Source: Felis catus
Taxonomy: Eukaryota
Assembly: GCF_018350175.1 (NCBI RefSeq)
Contig: NC_058368.1
Coordinates: 41,666,001-41,730,000 of the forward strand
Length of the DNA: 64,000 nucleotides
Direction: 5' to 3'
Part shown: in pieces, positions 1 to 64,000 of the stretch
Layout of the letters: the number at the start of each line of letters is the position of its first letter
Position numbering within the stretch: the stretch's first letter is position 1
The notes under the pieces: model-generated
The model's database searches: none
Told to the model about the DNA's origin: nothing
The model's input: only the letters and a program-made list of their open reading frames with translations
Program-made: the position numbers and the translations under genes

Positions 1-540
1 ATAGGAAATATTCTTTTAACCGTTTAATATTTCATTAACTAGTTTTACTAGTTACATGTAATTATCGTATAGCCCTGAGTCCTGGACATATCCTCAAATT
101 CAGGCCATCGCCATCAGAGTACAATTTATCTCTCAAGGTGAGAGAAACAAAAACATTCAACGAATAGGGAAGGGACATAAGAATAAATTGTGTTTATTAT
201 ATTGTTTCAGCGTATATTAAACCTAGTGTGGGAAATGTTATGCTCCCAAACCAACCTCCTAAGAGAAGTCCCGAATTATGAGGGTTTCTTTTGGCTCCGT
301 CAGCACCTTCATTTAATGCCTGTTGGGTTTCCTACCTGCTCTCATTTCAGGACACTCTTAATTGGGCCAAGGCATGTACAAACATTGAGAATCCGACATT
401 CCAGTGTGAACTTTATATTCCCTCTGATTTGTAGAAGATTCAATCACTCACTTTGTTTATACTTGTTGTTTTATTCTTTCTGCAATTGTTTCAGGCAGGA
501 AAGCAAACCTAACAGTCTAAACCCATGAGCAGAACTGGAA

Positions 541-1043
541 TCTGTTCTGGTTATGTACTACATCACAAACCACACCAAACTTGGTAGCTTAAAACAACCA
601 TCATTGTACTGTGTCTGTGACTAGTAAGCCAGGAATTCAGGGCTCATTTAGCTGAATGATTTTTCTGTTCTAAACAGCACCAAATGTGGTTACTGTTTCT
701 TTTCAGCTGGCAGCTGAGCTGTCTAAAAGATCCAAGATGGCTTCACCCACATTTCTGGTGCCTTGTCAAGAATAGTGACCCCAACAAGGCCATCCTCCCT
801 CACTATGAGTTCTTAGGACTTCATGTAGTCTTGCCAGAAGAAAGATCAAAATTCTAACATGGCAGCTTAGAGCTTCAAGTATGAATATTCCAAGAGACAG
901 AGCGTGGTACAAAGTCACTGCTGCCATATTCTACCAGTCAGAGTAGTCACAGAGCCTGCAACAGATTCAAGAAGCAAGGACATAGACCCAACTTTTCAAT
1001 GAATGAAGCATCAAAGATTTTCTGGATATCCTTAATTACCACA
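541..1043 (-). mobile_element. MLT1-type (MaLR) solo LTR, old
   Basis: Begins with ...acaaaccacaccaaacttggtagcttaaaacaacc, contains tccaagatggcttcac and ends ...ttaattaccaca, resembling a reverse-oriented MLT1 consensus. Confidence 0.65.
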
Positions 1044-1354
1044 CAAACAGAAATGTATTGGTGCAAATGATCATTAAAAATCTTAATGTGTAAGAGCTTC
1101 AATCCTCTTCATTTTAAAAATAGTACATGAAATTCTGTGGTAATTAGAGAGTTTTTCAAGTTGAAAGATTTGGTAAGATTCAGAGCAGAGACTAGAACTA
1201 TGAGCTCTTGACAAAATCCAGCACCTTTGAACAGAAAAACACATTGATAATAATTACGATTTTCTGGTAGATGCTATAATTATTATCCACAACACCACAA
1301 AACAGTACAGCACATAGTACTTGCTGAACAGGTGATGGCAATAAAAGAAGACTG

Positions 1355-1548
1355 TGATATCAGTTTATGGTTTGAATGCAGATTGTAGTCCGGGCTCTAG
1401 AGTCAAACCTGGTTTGACTCCAGACTCCAGTATGAATGCCATTAGTTATTTCACCTCCCACTTCCTCGGTTTTCTGGTCTGCAACAAGACAACTACCTTG
1501 TTGTTTTGTTGTCAGGATGCAATAAGAGACTATGTGAAGTGTCACACA
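1355..1548 (+). mobile_element. MIR SINE fragment
   Basis: ggctctagagtcaaacctggtttgactcc...gttatttcacctc...ttcctcggtttt resembles the MIR core. Confidence 0.55.
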
Positions 1549-2767
1549 CAGATGCGTTTTTACCGGTTGGGGTAGGATAACACAGTTCTTTCCTGAAGAC
1601 TTTTATTGTCTCATTCTTATCAAGGTAAGGCCATCAGCTGAGAGTGAGATGCAGGGGCAATGTAGGAATACTGAGCAAAAAAGAGAAGCTATAAACTGTT
1701 TTCTCAGAGAGTAAAAAAAAAAAAAAAACTGTGCAGAATTTCAGAGCAATTGACTGACCCTTTGAAGTCTGTGGGAATGAATTTAAAGTGAGACCAGACA
1801 GTCTGGTTTTCTCCAGTAATATTCACTTGTTTAGATGAAGTTGCTCAGAAGGCACAAAGTTGGGTCAAGCAGAATTAGGATCTAACAGGCATGTATGACA
1901 GAGGGAGAAGATTAAAAATAGTTAAAAGTTTTGCAAGAAAATGATAATAATGGACTTTGAACAATATTAGGAAGGAGGTTTGTATGATTTTTCTAACATG
2001 ATAGAGTCATAGAGTCATTTCTTTAAAAACCATACTGATAGCAGAGGTGTGACAATTTCGGATAATGCCTAGGTCCAGTTGTATACCTGACAGCGAGATT
2101 AAAAAGCGTGGAGATAAAAGTTATTAAAAGTGAGGTCACACAGTGCTGCTGTTGAATCATGTGGATAACAGACTTCTGCAGGTAAAGACAGAGGTGCAGT
2201 TTCAAAGCCTTAGAAGAATAAGAGTGAGAGAGAAGGAAGAAGGTAAGAGTAACAATGAGGAGAAGGGCTGATTGGCCTGAAAACACAAGCCTCAGAAGAC
2301 AAGGTCTTTTCTATGAGAATGAAAGAAAGAGTTTTCTAAAACCTGTATCGCAGAGCAAAAAGTAGTTGAGCATGTTCTCAAGATTCTGAGGTATTCAGGC
2401 AATGTAGAATCAGCAACAGCATTTTTAGAAGGCTGTAGGGAGGTTGACTCTTTGCAAGACTAGAGGGTGTCACTTAAGTCACAGGTGCTGGAAGAAGCAT
2501 TCTATCATCATCATCGCCATCATTGTTATTGTTCCCTGCTGTTATTACTATGAAGGTTATTATATGACCAGGCCCCAATGGAACAGATTGAGAGGGAGGG
2601 CAGGGGGTTCGGTGATTCAGAGACAGGCAGAACAGTAGAGTGGTGAGGGCAAAGATAAGATGTTTCCCATAGGTGCTTACCTGGCGTGTGGTGACTGAGA
2701 AGTAGGATGTTCTCAGTATTTCCAAAAAGTTAGTCCTATTATATTGATATGAATGGATGGCATTCTA

Positions 2768-3160
2768 GAGCAGTGTTTCTCAAAATTTGACTTGTGTATG
2801 TATCACCTAAAGATCTTATTCAAATCCAAATTCTGATTCACTAGATCTGGGTAATGCCAGAGCTTTTTGTTTTTGTTTTTTGTTTGTTTTTGTTTGTTTT
2901 AATATATATATTTTTATATTTATTTAGTTCTGTGAGACAGAGAGAGACAGAGCGTGAGCAGGGGAGGGGCAGAGAGAGGGAGACACATAATCAGAAGCAG
3001 GCTCCAGGCTCCAGGCTCCGAGTTGTCAGCACAGAGCCCGCACGGGGTTCGAACCCACGAACCGTGAGATCATGACCCCACATGGAGTCGGAGGCTCAAC
3101 CGACTGAGCCACCCAGGCACCCCAAGCTTTTGTTTTTCTAAAAAGCTCCCAGGTGCTGCC
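2768..3160 (+). mobile_element. MER5A-like hAT relic interrupted by a SINE
   Basis: cagtgtttctcaaa...tcacct...ttctgattcactagatctggg lies before the SINE and aaaagctcccaggtg after it. Confidence 0.6.
2872..3123 (-). mobile_element. Can-SINE (SINEC_Fc-type)
   Basis: Reverse complement of ggggtgcctgggtggctcagtcggttgag... with CT-rich region and A-rich tail. TSD-like agctttt(t)gtttt on both sides. Confidence 0.93.
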
Positions 3161-3650
3161 TTCTTTTTATTCACATTTACCCAATTCACGTCCCACGCTA
3201 CAGGCCACGGAAAACAGTGAGAAGTCTAAATGAAAACACCTACTCTTCACCTATAAGGACATGAAGAAAAACAGAAAAATGAGAGTTAATTGGTTTGGAA
3301 AAATCTATTCACAATTTATTCTCTGAATACTTGTTATATCTCTCTTCTGTTAATAACCCTATACCAAAATACTTTGTAGAAAATATGTTAGCAATAATGT
3401 GGTTAAATTATACTCCTCAAACATTTCAGGTATTTCAAGAAGTGCTAAACTTGGGGAAAGGAGAAAGTGATATATAGAAGATTGAAGATTACCAATAAAT
3501 TTATACTTCATGAAACTAATAAACTGGTGATTTTAGAAAGATTGAACTCACATAGACATTACACACTGATAAAAATGGCTTCCTTGTAAATTGTGGTGAG
3601 GTGACTGATCTTGGAGGAGAGCACTAATCCCTACTCTTAAAAAAACTCTA

Positions 3651-3880
3651 GAGGTGCCTGGGTGATTCAGTCAGTTGAGCATCCAACCCTTGATTTCAGC
3701 TCAGGTCATGATATCTCAGTTCATAGGAATCAAACCCTGCATGGGATTCTGCGCTGACAGCATGGAGCCAGCTTGGGATTCTCTGCCTTCCTCTCTCCCT
3801 GTTCCTCTCCCACTCTTGTGCATGCACTCTCTCTCACTGTTTCTCTCTTTCAAAATAAATAAAGTTTAAAAATAAAAATA
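3651..3880 (+). mobile_element. Can-SINE
   Basis: gaggtgcctgggtgattcagtcagttgagc...ctctct...aaaataaataaa. Confidence 0.9.
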
Positions 3881-4561
3881 ACCTGAACATCTCAGTACAT
3901 TTCTGGATTTTTAAAAATCAACAAATGAAAGAAATTAAATTTAGAAATCTGATTCAAGATTTTCTATAGTTTTTGGGAAAAATTCCTATGAAGTTTGCGG
4001 AAATTTTTACGTTGAGAAGAAGTCAAACTCCAGTGAAAATTATCAACAGTAACTTTTTCAAGCAAGAAAAAAAATCTAAATTTTCCAATTCAAGGGTGCT
4101 GAAGAGGCACAGAAATTGCAAGAACTCATAAAGAGTGGCAGATATAGATGCAATATGTGTCCTGACTTGGAATGACTTAAAAATATATGAGAGAATAGCA
4201 AAGGAGAAATGTACAAGAGAAAAATATGCAAGAGAAAACTCGAAGAAACGCTTGACTTTTCTTGGTATTTTTTCATATAATCATTCACATTAGGCACGTC
4301 TCCTCTCTTTGTTTCCACGTCAGAATGTTCTAAAATCCCTCCTCATTGTCTCCAAATATAGGTAGACACACTGAAATGTTATGACTGTACGGTCAGTCTG
4401 TTAGAGTTTGTGAGTGTACAAGGGTATCACAGTGACTCAACTGAATGACTAGTGACTAGTTTTGTGTGGAGATTCAAAGTCCCAGTAGCACTGAACCAAG
4501 TTCGTGATCTCAGATGACGGCAGGCAGGTCTCCTGAATCCAATGCCTGCATGGTCAGGGGC

Positions 4562-4663
4562 ACAACCTTTGTCCTTCTGAATGACTTCTCAATCTCTAAA
4601 TTAATTGTCAGTACAACCTTTGTCCTTCTGAGTGACTTCTCAATCTCTAAATTAATTGTCAGC
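4562..4663. repeat. Tandem duplication, 51 bp x 2
   Basis: acaacctttgtccttctga(a/g)tgacttctcaatctctaaattaattgtcag starts at 4562 and again at 4613. Confidence 0.95.
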
Positions 4664-4849
4664 AATATTCTTCTGGTAATAGGCTATCAATGGAAACTTG
4701 CTCAGGGAGGGGGTGCAGGCATCTAAACCGCATCTGCATTGATCCAATTATGTGCAGGGCCATATTCTAGGGTCTAGGCATAAAACTGTGAGTTGAGCAG
4801 TCACTGTCCTCAAGGAGCATAATTGTGTTGTGCTCATGGGAAACAATGG

Positions 4850-5265
4850 GAAAAGTTCTTTGACATTGGATGTCCTAGATATGGCACCAAAACAGAGGTG
4901 AAAAAGCAAAGATAGACAAGTGGGACTACATTAAACTAAAAAGTTTCTGCACAGCAAAAGAAACAATCACCAAAATGAAAAAGGCAACATATGCAATGGG
5001 AGAAAATATTTGCAAACTATATATCTAGTGAAAGGTTAATACCCAAAATCTGTAAATAACTCATATGACTCAATAGCAAAAATAAGTCTGATTTTAAAAT
5101 GGGCAAAAGATCTCAGTAGACGCTTTTCCAAAGAAGATGTACATATGACCAACAGGTATATATGAAAAGGCGCTCAAAATCAATAACATCAAGAAAAGGC
5201 AAATCAAAACCACAGTGAGATATCACCTCACACCTGTTAGAATGGTGATGATTTCAAAAACTCAA
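4850..5265 (+). mobile_element. Old L1 (L1MA-like), late ORF2 segment; left part of a split element
   Basis: gacaagtgggactacattaaactaaaaagtttctgcacagcaaaagaaacaatc...gatatcacctcacacctgttagaatgg. Confidence 0.9.
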
Positions 5266-5711
5266 TATACTTCCCTGGTGACTGTATGCAGGTACATGCA
5301 CAAAATCTGGCATCTCTTTAGGGACCTGTTTTGTAAGACTTCCAACCCCCCGCACCCATCCTTTTCTTTCTTGCTTTCTTGCTTTCTCTTTTCTTTCTTT
5401 CTTTCTTTTTTCTTTGAATGTACTTTTTTTTTTGAAACTAAGGTTGTAGAATTATGAAATTCCTTCAACCTTGGAACCTTAAATAGAATGCTCTCAAATG
5501 GACCGATTTTAATCCTTAGGTAGCAAATGCTGTTGCTGCTCATTTAATACAATTCAGTTGAAGCCTCAAGAGTCCAAGAGTACCAAAGTACTCCCTATGC
5601 TTCCCAGATGCCTCTTTCCTGAGCCACCAGTAGGTGGGGGTGGGTGGGGGTGGGGGTGGGGGAAGCAGGGTACACCTGAGCAGGGAACCTCAGGTGACTT
5701 AATATAGTTTG

Positions 5712-5864
5712 CCAGTGCTTACTCTATTGAAGACCTGGTTTTCATTTTTGAAGACACTCATGGAAGGGTATGTTTCTAATAGATTCACCAGTGCCTACTC
5801 TATTGAAGACCTGGGTTTTCATTCTTGGAGAAACTCATGGAAGGGTATGTTTCTAATAGATTCA
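5712..5864. repeat. Tandem duplication, 76/77 bp x 2
   Basis: ccagtgc(t/c)tactctattgaagacctgg...ggaagggtatgtttctaatagattca at 5712-5787 and 5788-5864. Confidence 0.95.
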
Positions 5865-6462
5865 CATATTAATATGTTCGAAAATGTCCTTGGTGCAGCT
5901 TATGCCACGTAATTATGAAGATTGTTCTTGAGTATTGCACAAAGGCTACGATGTTGGAACGGATAAGTCATGGGTGTGAAAGCTTTAATTTACCTACCTA
6001 TTTTTTTTTTTATTTTTGTAGCCATAGTCTCTATTTTCCTAATTTATGATCTCTGAAGTCTTCTGACACCATCTTAAACCTGAGTTGACCTATGCTGGGA
6101 GCAGCTGGATGTTCAAGGTATTTTTGTGATTCTTTTTTTTTTTTCTTATCACCCTCCTTTTTGTATATACAATATGAAGCAAATAAAGAACATTGCTTCG
6201 ATGATTTAACAAGGAGAAAGAAAGACCTTAATTTCTGAGTGGAGGAGTCTCCTTCTATATGGAAAAGTTGATCAAAACTGCTATCAAAATTTGTGTTATT
6301 GCACCTGATTTTACCATCCAAAGAATTTTTGGCCAAGTTGTGCCTTTCCTCCTGGAATTGTAAGTTGAACACAATACTGGTACCTGTTTACATTGTGAAG
6401 TGGGTATTGTTACAGAGAACACACCGGAGTCTTTCTCATTGTTAAGAAAATAATGCCTTATG

Positions 6463-8383
6463 CCCAGTAAACTCCACCAGAAGTCTGCTAGAACTGATAA
6501 ATGAATTCAGTGAAGTCGCAGGATACAAAATTAATGTACAGAAATCAGTTGCATTCTTATACACTAATAATGAAGCAACAGAAAGACAAATAAAGAAACT
6601 GATCCCATTCACAATTGCACCAAGAAGCATAAAATACCTAGGAATAAATCTAACCAAAGATGTACAAGATCTGTATGCTGAAAACTATAGAAAGCTTATG
6701 AAGGAAATTGAAGAAGATACAAAGAAATGGAAAAACATTCCGTGCTTATGGATTGGAAGAATGAATATTGTTAAAATGTCAATACTACTCAAAGCAATCT
6801 ACACATTCAATGCAATCCCAATCAAAATTGCACCAGCATTCTTCTCAAAGCTAGAACAAGCAATCCCAAAATTTGTATGGAACCACAAAAGACCCTGAAT
6901 AGCCAAAGCAATATTGAAGAAGAAGACCAAAGGTGGGAGGCATCACAATCCCAGATTTAACCTCTCCTACAAAGCTTTAATCATCAAGACAGCATGGTAT
7001 TGGCACAAAAACAGACACATAGACCAATGGAATAGAATGGAGACTCCAGAATTGGACCCACAAAAGTATGGCCAACTAGCCTTTAACAAAGCAGGAAAGA
7101 ACATCCAATGGAAAAAAGACAGTCTCTTTAACAAATGGTGCTGGGAGAACTGGACAGCAACATGCAGAAGGATGAAACTAGACCACTTTCTTACACCATT
7201 CACAAAAATAAACTCAAAATGGATAAAGGACCTGAATGTGAGACAGGAAACCATCAAAACCCTAAAGGAGAAAACAGGAAAAAACCTCTCTGACCTCAGC
7301 CACAGCAATTTCTTACTTGACACATCTCCAAAGGCAAGAGAACTAAAAGCAAAAATGAACTATTGGGACCTCATGAAGATAAAAAGCTTCTGCACAGCAA
7401 AGGAAACAATCAACAAGACTAAAAGGCAACCGACAGAATGGGAAAAGATATTTGCAAATGACATATGAGACAAAGGGCTAGTATGCAAAATCTATAAAGA
7501 ACTCACCAAACTCCACACCTGAGAAACAAATAATCCAGTGAAGAAATGGGCAGAAAACATGAATAGACACTTCTCTAAAGAAAACATTCAGATGGACAAC
7601 AGGAACATGAAAAGATGCTCAATGTCACTCCTCACCAGGGAAATACAAATCAAAACCACACTGAGATATGACCTCATGCCGGCTAAAATGAGAAAATCAG
7701 GAGACTATAGATGCTGGAGAGAATGTGGAGAAACAGGAACCCTCTTGCATTGTTGGTGGGAATGCAAACTGGTGCAGCCACTCTGGAAAACAGTGTGGAG
7801 GTTCCTCAAAAAATTAAAAATAGATCTACCCTATGACCCAGCAATAGCACTGTTACGAATTTACCCAAGGGATACAGGAGTGCTGATGCATAGGAGCACT
7901 TGTACCCCAATGTTTATAGCAGCACTTTCAACAGTAGCCAAATTATGGAAAGAACCTAAATGTCCATCAACTGATCAATGGGTAAAGAAATTGTGGTTTA
8001 TACACACAATGGAATAGTACTTGGCAATGAGAAAGAATGAAATATGGCCTTTTGTAGCAACATGGATAGAACTGGAGACTGTTATGCTAAATGAAATAAG
8101 TCATACAGAGAAAGACAGATACCATATGTTTTCACTCTTACATGGATCCTGAGAAACTTAACAGAAGACCATGGAGGAGGGGAAGGGGAAAAAAAAGCTA
8201 GAGAGGGAGGGAGGCAAACCATAAGAGACTTAAAATCTGAGAATAAACTGAAGATTGATGGGGGGTGGGAGGGAGGGGAAAGTGGGTGATGGGCATTGAG
8301 GAGGGCACCTGTGGGGATGAGCACTGGGTGTTGTATGGAAACAAATTTCACAATAAATTTCATATTAAAAATAAATTAAAAAA
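6463..8383 (+). mobile_element. 5'-truncated carnivore/felid L1 (disrupted ORF2 3' part, 3' UTR, A-rich tail)
   Basis: ORF-track fragments 6698-6898, 6914-7468 and 7538-8017 are L1 ORF2p sequence ([35 protein letters not shown]). Perfect 19-bp TSD aagaaaataatgccttatg at 6444-6462 and 8384-8402. Confidence 0.97.
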
Positions 8384-8503
8384 AAGAAAATAATGCCTTA
8401 TGAATGTATGATATATGGAGAAACCCCAATAGTTTTACCTGCTGATATTATATCTCTTGTTGGAGAATAAATTTTGGATGTTTTTTTTCTCTCTCCGTCC
8501 CCC

Positions 8504-8818
8504 AAAATCTCAAAAGGTAGCAACTGTTGATCAGGCTGTGGAGAAAAAAGAACCCTTATACATTGCTATTGGGGATGTAGATTGATGCAGCCACTACGGA
8601 AAAGAATATGGATAGTTCTCAAAATATTAAAAATGGAAGTAGCACATGATCCAGTAATCCCACTTCTGGGTATATATCCAAAGGAAATAAAATCACTATC
8701 TTTAAGAGATATCTACACTTCCATGTGTATTGTAGCATTACTCACAATAGTCTACATAGAAAAACAACGGTGTCCATCAACAGATAAATGGATAAAAAAT
8801 GTGATATAGACCCCCCCC

Positions 8819-8850
<32 letters not shown>

Positions 8851-9095
8851 TTATTCAGCCTTAATAAAGAAGGAAATCCTGCCATTTGTGACAACATGGA
8901 TAAATCTGGAGGACATTATGTTGAGCAAAGTAAACCAGACAGAGAATGACAACTACTGTAGGATCTCCTTATAAGGGGAATCTTTAAAAAAAGTTAAATT
9001 CATAGAAACAGAGTAGAATGGTGGTTACCAGCGATTAGGGGTGGGCAAAATGGAGGAGATGTTGGTCTAAGGGTACAAACTAAGTTAAAAATGAA
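8504..9095 (+). mobile_element. Old L1 (L1MA9-like) ORF2 end and 3' UTR; continuation of 4850-5265
   Basis: tgtggagaaaaaagaaccc...gatccagtaatcccacttctggg...gagtagaatggtggttacc...gatgttggtctaagggtacaaac. Contains a (CA)n tract at 8819-8850. Confidence 0.9.
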
Positions 9096-9164
9096 ATTCC
9101 CTGTGCTCATAATCTGAATAGTATTAGAGCAAAGGCAACATTATAATTCTTTTATTTCCCTCAT

Positions 9165-9637
9165 TGTATTAAGTTTCTATAGGTCTATAAAAATTACATA
9201 AATTTAATGGCTTAAAACAACATAGATTTTTTTACTTTACCGTTCTGTGGAAGTCTAACATGGGTATCTGGGCTAAAATCCCAGTGTTGGCAGGGCTACG
9301 TTCCTTTTTGGAGCCTCTAGGGAGAATCTGTTTCCTTGCTATTCCAGTTTCTAGAGGACATGCATACTTCTTGGCTTGTGGCTTCCTTCCTGCTTCTTCA
9401 AAGCCAACGATGTTGCTTCTTTCTGATCATTCCTCCCTAGTCGCATCTCCCCTGACTACAGATGGGAAATTTTCTCCACTTTTAAAGGGCTCTTGTGATT
9501 AGATTGGGCCCACATGGAACATTTAGGCTAATCTCCCCTTCTCAAGGTCCTTAGCTTAATCACATCTGCAAAGTAGTCACAGGTTCCAGGGATTAGGACG
9601 TGGCCATCTTTGTGGGGCCATTACTCTGCCTATTACG
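9165..9637 (-). mobile_element. MLT1C/D-like MaLR solo LTR
   Basis: tgtattaagtttct...ggcttaaaacaaca...ttaatcacatctgcaaag...gggattaggacgtgg. Confidence 0.8.
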
Positions 9638-10213
9638 CCCATTTTATGCTTTTCATCTCCTTCTTCAAACTTGATAAGAATCACTCAGAGATTTTCTTGA
9701 AATCTCTTCTTAATCAACTCACAGTCCCTCATTTCTAATGAATAGATGCAAGCCTCAGCTAAACTGCCAGTTCAATTATTATGGCGGAACTTCATTACAG
9801 CCGTGTTATAAACATCTCAGACAGTATTTATCTATCCATCTATAAAAGCCAGTATTAAGTAGCAGGCTTATTTTATCATTTTTCTTTAGTGTGCATCTTA
9901 GTTTTACTAGACCCCTAACAGATTGTCTCAAACATTCTTTGGATGTACATCCCCCATACAAGACTCAAAAAGAAAAAAAAAATTGCACATAACCTAAAGG
10001 ACAGCCTGTGATTATGAAATAAATATTCCATCACTGCAGATTCCTTGTCTTGATTCTTGCATGTCAAGTTAGAGCTGGTTCACTGGGAGGTGACTAAGAT
10101 GTTTATGAAGGACGGTAGAAGTGGAGCCAAAGCCCCAGAAAGCTCAAGCCAGTTGTGTTTATTGGGATAAAAAAGAAAACATGGTACAGACAATGAAAAA
10201 ATACATTAAGTAT

Positions 10214-10474
10214 GGGGTGCCTGGGTAGCTCGGTTGGTTAAGCGTGCAACTTTGGCTCAGGTCATGAGCTGGCAGTTCATGAGTTCAAGCCCCGTGTCGG
10301 GCTCTGTTCTGACAGCTCAGAGCCTGGAGCCTGTTTCAGATTCTGTGTCTCCCCCTCTCTCTATTCCCCTCCCAGTCACACCTTGGCCCTCTCTCTTTCT
10401 CTCTCTCTCTCTTTCTCCTTCTTTCTCTCTCTCTCTCTCTCTCAAAAATAAAGTTAAAAAAAAGACTTTTAAGG
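10214..10474 (+). mobile_element. Can-SINE
   Basis: Full head and tail. 16-bp TSD aaaaatacattaagta at 10197-10212 and 10475-10490. Confidence 0.95.
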
Positions 10475-10619
10475 AAAAATACATTAAGTAAATGTATAAT
10501 CAAAATATATATGTAATATGATTGTGAGCAAGTGTTACTAAAAATGTAATATAAACAAAAGGAAGACACAATCTAGCTAAAGTATTGAAGAGTAGCATTT
10601 CTGTAGGTTTTATTTGATC

Positions 10620-10914
10620 TCAGGCCTGAATGAGGAGAAGGAATCAACCACCATAAGTAGCTGGGGCAAGGCAGGGCATACAGAGGAAACAACAATTAAA
10701 AGATCTTGAGGCAGGAACTACCTTGGGGGCATAATGACAGTTTGTATAGCTAGAGAAGAGTGGACAAAGGCTGGAGGCAGGAGGCCAGGTGTATAGGAGA
10801 TAAGGACAGAAAGGTAAGCAAGGTCCAAGACATTTAGAGCTTTATAGTTAGAGAGGCTACATAATTTATTGCTTTAACTGTGTCAATTTTTGGAGTGGAA
10901 AGGACACTGTCAAC

Positions 10915-10954
<40 letters not shown>

Positions 10955-11430
10955 AGAAAAAAAGAAAAGATAAAAAGAGATCATTGAGAACAGAAGGCTA
11001 GAGCAATTTAGGACAACCCATATAAATGAGGACTCTCCCAGACAACCTGAGACACATAACTTCCTTACTTATAGACCAGGTAATGAGTTTTAATTTTGTC
11101 CCAGTGCAATATGGTCTGATAGCTGCCCTAAGAAGATGGTCTGACTGTACTGTGGAGAAGAGATTATGAATATCCAAGAGAGGATACGGGGACCCAATGA
11201 GGAGACCACTGCATCCAGCATTACAACATTATTGGTATAGCAATGAAGATGCTAAAAATGGTTAGATGTAAATTATAATTTGCAGATAGTGGTGACCGGC
11301 CTTGGGGGTGGGTGTGAGGAAAAGAGAAAAATTAAGCATGACTCAGGATTTTTCTCTCAATAGGTGGGGAGACAGCAGTGCCCTTCTGATCTGAAACATA
11401 GATGACTAGGGATGAAAGTGTGGTGGGCTT
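10620..11430 (-). mobile_element. Degenerate L2 LINE fragments
   Basis: Purine-rich segments (gaggaaacaac...aaagatcttgaggcaggaa; attaagcatgactcagg) resembling reverse L2. Boundaries are approximate. Confidence 0.5.
10849..11067 (+). mobile_element. MER96B-like hAT non-autonomous element carrying a (GAAA)n tract
   Basis: cataatttatt...ttttggagtggaaagg...ggacaac...ggactctcccagacaac resembles MER96B. The 8-bp flanks tttatagt and cttataga fit a decayed hAT TSD. (GAAA)n at about 10915-10970. Confidence 0.55.
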
Positions 11431-11851
11431 CAGTGAAGGTAAGAACACTACGGTGAAGATTTATATTTTAGAATTATTTTTATAGAGGAAATATGTAATG
11501 TCCCCTGGTTGAATGGCCTTGCTTGAACATGGTGTAGAAGATAGGCAAAAATCATGAGGTCCATATCCCAGTTGGAGTCTGAAGAAAAGAGAATTGAAGA
11601 TGGCTGGCGACTGTGATGACAGATAGTACAAAAACAAAGTAAAACACTGAGTTTTCTTTTCAAATAGAACAACAAATCACATCTATCAGACCCCAGTTCT
11701 CCTCTTTCTCAGTAATAGAAGAATTCCGTAGAAGAATTCTATTACTCTCTCCTTCTAACCCCCACCTTTCACACTAGGATCAGATAACTGCCTTACTGTG
11801 TGATTTCAAACAAGTTACTTCACCTCTCTGTTCTTAAAAATCCTCATCTTT

Positions 11852-11852
<1 letters not shown>

Positions 11853-11883
<31 letters not shown>

Positions 11884-12122
11884 TTTCAACGTTTATTTAT
11901 TTTTGGGACAGAGAGAGACAGAGCATGAACGGGGGAGGGGCAGAGAGAGAGGGAGACACAGACTCGGAAACAGGCTCCAGGCTCTGAGCCATCAGCCCAG
12001 AGCCTGACGCAGGGCTTGAACTCATCAGCCCAGAGCCTGACGCGGGGCTTGAACTCACGGACCGCGAGATCGTGACCTGGCTGAAGTCGGACGCTTAACC
12101 GACTGCGCCACCCAGGCGCCCC
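11853..12122 (-). mobile_element. Young Can-SINE (SINEC_Fc) with an internal 33-bp duplication
   Basis: CpG-rich and close to consensus. 17-bp TSD aaaaatcctcatcttta at 11836-11852 and 12123-12139. Confidence 0.96.
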
Positions 12123-12154
12123 AAAAATCCTCATCTTTAAAACGAGGACAATAA

Positions 12155-12370
12155 GGCGCTTCTGGGTGGCTCAGTTGGTTAAATGATTGGCTCTTGATTT
12201 CGGCTTAGATCATGATCTCGCGATTCATGGGGTCAAGCGCCAGGTCAGGCTTTGCAGTGACAGTGTGCAGCCTGCTGAGAATACTCTCTCCCTCTCGGTC
12301 CCTCTCCACTTTGCACACACATGCTCTCTCTCTCTCAAAAATAAATAAACAAACATGTAAAAAAATAAAG
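12155..12370 (+). mobile_element. Can-SINE (older)
   Basis: TSD taaaa(c/t)gaggacaataa at 12138-12154 and 12371-12387. Confidence 0.92.
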
Positions 12371-13186
12371 TAAAATGAGGACAATAAATGTTGCTAAAAT
12401 AAGGTTGTTGAGAAGATTAAAGTAGATAATGCCTGCAAAATGCTTAGGATGGCATTTATATGTTGTTAGTTTTTATTTATTTTGTGATAATCATTACTAA
12501 TGTCGTTACTACTAGGGTATCACAAACACTTGTTTATACCATCTCCAGACTCAGAGAAGTCCCCTCCCAAGAACACAATGACAAATGTCCCCTTCCCCTT
12601 CCTTAAAGAAGGGAAAAAATTGCTCTTCCGAAGCAGGAAAAACAAAAGAATGTTTATACCCTGGTATATTAAATTTCATATATACCTATGATTTTTTAAA
12701 AGTGAAACCAAATGCTTAAATATTTATTTAAATTCACTTTTAAAACCATGCTTGAGCAAGCTCTTAGAAGAGTCTCTATCAGGTAATTTGATGAGAAGTA
12801 TAGCTCCATCTATGGGGAGCCCACCCTATGTTGAGAGCTATGTTAGGCAGTTTACACACATCATCTTGTGTACTTACAATACTTTTTCTATGTAACTATG
12901 AATATCTCTGCTTTTACAGGTCTGACGTTTAGAGTAGCTTATTCATTTTCCTGAGACCACGGGTTTAATGGACTTAAGTTCCTCCTGTTCCCACTGTACA
13001 GAAATGGCTCAACTGTGTAATACATATCTGTAAACATCTATTGAGCTCTATTCTGTACAATGAGCTTCAATTACAGCAGACCTGTGGGACATGGATCGTA
13101 ATTCCCATTACACAAATAAGGACACAGAGAGGCGCTGAGAAATTGGTGATTTGTCCAAGGTTACATTATGTAAAAGGTTTGACACA

Positions 13187-13395
13187 GGGGAGCATCTGGG
13201 TGGCTCAGTCAGTTGAGCCTCTGACTTCTGCTCAGGTCACGATCTCACAGGTTTGTGGGTTTGAGCCCCACATTCATCTCGCTGCCCTCAGTACAGATCC
13301 CGCTTTGGATCCTCTGTCACCCTTTCTCTCTACTCCTCTCCCAGTCATGCTCTCTCTCACTCTCAAAAATAAATAGGTGTTACAAAATTTTTAAA
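13187..13395 (+). mobile_element. Can-SINE
   Basis: ggggagcatctgggtggctcagtcagttgag...ctcaaaaataaata. Confidence 0.9.
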
Positions 13396-14158
13396 AATTG
13401 ACATAGGGTTTGACCTCAGGTTTTCTGGCTGCAAGATGGTCTTCTTGCTTTACAGCAAGACTTCCAGTAGAGGGTTTGGCTGTAGTAATGCTGGGCATGG
13501 ACTGCTGAATAGACATTCCAGGATAAGTTGTGGTTTTTAACCTCAGTATAATTACAATTACATAAAATAATAAATCACAGCCGCCAAATAGCAAAGAATA
13601 AAATTTACACTGCAAACGTCAATTTGGGGGCTTATTACATACGAAGTTAGTTCATAATAGGCTAAACTTCCAATCCACATATTTTTTCTATTTGACTTCT
13701 TTAAAAATATAATCCATATGTCCCAATTTCTTGGGAAAAATAATTAATCAATGTTAAGTTCTCTTTCCCCTTGACTTCTGTACTGCAAATATCATACCTT
13801 ATTGTATCTCATAGTTGAGATGTCAAGGAGTCAATCACCAGAACCCTCCAAAGATTTATTTCAACGAAAAATATTTTTGAATCGATATTTTCAGGGGTCA
13901 CTTTGCCCCTGTACTAAATTCTCTCTATTATGCCAGAGTTTTCACTAAATCACATATGTTTTTTACATCATCTTTATCATATTCACTCTTACCTTCTCAC
14001 TCCTATAATCTAGATTCAGATTGTATTCCACATTCAAGATACCTTAAAATAAAAATGTTTCAAAATAACAATAATTGGTTTGTTGATATTCACATTGTAC
14101 TCACATGTGTTGATATATGGCATTGTGTGATATTGATGGCATTTCTTATAGAGTCTTT

Positions 14159-14369
14159 TTTTTTAATGTTTATTTTTGAGAGAGAGAGAGAGAGAGACAG
14201 AGTGTGAGCATGGGAGCGGCAGAGAGAGAGGGAGACACAGAATCCAAAGCAGGCGCCAGGCTCGAAACTGTCAGCACAGAGCCCGACACGGGGCTCAAAC
14301 TCAAAAACTGTGAAATCATGACCTGAACTGAAGTCGGATGCTTAACTGACAGAGCCACCCAGGCACCCC
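14159..14369 (-). mobile_element. Can-SINE
   Basis: TSD tcttatagagtcttt at 14144-14158 and 14370-14384. Confidence 0.95.
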
Positions 14370-15025
14370 TCTTATAGAGTCTTTGAAAGCAAACCTGTAT
14401 AGATTTTCATAAAAGGCCCAGAAAATTGACATTATTTTACTATTTCATAAAACACATATATATTTATTATTTACTTATCCTCCTCAAAGCAAATGTTTTG
14501 TAGTAATCTATACTTCCTTACAGTGGGAGCCTCCCTATCAGCCTCTCTGCCTCCAGCATTATTCTAGAAGAGGTACAATTAAATACCTTTTCCCTTTTCA
14601 TGCCCTTGTCTGACATAGGCAATTGAATAGGTTTTATTTCAGAATGTATAGTAAAAATAGTCTTATTGAATGGTTATTGCATTCTAGACACTCTTCTAAA
14701 TTGTTGTTTTTTTCTTCTACCTGGTATGTTATTATTTATTTATTTGATTTTTATAACAGCACTATTCAGTAGGCATTATATTATCCTCATTTTACCAGTA
14801 GAGACAAAGGCATTTGTAGTTAAGCAACTTTCCAAAACTCCCTAAGTAGGTAATAAATTGCTAAGTAAGAATTTCAAGCCAGTCCAGTGGCCAAGTAATT
14901 CACTACTACTTTATGTTTACTCAAATGTTCAGTGGTCATATCATGAAGAGGCTTAGGATTTTGAAGTTTCTGGTGAAATCTAGTAGGGACCACTGGGTGG
15001 GTGTTCTGTTCTTTCACAGGAATGT

Positions 15026-15351
15026 TGCTATAGACTGAACGTTTCTGTCCCTCCCAAAATTCATATGTTGAAAGCCAATCCCTAGTGTGATGGTATTTGG
15101 AGGCGGGGCCTTTGGGAGGTGAATAGTGTCCTTATAAGATCCCAGAGAGGTCCTTTACTTCTTCCGCCAATGAGAACACAGTGATAGGACAGTTGTCAAT
15201 GAGCAAGGAAGCAGGTTCCCACTAGATGACAAATCAGCTGGCAGCTGAATCTTGAATTTCCCAGCCTCCAGACCTGTGATAAATAAATGTTAGTTGCTTA
15301 ATCCATGCAGTCTATGATATTTGGGTTATAGCAGGGCAAATAGCCTAAGGA
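15026..15351 (+). mobile_element. MLT1A-like MaLR solo LTR
   Basis: tgctatagactgaacgtttctgtccctcccaaaattcatatgttgaa...gtgatggtatttggaggcggggcctttgggaggtga...cccagcctccagacctgtga. Confidence 0.88.
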
Positions 15352-15914
15352 AGGTATTTTAAAGCTGAAATAAAATGATTTATTTGAAAGCATATTTTAA
15401 ATAATGCAGCACACAGTTTGTTGTAATTAGTAGAATTTTAAATAATAGGTCCTTTCATAAAAGTCACCCTTTATTTTATAAAATTTTGTTTTCAAGTTCG
15501 GTGTTTTTATTCTACTCCTTTTTAATGCAAGCTGATTTTGAGCATTTTGAATAACAAATTGTTTGAAGGTATGTACTGTGCTTTCAAAATAGAATTAGCT
15601 ATTTCCTTTTTGTTTCCCTGTGAATATCTATTTTTAAAAATGTTGAGGATCAAAATAAAAGGTTATTAAAAGAGAGAAAAATCAGGGAAATGAAAAGAAA
15701 AAATTAAAAAGGTGTCTGTAAAAGGAATAGAGTTACCATTATTATACTAACTTGGGCTCTAAATTTTGAGTGTTTTGACACTCCAGAATTACATAATTTA
15801 TTTTACATAATGGAGAAAAATATGCCAATTTTTAAAGAGATGAAAACAGTTTTAAGGCACTGAATTCCAAAATAAATTTGTCAAATGACACCTATTTCAA
15901 GAATATTATATTTC

Positions 15915-16118
15915 TTTTTTTTTTAATGTTTATTTTTGAGAGAAAGAGAGAATGTGAGCCAGGAAGGGGCATTGAGAAAAGGGGGAGGAGAAGAACTGAA
16001 GCAGACTCCATACTGACAGCAGCGAGCCTGATGCGAGGCTCAAACTCATGAACCGTGAGATCATGACCTGAGCTGAAGTCAGACACTCAACCGACTGAGC
16101 TACCCACCCAGGTGCCCC
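15915..16118 (-). mobile_element. Can-SINE
   Basis: Reverse head ...cacccaggtgcccc with a T-rich tail. Confidence 0.9.
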
Positions 16119-17784
16119 AGCATTTCAAAATAAATGTTTCATTTTCACATTAAACCATATTGTGTATAGAGAGTCAGTGTTCATCATCCAGCTGTTAACT
16201 GTGTGGATAGTTAAGAATATACTCAGCGCAAGGGCAAAAGAAAACTGTCTTGTGATCTGATGTCAAAAGGCCAAAGTTAAATTATGTTGTGGCATTGTGA
16301 ATAGCACATCCATTATCTGTATAATATAACTTAACTCTTACTTGTCCGGTGCAACAAACGTAAAGAGACTAACTATGTTCATTTTCCGGGAAAACAAGAT
16401 TTACAGATGTTAAGTAGCAGGTTCAAACTCAGTAAAAAACTGTATCTAGTCAAGTCTATTTACAAAGCCATGTTTTTTCTAATAAAATTTTCCTTCCTTC
16501 TGAAGAGTCAAAAGAGTTGGTGATAGCTGAACCAAGTTTACAAGCGTTAGTAAAATTCCACTGGGTAGAAAGAGACAAAAAGCGTAACCCAGAGAGAGAA
16601 CAGCGTTTGCAAAGCCTCGGGACAGGAGAGGCTACTCAATGACCTGAAAGTTGTTGGTTGTGGGTGAAGTTTGACTAGACTTCTTTTCTGGAACCAACTC
16701 ATGCAGAAAGTTAGCCATTCTCAGAAGTCTGGATTTCATATTGAAGTCATGAGAAAACACTGATGGATTCTCTACATTATGTGGGGAGTGGCAAATAAAA
16801 GAAATGAAAGCTTAAGATAAAATGTGCTGCTAGGATTAGTGACCTAGCTAAAGTCATCATATTCTTGAAATATTTAAAGATGTCACTACCATCTTCCCTC
16901 CTCTTACTAGCAGAGTTCAAAAGTTCAAGTGCAAGAGTAGAGACATTAACTTGTGGAATTGGATAGGATGTTCATAGGATTGAACAGGTATTAAAAGAAT
17001 TTTAAGATAATAGCTATAGAATCTGTAGAGATGTGAGTCAAGTGAATGAAAAGAAGGGAAGAGAAGGCAGGGGTGGATGACACACTGAAAGGTAATTTAG
17101 TAGGATGGTAGGTCAGGCAGAGGTTAAAAGAACTGCTATGTGACCTGAGGAGCACCCAGGTGGGAAACACCAAATCTAAAAGGGAGTTTCTAGCAACACT
17201 CTCCAACCTTTGCCCCACGTAAATCATTGCATTATTACCCTACAATGTAAACACATTTCCTCTGCCTAGAGGAAGAATTTACTACAATGGAATGTTGTGG
17301 GGAGGCATATTAGTCAGGAAACAAATGCAGGGGTATAGGTTATCTCTGGCTGCCAAAGCTATATGCTATTCAAAAATGTTTGGCAAGATAAGCCAAGATG
17401 ATGCGTAGAAATGCCATAGAGTATTGCCTACCAATAATCTCACAAGTTGATTGTTTCTAGGTGATAACAAGTTCTGAGTTGCAGCCAGGGGAATGGGTTG
17501 CTAATTGATATAAGAGTTACCCATACGGACAGCAGAAGTTGACATAAAGAAATAGACAATGAGTAAGGTTATCAGACCTTTTAACAAATTGCGGAGAGCA
17601 ATCTGAATTTGAAAATAATGATGAAAGCCTAAAACAGAAAGTAACAGCAAAAATTTCCTGGGAAGGGTGCAGAGAAATTGATAACCATACAAGACTTTTA
17701 TTGCATGAGAAGTAGAAGAGAAGAACTGCTGTTTTAACACCTGTCACCTCCAAAAGCATTCACACTAATTCTAGTTCTAATGAT

Positions 17785-17985
17785 ACATGTACTGAAGTAT
17801 TTAGAGGGAAGTACATTTTGGAATGCATCAAGGAACAGGATGGTGATGGATAGATGGATAGAGATGTGGTTAAGCAAATATAGTAAAATAGTAGTGGCAT
17901 CAAGGTAGTCATTACACAGGTGTTCACTAAAAATTATTTCACCTTTTCTGTATGCTTGCACACTTTCTTTAAAAATGCTGGGAAA
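17785..17985 (+). mobile_element. Ancient L1 (L1ME-like) 3' end fragment
   Basis: tactgaagtatttagaggg...gcaaatatagtaaaat...ggtgttcact...ttttctgtatgcttg. Confidence 0.55.
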
Positions 17986-18170
17986 GGGGCACCTTGGGGG
18001 TTCAGTCGGTTAAGTGTCCAACTCTTGATTTTGTCTCAGGTCATAGATCAAGCCCTACAGTGGGCTCTGCGCTGAGAGTGCGGGGCCTGCTTGGGATTCT
18101 CTCTCCTTCTTTCTCTGCCCCTCCCTTCTCACGCTCTCTCTCAACATAAACTTTAAATTAAAAAAAAAAA
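17986..18170 (+). mobile_element. Can-SINE with a short internal deletion
   Basis: ggggcaccttgggggttcagtcggttaag... TSD-like aaaaatgctgggaa / aaagatgttgggaa. Confidence 0.88.
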
Positions 18171-21100
18171 AGATGTTGGGAATAAACAGATTTAGTGGTG
18201 GTGGAGATATTTGTTTTCTTGTTTTCCCCACTGCAGACCTGGGACATTGCCTAACCATGACATGAGGACATGAGGTTCTAAACCTCCAGTACTGGAAGAA
18301 GTTCCAGTTGTTTTCTCAAAACTCTACATTTTCTTGGGTTCAGAACTTAGCTCCTTTGACCTTGAGCATTATAGCCTTAGTGTAGACTTTTTCAGGTATC
18401 ACAATAATGAGGGCACCTTGGGGAGTGGCCTTCGACAATGTCAAAGACTGTAGATATAATCACAGCAAATCAGGGTGTGAGTGAAGCTATCACGGGAACC
18501 AAGAGGTTAGGCTGGAGAGCACTTCTGTTACACACCCTGGAAGATACTCAGATCTCTTCAGAAGAATCTGACAATGTCAAGAATTCCAGAGGAGTTGAGG
18601 AAAGAGTCACAAAAATACCGATTTATGATTATAAAAAATATGCCTCCTTACTTGGTGTGACTTGGGAATCACTACTTATAAATAATTATTCGAAACAGAC
18701 ATGGAGTTGGAAGAATGCTCACAGCTCTGTTCCTTAAGAGTTTTCAACAGGCAATAGAATAATGAGTTGCCCAGAAGAAAAGAGATGATACTGGATGAAG
18801 CTCGGTTTTAACTAAGACTAAAGTTGCAGCAAAGAGAATGTGATGCGATGGGAAAAGTAGGAAAATTTAAATGCACTGAGCTGGGTATCTGAAGCCTTGG
18901 TGCCTAGAACCAGGTGGGAGAGCCTGAAAAGTAGCCAGATCACCCCCAGCAAAACAGGAGCAGAAACACTGATTGGATATGAGGTTTATTTAAAGTCACT
19001 CTTTCCCTCTAGACTCTGAATTTCATGAATGTGGTCCTAAATATCTTCTTCATCTCTTTATTGCCAGCACAAGTTACTGTGTTTAAAACTAGAGCCATAT
19101 TTCCTGTGAAGATAACAAAGCCCTTGGGCTTGAGGGTCCATTCCTTCCTTAGGTACATTCATGGCCCTGGGAGGGCCCCAAGCAATGCATTCGCAAGTTC
19201 ATATATTTTTGTTAAACATTTGCCACTTTGTGAATGGTTCATTCTATAGCCTTTATTAAAGACAGACTCCAAAATTATACACACTTAGGCTCCTCCAAAT
19301 CCGAACCCATCACTGCATCTGATGCAGTAAATATTCAATTAATATTTATGGGATTAATGAATACATAAAAGAGATTTAATGATAAGATTTACAAGAAGGG
19401 ACCTTAGAACTACCTCTAAAACTTGGGGAATGTATCTCAAAAGCGTTCAGCACCTTGCATATATTGCAAAAATGCTTACAATCTTTTCCTAAATATTAAT
19501 TTTTTTTAATCTAAAAATATATATTAATGTTTGGGGAAAGAGGAGAGAGGAACAAACAAAAGTGGAAAATGGGTGTTTTAAACACCTCACTCCAAGAAAG
19601 TCCGCACAAAAGTCTGTGTATTTAAATAAATCAAATAAATGAGACTGAAAATATTGAGCTCTTTTCAGTGAAAGACATAATGGGGCATACATATTTTATT
19701 TTCTCTAATAGCTATCAAGAACAGCCTTAAGCAACTCGTTTTAATTCCAAAACAGATTACAGAAGAAAGTAGGTGGCCACTGGAGAAATAAAATACTAAT
19801 ATAAGGATTTTCAAAATATTTCTAGAAAACAAAAAAGCCTCCGATAAATTGCGTAAACTAACAAAATAATTAAGATACCTTTGGAGAAGTTTTTGGACAA
19901 ACTAATAGGTATTCTTTAAATGTTTCTGAGAAACCAAAGAAAGAAATTGAGAGACACCATATTTGAAAATCTTCACTGAACAGTCCTTTTTCTTTTTTAA
20001 ATAAAGAGAAAAGAAAAAGAAAATAAAGTTGTACCTTAATCCTATTTGTAATGTTCACGTTAAGAGGAGCAGCATTAGGCATATTAATGTGTTTGCTTCT
20101 CCTCTAATTTACGATTCCTTTCCTTCTTTAATGAGATCTGCTCTGCAGCCCATAAAATAATTGTTATGGTAAACTGACTTTTTAAAATTAGCTACACACC
20201 AGTTGGTCCAGAAACCTATTCCTCTAGACCATTCATGCACAAAATACCTTTGTGTGAAACCCTTTCCAAATGTGTAATGACTGGAGTTCGTCCAGAAGTT
20301 TGCCCGCAGAGTCTCTCAGTGGAAACAGCTTTACAATTTCCTTTCCTCACAAGCGTTTCCATGAGGTTCTCTGTCATGAGTGCGTGCTCAGGCCACTTGC
20401 AGGCCGACACCGAAGAAAATACATTCAACCCAAGTGCTGTTTCCAAAGAATGCGGCTTCTTTAACCTGCTGAGATGCTACCTGACCCAGCGTCTGGTGGT
20501 ATGGCACTAACGATGAAGGAGAGACGGATGGAAGATTCTAAAGGGAGCCGGCAGAGTACTCAACTGGAAGGATCTAGCCTGTCCTTGGAGCCATGAACTC
20601 ATTGCTTCATACTCTTACGAACTGTTTTCCCTGTGTTAATTCTCACACTGTGACTGTTGCTCTACCAGAGTGACCCCTGATGGAAGAAGGCGGACAGAGA
20701 AAGGAATGGTTGGCCCTCTTCCTCAAAGGTGGGAAAGAGAGTGACTGTGAGATACCCCATGGATATAGATACAATCTGGTAGGCACGCAAAGTAGTAGAC
20801 AGGGAGGGTTGAGGTGGAGCGGCAGGCTCCTTTCCCACTCACCAGCAGATGCCTAAATCAAAGAGGCTAACAGGGCCGAATGTGTACTAAAGCAGGTACT
20901 GATTAGCATAAATAGTTTTCAAGTGTTCCAATTTGCCTTCATGGAAGCATCCTGCATATCTGGAAGAAAAATGAAGCTTCGCTTTAGAACAATTAATATC
21001 AGTATCTTTTGTAACACTTAAAAACTCTAAGGAAAACTAAACTGAAACAAGGGAAGCTTTAGCATTACTTAGCACATATTACATTATTCTGCTGAATTAT

Positions 21101-21501
21101 TTGCTTCCTTTTATTTTTTCCTTGAGAGCATGATAGTTTAATGTACAAAAGAAGATTAGGAATTCCCCTACCTACACTGGCAAATACAATTCTCTTTAAG
21201 TCTATTTTACTTTTGGCATTTGAATCGAGGACATGAACATTTATTCTTTTTAAAATTTTACAAATATATTAAGAAACTTCTAAGTCCAGGCTTTATTCTG
21301 GGCACTAGAAAGCGAGTAGTGAACAAAGTTGATATACACTGGAAGTTCTCAGCATGGCATACTGCTTATTTTAAGTAAATCCCATGTATTGATAGAACTG
21401 TAGAACTGGTCAATTTGTATTACTTTCTTTTGTATTATTAATCAAATATTTAAGAGACCTGTCCAGTATCAATAAAAATTTGTTTAGAATGCATCACCTC
21501 A

Positions 21502-21713
21502 GGGCGCCTGGGTGGCTCTGTAGGTTAAGCGTCCGACTTCGGCTCAGGTCGTGATCTTGCGGTTCATGAGTTCTACCCTCGTGTTGGGCTCTGTGCTGAC
21601 AGCTCAGAGCCTGGAGCCTGCTTCGCATTCTGTGTCTCCCTCTCTCTCTGCCTCTCTCCCACTTGTGCTCTGTCTCTGTCTCTCAAAAATAAGTAAACAT
21701 TACCAAAACAGAA
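21502..21713 (+). mobile_element. Can-SINE
   Basis: TSD agaatgcatcacctca at 21486-21501 and 21714-21729. Confidence 0.95.
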
Positions 21714-21835
21714 AGAATGCATCACCTCAAGGCATCATTTGCTACTATCACCTAAAATACTGGAAACATCAACCAAGAGGATGGAGTCTGACATGTCTGA
21801 GAGATCAGGGTATAGATATAGAAAAATGTCTCTTT

Positions 21836-22300
21836 GGGGTGCCTGGGTAACTCCATTGGTTAGGCTTCCCACTTTTCATTTTTTATTTCAGTTTTTTATG
21901 TTTATTTATTTTTGAGAGAGAGACAGACAGAGTGCCAGCAAGGGAGGGGCAAAGAGAGAGGGAGACCCAGAATCTGAAGCAGGCTCCAGGTTCTGAGCTG
22001 TCGGCACAGGGTGCAACACGGGGCTCCAAGTCACGAGCCATGAGTTCATGACCTGAGCCGAAGTCGGACGCTCAGCTGACTGAGCCACCCAGGTGCCCCA
22101 AGCATCCCACTCTTGATTTTGGATCAGATCATGATCTCACGCTTGTGAATTTGAGCCCCAGATCAGGCTGTGTGCTAACAGTGAGGAGCCTGCTTGGAAT
22201 TCTCTCTTTCTCTGCCCCTACCCTGTTCACTCTCTCTTTCTCTCTCTCTCTCTCTCTTTCAAAATAAATAAATGAGTGTAAAAAAAAAAATTAAAAAAGA
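21836..22300 (+). mobile_element. Can-SINE (outer) interrupted by an antiparallel SINE
   Basis: Head ggggtgcctgggtaactc at 21836. The body resumes at 22100 (aagcatcccactcttgattttggatcag...). Confidence 0.88.
21877..22099 (-). mobile_element. Can-SINE (inner, nested)
   Basis: Complete reverse SINE with a degenerate TSD aggcttcccactttt / aagcatcccactctt. Confidence 0.92.
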
Positions 22301-22825
22301 AAAAAAACTCTCTGATGAAAACAATTGTAAACAATATTTCCCAGTATATAATGGGGAAGATGACGAACCAAGTTCTTTAGATTTTCTCCAGAGGAACATG
22401 TTTGTTTATACTAAATACAACTCAAAGGAAAACTGTGATTTGTTTTCTGGAAACTTACTTTATGGCCAGTTGCCAAAGAGTAATATAGGTAGTGGACAGT
22501 TCATAAGGAGGAATTGCAAATGGGAGAAGACATAAGGGAGAAAGTGAGATGGCACATAAGCCAGGCCAATATTCGTCTGGGTACATTTTTAAAATACAGG
22601 GAAATATACAAATGAGTAAGGAAGAGATGGCTGCAGCAAGCTACAGACCTTGTAACTCAACCAGGCTCTGTCCAATGGCAGAAGTCAAGAGACAAAAACT
22701 CAGATCTAGAGCCCTCTGTGAAAATAGAATGATTACGGGAAGGACAAAGCCAGATACAAACGGTGAATTCTAAGAGTAAAAGGCAGTGCCATGGGTTAGA
22801 GATAGGCATAGATGATAGAGACCAA

Positions 22826-22828
<3 letters not shown>

Positions 22829-22878
<50 letters not shown>
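22829..22878. repeat. (GA)25 microsatellite
   Basis: Uninterrupted GA run. Confidence 0.97.
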
Positions 22879-22880
<2 letters not shown>

Positions 22881-23669
22881 AAGAATGGTTGAACCAGGCC
22901 GACTATAGGTCATAGTAGCATCTGGAAGAGAAGTGAGTGAACGAGTCAGTGAGCGAGCGAGTGTGTGGGTGTGAGTGTGTGTGTTGTGGGAAGGGGTCCA
23001 AGGAAGGACTAAGACATTTGAGAATTCAGGTGGAGGACAGATCAACATCAGGCTGCATTTAGTTGCAGGTAACAGATATATGCATGGGCAACTGTTCTGC
23101 AAACTGTTACGGTATCCAGACTCCACCCAAGTTCAGCTAATGTAACACTGTAGCTGATCCTTAGGAAAGAAGTGATTTCTTAAGAAATGAAAAGGTTGTA
23201 GTGAGAGATAACAGTTCAATCCCCTTCCTCAATAAATGTAACAAGCGGTGCATTCAAAGGCAAATCTGTAGCATATATAGATTTTCAAAAACTAAAATAA
23301 AATTACCTTCCTCTTTAAAAAGAATTTGTGCCCTCAACAAACAGAGCTTGACATACTTTATAACTGCCTGGAAATAGTCGTGTTTCTCAGCAAAGCACAC
23401 CTGAATCAATTCCTTGTTTAAAATGTTTAAAATGTATTCAATTTAAATGCACATGAAAGGGCATAACAAACTTGTTTCCATTAAAATCAGGTCATGGCAC
23501 AATTTATATTTTTAACTGCACAGAAATGTTAAGTGTTTTATAAAACAGATCATCCGAGAATACAATTGTCGAATGATCCAAGATTGGAACTCTGGCTTTC
23601 TCACAGCTAGAAAGATGGTTAGCGACCACAGAGGCTGGGCATAAAGAGCTACAGGAAGTTCACTTTGTC

Positions 23670-23915
23670 TCCAAACCTTCAAAAATTTCAGTAGTGGATT
23701 CTAAAGTTCAGTTAATGCTAATGGCCAGTCTTTTGTTTCGAATAAAATGAAATGTGGTGAAATATAGCAGGAAAAGAATAACAAATAGAGTACATCACAT
23801 GTAATACATCATGACACTTTTATTTCAGGAGTTCGTTTGGGTATGTGTGCCAGATCACAATGTAATGTGTATTTCTTATTGTGGGTTGGAGTCAAAAAGA
23901 GTTGGATATTACCTG
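23670..23915. mobile_element. hAT-Charlie-like DNA transposon relic
   Basis: agagtacatcacat...tgtaatgtgtatttcttattgtgggttggagtcaaaaagagttgg resembles a Charlie4-type terminus. Confidence 0.4.
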
Positions 23916-25009
23916 GCCTAGAAATGGAAATAGGGAAGAAATGGCCCTATCCTTTTCTTTATATCCTCCTTCAGGCTATATCTCATGATATTTTTCTTTA
24001 TTCAAGTGTTTCATGAATGTTGCTTTTTATCTGATTTCACCTGTATAAAATGTTGGTAGGGAAATATGAGAAACAAGATTTTTTTTTTTTAATATGTGCA
24101 CCTCCCTAGGGATGATTCTGCCAAATAAAATATCCTTCCAAGGACACCTTCTAAAGTTCCAACTTTTAGCATTATTCAAACAGTTAAAACCCAATGAAAA
24201 TGTTGGTATTACCAAGCAGCATTAATGTTTTTGGTTTTCAGTTAATCATGCCACTAAGCCTTGAAGCTCCTGACACATATAAACACCTCATCATTACAAT
24301 TTTAAAACAGCTTTAAAAAAAGAACGCAAATGAGTCAGACTTTTTTTTTTCTTTATCTGCTTCAGGCAATGAAAGAATTTGCTGTGTCTCCATGCGACAT
24401 TTGAAATTTCCCTCATTTAAATTGTCCCAACTTCAAAGCATTTAAAATACAAATCCATCTTCCTTTGGCAGTCTCAATGTCAAAAAGTTATCAAGGGAAC
24501 AAAGCCCACCTTCAGCTTAATAAAAAGATACTTTTTATGAAAGACGTTTCCATTATCTACAGCTAAACTAAATTCTATAAACAATCACCACAATGCTGAA
24601 TTCAAATTACCCTATTTAGAAAAAAAAATTGTCAGAAAATAAGAAATATTAAAAACTCCGTAGAGACATGAAATCAGAAGCGTCAACTCATACTTAATAA
24701 TGCAGCCCCCGGAAACTGCCATATGAAACCACAAAAGCTGTTGGAATAATACAAGAGAGATTGACAATTCTGGCTTCTGTTCTTTCTTCCATGGAACGAA
24801 AGTATCATTACACTTAACGCTCTTCATTTTGGATCTTGGTTTCCTGCTTAGAAAAAGTAACTGAAAATTCACATCACGTCTACTTGCAGTCTGGATAAAG
24901 AGATCTGAATAAAAACTAACATATTTATTTCTAGATTAAATATTATCATTGACTTAACATTTCATAAATAATTTTATTTTCCTGAGCCAAGATGTTGCAT
25001 TCACAACAT

Positions 25010-25290
25010 GATGGTTGTGTAATGTTGGACGAAATAACTTAAATTCTCCCAGCCTCTGTTTTCCTATCTATAAAATGGGCTAATAGTTCTGCTTCACAAG
25101 GTTGCTATGACAATTCAATAGATTAGTAAATGTAAACCACATAATGTAGTGTCTGACATGTAGGAAGTGCTCGGTAATGATCCGATATTATTATTTGCTT
25201 AGATTTTCCATCTTCACATCCTGACTCCGTGGTGAAATTGTGAGGATTAAGCAGGTAACACATTTGAACATTAGGTAAAAGGTGTTATGT
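25010..25290 (+). mobile_element. MIR fragments
   Basis: aacttaaattctcccagcctctgttttcctatctataaaatggg...aaggttgctatg...taggaagtgctcggtaa. Confidence 0.7.
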
Positions 25291-27719
25291 AAACACCAGA
25301 ATCCATGAGAGCGTGGATCACACTTTGCTACATTTATAAACACTCTTATACACAGACAATAGAATGATATTAAGGATAATAACATTTAGTAATCATAATC
25401 ATAATAAAAATTTTAATAACATTAAGTAACTCATAATCGTAAAAATTAAACTTTTTCATGTATATTCTGATACATGGGAACTTTGAGGCAAATTACCCCC
25501 CAGGATGTTTCCCCTGGGTTGCTTCCTATTTCTTTTGAATTTTACTTTAAAACCACAAATACAACTGCACAAAGGCTTTCCTACTTGTTTCCCTGACAGA
25601 CTGGACACAAATGAAACAGACAGTATCTGCTTGCTATAATGAGAAGAGGGAGCCCTCCAACCCTCCCAGTGTTAACCAAACTCGCCACCAGACACATTCA
25701 TCTCTTTCGTCGGCTTCTTCCTATTCTGTTCCTCCTCCTCACTCCCTGGCATAACTATAGCGTTCCTGCGAAAAACAGGCAACATGGAATGTCCAGGCAC
25801 TGTAATCACAAAAGGGAAAAAGAATTTCACAAAGACTATGGTACGTAAAGGGCACAATGTAGGTGGCAGGAGTCTTACAATCTTACCAGTTTTGAGCCTG
25901 GGTAAGGAGCTTGTCTAGAATGTTTCCTAAAAATCTGAAATTCTGTATTTAGGTGAAATAGTTATAAACCTGTGATCATGTGAAGTGCACAACACCTTTA
26001 AATGTGTTCCCATTGAAGACAACAGAGACTCCCTGAGATGGAACTTCTTCACTGCAGAGGCACATAAATATAAATGGAAGTTCATGAAAGTGGAATAACT
26101 TGTCCATGGCAGATAGCCAGTTGGAGCTTGGATGCATTTCTCCCAAAATCAGAGCCTGTGCTTTCCTCCTGTGTCACACTCCTTCACATACATGATCATT
26201 CATAGAATGTAAAATGTATTCTATTGCTCCACTGATAGCCAGTATGCTTTTGCACATGAAATTTCTCTTCAGTAGTTAAGGGAGCTAAATAAACCGTATG
26301 AATTTAACACATAGTAACTGAATGACAATATGGCTGCCAGTGCGTAATGTGACAGGCTACAAAAGTAAATATGATGACTATGGCATCCAACCTTATGGAA
26401 TTTATGGTCAAGAAGGCAACACAAAATCGATAAGAAATACAAACAGGTGTCCAGTTATTGCTTGTCTTTTTTCTTCTTTTTTTTGTAAGCTACCAGGACT
26501 TGTCACTACATACAAACTATTGTACTGTCTACTTCCTTTTATTATTTCATTTAATCCCTATCTGTGAATTAAGTATTCATTTCCTTATTTTACGGATGAG
26601 GAAACATGTATAACTAGTATATGCTTGTGCCAGTTTATTCCCCTTCCAGCAATGGATAAAAACGGCCGATTTCATTATATCTCTCCAATACCAAGTGGCA
26701 TCTTTTAAAAAAATGCTATTTTGATAGATTAAAGCATTGTATCTCATTTTTTATTTGTATTTTTTTCTAATGAGGTTGGGAATTTGTTGGTATACCAGGA
26801 AAGATTTATTAAGCATCCATCATCAATTAAGTACCACATGGCGGGCATAATGGATAGAAAGACAAAATTATTGCTTTAAAAATATTAAAGGGATTAAAAG
26901 AAAAAAGTTTATGAGTATCACAGGTGAAAAGAAGCAGAGATATTTTCTTCAAGGTCTAGTACCACCCACTTGGTCACAGGGGAATGGTTGCTGAACCTCA
27001 ACAAGGAGGGCAAAGGACATTCGGAATCATCGCTTATTTGTTGTTGTTTACACAAAGATTCTGCCTAAATAAAGTTAACTATGAATGTACTCATGCAATA
27101 TGGGTTTTCTGCTCAGCTTTTATTCTTTCTGTATGGGTTTCTGCTCTGCCGTACTCCAGTGGCCTGAAATGTAATGAAGCCCTCAATTTAAAAGCAAAGA
27201 ATGGCTTTCTCAGTGCTGACCCTGACTATATGTGATTTAATACCTATAATTCATCTGAACAAGGAGTTGCTAATTTGAATGTAAAGTTTATTTTAATGCA
27301 CATTCAGAATACGTCTTTTGTGTTGGCTAATATAACTGTCTTGTGTTTATAATGTTGCTTAAAGTCCATTAGTTACTCCTGAAAAATCAGATTAGAACCA
27401 GTACCATTTTTCTGATGTCTTGGCTTTCATTCCATCTTCCTTCAGCCAAATCATACTGACTTCCCAACTTCTCACTGGACAGCCAATGAAATGGCCCTAG
27501 GCTAGGATTATCACAGTATGAAAATCAGATAGAATGATAAAGGCACCTAATATTCGTTGCACCCTTATGGCATATTTATTTTTCACAGAGCTCTCTCTTT
27601 GGTTTGGAAAAACACCTATTCCATTCTCTCCCATTATTTTTATTTCTCTTTAAATTGTACAAACTGTCAGAGTTGAAGCTACAGCTATTTGTAGATGAGA
27701 TCAAGCTACATCTATGAAT

Positions 27720-28130
27720 CTATTTGTCTAGGAGAGTTGCTTTTGATAATTGATCATAGACTTATGTGACACTGGCTTAAATCATAGGGTGTTGATTGTT
27801 CACTTATTAGGAAGTCTCAAGGTGGGTGATTGCTGGGTTAACAGGTTCACTCCTGGCCTTTTCTTCATAATAACAGATAGCTGCATGCAATCAAGATGTC
27901 TCTTTTATTAAAGAAAACACAAAAAGTCTGTCCCAGAGATTTCCCAGAAGACTACCATTTCTGTGTCATTGGCCAGAAATTTGTTACATATTCACTTTTA
28001 TGCCAGAGACTAATCTTACCTTCAGTGAGATTTTTTTTTTAAAAACCTGTCCTATTGCTGAACAAAACCAGGCTGACAGCAATAGGGGAAAAGTTAGGAA
28101 ACAGCTTTTGTGTAAAAATAATAAAGCATC
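27720..28130 (-). mobile_element. Old MLT1J/K-like LTR
   Basis: actggcttaaatca...ggaagtct...ttcccagaagact...tcattggccagaa resembles old MLT1 subfamilies. Confidence 0.5.
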
Positions 28131-28757
28131 AGAGAAAAAATGTTTTAAAAAGCACAGTGATTGATCAAATCTAATCACTTTTTTCCCTTCAAATCTAATC
28201 AGTTCTTAAATCTCTTTAAAAACAGAAGAAGCTATAAATTCATTATGATTGAATTTGACCTAGGGCCAAGTATTATAAAATTTGAATATGTAAGACTATC
28301 GCAAATAACACACATTAGACACATATCCTAAATCCAAAGGAAAGCCTTCTTATTGAACCATATTTTACATGTACTCTAATTTAATTTAATTAATATATTA
28401 CAGAATTATGTCTTGATCCCATTGTGCAGCAAAGAATTCAAAACTTATTGACCCAGTTCAGCCTCAGGAATAAAAAGACCATATACACAGTCAATTGAAC
28501 ACAAATATTATGAGAACATATTTCTCCAAACAAAGAGGTTTTATACCCAGAATTGTCAGGAAGATATTTGGAACTTTGAACTATAAGACTTAAGTTTGCT
28601 GAGAGATAAAAAAGTCAACCTTCAGAAAATTGGACATAAGGTAACTGTGAAGCATACCACACATGGAAAAAAAAATAAAAGCAAGGTTGGCATATTTTCA
28701 AAATTTATAATTACCTGCTATGTGTAGCAACATCTTCTGGATAGAAATAATGCAATA

Positions 28758-29022
28758 GGGGCTCCTGGGTTATTTAATACACTTAGAAATATAGAAAATA
28801 GTTTAGGCTTAGTGGTGCCTGGGTGGCTCAGTCAGTTAAGCACCCGACTTCAGCTCAGGTCATGATCTGGGGATTCATGAGTTCGAGCCCCGCGTCAGAC
28901 TCTGTGTTGACAGCCTGGAGCCTGCTTCCGATTCTGTGTCTCCCTCTCTCTCTGCCCCTCCTCAGCTCATGCTCTGTCTCTCTTTCAAAAATAAATAAAC
29001 ATTAAAAATATTATAAAGAAAA
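28758..29022 (+). mobile_element. Can-SINE with an apparently duplicated 5' head
   Basis: Head ggggctcctgggt at 28758-28770, AT-rich filler, then a second head ggtgcctgggtggctcag at about 28814 followed by a full body. Confidence 0.88.
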
Positions 29023-29146
29023 AGAAATAGCACAATAATTTAGAACAAAAGAGAAAAATGGACTTAATTTTTTTTGTCTGATTTTATTGGTTTCTTTTTT
29101 TAAGGAAACACTTTTTAAATGTCAATATTTAAAAGTAATAAGTCAA

Positions 29147-29375
29147 GAGGCATCTGGATGGCTCGGTCAGTTAAGCATCCGACTTTGGCTCAGGTTATGA
29201 TCTCACAGTTCGTGGGTTCAAGGCCTGTGTAGAGCTCTGTGTTGACAGCTCAGAGCCTGGAGCCTGCTTCAGATAATGTGTCTCCCTCTCTCTGCCCCTC
29301 CCATGCTTGTGTTTTCACTCTTTCTATTTTTCTCTCTGTCTGTCTCTCTCTCAAAAATAAATAAATAAACATTTA
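29147..29375 (+). mobile_element. Can-SINE
   Basis: TSD aaaagta(a/c)taagtcaa at 29131-29146 and 29376-29391. Confidence 0.93.
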
Positions 29376-31339
29376 AAAAGTACTAAGTCAAAGCATATTT
29401 TATTTATCTAGGGTAACTTGCTTAAATTTCATTGAGTGAATATGACATGTGAATTCTAAGAGAACTGCTATATGCAGAATTATACTCCAGATGCTTGTGT
29501 AGCTAATGTGATTAAGCAGGAAACTGTGCTCTTTGTATAACTGAACATTTTGTTTAAGTAAAATAACCTTGACTTAATTGACTCCTATTCTATTATATTT
29601 TGGATATTTGAATTCACAAGGTGGTCAGTAATGATAAATGATCTTTCCAATATTTCATACACAGTTACACATAAAACATAGGATTCTATTTAAAAAGAAT
29701 AGGTGTGGCATGGGTTTCTAGAACCATTAATTTCAATGAACTTTAAAATAATCAATATCACAGAGATAAGATACAGTATTAGTTTTCTGAAGAAAATAAA
29801 TTGCACAAGACAAAGTCAATGACTGTATATATGGTTGGTGTACCAAAAGCAAAATAAGTTTTCTAATAAAAAAGTGGAAATTACAGTTGAACAAAAGTGT
29901 GATCAATCAATTAAAATTGTTGGAAGAAGATTTTTCACCTAGACAAGTGTAAAGCAATCATTAAGAACAGTGTTCTGATAAATATTTCTTGCTGAAAGAG
30001 AAAAGCTAAGTCTGTTGGGTAAGCGGGAACTAGATCAAGCTATGCTGCCAAAAATAGTTTTTTAGAATTTTCTGGCATTTGAGCTAATGCCTGGAATTTG
30101 CTTTTTCTAGTGCCTTTCCATTTATTACCTTCCAATGGCTGCAGCCTAACATTGCCCTTATGCTTTCTCCATTTCTACCTTTCATTGTGACCCAGGGAGA
30201 GTCCCAAGAGTGGCCTTTCTGCTTTTCCTCATTAGGGCTACTGGCTTGACCAGTCAGCTACATCCCTAACTCCCCGCTCTTTTGAATTGTCAAGGAAAAC
30301 CAGGGTCAGCAGTAGATGCCGCTCTGAGTGTACAAAACTGTACCAGTGACAACTCACCATAATTTAATATTTTTCTACAAAGTTGAGGAGAAAAACAAAA
30401 AGAGGGGGGAGGGAAGAACTAAGTCATGATGGAAGTGAGTTAAAAGTGTTTCTTATTCTGTCTGTCAATAAGCATTGTTTAAATTCAAAAGAGCAGTTGG
30501 TTTGCAATTAACACTGTGTTAAGATCTGTGTTGTGTCAATAGGCTTTGTACGGAAGCAGGAGACTATGTCCATATGAAAGATGTTACCCAAGCATTGTGG
30601 ATTACAGAAAAAAAAAGAATAAGATAAAGAGGCTTTCGAAGCATCTAGCTATCCTATACAGCTGTCATATCATTGCCTCCTTGAGAAAAACGATCCAGAT
30701 TTCTAACATTCAATAGCCAAGCAAACCTTTGGAGTATAACCTATTTAGGAGTGCAAGAATGCTTATTGATATAAATTAACTTAAGCAGTTTCAATTAACA
30801 AAGCAGTTTCTCTCTCCATAATACCAAATGACAACCCCCAAGCCCCCATTCTTATTTGATTACAGAAAATATGTGTCTTTCATAAATTTACTTTTCTTGT
30901 TGTTTCTGAGGATTCTCAAGAAATGCTATTCTAATACCACAAATCGATACTGGTTTCCTCTTGCCATGTCTTCAAGCAATGTCATTCCAGGATTCTTTTT
31001 GTTCCCTCTTGACTCACAAGAGGGACAAGGGAGTGATTATACACCATTCCTACACAGCACAGTTCATGCCAGTCTGTAGTGTGTAACACAATTAGGCTAC
31101 ATTTTGATTATAACAATGAGAACTACAATGCAGGAAGGGACACCTTAAAAATGGGTTCCATATAAAGTAGTCTTAGCATCTAGTGGTCTTTTCACTTCTG
31201 GAACCATCTGTTTTGTTGAATCATTTTGCTTAGGGCCAGCTTCTGTCCTCGTTCTTGAGGTCAAATTCCCACCGCCTCCCTTTTTGCGAGTGTATGTGTT
31301 GGGGGTGGACAGGGAAAGGATGAATAAACATTAATCTCC

Positions 31340-31460
31340 TTCAGCTCTAATTGAGCTCTTAATGACGTCACATCTCCGTCTAATTGTCTTCATTTAGACT
31401 TCATCACTGTTAAAGATTGCCTCACGTCTGCATGAGTCACTGTCGCTCGCAAGCCGACCT
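31340..31460. promoter_or_regulatory. Candidate enhancer: CRE, AP-1 and homeodomain motif cluster
   Basis: TGACGTCA at 31363-31370, TGAGTCA at 31433-31439, CTAATTG at 31347-31353 and 31380-31386, in sequence with no recognisable repeat. Confidence 0.45.
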
Positions 31461-32934
31461 GACCAGAATACAGGGATAGTATTTCCACAGCACAATTCCA
31501 ATGTCCAATCTAAAATTCAGAATCTACTTATAAATACCATATTTGCCATTTCATCTGCTTCAATAATTTAAACATCCAGATTCCGCTTTGAGCAACAGAA
31601 GAAACTCTTGGTAAATTTAAAACAGCAGTTTGTCTCCACTGCATAAGCATTACTGCTTCTATATATTGGAGCATTGAGTAAGTGCAAATTACTGTCTCTT
31701 ATGGAATATCTTTTAGTATTTCAAATAAAATGCACCTTTTAAGAATGACTGATAACTCATAATTCAGTATTTAATGCATAAAACTTTGAACAACTGTATT
31801 TGAGTGTAGGTTTTTCATATCCACAGCCCAACCATTTTATTTTATAGTGCCATTTAGCAATTGCGGCATAATTCCTAAGTAGTTCATGTTTGAATTTGGA
31901 AATTTGAAATGTTTTTGAATTATTTATACTATAATACAAAGTTGAAGAAAGAGAAATCAAAAAAGAACTTTGAGCAGGTTTTTCAACTTCAGGTCGTATT
32001 AGACTAGTCTATTGTCTGCTTTATTAGCATGTTGAAAAAAATCCCAGTGAAATAATTACACTTATAAGAAACTGACTTCACCTTGGGTCTCGATTTTCTG
32101 CTTTGGTTTATAGATCCCTATTTCCCAACCCTATATTATCCTAATACCTCTCCATAAATATATCCTACTTATCATGTTACAAAGTGTTATAGAACATTAA
32201 GCTGGAAAAAATGATATTTAAAAGCCATTTAATCAAATCCACATCTGATGTATATCTTTTAAAAATTCTGACAAATGGTTGTCATATTTATAGCAAGTTT
32301 AGCTTGCTACTTCAAGAAGCAGAAGAGTTTTATTCCAAATTTCACACTATGCATTCATTAAATGCCTGCCATATTAAAAATCCTGTATGAGATATTTATT
32401 CCACAGGAGTAACGAATCAGTCTTCAAATAGTCCCCAGTCAGGAGGAATGGGCAACAAATAAACTGAGAAATACAAATATAGCTTAATGAAATAATACTA
32501 TGATAAGGAAGGCACTAGAGGAATGCTCAGGAGGAACATCTGGACAAAAGGAAAACCAATCTTTTTCTCTACAGCACTTGCCTACTAAAGGCGTAATCAC
32601 TATTGCTTCTGCTTTTTCCTGTCACCTACACCCTGGCAAAGCCAGTAAAGTCTGAATCAGCCCCTATTAAAAGAAGGTCTACTTTTTCCTCAGACAGAAA
32701 AAAAAAAAAGAAGCAAAAGAGGAATAAAGGAAAAACCTACGACACATAGTATATCAGAACAGTCCTAAATCGGTTTAATACCTTTAATATCTTTATAATA
32801 CCTGTAATACAGGCAATTATCTATAGATATCTCAATGTATCTGTATATCTATAACAGTCACTCGGATCATCTTCCAAATTCTCTGAGTAGTACCGATGTG
32901 CACTTGCAAGAAGGCAAAGCCCATGAATTGATTC

Positions 32935-34440
32935 CATAAACATTTATTGATTCCACAAACATTTATTGAACCCCTCCTATGTCGAACAGTGAACACAATG
33001 GTGAATAAGAGAGACGTCATATTTGTTCTCAGTTTAGAGTCAAAGGAGGGATCCTGGCAAGTAAATGAACAGTTACAATACCGTGCAAGTGCTGTGAGTG
33101 GGCAATAGTCTTGGTTCCTTGGAAGCAGTCAGAAAAGCCTTTAAAGGAAGTCTTTTAAGCTCTGACCTAAAGAGTAAGAAGGAGTTAGCTACTCCAGGGA
33201 AGAGAACAGAAGGCAAGAATGTACCAATAGAGTGAAGAACACTCACAAAGACCCAGAAGGGAAAAAGAGCATGGTGTTTTCAAGTAACTCTGGGGAGTTC
33301 GATTTAGCTGGATCACCAAGTGATCCATGTTTTAGCATAAATTGTGAAGAGGCTGGTCAAGTGATCAGAGGACAGAAGGTGCTGGAGTCTGCAGGCTATT
33401 TTAAGACATATGGACTTTTGGACTGAGAATAATAGAAAACCACTGAATAGTTTTGACCCAGAGTGATATGATCAGATTTCATTCTAGACAAAATACACTG
33501 TCTACTTGTGGAGAATAGATTTTCAGGACGTCAAGTCAAGAAGCAGATAAGTAGATGTTAGAGCTTGCTACACCACCATGCTGTCTGTCACAGATCCAGT
33601 TTAAACAATGCCCCAAATTTGGTCAGCACCAATTCAGATTGGTGGCTCTAGTGGTTTAGTGGCATTATGGCTTTCAGTGATTTAATAGAAGGGGCTATCA
33701 CACTACCCCTTATGCCCTAGCATAATCTGCTCTCTTGGCCTTCCCCTGTGAGGGTTGTTCTCACACACCACCATCTCACACACCACTGCAGGGTCCACAG
33801 TGACTCTGGTGCCCAGGTACACAGAGGCTCTGGTTCTTTCTTTACTTCTACATTCAGACATGGTCTGAAAGCATGAGATCTGACTTCTCCAGAGGCTGCA
33901 TGGAGACACTGAGTAGAATTGCATTTGAGGCATTTCTGGGATATTTTATTGGCCAGTTGTTTTCATGGGTCTGGTATGTAGGAGAAAAAGCTGGACTATA
34001 GTTGTACATTTGGAGAGCTCACAATTGAACCATTGGCATGCGTAAGATGCACTTAGAGTATTCAGTGTGGGAAAAGACAGAACCTTAGGGAAAACTAACA
34101 GTCAACACTTGGAAAAAGAAGGCATTTTGCATAGGATATTAAGAAGATGTACTCTGAGGATATAGAAGGAAAGCCGTCAGAATTCCTTGTTGCAAAACTA
34201 AAGGAGCCGAATGTTCTAAGAACATGTGCAATGCCACTAAAAGACTGAGTGAAGTAAAGCCCGAGAGGTGATCTTTTGATTCAGGAATAAATTTGGGCAA
34301 GATAATTTTGAGAATTTAGCAAGAGATATCTTGTTGGGAGTGGTTATAGGTGGGAACAGTTGATGGGTAGTGTGTTGATGGATCTTTCTTCAAGATCATG
34401 AAATGGATAAAAACAGGTCTGACAATAGATAAGTGAGTGA
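32935..34440 (-). mobile_element. L2 LINE 3' region, fragmented
   Basis: Reverse L2 3' end acatttattgaacccctcctatgtc...agttacaataccgtgcaagtgctgtg...agtaagaaggagttagc...gatatgatcagattt. Confidence 0.7.
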
Positions 34441-34485
34441 AATGAAGCTTTCCACTTACTTGTGTGTTATTTCTTGTTTGTTTTA

Positions 34486-34695
34486 TTTTATATTTTATTT
34501 TTAATGTTTATTTTTGAGACAGAGAGACAGAGCATGAACAGGGGAGGGTCAGAGAGAGAGGGAGACACAGAATCTGAAGCAGGCTCCAGGCTCTGAGCTG
34601 TCAGCACAGAGCCCGACACGGGGCTCGAGCTCACAGACCGTGAGGTTACGACCTGAGCCGAAGTCGGACGCTTGACTGAGCCACCCAGGCGCCCC
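34486..34695 (-). mobile_element. Can-SINE
   Basis: TSD tcttgtttgtttta at 34472-34485 and 34696-34709. Confidence 0.95.
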
Positions 34696-34859
34696 TCTTG
34701 TTTGTTTTAAATCAGAGAGACCCGAGCATTTGAAAATGCTCATGAAAAGACATAAGCTTATGAGCAAGTAAAATAAAAATAGTTGAATTTACAGAAAATA
34801 GAAGAGAGAATTTCTGACCTGGGCCAGATTTGTTTGTTTGTTTTAAACTCATAATGTAT

Positions 34860-35082
34860 GGGGCGCCTGGGTGGCTTAGTAGGTTGAGCGTCCGACTTCG
34901 GCTCAGGTCACGATCTCGCGGTCCGTGAGTTCAAGCCCCGCGTCGGGCTCTGTGCTGTCAGCTCAGAGCCTGGAGCCTGCTTCAGATTCTGTGTCTCCCT
35001 CTCTCTCTGTCCCTCCCCTGCTCATGCTCTGTCTCTCTCTGTCTCAAAAATAAATTAATAAAAACATTAAAAAAAAATAAAA
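34860..35082 (+). mobile_element. Can-SINE (young, CpG-rich)
   Basis: ggggcgcctgggtggcttagtagg... TSD-like actcat(a/g)atgtat. Confidence 0.95.
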
Positions 35083-35220
35083 TTAGACTCATGATGTATT
35101 CTAGAAAGACATTTCCCATGACATTGGGGATTTAGGCTTCCCTTGAAAATTCTGCAAGATTTGGCAAGTAGAGCCCTCTATTCTGTATGGAAAGGGCCGT
35201 GGTGGCCAGAGTCTGCTAAC

Positions 35221-35446
35221 TTTTTTTTTTTTTTAATTTCTTTAACGTTTATTTATTTTTGAGACAGAGAGAGACAGAGCATGAACGGGGGAGGGGCAGA
35301 GAGAGAGGGAGACACAGAATCTGAAGCAGACTCCAGGCTCTGAGCCATCAGCCCAGAGCCCGACGCGGGTCTCGAACTCACGGACCGTGAGATCGTGACC
35401 TGAGCTGAAGTCTGATGCCCAACTGACTGAGCCACCCAGGCGCCCC
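35221..35446 (-). mobile_element. Can-SINE
   Basis: Complete reverse SINE with a poly-T tail. Confidence 0.95.
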
Positions 35447-37779
35447 TAGAGTCTATCTTTTTCAAAGCCTCTGGAAGTGTTTGCATTTATTCAGACTGAA
35501 CTATAGAGTCACAATAGAATAATTATAGAATAATCCTGAAAGAGCCAAAGGATGTGGATTCAGAAATACTGAAAATTTTCAAGTAAACTGAAGAAAGAAA
35601 AAAAGGAAGGAGAAAAAGCTAAGTTTCTATCTGCTTTGGTAAAAAGTGGAAAGAATTCTTGACTAACAGCATCTCAGCTCCCTAGAATGAAAGGCAAAAT
35701 CTTCTCTGAGAGTAGAGAGAACTTAGTGAGAATCTTGGTCCAACACTTAGTGTGTAGGAACAGAACTAAAGGAAAATGCATTCATAATATTCTGAAGATT
35801 TGATATATTTTAAGTGTTTTGTGATTAAAAAAGGTTTTGAATAAACTATGACTATCAAAAATAATTAAATAAAAGTGCATTTATGAATTACTTATAGTAT
35901 TCTGGACACCATTCTAGGCTCTAACAATTAATCACCCCATTCAATCTTCATAATAAGCTTACAATGTGAATATTGTTCCCCCAATTCTACTTCATTAAAA
36001 ATGATTGTGTCAATTATACAAAATGCCAGATATTATGCTGTAAAATGGAAATTTCTCAAGTTGATAAGATTCAGGATCATTATCTCCTTTAAATTTTTCT
36101 ACCTAAGTAGGATTTATAAGCTAAATCTCTTTATCCTCATTCCATTATTAATTTTAATAAATATTGAAATATTATACAGAACTTCACTACTGTTAAATAT
36201 CTCTAAAGGCATCAACCGTGAACTAAATAGTTAAGTATTTCATTTTGTACCATGTAAGTTTAAATGAATTCATGAGTCCTAGAATGCATAACCAAAGCAA
36301 GCTCTTCTCTGGTGATTTTTCATCTGCGCTAGGTAGTTTAAATGCCAGCCCACTGGGAAATTGGTATTTTACTAGATGAACTTCTTTGCCTAGAATTCTG
36401 GAATTGTATAAGCAATACTAAACGAACACAAAAATAACCATACAAGTTACTAGTAATAAATGCTAAAAATAACATACAACAGTCTATATAACTATATTAA
36501 CTATATATTTTATATCTATCTACATACAATGATAAAACATGCAAAGATTCCCAGGTTGACATTTTTAAAAGAAACACCCATGTGTGTTTTTTTTCTCAAG
36601 AAGTTTAATATTGGTTTTCTGATGCTGGTTACTGTGTGCGCATAAAGAGACAGATACTTCTTATGCACCCGATGTTCAATTATTTACATCAGCAAGTATG
36701 TCATGGCAAATAATTAAAGATCAAAATATAAAAGAGGAATAATGTTATCCTATACAAGTGGCTTAAATGGAATAATGGTTTATTGAGTGATACTATGATA
36801 TTATTGAACTACTATTAATTGGATATTTATATTTAATTCCTTGTGCCATTTGTTATCATACCTTATTTTAAAAGAGTGCAGTGTAAGATTGTGAACTACA
36901 GGGAGCTGACATTTAAAATCTATGGTCAGCCCTTCCTGGGAGAAGAAAAGACAGATGAAGTCCCGCTACATGGTATGACCTTGGCACTGTAATTAATTTA
37001 TTTCATATCTGTAATCTGGGATTCTTGTTTGTCAAACTAAGAGCTGTGTCTCCATTTGGAAAATAAGCCAAACTGTAGATGTAAGAACAGCTGATTAAAA
37101 TTGGTGATGCAGTAAGAGAGGGCATTTATGCTTTGAAGCTTAACATATGTATAGCTTTCTCCATGACACTCGGGGAGTCCATTCTCTTCTCCACGTGAGC
37201 ACGTAGCTCCCCTCGATGTCCATGCGAGCTGCGTTTCCGTGACGGGAAGAAAATAGTCTTGCTAAAGTTAATTATCAGACTGATTTGGGTCTCATTTTAA
37301 TGCCCTGTTTATTGGCAATGGAAGCCTGATACGTGGCTCACTTTGTTCCTCACCTGATTTTCCAAGGTAGGGAACAGAAGGCAAGGGCCACGTTTAAAAA
37401 GGTGTGAACTGTGAACAGATATACCCAGGGCATGTAAAAGGAAGTGAGCATTTTTATCTAGCAGCAGGGACTTTAGCTAGATTTCCTAGTAACATGATTT
37501 AGGTTGTATTCACTCTAAACCCATGTGCCATTTTAGACTGTATCGTTTCACCCCAAGGCTAAATACCACAATTGTTACACATTTGATAACTAAGATATTT
37601 AAACCAACATATGAATATGTCATCCATTGGGTAAACCCAACTCTAAGTGGAAGGGGGATATTTATTCTAGAATAAATTAATAAATCATATGATTGCTGGT
37701 ACTTAAAAAAAAAAGAAAAATCAATTTATCACTCGGTCCAAGAATCAAAGAATGCTTGCATTTTTCATAAGAAGGGAGT

Positions 37780-38035
37780 ATTGCATAGTAGTGAAGCACC
37801 TGGACTCTGCCGTCAGACCGGCAGAACAGCACCCTGCTTGATCGCTTGCGTGCTCCTGCTACCATCTAGGGTTGATTCATTTAAACTCCTCATATCTCAG
37901 TTTCCTCATCTATAGAATGGGATACAAACAGCACACATCTTAAAAAAAAAAGTACACGAGAAAACTAATGTTAACACATGTGAATCCTTAGACCTGTGCT
38001 GAGCACAGAGTAAGTGCTATATAAATGCCTGTGAT
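37780..38035 (+). mobile_element. MIR
   Basis: gcatagtagtgaagcacctggactctg...tctcagtttcctcatctatagaatggg...agagtaagtgctatataaatg. Confidence 0.8.
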
Positions 38036-39416
38036 TAAAGCCTGATGAAAGCCACCACTGCTGTCTGGGACAATTCTAACCAAAAGGAAATAAAACCCTG
38101 ATTTTAAAAAAGACTGTTCGTCAGTTGTCATACTGTGAAACAACCAAAGGCCTCTAACCCACATGCACTGGGGAGCAGAGATTTTAAGTCTGTTATAACC
38201 TCTGCCATATCTGGGGACAGTGGTCCTGTAGTTAGATCCTGAACACAATTTTATTACAGATGCTTTAACCAAAGGTGGGGGAATGAGAACAATTATCGAA
38301 GCTGGACATGTTATGTTTTACAAAGATTATGGTCTTCCTGGCTATGGAGGCTAAGGAAATTATTTCCTCATTTTGAAACTTTCCTGAGGGAAACTGTCCT
38401 TCCCATAATACATGGGAAGAATTAGTGACAGGAGACTTGGTGACATAAGTGATCTGGGGACAAACAATTACCATTATTATGATGTTTTCCGAAGGGTGGA
38501 ACTTGCGAGCAAGGTTATATAGGTGATGCATAATTGAATATTTAAAAATGCTATTATAAGCAAAGTAAAAAATATATTTTATACAGAATTTTATGTAGAT
38601 TATATAGTCATGTTCACATTGTACACAAACTATTACTAAAAATGTACTCAACTTTGGGAAAATGTGTTTATTTAAAAATATTGTTTTTAATGGTCCATTT
38701 GTTATCAGACTTTGAAGAAAATCTCAAAGATAGAATACGATCCACTGAAATTTAAAAATCTATTTTACTTATTTTACCGGTAAACGGAATGCTTTTGCTT
38801 CCTGTTTTGCTTTTGCTTTCACTAACTTCAGAGACAAATATATGGCCCATTTCTGGAAGGTATGGAGAACTGGTGATGTGAATTTATGAACACACACACA
38901 CATGTAATACATAGACACACACATTCTCTTTGACTCAATTTTCTGTTTTGTTTTGCTTTTGGTTTTTGTAATTTTTGTTATTTTTATTTCCTGTGATGTG
39001 TGGATTTTGGGGGGGGGGGGAGAAAACAATCTAAAAACTTGTTTCTGGCAGAAATAACATGTGGCTTTAAAATGATGGCTGTTACCATCTTTTCCATAGG
39101 CTGATGGTCACACACAACATGTCCTTCGTGGGAGTGGACAGCACTGGGGGTGGGGGCGGAATGCACAGTGAGTATCCTAGAGAGTGAGGGAAGCTTGTAT
39201 TGGAACTTCAAATCATAATGCAAGGAAGAACAACCTATAAAAAACAGTGACCACATTCACCAGTCATTAGAGTGTGCAGACTTCAAGGAGTACAGAAGGG
39301 AAAATAGAATCTATGAAGAGAACTTGCCAAGTAAAAGGGAAATCATTTGTTTTATTTGCCCTTCTGTGGTTTATCTTCAAGTGAGACAATGAACAATAAG
39401 CATTAAAAATGAGTAT

Positions 39417-39630
39417 GGGGCGCCTGGGTGGCTCAGTCAGTTGAGTGACCGACTTCGGCTCAGGTCATGGTCTTGCAGTTTGGGAGTTCGAGCCCTGCGT
39501 TGGGCTCTGTGCTGATGGCTCAGAGCCTGGAGCCTGCCTCAGATTCTGTGTCTCCCTCTCTTTGTCCTTTATCCGCTCATGCCTGTCTCTCTCTGTCTCT
39601 CAAAAATGAATAAACATTAAAAATTTTTTT
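39417..39630 (+). mobile_element. Can-SINE inserted in an L2 fragment
   Basis: Full head and tail. TSD aaaatgagta. Confidence 0.93.
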
Positions 39631-39754
39631 AGAAAATGAGTAAATTATAGTTATGTCAGAAGGTGGTCAGTGCTATGGGTGGGAGAAGTAGAGCAGGTTG
39701 TAAGTAGGATTGGGAATCCTAAGGGAGACATTTCAGTTTTAAAAGAGGATGATT

Positions 39755-40065
39755 AGATATGTTAAGCAACAAAACAGATCTCAGTAAATTTTAAGTTTGA
39801 AATTCTAAAACGATCTTTTCTAACTACAGTGGGATCAAGCTGGAAATCAATAATAGGACAATGGGAAAACTCACAAATATGTGGACATTAAACAACACAC
39901 TCTTAAACAACCAATGTGTCACAGAAGAAATCACCAGGGAAACTAGAAAATACTTATGGTTGAAAAAAATGAAAAGGCAACATATCAAAACTGATGGGAT
40001 GAAGCAAAGGCAGTACTCAGAGGGAAACTTAGAGCTGTAAACACATATGTTGAAAAAGAAGATCT
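39755..40065 (+). mobile_element. Internal L1 ORF2 fragment (end of endonuclease domain and downstream linker)
   Basis: atcttttctaactacagtgggatcaagctggaaatcaataa...ttaaacaacacactcttaaacaaccaatg...gcaaaggcagtactcagagggaaa. Confidence 0.85.
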
Positions 40066-40424
40066 GAGAAGACATGGCCAATGAAGTAAGAGGAAGTCAA
40101 GAGGTTGTGGTATCCAGGAAGCCAGGAGAAGAAAATGTTTTCAGGAGGAGGGAGTGTTTCATATATTCCATTATAGCTTACTGCTATCACTAAGCAGTTT
40201 GATGCCCTGCCACTGAGGCCAAGTTGCTGGTTATACTGACATCGAAGTATGTTTGGGGTCTATGAATTTAATGGAGAATGTATATAACGGTACCCTAAAT
40301 CTTTTCATGATTTATTTTTTTTCAGAAAGCAAAAATGCTTCATATACAAAATAATAATGACTACAATGGCTGATGTGAACAGTTAAAACAAAATGGATGT
40401 AACGACGTAAATATAAAAAAGTGA

Positions 40425-40642
40425 GGGGCGCCTGGGTGGCGCAGTGGGTTAAGCGTCCGACTTCAGCCAGGTCACGATCTCGCGGTCCGTGAGTTCGAGC
40501 CCCGCGTCGGGCTCTGGGCTGATGGCTCAGAGCCTGGAGCCTGTTTCCGATTCTGTGTCTCCCTCTCTCTCTGCCCCTCCCCCGTTCATGCTCTGTCTCT
40601 CTCTGTCCCAAAAATAAAATAAAAAAAAAACGTTGAAAAAAA
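40425..40642 (+). mobile_element. Very young Can-SINE (SINEC_Fc)
   Basis: CpGs retained and long A tail. TSD aaaaaagtga at 40415-40424 and 40643-40652. Confidence 0.97.
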
Positions 40643-40837
40643 AAAAAAGTGAAATTTCACTTAGAATCACCTGATACTATATCACGGCACACCTTAATTG
40701 TATTAGAGTTCCAAGGTGAAGATTTTTATTACTGTAATTGAGTATCATTGTCCAGGATGATGTCAATGATGCCAAAACTAATGATGAATTTGGAAGTGAA
40801 AACATAAACACTTGTTAGAACAGAAGAACCATAAAGA

Positions 40838-41048
40838 TAATGCACAGCATTGTGACTATAGTTAATAATATTGTATTGTATAATTGAAAGCTGCTAAGAG
40901 AGAAAATATTAAAAGTTGTCACAAGAAAAATAATTATAATTATGGGTGGTGATGGCTGTTAACTAGATGTTGTGGAGATCATTTTGCAATATATACAAAT
41001 AGTGAATCATGTTGTATACCTGAAACCAATTGTATCTCATAAAAAAAA
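40838..41048 (+). mobile_element. L1 (L1MA9/L1_Carn-like) extreme 3' end
   Basis: taatgcacagcattgtgactatagttaataatattgtattgta...tgctaagagag...atcattttgcaatatatacaaat followed by an A tail. Confidence 0.85.
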
Positions 41049-41445
41049 GTTTAAGAAGAACAACAAAGGTCCAGAAAAGACAGGGTTTGAATTTAAATGG
41101 TACTGTGATACTATTTGAAAAATCACTATAGTTGAACTTATTTTCAAAATACATGAGTTCTATAATATCTGGCATCGAATAAGCCCAATAATAATTGTGT
41201 TGTATATATGCTAATAAGAATACAACCAGAAGACTTTAAAGAAAAATCTAAGGATAAAAAATGAAAGAATATTTCTAAAGACATTTTTACTATAAAGCTT
41301 CAAGAACAATGTAACACATTAGGATAACAAAAATATGGACGGAACTCATTTCCATGTATGTGGGGGTGCTATTTAAGAATCTTAAGACATAAGAAAATAA
41401 AACGCATATACAAAAATAGAAAATATAGTCCTTATTTAATGTTTT

Positions 41446-41659
41446 TTTTTGTAAATTTTTTAATGTTTTATTTAAGAAAGACAGAGACAGAGCATGAGTG
41501 GGGATGGGGCAGAGAGGGAGGGAGACCCAGAATCAGAAGCAGGCTCCAGGCTCTGAGCTGTCAGCACAGAGCCCAATGTGGGGCTCAAACTCACGAACTG
41601 TGAGATCATGACCTGGGCTGAAGTCAGATGCTCAACCGACCGAGCCACCCAGGCACCCC
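41446..41659 (-). mobile_element. Can-SINE
   Basis: TSD cttatttaatgtttt on both sides. Confidence 0.95.
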
Positions 41660-43809
41660 CTTATTTAATGTTTTAAAACAGATGATGGTAGGATCAAGAG
41701 AACGCACAACTGATATTTTTGGGATACCCATTAATTTATACTTTGAGTGAACTGGATGTGAAAGAAATATTATTATGATTGTCATGTTTCAGTAGTATTT
41801 ACCTTACAAAGATTTTCAATACTAAGAGAATAATTATATATTTTCTCAACAGTGAAAAGGCCAGTTGATATCTACTAAAACTTCGGTAGTTGTGAATAGG
41901 AAGGAACAGTACATAGAGAGTTCATTATGTGATCACTGTGCCTTTAAGAACACTGGGAGAATCTGAAAGCACTCTCTCCCAAAAGAACCAATGAAGGAGC
42001 TTCCTTCAGGGAGAGAAGATCAGCTCTGTTTAAAACAAAGCAGAACAATGAAGCATTTTTAAACTGGCAACACCCCTCCTCCTTTTGATAGTTTGGTTTG
42101 CCCTCTTACAAAGCAACACCCTGGCATCCACATTAGAATTGAAACCGACAAGGCATCCCTTTCATCCCTGGCTGCCAACACTCCTCACTAATAATAATTA
42201 GCCATCCCTGGCGTCTAGCCAAGAGAGTTTAATAAATACTATAAGGGCTTTGGGGCCTCAGCTGCATTTCTAGCTTTAGCTAAGGAATGATGGGGGAGGG
42301 AACACCACTTGACGCTGAATGAGATCTGCTGAATAGCATCAGTGCAACAAAATGAGTGCTCAGTTGTCTGTTAATGAATGACCATTATTTAAATATATAT
42401 TTTATGTTAGAGTATGTGTAGAAATGCTCATAGGTCACAATCAGCTTTCTAAAGTTTATCTCTATACCTGCCTTAAAAACATTAATATATAGCATCATAA
42501 TATTTGATAATCACTCTAGAAGTCATTATCTTTATAGATTTCATATAGGTGTGCTTTTCTAGGAAATGTAAATGGCTTTAATTTCCAGGTAAATAAAGAC
42601 TCATAATAGTCAATGCCTTCACAATTAAACAATGTGGACAATACTTGAACAACAGTCATTATGAATGTACTCTTTTATTTACTTGATAAACCCTTCATTT
42701 TGGTTCGTGATATTATCAACCCTAAAATTTCACAAAGCATATAACTGAATGTCTTGATAAGACTAGATATTGTTGTATTTATTCATAGAAATATGGAGGG
42801 GATGAGGAGTTTCTTTCCCACGCTTGTGAAGGTTGTTCATAGAGAGGAGAACTATTGCACTTTTTTTGGTTCCATTTTTATGTCTTTATTTTTTATTTGA
42901 ATAGTTCGACTCTATGGGCAGGAGAACTATAAAATAAATTGTTTTAATTTCTCTCACACTTTACTCTTAAAAGCAGAGGAGAATGACTTATCTGATAACA
43001 AAATGAAGAAAGACTGTACAGGCATGGACTTTATCTTTTCCAGAGTGACATGTTTTCAGGATTCATTCATTCTCTGTGTCCTGGGGCAGGCCGCACCCTC
43101 TGAAGAAAACACAGAGGTTCTATGGTGTGCCTCACAGTCATGGGTGAGTCTGGCTTATTCACAGGTGAAGGGTTACAGTTTCACATCCAGCCACAGTCCA
43201 AGCAAGTATCTTTATCTCTGTGTCTCTAACTCCTGAATCTTATTTCCCATTGCTACAAAAAGCTCTAGAGGGAGAGTCAGGCTTCCTTACCTCCCCTAAA
43301 ACCCTAACACGAATGAAAATCGATCCAGGTGTTCTCTGGAGAAATAAACACACAGCATATGTATGAGTATGTCTTATTATCCTTGACAGCTTTCTGTGCC
43401 TATTTTCCTATCTGAAAGAAATACAGATGACGTGTTAGCCCTTGTTTCAAGGCCTTAATCCCAGAATAGTTCTCTTCTGCCTTGGCCAACAACAAAATAA
43501 CCTTACTTACTAGTCTACCTGCCAGCTTTCTGGACTTGGGATTTCAGTTTGATAAAACTTGCATGAATCTTGACTAGAAAGTGAACGGAACTTCTCCATG
43601 AATTTCTCTAGAAAATGATTTCATAGACCAGAAGTTTAACTCTTTGAAATCGTATTTTCAGAACATAGGTATTAAACCCCTCAAAAGTCCGCCTTGATTT
43701 CTAATTAAGAGCTGATTTACCCACATATATTTATCCAACAATTAGAGTAGAAATTATCACTTTGGATGTTGACCAAGAATTAACACACTACAATCAGGAA
43801 TTCAGAACA

Positions 43810-43815
43810 TTTATT
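43810..43815 (-). terminator. PCDH9: Candidate distal polyadenylation signal (AATAAA)
   Basis: Plus strand tttatt at 43810-43815. The minus strand reads gcAATAAAtgttctgaattcctga followed by GU-rich ttgtagtgtgtt. Confidence 0.65.
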
Positions 43816-45341
43816 GCAAGAGCTGAATAATTGTAAATAACGTAGAACTGGCAAAGCAGTAACAAGGATAATTGTTTAGATATTGATTCTGTCAAAGTCA
43901 TCAAACACCCCTCACAAACCGACAAAAATGTACTTCAATAAGCAATGCACCCCTACCCATTATTTTCCATTATACTGTGGAAAAACGTGAATTGCTATTT
44001 ACAAAGTAATTTTATTTTTGGTAAGAACAAATTAACTATCAGATTAGCAAACCTTTTTTTTTATTTTTTATTTTATTTTTTTTTTACTTTTAAACTGATG
44101 TTGAACCGTGGCATTAAGATAACTTTCACTTCTTTCAATAAAGACATTTTGTTGCATGCTATTTATTTGTTTAAATCATCTGTCATGCCTTAACAAAAAC
44201 CTCCTAAGAATGTTCGAATTTGGATTTGTTTGCACGTGCAACTGAGATCTTATGAACATTTGTTGTCACTCTGTTGGTTGGACCTAAGTGACAAGATGCT
44301 GGTACCTGCCAGGCATTGACCGACTATGATAACAAACAGTTAAACAGCAATAATTAGAGATTTATCCCTTTATTTCCCCCAACTAGCCTACCTGGAGAAT
44401 GTTCTGTTACATCATGAAGGCACAACACATTAAATATTTTGTGGCTATGGTCTAACACTTGTGTTACAACAACATTATTGTATATGAGGATCAACACAAA
44501 CTCTGCCATTTCAACAAAGTTGTAGACACACACTTGCCCGGTTGAAACTATTTTTGAATAGTAATTTTTCTTCAATATATGCTAATTTTGATACATTAGT
44601 TTTGTATGAGTGACAAGCACAGGATATTGTATTACTTGCTGAAGGATAACACTTTCCCATTACTCTCACACTTAATGCTACTGATTAAGTGATTTTGCTT
44701 TCGCCTACTTTGAAAACAAGGATGTCAAGAAAATAGGTTCTGAGTTTCCAAGCTTTTGCAGAAGTCCTGTTCTTATATAAGGTTTTCATTTTATCTTTAT
44801 TTTTTATAGAATCCCAGCATCATAAGCAATCACAAAAGAAGCAGGATTCCAGAACCTTTTTTTAAACACAAGCGTTTGAGATCCTTTGAACAATGTGTGT
44901 CAAGACAGACTACTAACGCAGAAACACCTCACTGAAAGAAACAACAAAAATAACGACAAAGAGGCAAATTAAGAAAAAGGAAAGAAGCAACCATAAAACA
45001 CGGAATTATGCTACAACATTTTTTAGGTGAACGTTGTAAGTACACAAAAGTTGTTAATAATAACTTGCTTCTATTTACAAATACTTTAACACTGATTGAC
45101 TTACAAGTATCCACTAACGTTGTTAACAGCACAATAGGTTTAATGCTTAATCTTTTTAAGTTTCGTTTGAAGTATAATGTCAAGTATAGCAGTCCCAGCA
45201 CAAATCAATGACAAAAAGAGCACAATTTTCTAACTGGATATGTTTGTCAGTCACTCTAATCCATGGAACTTTCTTACTCTCCAAATGCATATTCTATTGT
45301 TCATAGCAGCAGTCCAGGGTCAAAAGTAAAATGCAATTAAC

Positions 45342-45408
45342 AAAAAAAAAAAAAAAAAAAAAAAAAAGAAAGAAAGAAAGAAAGAAAAGAAAAAAAAAGA
45401 AAAAAAGA
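45342..45408. repeat. A26 plus (GAAA)n purine tract (U/C tract in the PCDH9 3' UTR)
   Basis: Read directly from the sequence. Confidence 0.95.
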
Positions 45409-45672
45409 TATTTGCACAATGGAGTGATCATCTCTGGAGAGTTTAATCAATTCTAGTAAACAAGATCACATGGCTAGTAGAACTATCTTCTTTTTTATGT
45501 TGTAAAATACTGTATCCTCCATGGTGCTAACACAAAGTTATGGATATCCCTGCTATAAAGGGGCATAGTTATAGAGATCTATTGAATACATAAAGCTCTG
45601 ACACACACAGTATTAGCATGTCTATTTAGATTAAAGTTATTAGGTCCCATATAGCCTTTTTTTTTTTTTTTT

Positions 45673-46046
45673 TTAGAGTTGGTGCTCCTTCGGACTCTCA
45701 ATAGTACCTCCTGCTTGCTTATAAGACTTCAGATTTGCCAGAGGAATGTCTGTCATGTGGCTGCCATTGTTGAAATGGCCTTCATTGGAGCCATACTGCT
45801 TACGGTCATTGAACTGGTTCCTGTTGCTATCTTCTTTCCAGGCTCTGGTAAGGGTGTGCCCATTCACAAGCTTGTCCTTCTTGACCCATTCTTTCTGGGG
45901 TGCAAAGGTTGAGAGAGGAGATTTAGGGTGTTGATATGGGCCCAAGCCAGGAGGCATCCAGCAATTATCAGAGTGACCCAAAACCAAGCACTCTTGAGTG
46001 CACATCTCTGTGGCTTCAGCTAATCCTCGGGGACCCAAAGGCCCAT
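45673..46046 (-). CDS. PCDH9: Coding part of the terminal exon of protocadherin-9 (C-terminal cytoplasmic tail with delta-protocadherin CM2 motif)
   Basis: The translation (D)[33 protein letters not shown]...SPKEHQL* matches the PCDH9 C-terminus as I recall it, including CM2 (CTxECxxxGHSDxCW). The minus strand reads polypyrimidine tract ...ctctgtag|AT GGG CCT, giving a phase-1 acceptor with exon start at 46046. TAA stop at 45675-45673. Confidence 0.96.
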
Positions 46047-46094
46047 CTACAGAGGGCAAGAGACAGAGAAAATAAGAAAAGAAAGTGGTTAGAA
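46047..46094 (-). promoter_or_regulatory. PCDH9: 3' splice acceptor of the last PCDH9 intron (AG, polypyrimidine tract, candidate branch point)
   Basis: Acceptor AG at 46048-46047. Pyrimidine tract at 46049-46085 on the minus strand. TTCTAAC branch-point-like motif at 46094-46088. Confidence 0.85.
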
Positions 46095-46739
46095 CTGTAA
46101 TTTAAAATTGTCACCTTTGAGAAGAAGTGCATTGGTGATTTCATTTTCTTATGAAAGTATAAGTTACGCAATTCAAAGAATTCAGTCTTTTAAGAGGAAC
46201 AGAAAGAATCGAATTCCTTGTTGTGGAAGTAAGAATCATCTCTTTCCTTCAGCCTTCATTTATATCGAGAAACAGACATGAGTAAACAGATATACCCACA
46301 AGACACCATTTCTGATCAACTGTTTCTGTGGAGTATGTATTGTTACTGATTTACCATCTAATTCTCAACAAAAAGCCCTTATTCATGAAAAATTATGAAG
46401 AGTCGAAAATTTTTATGTGTGATGTTGAAAAATATGTAAATATGTAAATGTACAACTCCATAAAAACATAAAATACTTGAAATATAATATTAAAAAATAA
46501 ATACTCTAAATGATTATATAAAATATCAGTTTTCCATAAAAACATGTTATTTTATACAAAACCACACAAAAGTAATTGTGCAACATTTTTAAATTAAAAA
46601 AAATTAAAGCATATTTTAACTGTGTGTATTACTAAAGGAACACCTGGTCTGCTGCAAGCATTCTGAAATCCAAGTAAATAAAGAAGTCATTTGCATTCAA
46701 AGACAGCATTTGGTTGTTTCCAAACCTAACCTATTTTCT

Positions 46740-46959
46740 TTTCTTTTAAATTTTTTTAATGTTTATTTACTTTTGAGAGAGAGAGACAGAGTGTGAGTGG
46801 GGGGAGGGGCAGAGAGAGAGGAAGACACAGAATCTGAAGCAGGCTCTGGATTCTGAGCTGTCAGGACAAAGCTTGACATGGGGCTGGAACCCACGAACCA
46901 CGAGATCATGACCTGAGTAGAAGTCGGACGCTTAACCGACCGAGCCACTCAGGTGCCGA
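46740..46959 (-). mobile_element. Can-SINE
   Basis: TSD caa(a/g)cctaa(c/a)ctattttct at 46721-46739 and 46960-46978. Confidence 0.94.
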
Positions 46960-48876
46960 CAAGCCTAAACTATTTTCTATATTTCTAAGTGTATTAAATA
47001 AATTCACTAGAATGAAAGTCTAGCTAAGTTGCAAATTGGATCACATGGAGTCTAATATTCAGGGGGGAAAAAGTCATCGTCGTAGATATTTATCTATTGG
47101 TTTGCTTGTTTTTCCTAGCAGGCAATCTAGAACATATATTTTAACCTTCATTTCAAAAGTAAACTCTTTTCTGATTATATAAAGAGGAAATTAGCCCTTT
47201 ACTGAAAAACAACAGCCAAATGATTCAGGAAAAAACTGTTTTGTTTTGTTTTCTTTCCCCTTGATTAAACAGTCAAGTGATAAGTGATAGGCTGGAAATT
47301 AGGAATCGATTTTACGAAGGAGGTTAAGTGGAGAGGCAAGAATGGCTGAGGCAAAAAGCATTTTCAAAATAGTCACCAGAATAAAAATGTAGAAGAAAAT
47401 GAAGAAAACATTTCTGCAACTTTGCCTCATCAACAATTAAAACACTTAATCCATTGATTGGAATGTATGTTTTTGCTAAAGCCCAAGTTAGCACTACTAA
47501 CATTTTTAAGTGCCCCAAACTGTGCTTTTTAATTTTAACATCTATTTGTCTTACTAATATTCCAGTTTTTCCTTGCATATGAAAAAAATCCCTGCTGAAA
47601 TAGGTAACAGTTGATACAAATACCTGAGACCACAAAACACAAGCAACATCAGAATGGTCACCAGATGTGAAAAAAATGTGGCTAAAATTTACTCTTTCCT
47701 GCAAATTCAAATTTTAGTCATTTTTAAAATCTAAAACCTTCTCTTTAGAACAACTTTAAAATTCTTTCTCATCTGACCTGTATTTCCATCCCGCCAAAAG
47801 CAAACAGATTTATTTCGTTTAAACACACGCTCATTACTCAACACTATTTCTGTCACAAACCTCCAAAGATTACTTACATCCTAGTATATTTAATTTGAAC
47901 TTCTCTATGAGCCTTTCTTTGTCCTCAGAATTCTGCCCATCCTTCAAAAGTTCAAACTAATTTCTCCCTTTTAGGTTCAGTTTAGTGTGCTCAGTGATTC
48001 TGTATCCACAAAGCGAACACATTTTGCTCAAACCAATTCATGCTCCTTACATTGAGATCACAGGTTTAGAAGATGCTTTTTGCATGCTTTGGACCATTTT
48101 CATTTAATTACTTATTCTTTCAAGGTCAGCTTGCTTCCCAAGTACCAAAGCTAACTCCCACAACTACACCAATTCATATTTTGTGTGTACCTTGAAGATA
48201 TCCACAGATCTCCTCTTAGTGATGAATGACAATTTTCCTAATTGAGCTTCCTCAACTCCTGCCTTAATGATACCTTTGTCTTTTGAGGGAGGTTCTGTAC
48301 TTTCGTGAGTTTCATTTTATTTTTGTTTTATCCCAACTAGATTTAAAATCCATTAATGGAAAAAAAAAAACGACCTCTCAGTCTTTTGATTCCTTATCGT
48401 GCTAAGCAACAGTGATGATCTATGAACAATGTTAATTGTTAATTAAAACTTTATGAGGTTGAAAATGTTCTGAGAAATAATTAAAAATATCCTCTGCTTA
48501 AAGGCAGACCTTAAGTAATTCTAATAGAAGATGCTGATTTCACAAACATCACACCAAAAGCTTCCTCAACAGCACATCTCTTTGCTCCACAATACTTTGT
48601 GACAGATAATAAATGAATTATTTAACTTCGCTGTTAAATATATTCACTCCTTTCAAGACATCAATGGAGATAAAGTAATCACCAATTTGATGTGCAATCT
48701 AGCTTGAGGCCTCTAAACCAACCTTCGTTTTTTACTTTTCTAGAACCATTAAGTTTTTCTTTTTTTGTTGTTGTTGATATCTCAAAGGAAAACAAATAAT
48801 TAGCTATCTCAGAAATATCAATAGAATCAGGTTTTTATTGAGTACATAAAAGGAAAGAATATGCAAGATTATTTTT

Positions 48877-49316
48877 GTTTTATTTATAAATATTTTTATT
48901 TATTTTTAATTTTATTCAAATCCAAGTTAGTTAACATATAGTGTAATATAGCTTCAGGAGAAGAATTTAGTGATTTATCACTTACATATAACACCCAGCT
49001 CTCATTCCAACAAGTGCCCTCCTTAACGCCCATCACCCATTTAGCCCATCCCCCCACCCAACACCCCAACACCCCTCCAGTAACCCTCAGTTTGTTCTCT
49101 GTATTTAAGAGTCTCTTATGATTTACCTCCTTCTGTTTTAATCTTATTTTTCCTTCTCTTCCCCTATGTCCATCTGTTTTGTTTCTTAAATTCCACATAC
49201 GAGGTAATCAAAAAGAATGAAATCTTGCCTTTTGTAACAACATGGATGGGACCAGAGGGTATTATGCTAAGCAAAAGAAGTAAGTCAGGAAAAGATAAGT
49301 ATCATATGATTTCACT
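48877..49316 (-). mobile_element. 5'-inverted (twin-primed) carnivore L1 3' end
   Basis: 48877-49200 is a reverse L1 3' UTR with tail. About 49203-49317 is the immediately upstream L1 segment in the opposite orientation. TSD caagattattttt at 48864-48876 and 49317-49329. Confidence 0.9.
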
Positions 49317-49386
49317 CAAGATTATTTTTAAAAATAGCTTTATCCAACATTCATTATCCTCATATTAAATTAAGAAATTACTCAGG

Positions 49387-49618
49387 GGGGCACTTGGGTG
49401 GCTCAGTCAGTTAAGCACCTGACTTTTCACTTAGGCTCAGGTCATGATCTCACAATTTGTGAAATAAAGCACCATATGAGGCTCCATGCTTGGAGCCCAA
49501 GAGTCTGCTTGGGATTCTCTCTCTCTCTCTCTCTCTCTCTGCCCTTCCCCTGCTGACACACATGTTTTCACTCTCTCTCTCTCAGAATAAATAAACTTTT
49601 AAAAATATTTAAAAAAAG
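49387..49618 (+). mobile_element. Can-SINE
   Basis: ggggcacttgggtggctcagtcagttaag...(CT)n...aataaataaac. Confidence 0.9.
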
Positions 49619-49641
49619 AAAGATTACCCAGAGATTGAGAA

Positions 49642-49645
<4 letters not shown>

Positions 49646-49683
<38 letters not shown>

Positions 49684-49710
49684 TGTGTGTGTGTCTGTGT
49701 GTCTGTGTGT
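49646..49710. repeat. (TG)n microsatellite, imperfect at its right end
   Basis: Read directly from the sequence. Confidence 0.95.
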
Positions 49711-49789
49711 ATCAGAATATGTGGACCCTAAGTCTTCAGCAATGAGTGACACATTTTAACAAATACTGTATTTTTTTTCAGAACTGGTA

Positions 49790-49915
49790 ACATTTATTTA
49801 TTCCATAAATATTTACTGAGCACATATTATATGCTGACACTGTGACAGGCACCAGGAATACAGCAGTGGTCAAAATAGATGTCAACACTGTCCTCATAGA
49901 GTTTTCAGGTTACCC
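49790..49915 (-). mobile_element. L2 3' end
   Basis: catttatttattccataaatatttactgagcacatattatatgctgacactgtgacaggcaccaggaatacagcagtg. Confidence 0.8.
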
Positions 49916-50344
49916 TGGGAATTTTTAAAATTCTCACTACTTTTATTTTACAAGCAGTGAACAAAGAGGGAAGAAAAGGGTATCCTTAAGAAGGAACAGG
50001 TGTCATTAGCAGTCAACTGATTTAGGAAGGCTTGTCTCTTTGCAACGTAACAGATGGACTTTTTTCCCTATTACATCATTTCTGATGTACACCTTTTTCT
50101 ACACCTTTTTCTGAAAGTTCCTCTTACAGATAATTGACAATTGAAGACATCTACAGTTATGAGTACTATACAAAATCCTGACTGGTAAAAAAATGAGCTT
50201 CTTTCCATTAAATAATATCAATCGCTCTTTGTGAATTATACTTAGATTTATTCGCACAAGTAAATTTGAAGGCTTTTGATAAAATGCATATATATTTCCA
50301 GACATTTGTAGATTCTTAGGTAAGTCTTTCAGGTAGCTGATTCC

Positions 50345-50775
50345 TGTATAAGACTGAAAGATCCACCGCAAGGTGGAACACAACACAACACTTGAATGAA
50401 AGCCAGAAGTCTGTGTTCCTTATGGCTCTAAAAGAGAAAAGGCCACGGGGCAGGGCGGCACAGAAGGTTGCACCAGGAAAAGGTGAAAAAGGGGGAATTT
50501 CAGGGGGGGGGGCGTTTATGCCTGGCAGACAGGGTGGGTGGGGTGAGCTGGTTTCCTGGGCTGTCTATGGACTGATGAATTTGAATAATTTCTCACATTC
50601 TAGGGGACAGGGGCTGTCTGAAGTTGTCTGGTATGTCACCCCTGGGCAATTAAGGAGGGTGCATAATAATCTAGGAGTGTAAGGTCTCTAGAAGGGAAGT
50701 AATGTGTCGTGTGGGATTATTCAAGGGGAAGTGACCAGACTTTCGCCAGGACCTCAGCACTCACTCAACACAGCA
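50345..50775 (-). mobile_element. ERVL-type solo LTR (MER74/MER73-like)
   Basis: GC-richer island. tttgaataatttc...ggggctgtctgaagttgtctggta...ccctggg resembles MER74. Confidence 0.5.
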
Positions 50776-51148
50776 TTAAAGAAAAAACGTAAGTATATGA
50801 AATTGTATGACACAAATTTTCTTATATGCTTGAACCACATGGTTCTGAAATATACTTCACTTTATGTTTTGGTTAAGTTTTATTTAGGGACATGACATTG
50901 AATAAGGAAAATTTTACTTGTTTTATTTCGGCCTATATTTAATCACCAGTAGTTGCCTTGATGTTAAACAACAACAAACCACCCCCTACTCCTGGGTTTT
51001 ATTTTGGAAAATAACAATGCTTCCAAATTGTCATGACTTGGTAAGAAGGGGAAAAATGCACATTTTCTTAAATTAGGGATTATTAAAGGGAAAACAGTCA
51101 CACCTCTGGTTCCCTAAAAGTCCCTGTTCTTTAAAAGTTTACAATCAG

Positions 51149-51358
51149 GGGGCACCTGGGTGGCTCAGTTGGTTAAGTGGCTCTTGATTTCGGCCCAGGT
51201 CGTGATCTTAGAAGTCGTGAGTTCCAGCCCCAGGTCAGGCTCTGCACTGACAGCATGGAGCCTGTTTGTCATTCTCTTTCCCTCTCTCTCTGCCCCTCCC
51301 TTACTTGCATGCTCTTTCTCCCAAGATAAATAAACTTTAAAAAAATTGTAAAAAAAGT
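51149..51358 (+). mobile_element. Can-SINE
   Basis: TSD-like aaaagtttacaatcag / aaaagcttataatcgg. Confidence 0.92.
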
Positions 51359-53354
51359 AAAAGCTTATAATCGGAAGCATGCTAACCATGGAAGAGTTAC
51401 CATTCATTGCTTTCATTTTTAGATACAATGACTGAATTGTTTTGTACTTTTTAAAAGGAGAAACACATTCTTTATAACGCACTGATATTGAATACTGTCA
51501 CTTCCCAAAATATGATTCAAAACAATCAACCTATAATCTCCATCAAATATATAGCACTTAAAATACCAGGACATTTTTGCTAAAATATGAAAAATATAGG
51601 CACTAAAATATTGCTCTTCATCTTTGACTATAATTATTTTTAATATTATCACAATAAGTAATTATCTTAAGTGATGAATAATATTTTCCATTCATAAGTT
51701 CCCTCAACAAGTGTATATTGAATATCTATCATGTACCACACATATCAGATACTATGCTGGATTCTTAATAAATGCCTTAAGATTTTATGCGTGTACATGT
51801 GTTTGTGTGCACATGTGTTTTTCCCATTTCTCCAATTTTTTACACATTTTAATGTCCTACTTGTGCTACCTCATACAATATCTGTTTAGAACCCAGGTCA
51901 GGATTCCGAACTGCACATACATTATTTTCTACAATTTCAGCATTGCACCAAATTATTTCCTTTCTCTTCAAAATAATTAAAATCCACCATCATGATTTTT
52001 CTAAGACTGAAACATTTATTGATTTTTTTTAAAAAAACTAAATTATTTGTTCCCTTTCACAATCTGCAATCTATGGGTTTGGTTATCGTTCCAGGTTTTT
52101 GAATGTATAAAGACACGAGGGCTGATAAAACTGTACAAGCCATCTGTCTCTGCATTTAAATGTTGAAAGCAAATACAAAAGCACATAACCAAAAGCTTGA
52201 AAGTTGTCTCAGTTAATATTTATATCAGGTGTCAATGTATTTCCCTCTCCACCTTTGCATAGCTCACCTTCTCACTCAAAACCCAACAAAATACTTTTTC
52301 TATGGTTAGGCATCAATAGCTGTCAGAGAGCTGCTTGAATTGCTGAGTTTTAAAGATGTGAGTTTAAAATGTGAAACGATCCAAGTTAATGGATCTCCAG
52401 CTATACCTAAGTGGTAGGATAGCTGAATGGGTCTTGATCTCATTTTATTATACCCAGAGGCAGAACCGTTACTTCATTGATTAACTCAACTGCTGTAATT
52501 AACAAGTACCTTCTGGCTTGTGGTCCACCTACTTTTCAACCTGAGGACTTGAAACCTTTTAATTCCAAAGCTTGGAACTGATATTTTTAAAAAAATCATG
52601 ATACCTTTCCTATTCCTGGTTAGGTTTCATACTATATGAATATTTGGCCTTTTATGTGAATGAATTTTCTCTAGAATTTTTACTGTGGGGTAAAATATGA
52701 TTAAACAGACTACCAGGATTGAATTGCAAAAGAGAGGAGTCATTTTTATATCATTTGGGATCAAACTCATCCCATTTCACTCAATTTTTCATTTCACTTG
52801 ATTTTTATGATAGAAAAATACATCTTCTATGCAGAACACATCTGATTCTCATGTTACAATGGCCTTTTTTGTGGTAAGAACATATATCAGTATTTTTATG
52901 CAAAACATTTGTTCTTAAGTTCAATTTTGCTGATTTCCCCAAGATTTTATGGTAGCAGGTAGGAAGTTCGCAGAGCTGTGCATCACTAAGCACCTTACAG
53001 TGAAGGAGGCATCCCCAGATTTGGATTTGCTGCAGCAGTTTCCCAGATCTCTAGGCAAATGATAAAATTTCTTCACTTGTTTTAAATAAATTTCCATTTT
53101 ACGTAGACTTTCATCCTATAATTTTGCTTTACACTTGCTGTTATTAATACACTGTGAAAAATCTTATTTTTCATGATTGCTCTTTGCCTTAATCAATTTT
53201 CCTATAATAAAAGTTCAGGGAAACAAATACTTTCACCCACTACATTTGAAGTTAATTTTAGCATCTCTAAGAGACCAATACAAAAACATCAGTATCTTTG
53301 CTAGCTCATTCTCACCCTCATTTTCAGCTTATGTCTTTCATTTTTCTCTTTTCC

Positions 53355-53361
53355 CTTCTTT

Positions 53362-53413
<52 letters not shown>

Positions 53414-53434
53414 TTTCTTTTTTTTTTCTTTTTC
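53355..53434. repeat. (TTTC)n pyrimidine tract
   Basis: Read directly from the sequence. Confidence 0.9.
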
Positions 53435-55384
53435 TGGAACGATGTAACAGTGTAACGATTTCTTATCATCGCTGTGGATTACCTTGAATGAAAAGCTGAA
53501 GCTAAATGCTTATGCTTATGCAAATATGGAGGGACCTGAAAAATGGGTCAAATTCATTTGCTAGGCATCCCTCCTCTCTACTATTCTATCACCACTTACT
53601 ATATTTATTGAACAGTTGCTGTTAAAAATCAAATCAATTAATTTTCTTCCCATCTAAACTATGGCCAAAATTAATTTCAAATATGAGAGTTGGCATGAGA
53701 AACAGAGGAACTTGCTTAGCATTACCCACATTCCCTTTTGAGACATCATTCTGCTTCAGATCACAATACACAATGCCAAATCAAAATTTTTAAATCAATG
53801 TCACATGGGAATAAATATCAGTTATTACTCTTTTATATAGAAAAACAATCAAAAAGTATAATAAATTCCATTGCCATTAATGTTGCCATTCCATTGGCAT
53901 ACGAAATAGTGCAGCACAGTTATGTGGACAGTCTAAGACCCAAAAATAGATCTGGCAAATTTGAACACACTTATGGGAAAAATATTTTTCATTCATTCAC
54001 TCAACAAGCTTTGTTTGATCATGTTAGGCTCAAGAGATTGCTAAATAGAATATCTAAAATCAGAACCATCAGGTCACACGGATAGCTAGGTCAAACAGAA
54101 ATAGATTTAAGTCACAGTCAAACAATGAATGAATATAGACTTTGTGAAAGTAATTTTAGATTCCTAAAAGATTTTAGCTAGTCCTAGTTTGTCATCTATA
54201 AATTAAGAGTAAGAGACTAGATTTTCATGCATGACCTCTACCATTTTCTTATTCTCTCATCAAATACCACTGTGGTTTGCCATAGATAATCAAACTTTTC
54301 AGTGTTGTTTTCATTTTAGTTATGAGAAGCCCCAGACAGAGCAAAGAAATTATAAATCAATTTTTTCCTGTAGATTACTGTATTATTTAGGTCACATTCA
54401 GTTTTTTGAATGTGAAACTATATTTAGAACAAGTATTTATGTTTCTAAATCTAAGTAAAAAAAACCCTAATGATTTAGTCAGAGTTTAGCTTATAGCTCA
54501 GATTTAAACGCTACATTGAGACTGCACCTACAGTCACCTTGAGAAGCAAATGCAAAAAAAAAAAAAAAAAAAAAAAAAACCCACACCAGCAGGATTTGAC
54601 AAAACCTTTGGTTAACAAGTAAACAAGGATTAAATGTTTTACACATTCCTCATACAGATTTTTTTCCTTGGTCACAGATGAAAAGTCAACATTTGCAGAT
54701 GGAGACGGTCCAAATACAATAACGCACGGCCGGCCCAAGCAGCAGATTCTCTGAGGGAGAGGATATTGCTATTTGGACAGACTTTATAGCTCACAAAGAA
54801 TGGAGAGCACTTCCTTATAAGTCTTTAGCTTTCTTCTGCATGGCATAAATATCAGCTGCCTTTTTCTCACCTGCAAAAGCTAACTGCTGAAAAGAAAATT
54901 ATCAGAGATAATGTCATTTATTAACTATTATTAATGTTTGATGTTGCAATCAGTTGAATAAAAAGGTCTAAGGTTATTCACTACCAAATTTTGACCAAAC
55001 TGCATGATGTGAAATATTTATATTATCGCTGATCATATTTAGTTTCTACTATAGTTTACCACATTTTAAATTATATTTCATATCTTTCATTTTAAATACT
55101 CATTCTCATATTGATATTTCCTGAATTATTCTCCATTGCTTGGAATTTGCATTATTTCTCAAAAAAATGTAGTGTGGCTTATTTAATGTGCAACAGACTT
55201 TCAGGAGCCAATCTAAGGTACTGAGAAATGAAGTAATTTTTTACAGATTTATTTCAGGCCAAGATCCAAATGTAAAACAGGGAAGCGGCCTATGTAATCT
55301 TCCATCTCCTTAAAAACATTCTCAGCTGCTTATCTAAAAACCAGGCCAGGAGTATAAGTATAAGTATTGACTAAGACAATGGCC

Positions 55385-55944
55385 AAGGGGACAATGCAGA
55401 CATAATAAAGTCATTTATCAACTAATAAAGTTGGCTTTTAGTTAAATAAAGAGAGATTATCAGGTAGGCCTAATGTCATCATGTGAGGCCTTGAAAAGCA
55501 GGGGATTTTCAGCAGCAGGTAGCAGAAGGGAGCTCATACTCAAAGCACAAGAAGGATTCAATGGGCCATTGGTGGCTTTCAAAATAGAAAAGACCACACA
55601 GAAAGGATCTGAGAGCTGCCTCTAACGGCTGACAGCAACTCCAGCTGGGCAGTCAGTAGGACAATAGGGATCTCAGTCCTACAATGAGAAGGAACAGAAT
55701 TCTGCCAACAACAGAGTTGTTTTAGCTAACAGAGTTAGTTAAAAAAATGGATTCTTCCTCAGAGACTCCAGAGAAGGGTTCAGTCCAGCTGATACCTTGA
55801 TTTCAGCCATGGGAAACCCTAGGCATACTGAGCCCACTTGCACTTATGAGATAATAAGTGGACAGAAGCAGAGATAATACATTTGTATTGCTGTAACCAG
55901 CTAAATTGTGGTAATTTGTTACTCAGCAATAGAAAACTAATAGA
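55385..55944 (+). mobile_element. MLT1D/E-like MaLR LTR
   Basis: gagattatc...ggatctcagtcctacaa...aattctgccaaca...accttgatttcagcc...ggtaatttgttactcagcaatagaaaactaata. Confidence 0.82.
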
Positions 55945-56276
55945 ACATCTGTCGTTTACTCAAGACACACAGTCAGTCAGCAAGTTCTTTAGTCTACCCA
56001 CTTCCCTGAAAACCCACCAGCTCAAACCACTATTATTCCTAACAGGACTCCCTTTTTCTTTAAGCTCAATCCCCAATGTGGGCCTCGAACTCACAACCAC
56101 AGGATTAAGAGTCTCATGCTCTACTGACTGAGCCTTCTTCTACTCCTTTGAAATTCTATTCTCTAATCTTTAGAGTCATCTATATATTTTAATTAAGTGA
56201 TAGATATAGATAGATAGATACAGATAGATGATATAGATATAGACAGATACAGATATATAGATATAGATAGCCCTTC

Positions 56277-56447
56277 AGGCACCTGGGTGGCTTAGTCAGT
56301 TAAGCGTCCGACTTCGGCTCAGGTCATGATCTCGCAGTTTGTGAGTTCGAGCCCCACATCGGGCTCTGTGCTAATAGCCCAGAGCCTGGAGCCTGCTTCG
56401 GATTCTGTCTCTCCCTCTCTATCTGCATCTCCTTCACTCACACTCTG

Positions 56448-56498
<51 letters not shown>

Positions 56499-56531
56499 AA
56501 AATAAATAAACATTAAACAAAATAAAAAAAA
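56277..56531 (+). mobile_element. Can-SINE inserted at the left terminus of a Tigger element
   Basis: 17-bp TSD agatatagatagccctt at 56259-56275 and 56532-56548. Confidence 0.95.
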
Positions 56532-56538
56532 AGATATA

Positions 56539-56876
56539 GATAGCCCTTGAACAACATGAAGGTCAGAAGCATTGACCCTCATGCAGTCATATGACTTTTG
56601 ACTCCACCAAAACTTAACTATTAATAGCCTACTGTTAACTATAAGCTTTACATAATACAGTTATTATAACTATGTTATAGTTGATTAACACACATCTGTA
56701 TGTTGAGGTATTATATGCTGTATTCTTACAATAAAGTAAGCTAGAAAAAAGAAAATGTTAAGAAAATCATAAAGAAGAGAAAATACATTTGTAGTACTGT
56801 ACTGTGTTTATTGAAAAAAATTCATGTGTAAGTGGACCCACACAGTTCAAACCCATGTTGTTCAAGGGTCAGCCAG
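56539..56876 (+). mobile_element. Tigger2a/MER8-like non-autonomous DNA transposon
   Basis: Terminal inverted repeat cccttgaacaacatg (56544-56558) / catgttgttcaaggg (56854-56868). Internal acttttgactcc...aacttaactattaatagcctactgtt. Confidence 0.88.
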
Positions 56877-56904
56877 AGTTGTAAGTATATAACTAATATA
56901 CTTA

Positions 56905-57375
56905 TATTAGTCTCCTATTTCTGCTGTAACAAATTACCACAAACTTAGTGGCTTAAAGCAACATAAGTTCATTCAATTACAGTTCTGGAGGTCAAAAGTC
57001 TGAAATCAATTTCATTAGACTGAAGTCAGCATGTCGACTGCAATGCTTCCTCCTGGAAACCCTGTGGGGAGAATCCATCCCCTTTCCTTCTTTCAGCTTC
57101 TAGAGCCCTCCATGTTTCTTAGCTTCTGGGTCCTTCCCCCATTCTCAAAGCACATCTCTCCAATCTCTGCTTCTTTTATCACATCACCTCCTCAAATTCT
57201 TCCTGAATTCCTCTTACAAGGACCATTGTAATTACATAATACCTAGGTGGATAATCCAGGATAATCTCCTCATTGCAAAATCCTAAATTTAGTCACATCT
57301 GCAAAGCCCCTTTGATAACATTGTCACATGTTCTGGGGACTACGATTTAGGTACATTTGGGGGCTATTCAGCCTA
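56905..57375 (-). mobile_element. MLT1C/D-like MaLR LTR
   Basis: tctgctgtaacaaattaccacaaacttagtggcttaaagcaaca...cagttctggaggtcaaaagtctgaaatcaa...gataatccaggataatctc. Confidence 0.88.
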
Positions 57376-57434
57376 ACTCGATATTTAGAGCAGAATACCT
57401 CACTAACTTGATATTTAGAGCAGAATACCTCACT
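57373..57434. repeat. Tandem duplication, 30 bp x 2
   Basis: ctaact(c/t)gatatttagagcagaatacctca at 57373 and 57403. Confidence 0.93.
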
Positions 57435-57760
57435 CCTTTGCTTCGCATCACATCAGAGTAAACGACAGGGTCCTTTCCATGGCTCAAAAAGTCTCACATG
57501 ATCTGGCTCCTGCCCAACTCTCTGACCTCGTATCTGCCAACCCTCCCACCTGTTCTCCTGTACCCTATCTTACTCTGCTACACTCACTTTCTTGCTGTGC
57601 CTCAAATACACCAAGATCCATGAGGTCTCAGGGTCTCCGGATTTGCTATGATTTCTGCTTGGGATATCTTCTTCTCATTGGCTCTGGAGAAACTCACTCA
57701 CTTAATTTAGATGTTTCCTCAAATTAAATTCTTCATAGAGGCATTTCCTGAGCTCTTTAT

Positions 57761-57808
<48 letters not shown>

Positions 57809-58035
57809 CCTACCCAGTCACTCTCCATTTCCTTACCCAGCTGAGTTCTTCTTAGCACTCATTGCTACCTGTCATAATATATTTATTTGTTAATGATCTA
57901 GCTCTAAGAGTAGAATCTAAGTGCCACAATGCCAGGTAATTTGCTTTTTGATAACTGCATCCACAACATGTGTTACTATGGCCTGGAACATTATAGATAA
58001 TTTCTGGATACATTTTTTTTAAACAAAACATAAAT
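57435..58035 (+). mobile_element. L2 3' region containing (TA)n at 57764-57806
   Basis: catgatctggctcctgcccaactctctgacctc...ttcttagcactcattgctacctg...tagaatctaagtgccacaa...gcctggaacat. Confidence 0.75.
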
Positions 58036-59924
58036 GAAGCTTGTTCTGAGTCCTCGAATCAGCGAACTACCATAAAAACTGTATGTAGAACATTATGTGA
58101 CAAGTAATTTACATTTAGAAAAATAGTGATCCAATAGTTTTTACCTGTACATGAGAAACACTGCTAAGAGTTCATAGCATAAAATTTCACTAAGATAATA
58201 CTTGGAACATCTAAATGGCATTAATAAATGAAAGAAGCTGCATTCAAAAGCACTTATGCACTATCCTACTTTGGACTTGAAGCAAGTGAAATGTTCCAAA
58301 GTGAAACATAATTAGGTTGCTTCCTATATCCTATCAAACTACTTTATCATGCCAGCAAATTCGTAACTCCTTTAACCATCAGAGCCCTTTAGATGTCTTC
58401 AGAAGTCCAGATTCACAGAATACATAACAAAATAATTCTTTAAAGCCTGAAGAGACCAAAGTAATTATTAGCAATTATTCTAAAGCAGAGCCCTAATGAG
58501 ATGCAGATAATTGTGTAGGATTTAGCTCTTTGATACAGGTATGCTCAGGTAAATGGGATGCCATTTAGAAAAAAAAAAAGTTGATTAGGGAATGTATTGA
58601 AAACTTAAATGTAGTTTAGCCTCTGTAAATATATTGGCTTACAATTATAAGAGATGAAATTATTGTTCACAAATTTTAGGGGATAAGGTGATTTTAAAAG
58701 AAGCTAATATGTCACATTAGATTACATATAGAATGTCATGGTAAAATTCATTGCTTAAATTCAGTTGTACATAAAGAAAACCTACTCTAAAAATGAGAAG
58801 TTTAATGTTATATTTTGAAAGAATCTCCTAAGGGAACTGTTGAAAATAGGATTACTTCATTATTGAAAATGGCCTGTATAATAGACTATTGTGGAGAGAA
58901 ATCTTGCCCTCTCAGGGTGATGCATAGAATTACCCATTCCAATCTAAAATGTCTGTTTATCTCTGGATGCACCTTGCAAATCCAGAGAAATTACTTCATT
59001 AATATCAGTCTTTGAAAGATAAATTTCTCTCTTAAAATAATAAGAATTACATGTGAATTTTATAACATCTATGTAAATTTGGCTGAGATTTCCTGCATTA
59101 TTTTCTGCTCTGCCTATTGCCAATCAGAGACCATAGTTTTCTGACACTAGAAAACATCTCTTTAATATTTTGATGTTACAGGTAGTTGACCCTAAGTCCC
59201 AACTATTCAACAGATAATAATGTTGACATATTTATCATAAAAAATCACTGTCATGATGATTTTATGTTATGAGACATATGTCATTATCATTTTTTGGAGA
59301 TAGAAAAAAGTTTGTTGTAACATCAATGTGCTTTAATATCTAATCAAAAATATTTACAAATTTCTCACGATTAAGCTGATGTGTACATGCAAAATTTTAG
59401 GCAGAATCTTGGAATTAAGTTTCACAGTGAATATAAGAAAACAAAATAGGGGAGAGGGGCTGCCATTAATTCTGTATCTAGAGAAAAAATCTTGGTAAGC
59501 AAAATTTGACCTTATCTTCTGAGGGGTCATCTTTTTTCTTCCTCTGGGTTACTTCAATAATTTCTTTGGAGGAGTGGTCACAATCACATCTGCTTCCTAT
59601 CTAGGTCTCCTGTCCCTTTGCAATTAAATATGTTTTTTATTATTTTTCCAATATGTCTCACGAAAATGACCTGTCTCTTGGGCATAATTGGTGGTTGGCT
59701 ATTCTGACAAACTCATTAATCTTATAATGTCATCGACTAACACGCTAAGTGTTATCCTTTGGAAGAAAAGCTACACGTCAGTAAGAGCCAGATAAAGATG
59801 CTTTAGTCTGCACATAGGAAGGCTTGAGACATGATGGCAGATGAATAGAGAAGGCTTGGAGGCATCCGTCAAATCGTAACGTGAAAATATGCCTCTCCAT
59901 GAGCTGGCAGAGCTTGGGTACCTT

Positions 59925-60180
59925 TCAATGTCCTGGCATGGAAGAGATGGCACTCAAAAGGATTCCCTCAAAAGAGTTTAATGAAGGAACTCTGTGGAGT
60001 ATGGGCTGGGGAAAGAAAACCAATAAAAAGTAGAGAGGGAAGCAAGGACCTGGAAAAGTATGATGTTATTACCACTCCTATATCTAAAGGGGTAATCAAC
60101 AGGGAGGGCGGAATGGCCCTGGAATCTAGAAAGAACTATGGAAGGTCTGGAAGAAGGTATTCAGGAAACCAGAGAGTGAA
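59925..60180. mobile_element. LTR41-like ERVL LTR fragment
   Basis: ggaagagatggcactcaaa...agagtttaatgaaggaact...gttattaccactcctatatctaaagggg. Confidence 0.45.
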
Positions 60181-60463
60181 TAGACAAGATAAATGGTAAT
60201 ATAAAAGATAAGTACAAACACGGGAAAGTCTTTGTTTCTGTTTCTTTTGTGAATCACTAGATACAAAGCTAATAAGTATCCTTCCAACTGAAATCCAACT
60301 GTAAAGTCTTCACTGGTCTAGACACATTTTCAAATTCCTTTACGGTCATCCACCGTAAATCCAAGTGTGATCAGTTTGGAAACATTACTTCCTACTAACT
60401 ATGCCTAATATATGAGCCAACAATAAGGATAATAACTCAGAATAAATATTATTTAAAAATTCA

Positions 60464-60640
60464 GGGGCACCTGGGTGGCTCAGTTGTTTGTGTCTGATTT
60501 TAGCTCAGGTCATGATCTCCCAGTTCGTGAGTTCAAGCTCTACATCAGGCTCGTTGCTGACAGTGCAGAGCCCATTTCAGATCATCTGTCCCTCTATCTG
60601 CCCCTCCCCTGCTTGTGCTCTCTCAAAAATAAATAAATCA

Positions 60641-60679
<39 letters not shown>

Positions 60680-60816
60680 ATGAAAATTCAGAGTAACTGG
60701 GTCCTCTGTCCCTCTCTCTCTTTGCCCCTCCCCTGCTTGTGCTCTTTAAAAAATAAATAAAACATAAAACATAAATAAATAAATAAATCATAAATTAATT
60801 AATTAATTAATTAATT
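60464..60816 (+). mobile_element. Can-SINE with tandemly duplicated 3' half and (TAAA)n tails
   Basis: One head at 60464 and two CT-rich 3' halves, each followed by aaaattcagagtaactg (60683-60699 and 60817-60833). Confidence 0.9.
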
Positions 60817-62139
60817 AAAATTCAGAGTAACTGTGTGAGTTGGTAAAAAGAGAGTTAATATTTTTAATATTTTAGTAAAAATTCTTCAAATGTTGCACTT
60901 CAGATTCTCACCAAAAATCTCATTCTTTGTATATGTGAATCATAACAAAAATAACCTAGTAAATCTTCATCGAAAGTAAAAATTATTGGTAAATTTCATA
61001 AGTTGTAGTTTCTATGTCTTTTTGACTTTATGCAGTAAAGTATGGTTAAAACATGTGATTCTTGTTTCAAGTTCTTGAGTTGGCCTCTGTGCCTCAGTCT
61101 ACCACATCAATAAAACCACAAGACAGCTGGCCCTTGCCAAACATTATCAATAATGCTTAGGATGTCAGTTAGTTTCTCTCTAATAGAAGTGACCTGCACA
61201 ATGAACCTTTATTTTTTAATCTGGATGACAGTCAAAGGTTCTGAGATCTGTGAACCTTTGGCAAGATTTATAAAGTTAAGTTGTCATCTAGAACAACTGG
61301 TGTGGCTTTGGTTCAAAATCAATCACTAAGAGTATTTTGTATCTGGCTGAAATACTCCAAAATGTTCTCCCTGTCAGCATGGAATGTAAATAGAAAAACA
61401 AAAGCATATTTCATAATCATGTTAAAACTAATAAATTACTTGAAGTTACTCCTTGGGACCTACATATATATGTATATATACATTTATGTACATATACACA
61501 TGTGTAGACATATATGTGGGTACATATATAAATGCACATATGTGTGCATATACAGATAGCATTATTTTTGCTAATATAACTATATAGTGTAGGTCTTATT
61601 TACATTCTCCAAGCCTCATTTTCCTGATGACAGAGATGAGAGAAGATTAAGAGGTGTTAGTGGATTAAATAGACTACTTAAGATCACATATTGCTTGAGC
61701 ATCCTCCCTTCAAGCAATACCACTGAACCAATTTTTTTTCTCTCAGAGTGTTTCTCAGTGAATCAAAAGCATTTTCCTCTCAGGTGAATAAACACCTTAT
61801 GCAGAGCTAAAGAAGTATACTTTGTGTTTCTACACAATCATGCCTGATTGGGTTCCTGAAGCAAAGTATGAATATATACCAGTGACTACAAACTGTCCTT
61901 CAAATTCTTTGACATAATGTTGAAGAGAGCCAAAGTCATGAACCAGGAAATATATCAAAGATCTTCCTCAAATGTGGGTATTAATTTGCCATTACATTTT
62001 TTTTTCTTGTGGTAAAATAAAGATTCAATGATTTTTTTTTAATTTGCTTGTTTGCAGGGGATGAGAGGTTGATATCTAATTCATTTTACAAAGAGCTAGA
62101 AATGACAACTATATTTTCCTTATGTAAAGATTCATTTTT

Positions 62140-62351
62140 TAAATTTTTTAATGTTTATTTAATTTTGAGAGAGACAGAGACAGAATCCAAGTGGGTTGGG
62201 GCAGAGAGAGAAGGAGGCACAGAATCTGAAGCAGACTCCAGGCTCTGAGCTGTCAGCACAGAGTCTGACATGGGGCTCGAACTCATGAGCTGTGAGATCA
62301 CGACCTGAGCCAAAGTCAGATGCTCAACCGACTGAGCCCCGCAGGTGCCCC
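62140..62351 (-). mobile_element. Can-SINE
   Basis: TSD aagattcattttt at 62127-62139 and 62352-62364. Confidence 0.94.
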
Positions 62352-62378
62352 AAGATTCATTTTTAAAGTTGGTATCCA

Positions 62379-62596
62379 GGGGCGCCTGGGTGGCGCAGTC
62401 GGTTAAGCGTCCGACTTCAGCCAGGTCACGATCTCGCGGTCCGTGAGTTCGAGCCCCGCGTCAGGCTCTGGGATGATGGCTCAGAGCCTGGAGCCTGTTT
62501 CCGATTGTGTCTCCCTCTCTCTCTGCCCCTCCCCCGTTCATGCTCTGTCTCTCTCTGTCCCAAAAATAAATAAACGTTGAAAAAAAAAATTTTTTT
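62379..62596 (+). mobile_element. Very young Can-SINE (SINEC_Fc)
   Basis: Close to consensus with CpGs intact. TSD aaagttggtatcca at 62365-62378 and 62597-62610. Confidence 0.97.
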
Positions 62597-63317
62597 AAAG
62601 TTGGTATCCAGGTGAATGAGTAGGGATGAAGGTCAAGGCAACAATGAGAACTTATTTGTACTTATATTAATTATTCTTGGTTAATGATCATCACTACTAT
62701 TTTAGGAGCTAAAGCTGTTTGAAAGTGTGTTATTTGGCTGGCTGCCTATTCCAATGCCCTCTGAACCCCTACGAGGGTCAGGTCAATACAAGAAATTCAA
62801 AGCTGCTTTCATTTGTTTAATTAAAATAGTCATTATAAATGAACAGATTGTGTTTGTAAACTTATAGAGCTTTAAAAAAAACTTACTCTTTCTAATTGCT
62901 ACATGACAAGATAAGCAGTCTCTATGAGCGTTTTCGGAACTCCTGCAAGACTTGAAATTACTATTTAATGTTCTCTCCTGGGCTGCTCAAAGTCTCTGCA
63001 CGCTATCTCACTGTAGTTCACTTTTGTTTCTTGTGATTCTTTGTTTCTTCCCTGTCTGAACACCTCAGCATCTTCAGTACACAGCTACAGTGTCAGTAGA
63101 CTAGAGATGTCTAGGCCTGTAGTGTTACTGCCTCACCAACAATTACTAAATCTAAATTATCAGTGAGACTGATCAAATGACCCAGATTACATTAACAGGC
63201 TCTTATATTTTGGGAAGCACCAATTTTGGGATTATTTTTGTTATTTGGAATTGCTGCTAAATTGAAGTCACATTATTTTTGCTGTTTTTCTGAAGGACAC
63301 ACTGGAGTTTTTAGACT

Positions 63318-63540
63318 TTATTTTACTTATTTATTTATATTTTGAAACAGAGAGAGCAGGTGCCCAGGAGGGGTAGAGGGAGAGGGACACAGAATCTTAA
63401 GCAGACTCCACGCTCAGTGCTGAGCCTGATGTGGGGCTCTATCTCATGATCCTGAGATCATGACCTGAGCCAAAATCAAGAGTTGGACGCTTTACTGACT
63501 GAAGTCACCCAGGTGCTCCCATGCTGGATTTTTTTTTAAT
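63318..63540 (-). mobile_element. Can-SINE (older)
   Basis: Reverse head ...cacccaggtgctccc with a (TTTA)n tail. Confidence 0.9.
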
Positions 63541-64000
63541 TCCTTTCCATAAGAAGACTTTCCTGGATCCAAGTATTTGAGAACCTAACAAAATGTACCA
63601 AATGAATGGATAGAAGCCAAGCCATTCCATTCTCTCTAGTTATCTCAGTGACAGATGTATATTAACCTATGATCATTTTGGCTGAGCCGATCAGTATTGA
63701 TTGTGAAAATGGCCACAACTCAGTTTGTGACATACAGATACTGCCTAAGTGTTTAAAGGCATGAATCAAAAATCTGACACAGTTAAGTTCAACTTGAGTG
63801 GCAGCACTTAGTGCGACGTAGGGACTGGAAAATAGGCTGGATTTGAGGTAAGCTGGCAATCTATCCCTGTTTATGATTTAACACCGTGCACTGACACATC
63901 TTTTTTTCGAGCCATCTGCTTCCTTCATATCATTAGAGAACAAGGCATAGGCCACATTTCCTCTGTTTATTTAACAGCATGCTTGTTAGTGACTGCATGC

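What the first reader, a model, noticed from the sequence alone, without database searches (positions are those of the whole stretch)
5255..8513. Hidden retroposed 3'-UTR-like cassette in a three-layer nest (old L1 > unique insert > young L1)
Seen: an old L1 stops at ...agaatggtgatgatttcaaaaactcaa (5265) and resumes in register at caaaatctcaaaaggtagcaactgttg (8503), so 11 bp are duplicated with one mismatch. Removing the young L1 and one copy of its 19-bp TSD leaves about 1297 bp that I cannot match to any repeat. This insert reads like an mRNA 3' UTR: U-rich runs, TGTATATA at 6162-6169 just before AATAAA at 6182-6187, and a second AATAAA at 8466-8471 about 30 nt from the right junction. Inference: an L1-mobilised, 5'-truncated processed pseudogene made only of 3' UTR, or an orphan 3' transduction, from an unidentified gene. 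It has no ORF, so gene annotation would miss it. Weakness: there is no clear poly(A) tail.
Basis: partly seen in the sequence, partly recalled or inferred. Interest (0 to 1): 0.72.

Follow-up and report, generated by a model that had tools for sequence, protein, structure and literature searches.

The report
Dead SALL4 3′-UTR retrocopy in L1
This is an ordinary processed pseudogene: the tail end of the messenger RNA of the stem-cell gene SALL4 was copied into an old L1 element in a cat-family genome tens of millions of years ago, was later split by a younger L1, and appears to be decaying without function.

Summary
All coordinates check out. The 1297-nt insert is the last ~70% of the SALL4 3′ UTR. 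Its parent is an intron-bearing gene on contig C10 whose last exon is 100% identical to felid SALL4. The copy starts 504 nt after the stop codon. It ends about 31 nt after the parent's only AATAAA, where eight other copies in this genome also end. The copies form a star around the parent, so they are independent retropositions; one of them is an intronless SALL4B cDNA. The host L1 halves are in register (21 of 28 peer loci). The copy has changed about 0.11–0.12 per site against 0.04–0.06 for the parent, evenly along its length. That fits neutral decay over roughly 45–70 My. There is no poly(A) tail beyond the TSD. Expression and the outgroup empty site remain untested. The scan's notes hold no SALL4 finding. 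Verdict: first reading right, parent now named; a new member of a well-known kind.

The parts
4869..5265 (+). Host (old) L1, 5′ half: 5′-truncated 3′ end of ORF2
   Evidence: Best other genomic copies 75-80% identical; matches start at about 4869-4902
5255..5265 (+). Left target-site duplication of the retrocopy (11 bp)
   Evidence: chance control 0 of 3000
5266..6462 (+). SALL4 3′-UTR retrocopy, 5′ part; starts at parent L021:4191, 504 nt after the stop codon
5363..5415 (+). TTTC microsatellite expanded in this copy from a pyrimidine run of the parent
5633..5662 (+). GGTGGG repeat within a 35-nt stretch absent from the parent and from copy C17a
5712..5865 (+). 77-bp tandem duplication private to this copy (93% match between units); single in the parent and in C17a
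6162..6187 (+). TGTATATA and first AATAAA: mutations private to this copy, not inherited signals
   Evidence: Alignment
6444..6462 (+). Left TSD of the young L1 (19 bp, at a TT/AAGAAAA site); both TSD copies share changes not found in the parent
6463..8383 (+). Young 5′-truncated L1 (1921 bp): ORF2 3′ part broken into three frames, 3′ UTR and A-rich tail
   Evidence: frames 6446-6898, 6899-7468, 7523-8017; 91-93% identity to the 39 best other copies among 40 candidates scored
8384..8402 (+). Right TSD of the young L1 (19 of 19 identical)
8403..8502 (+). SALL4 3′-UTR retrocopy, 3′ part, ending in the C-run at the inferred SALL4 poly(A) site
8466..8471 (+). Inherited SALL4 polyadenylation hexamer AATAAA (parent L021:5344)
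8503..8513 (+). Right TSD of the retrocopy (10 of 11 identical); no separate poly(A) tail before it
8503..9081 (+). Host (old) L1, 3′ half, in register with the 5′ half

Best explanation
Three successive L1-driven insertions, now inert. (1) An L1 3′ fragment inserted about 37 kb beyond the PCDH9 stop codon. (2) Roughly 45-70 My ago, in a germline or early-embryo cell, L1 ORF2p took a polyadenylated SALL4 mRNA, nicked a TC/AAAAA-type site inside that L1 and reverse-transcribed from the poly(A) end. It stopped after about 1.19 kb, before reaching the coding sequence, and left an 11-bp TSD. (3) After the copy had begun to decay, a younger L1 (about 20-25 My at most) inserted 119 nt from its 3′ end, with a 19-bp TSD. 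The copy has no ORF and no inherited promoter, and most likely does nothing. SHOWN: source gene, extent, shared 3′ end, both TSDs, order of events, independent origin, faster and even substitution. INFERRED: TPRT by L1, germline or embryo origin (any inherited insertion requires it), absolute dates, absence of function.
For: Full-length match of both halves to one locus, C10:10354190-10355365. That locus is the last exon of a four-exon gene matching SALL4 (tblastn; GT/AG ends of the last intron). Its last-exon peptide is 100% identical to Prionailurus SALL4, and its best single-stretch PDB matches are SALL4 zinc fingers. All 9 copies found end in the same C-run 30-45 nt after the PAS position; 5 of 9 have A-rich tails of 9-60 nt and 5 of 9 have a TSD found by script. 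Copy C17a is intronless and aligns across the SALL4B splice junctions. Among the 7 copies with more than 200 aligned columns, each is closer to the parent than to any other copy; the ML tree of those 7 plus the parent has no supported inner branch. The window branch is 0.09-0.12 against 0.04-0.06 for the parent. The relative-rate test is significant with 5 of 6 outgroup copies (these tests are not independent). Private changes are spread evenly over 9 bins (p=0.42). The felid neutral rate of 1.8e-9 and mammal average of 2.2e-9 per year come from PMC4643047 (passages).
Against: No poly(A) tail lies between the C-run and the TSD. Intron loss cannot be shown for this copy, because it lies within the last exon. 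The poly(A) site is inferred from the shared end of the retrocopies, not from RNA reads, and it lies 34 nt after the hexamer in the parent, slightly far for a typical site. The relative-rate test was not significant with copy C17b (p=0.21). A rate 2.5 times that of a constrained UTR shows relaxed constraint, but I had no orthologous flanks to calibrate the local neutral rate. The nick site is a variant of TT/AAAA. No outgroup empty site was seen.
Confidence: 0.95

Rival explanations
1. Same origin, but the copy is transcribed and acts in RNA form, as a microRNA decoy for SALL4 or as a 3′ end for a local non-coding transcript. Regulatory activity has been reported for human SALL4P5 and suggested for SALL4P7.
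For: The inherited AATAAA is intact here, whereas it is mutated in 4 of the 8 other copies. PMC10938534 (passages) reports regulatory activity of human SALL4 pseudogenes.
Against: There is no inherited promoter. A 1.9-kb L1 with its own A-rich 3′ end separates the PAS from the rest of the copy. Changes are fast and even. The copy differs from the parent at 17% of aligned columns. Keeping one hexamer by chance at 0.115 changes per site has a probability of about one half. SALL4P5 acts on the 5′ CpG island, which this copy lacks.
Confidence: 0.04
2. An orphan 3′ transduction, or a secondary copy made from another SALL4 retrocopy or from an L1 read-through transcript.
For: The copy has no CDS and no poly(A) tail, and the BLAST piece shared with copy C1b reached 91% over 137 nt.
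Against: Over the full alignment the window copy is closer to the parent (K2P 0.199) than to any of the other six long copies; C1b is about equal at 0.195 over only 253 columns, and C1b is itself much closer to the parent (0.115). The tree is a star. The sequence upstream of the truncation point in the source is SALL4 UTR and CDS, with no L1 match. No flank is shared with another copy beyond generic L1 similarity.
Confidence: 0.02
3. A DNA-level duplication or repair patch copied from the SALL4 locus, with the 11-bp repeat arising from microhomology.
For: No tail and no splice junction in this copy.
Against: The 3′ end coincides with the end of eight other copies, five of which have A-rich tails. 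No genomic sequence beyond that point is copied. The duplication is of host-L1 sequence at an A-rich, endonuclease-like site.
Confidence: 0.02

Closest known systems
5′-truncated L1-mediated mRNA retrocopies (processed pseudogenes), as described in PMC5470649 and PMC2912911 (passages)
   Same: Complete 3′ end at the parent's poly(A) region, 5′ truncation, flanking TSD, A-rich target site, no function apparent.
   Different: Truncated so far that no coding sequence is left. No poly(A) remnant apart from the A-run of the TSD. Nested between two L1s.
Human SALL4 pseudogenes: eight, 500-6000 nt, none on the SALL4 chromosome (PMC10938534; main-text passages and supplement passages)
   Same: Same parent gene and a similar number of dispersed copies (9 found here, a lower bound).
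   Different: Felid genome; 8 of 9 copies are 3′-UTR only. Orthology to any human copy was not tested; the dating suggests an insertion after the human-carnivore split. No evidence of activity.
Retropseudogene-rich pluripotency genes: NANOG has ten processed pseudogenes (PMC10110494, passage; Pain et al. 2005 seen only as a title in its reference list)
   Same: A gene of pluripotent cells with many retrocopies.
   Different: Here nearly all copies lack CDS, so a CDS-based screen would find one of nine.
Tailless retropseudogenes (PMC5322556, passages)
   Same: No oligo(A) tail, TSD present, possible target-RNA complementarity at the 3′ junction.
   Different: Those are truncated at internal positions of the RNA; this copy reaches the shared 3′ end and is truncated at the 5′ side.

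Membership tests
L1-mediated processed pseudogene | Derives from the exonic sequence of a parent gene elsewhere in the genome | tested here: met
   SALL4 last exon on C10
L1-mediated processed pseudogene | 3′ end at the parent's polyadenylation site | tested here: met
   Ends about 31 nt after the inherited AATAAA, at the point where 9 of 9 copies end. The site is inferred from the copies, not from RNA reads.
L1-mediated processed pseudogene | Flanking target-site duplication | tested here: met
   11 bp with 1 mismatch; host L1 in register
L1-mediated processed pseudogene | Target resembling TT/AAAA | tested here: met
   Left junction reads TT/CAAAAA or TC/AAAAA, a one-base variant (sequence; consensus from PMC5322556 and PMC2912911 passages)
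L1-mediated processed pseudogene | Poly(A) remnant (a labile hallmark according to PMC5470649) | tested here: inconclusive
   Four A follow the C-run but belong to the TSD; no separate tail. 4 of 9 copies have at most 4 nt, 5 of 9 have 9-60 nt.
L1-mediated processed pseudogene | Loss of introns | not testable with these tools
   This copy lies wholly within the last exon. Sister copy C17a is intronless across the SALL4B junctions.
L1-mediated processed pseudogene | Release from constraint | tested here: met
   Branch 0.09-0.12 against 0.04-0.06 for the parent; even spread. No orthologous flank for calibration.
Tailless retropseudogene (Schmitz/Noll) | No oligo(A) tail, TSD present | tested here: met
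Tailless retropseudogene (Schmitz/Noll) | 3′-truncated (10 nt or more) at an internal position of the source RNA | tested here: not met
   Ends at the same point as the tailed sister copies; not filed here
Orphan L1 3′ transduction | Source lies directly downstream of an L1 (or of a donor copy) | tested here: not met
   Upstream of the truncation point lie SALL4 UTR and CDS, with no L1 match; star tree
Catalogued interspersed repeat (Dfam) | Match to a repeat consensus | not testable with these tools
   No Dfam here. Only 10 non-microsatellite loci were found, one of them a gene exon; counts are lower bounds.

The most novel reading that the evidence does not exclude
The missing tail is original, not eroded. 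The nicked target strand ends in five T and a G, which pairs only at the C|AAAAA boundary between mRNA body and tail, so reverse transcription began at the first A's. Together with three other SALL4 copies that have at most 4 nt of tail, while five keep 9-60 nt, this would record L1 copying of short-tailed, stored maternal SALL4 mRNA in oocytes or zygotes. UTR-only retrocopies would then be a fossil record of poly(A)-site choice and tail state in the ancestral carnivore germline.
Probability: 0.08. Interest if true: 0.45.

Novelty: new member of a known kind. Interest (0 to 1): 0.15.

Why it matters
Little as a single locus. It is a clean, datable nested insertion that could serve as a presence/absence marker in carnivore phylogeny. 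Two side points have modest value. First, 8 of the 9 SALL4 copies found carry no coding sequence, so CDS-based pseudogene surveys undercount retrocopies of genes with long 3′ UTRs. Second, all 9 end at one distal site 1.7 kb after the stop codon, and none was found ending near the internal A-rich stretch about 190 nt after the stop. So the long 3′ UTR was already used in the ancestral germline or embryo. The copies can also cause mis-mapping in felid SALL4 RNA-seq and could help reconstruct the history of the UTR.

Tried and rejected
Motif reading: the PUF-like TGTATATA and the first AATAAA are rejected as signals, being private mutations. The PUF label is recalled, not from a call.

Closer kinship to copy C1b: suggested by a 91% BLAST piece, rejected on the full alignment and tree.

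C22 as the parent: a 34-nt hit at 97%, rejected; it is a 70-nt retrocopy with a tail and TSD.

Different subfamilies for the host halves: not supported. Loci found with either half match the other at about 73% against 78%, as expected from selection bias. No subfamily names could be assigned.

Expression: one search listed 24 runs. Five RNA-labelled runs from two gut or feline metatranscriptome studies hold 0.17-0.63 of the sampled words, as contigs. Six runs of unknown kind hold 0.93-0.96, under two organism labels. No read lay was obtained, so expression and the state without the young L1 are open.

Pfam gave nothing useful for the SALL4 C-terminus, the PCDH9 exon or the L1 frames.

Rows dropped: C22 was left out of the tree and rate tests (too short). 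C21 was not in the alignment. SINE and L1 insertions were cut from four paralogs before aligning. Columns near gaps and homopolymers were masked. TSD search found nothing convincing for C17a, C42a, C42b and C21.

Literature: no paper on carnivore SALL4 retrocopies appeared in the listings (10 of 10; 3 of 4; 12 of 18) or 58 (10 of 152); listings only. The positions of the human SALL4 pseudogenes are in a supplementary figure that is not held as text, so orthology to them was not checked.

Full report
Observation. The young L1 is flanked by an exact 19-bp repeat at 6444 and 8384. The whole insert is flanked by an 11-bp repeat with one mismatch at 5255 and 8503. Removing the young L1 and one TSD copy leaves 1297 nt. 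In 0 of 3000 random window pairs from the host L1 halves did such an 11-mer match occur. To test register I took the 14 best other loci for each host half. In 21 of these 28 both halves lie side by side, with a projected overlap of median 13 nt, and the junction alignment places the overlap at about 11-12 nt. Four loci matched one half only and three had larger gaps. The host is one interrupted L1.

Source. The window lies at G000:C1:41666001-41730000 in a 2.4-Gb genome. The left insert part matches C10:10354190-10355279 over its whole length, and the right part continues at the next base, 10355280. That locus is the last exon of a four-exon gene (tblastn) with GT/AG ends on its last intron. 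The last-exon peptide is 100% identical to a Prionailurus SALL4 and 99% to lion SALL4. The zinc-finger exon's best single-stretch PDB matches are SALL4 (125.9 bits, against 93.5 for SALL3). The genome is therefore felid and the parent is SALL4. Its 3′ UTR runs from L021:3688 to about 5383 (1.7 kb) and holds one canonical hexamer, AATAAA at 5344, which is window 8466. The copy begins 504 nt after the stop codon and covers the last 70% of the UTR. The nearest gene seen in the window is the PCDH9 last exon on the minus strand at 45676-46101, about 37 kb away.

The family. Searches with the insert and with the parent UTR found eight more copies (lower bounds): C17a, C42a, C16, C1b, C17b, C42b, C22 and C21. 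All nine end in the same C-run after the PAS position. Five have A-rich tails of 9-60 nt and four, including the window copy, have at most 4 nt. A TSD was found for five. Only C17a reaches the CDS. It is intronless and aligns across the SALL4B junction HKC|RSS and the exon 3-4 junction, so the family comes from spliced mRNA. Among the seven copies with more than 200 aligned columns, each is closer to the parent than to another copy, apart from a near tie for the window copy (0.199 to the parent, 0.195 to C1b over 253 columns). The ML tree has five inner branches and none is supported. The copies are independent retropositions, which rules against a transduction or a copy of a copy.

Motifs. 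At 6182 the parent and four sister copies have AATGAG, and at 6162 the parent and three copies have (T)GTATATG. The 77-bp tandem duplication (93% match) and the TTTC expansion are also private.

Age and constraint. With gaps and homopolymers masked, the window branch is 0.090-0.123 and the parent branch 0.038-0.057 across six outgroup copies. The relative-rate test is significant in five of six (not independent tests), and not with C17b. Private changes are even across nine bins (p=0.42). With 1.8-2.2e-9 per site per year (PMC4643047, passages) the insertion dates to roughly 45-70 My. That is near or before the cat-dog split, whose date of about 50-55 My I recall rather than take from a call. 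The host L1 differs from its nearest peers by K2P 0.19-0.22 at least, with medians 0.24 and 0.30, so it is as old as the copy or older. The young L1 is 91-93% identical to its best peers, about 20-25 My at most. Its two TSD copies share changes absent from the parent, so the retrocopy had begun to decay before it arrived. The three ages agree with the nesting order.

Mechanism. Shown: source, extent, shared 3′ end, TSDs, order, independence, relaxed constraint. Inferred from established L1 biology (PMC5470649 and PMC2912911, passages): ORF2p nicked an A-rich site in the host L1, primed on the SALL4 poly(A) tail and stopped early. The missing tail has two possible causes. One is erosion after insertion; PMC5470649 calls tails and TSDs labile. 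The other is priming at the tail boundary: the TSD begins with C followed by five A, which matches the mRNA's C|poly(A) junction, so the target end could pair there and leave no tail. The data here do not decide between them. The copy is not a tailless retropseudogene in the sense of PMC5322556 (passages), because it is not 3′-truncated.

Against and open. Intron loss cannot be shown for this copy. The poly(A) site rests on the copies, not on reads. No outgroup genome was available for the empty site or for a local neutral rate. The locations of the human SALL4 pseudogenes are in a supplementary figure that I could not see.

What is known. Human SALL4 has eight pseudogenes, and SALL4P5 is reported to demethylate the SALL4 5′ CpG island through DNMT1 (PMC10938534, main-text and supplement passages; PMC10452131, passages). 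NANOG has ten processed pseudogenes (PMC10110494, passage). No paper on carnivore SALL4 retrocopies appeared in the listings. The scan's own notes hold no SALL4 finding and nothing near this place.

Verdict. This is a new member of a well-known kind and most likely inert. Interest 0.15. The boldest reading not excluded is that the tail-free copies record priming on short-tailed maternal SALL4 mRNA (probability 0.08, interest 0.45).

Noticed in passing
L022:6465-3781 (- strand; G000:C17:192.247-192.250 Mb): A SALL4 retrocopy made from the short SALL4B splice form: the 616-aa isoform aligns across the HKC|RSS junction and the exon 3-4 junction. It is frameshifted and interrupted by a SINE. It suggests that SALL4B with the long 3′ UTR was made in the ancestral germline or embryo.
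   Followed up: partly
L022, L023, L026, L027 and the window copy: Five of the nine SALL4 copies were later interrupted by younger SINE or L1 insertions; L026 holds two SINEs and an L1 3′ fragment (element types recognised from memory and from their mutual similarity). Nesting is common for this A/T-rich UTR; enrichment was not tested.
   Followed up: partly
L025:4700-5600 (G000:C1:200.40 Mb): Copy C1b (about 250 nt) has the shortest branch (0.03-0.08) and may be the youngest. Its flanks look like an old L1 (recalled, not tested).
   Followed up: partly
window 45676-46101 (-): PCDH9 last coding exon (Atlas score 0.97). The finding lies about 37 kb beyond its stop codon.
   Followed up: partly
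window 4562-4662: A 51-bp tandem duplication, 98% match, in the flank just upstream of the host L1.
   Followed up: no
L021:3878-4020: A long A-rich then T-rich stretch about 190 nt after the SALL4 stop codon, without a canonical hexamer before it. It is a likely oligo-dT internal-priming site that could give a falsely short annotated 3′ UTR. No retrocopy was found ending there.
   Followed up: partly
L021:4730-4745 and 5230-5245: The parent has lost a 7-nt stretch that the window copy and C17a both keep, and 2 nt kept by all five copies with sequence there. These are parent-lineage deletions younger than those insertions.
   Followed up: no
window 9130-9630: Sequence resembling an old MaLR-type solo LTR directly after the host L1 (recalled, not tested).
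   Followed up: no
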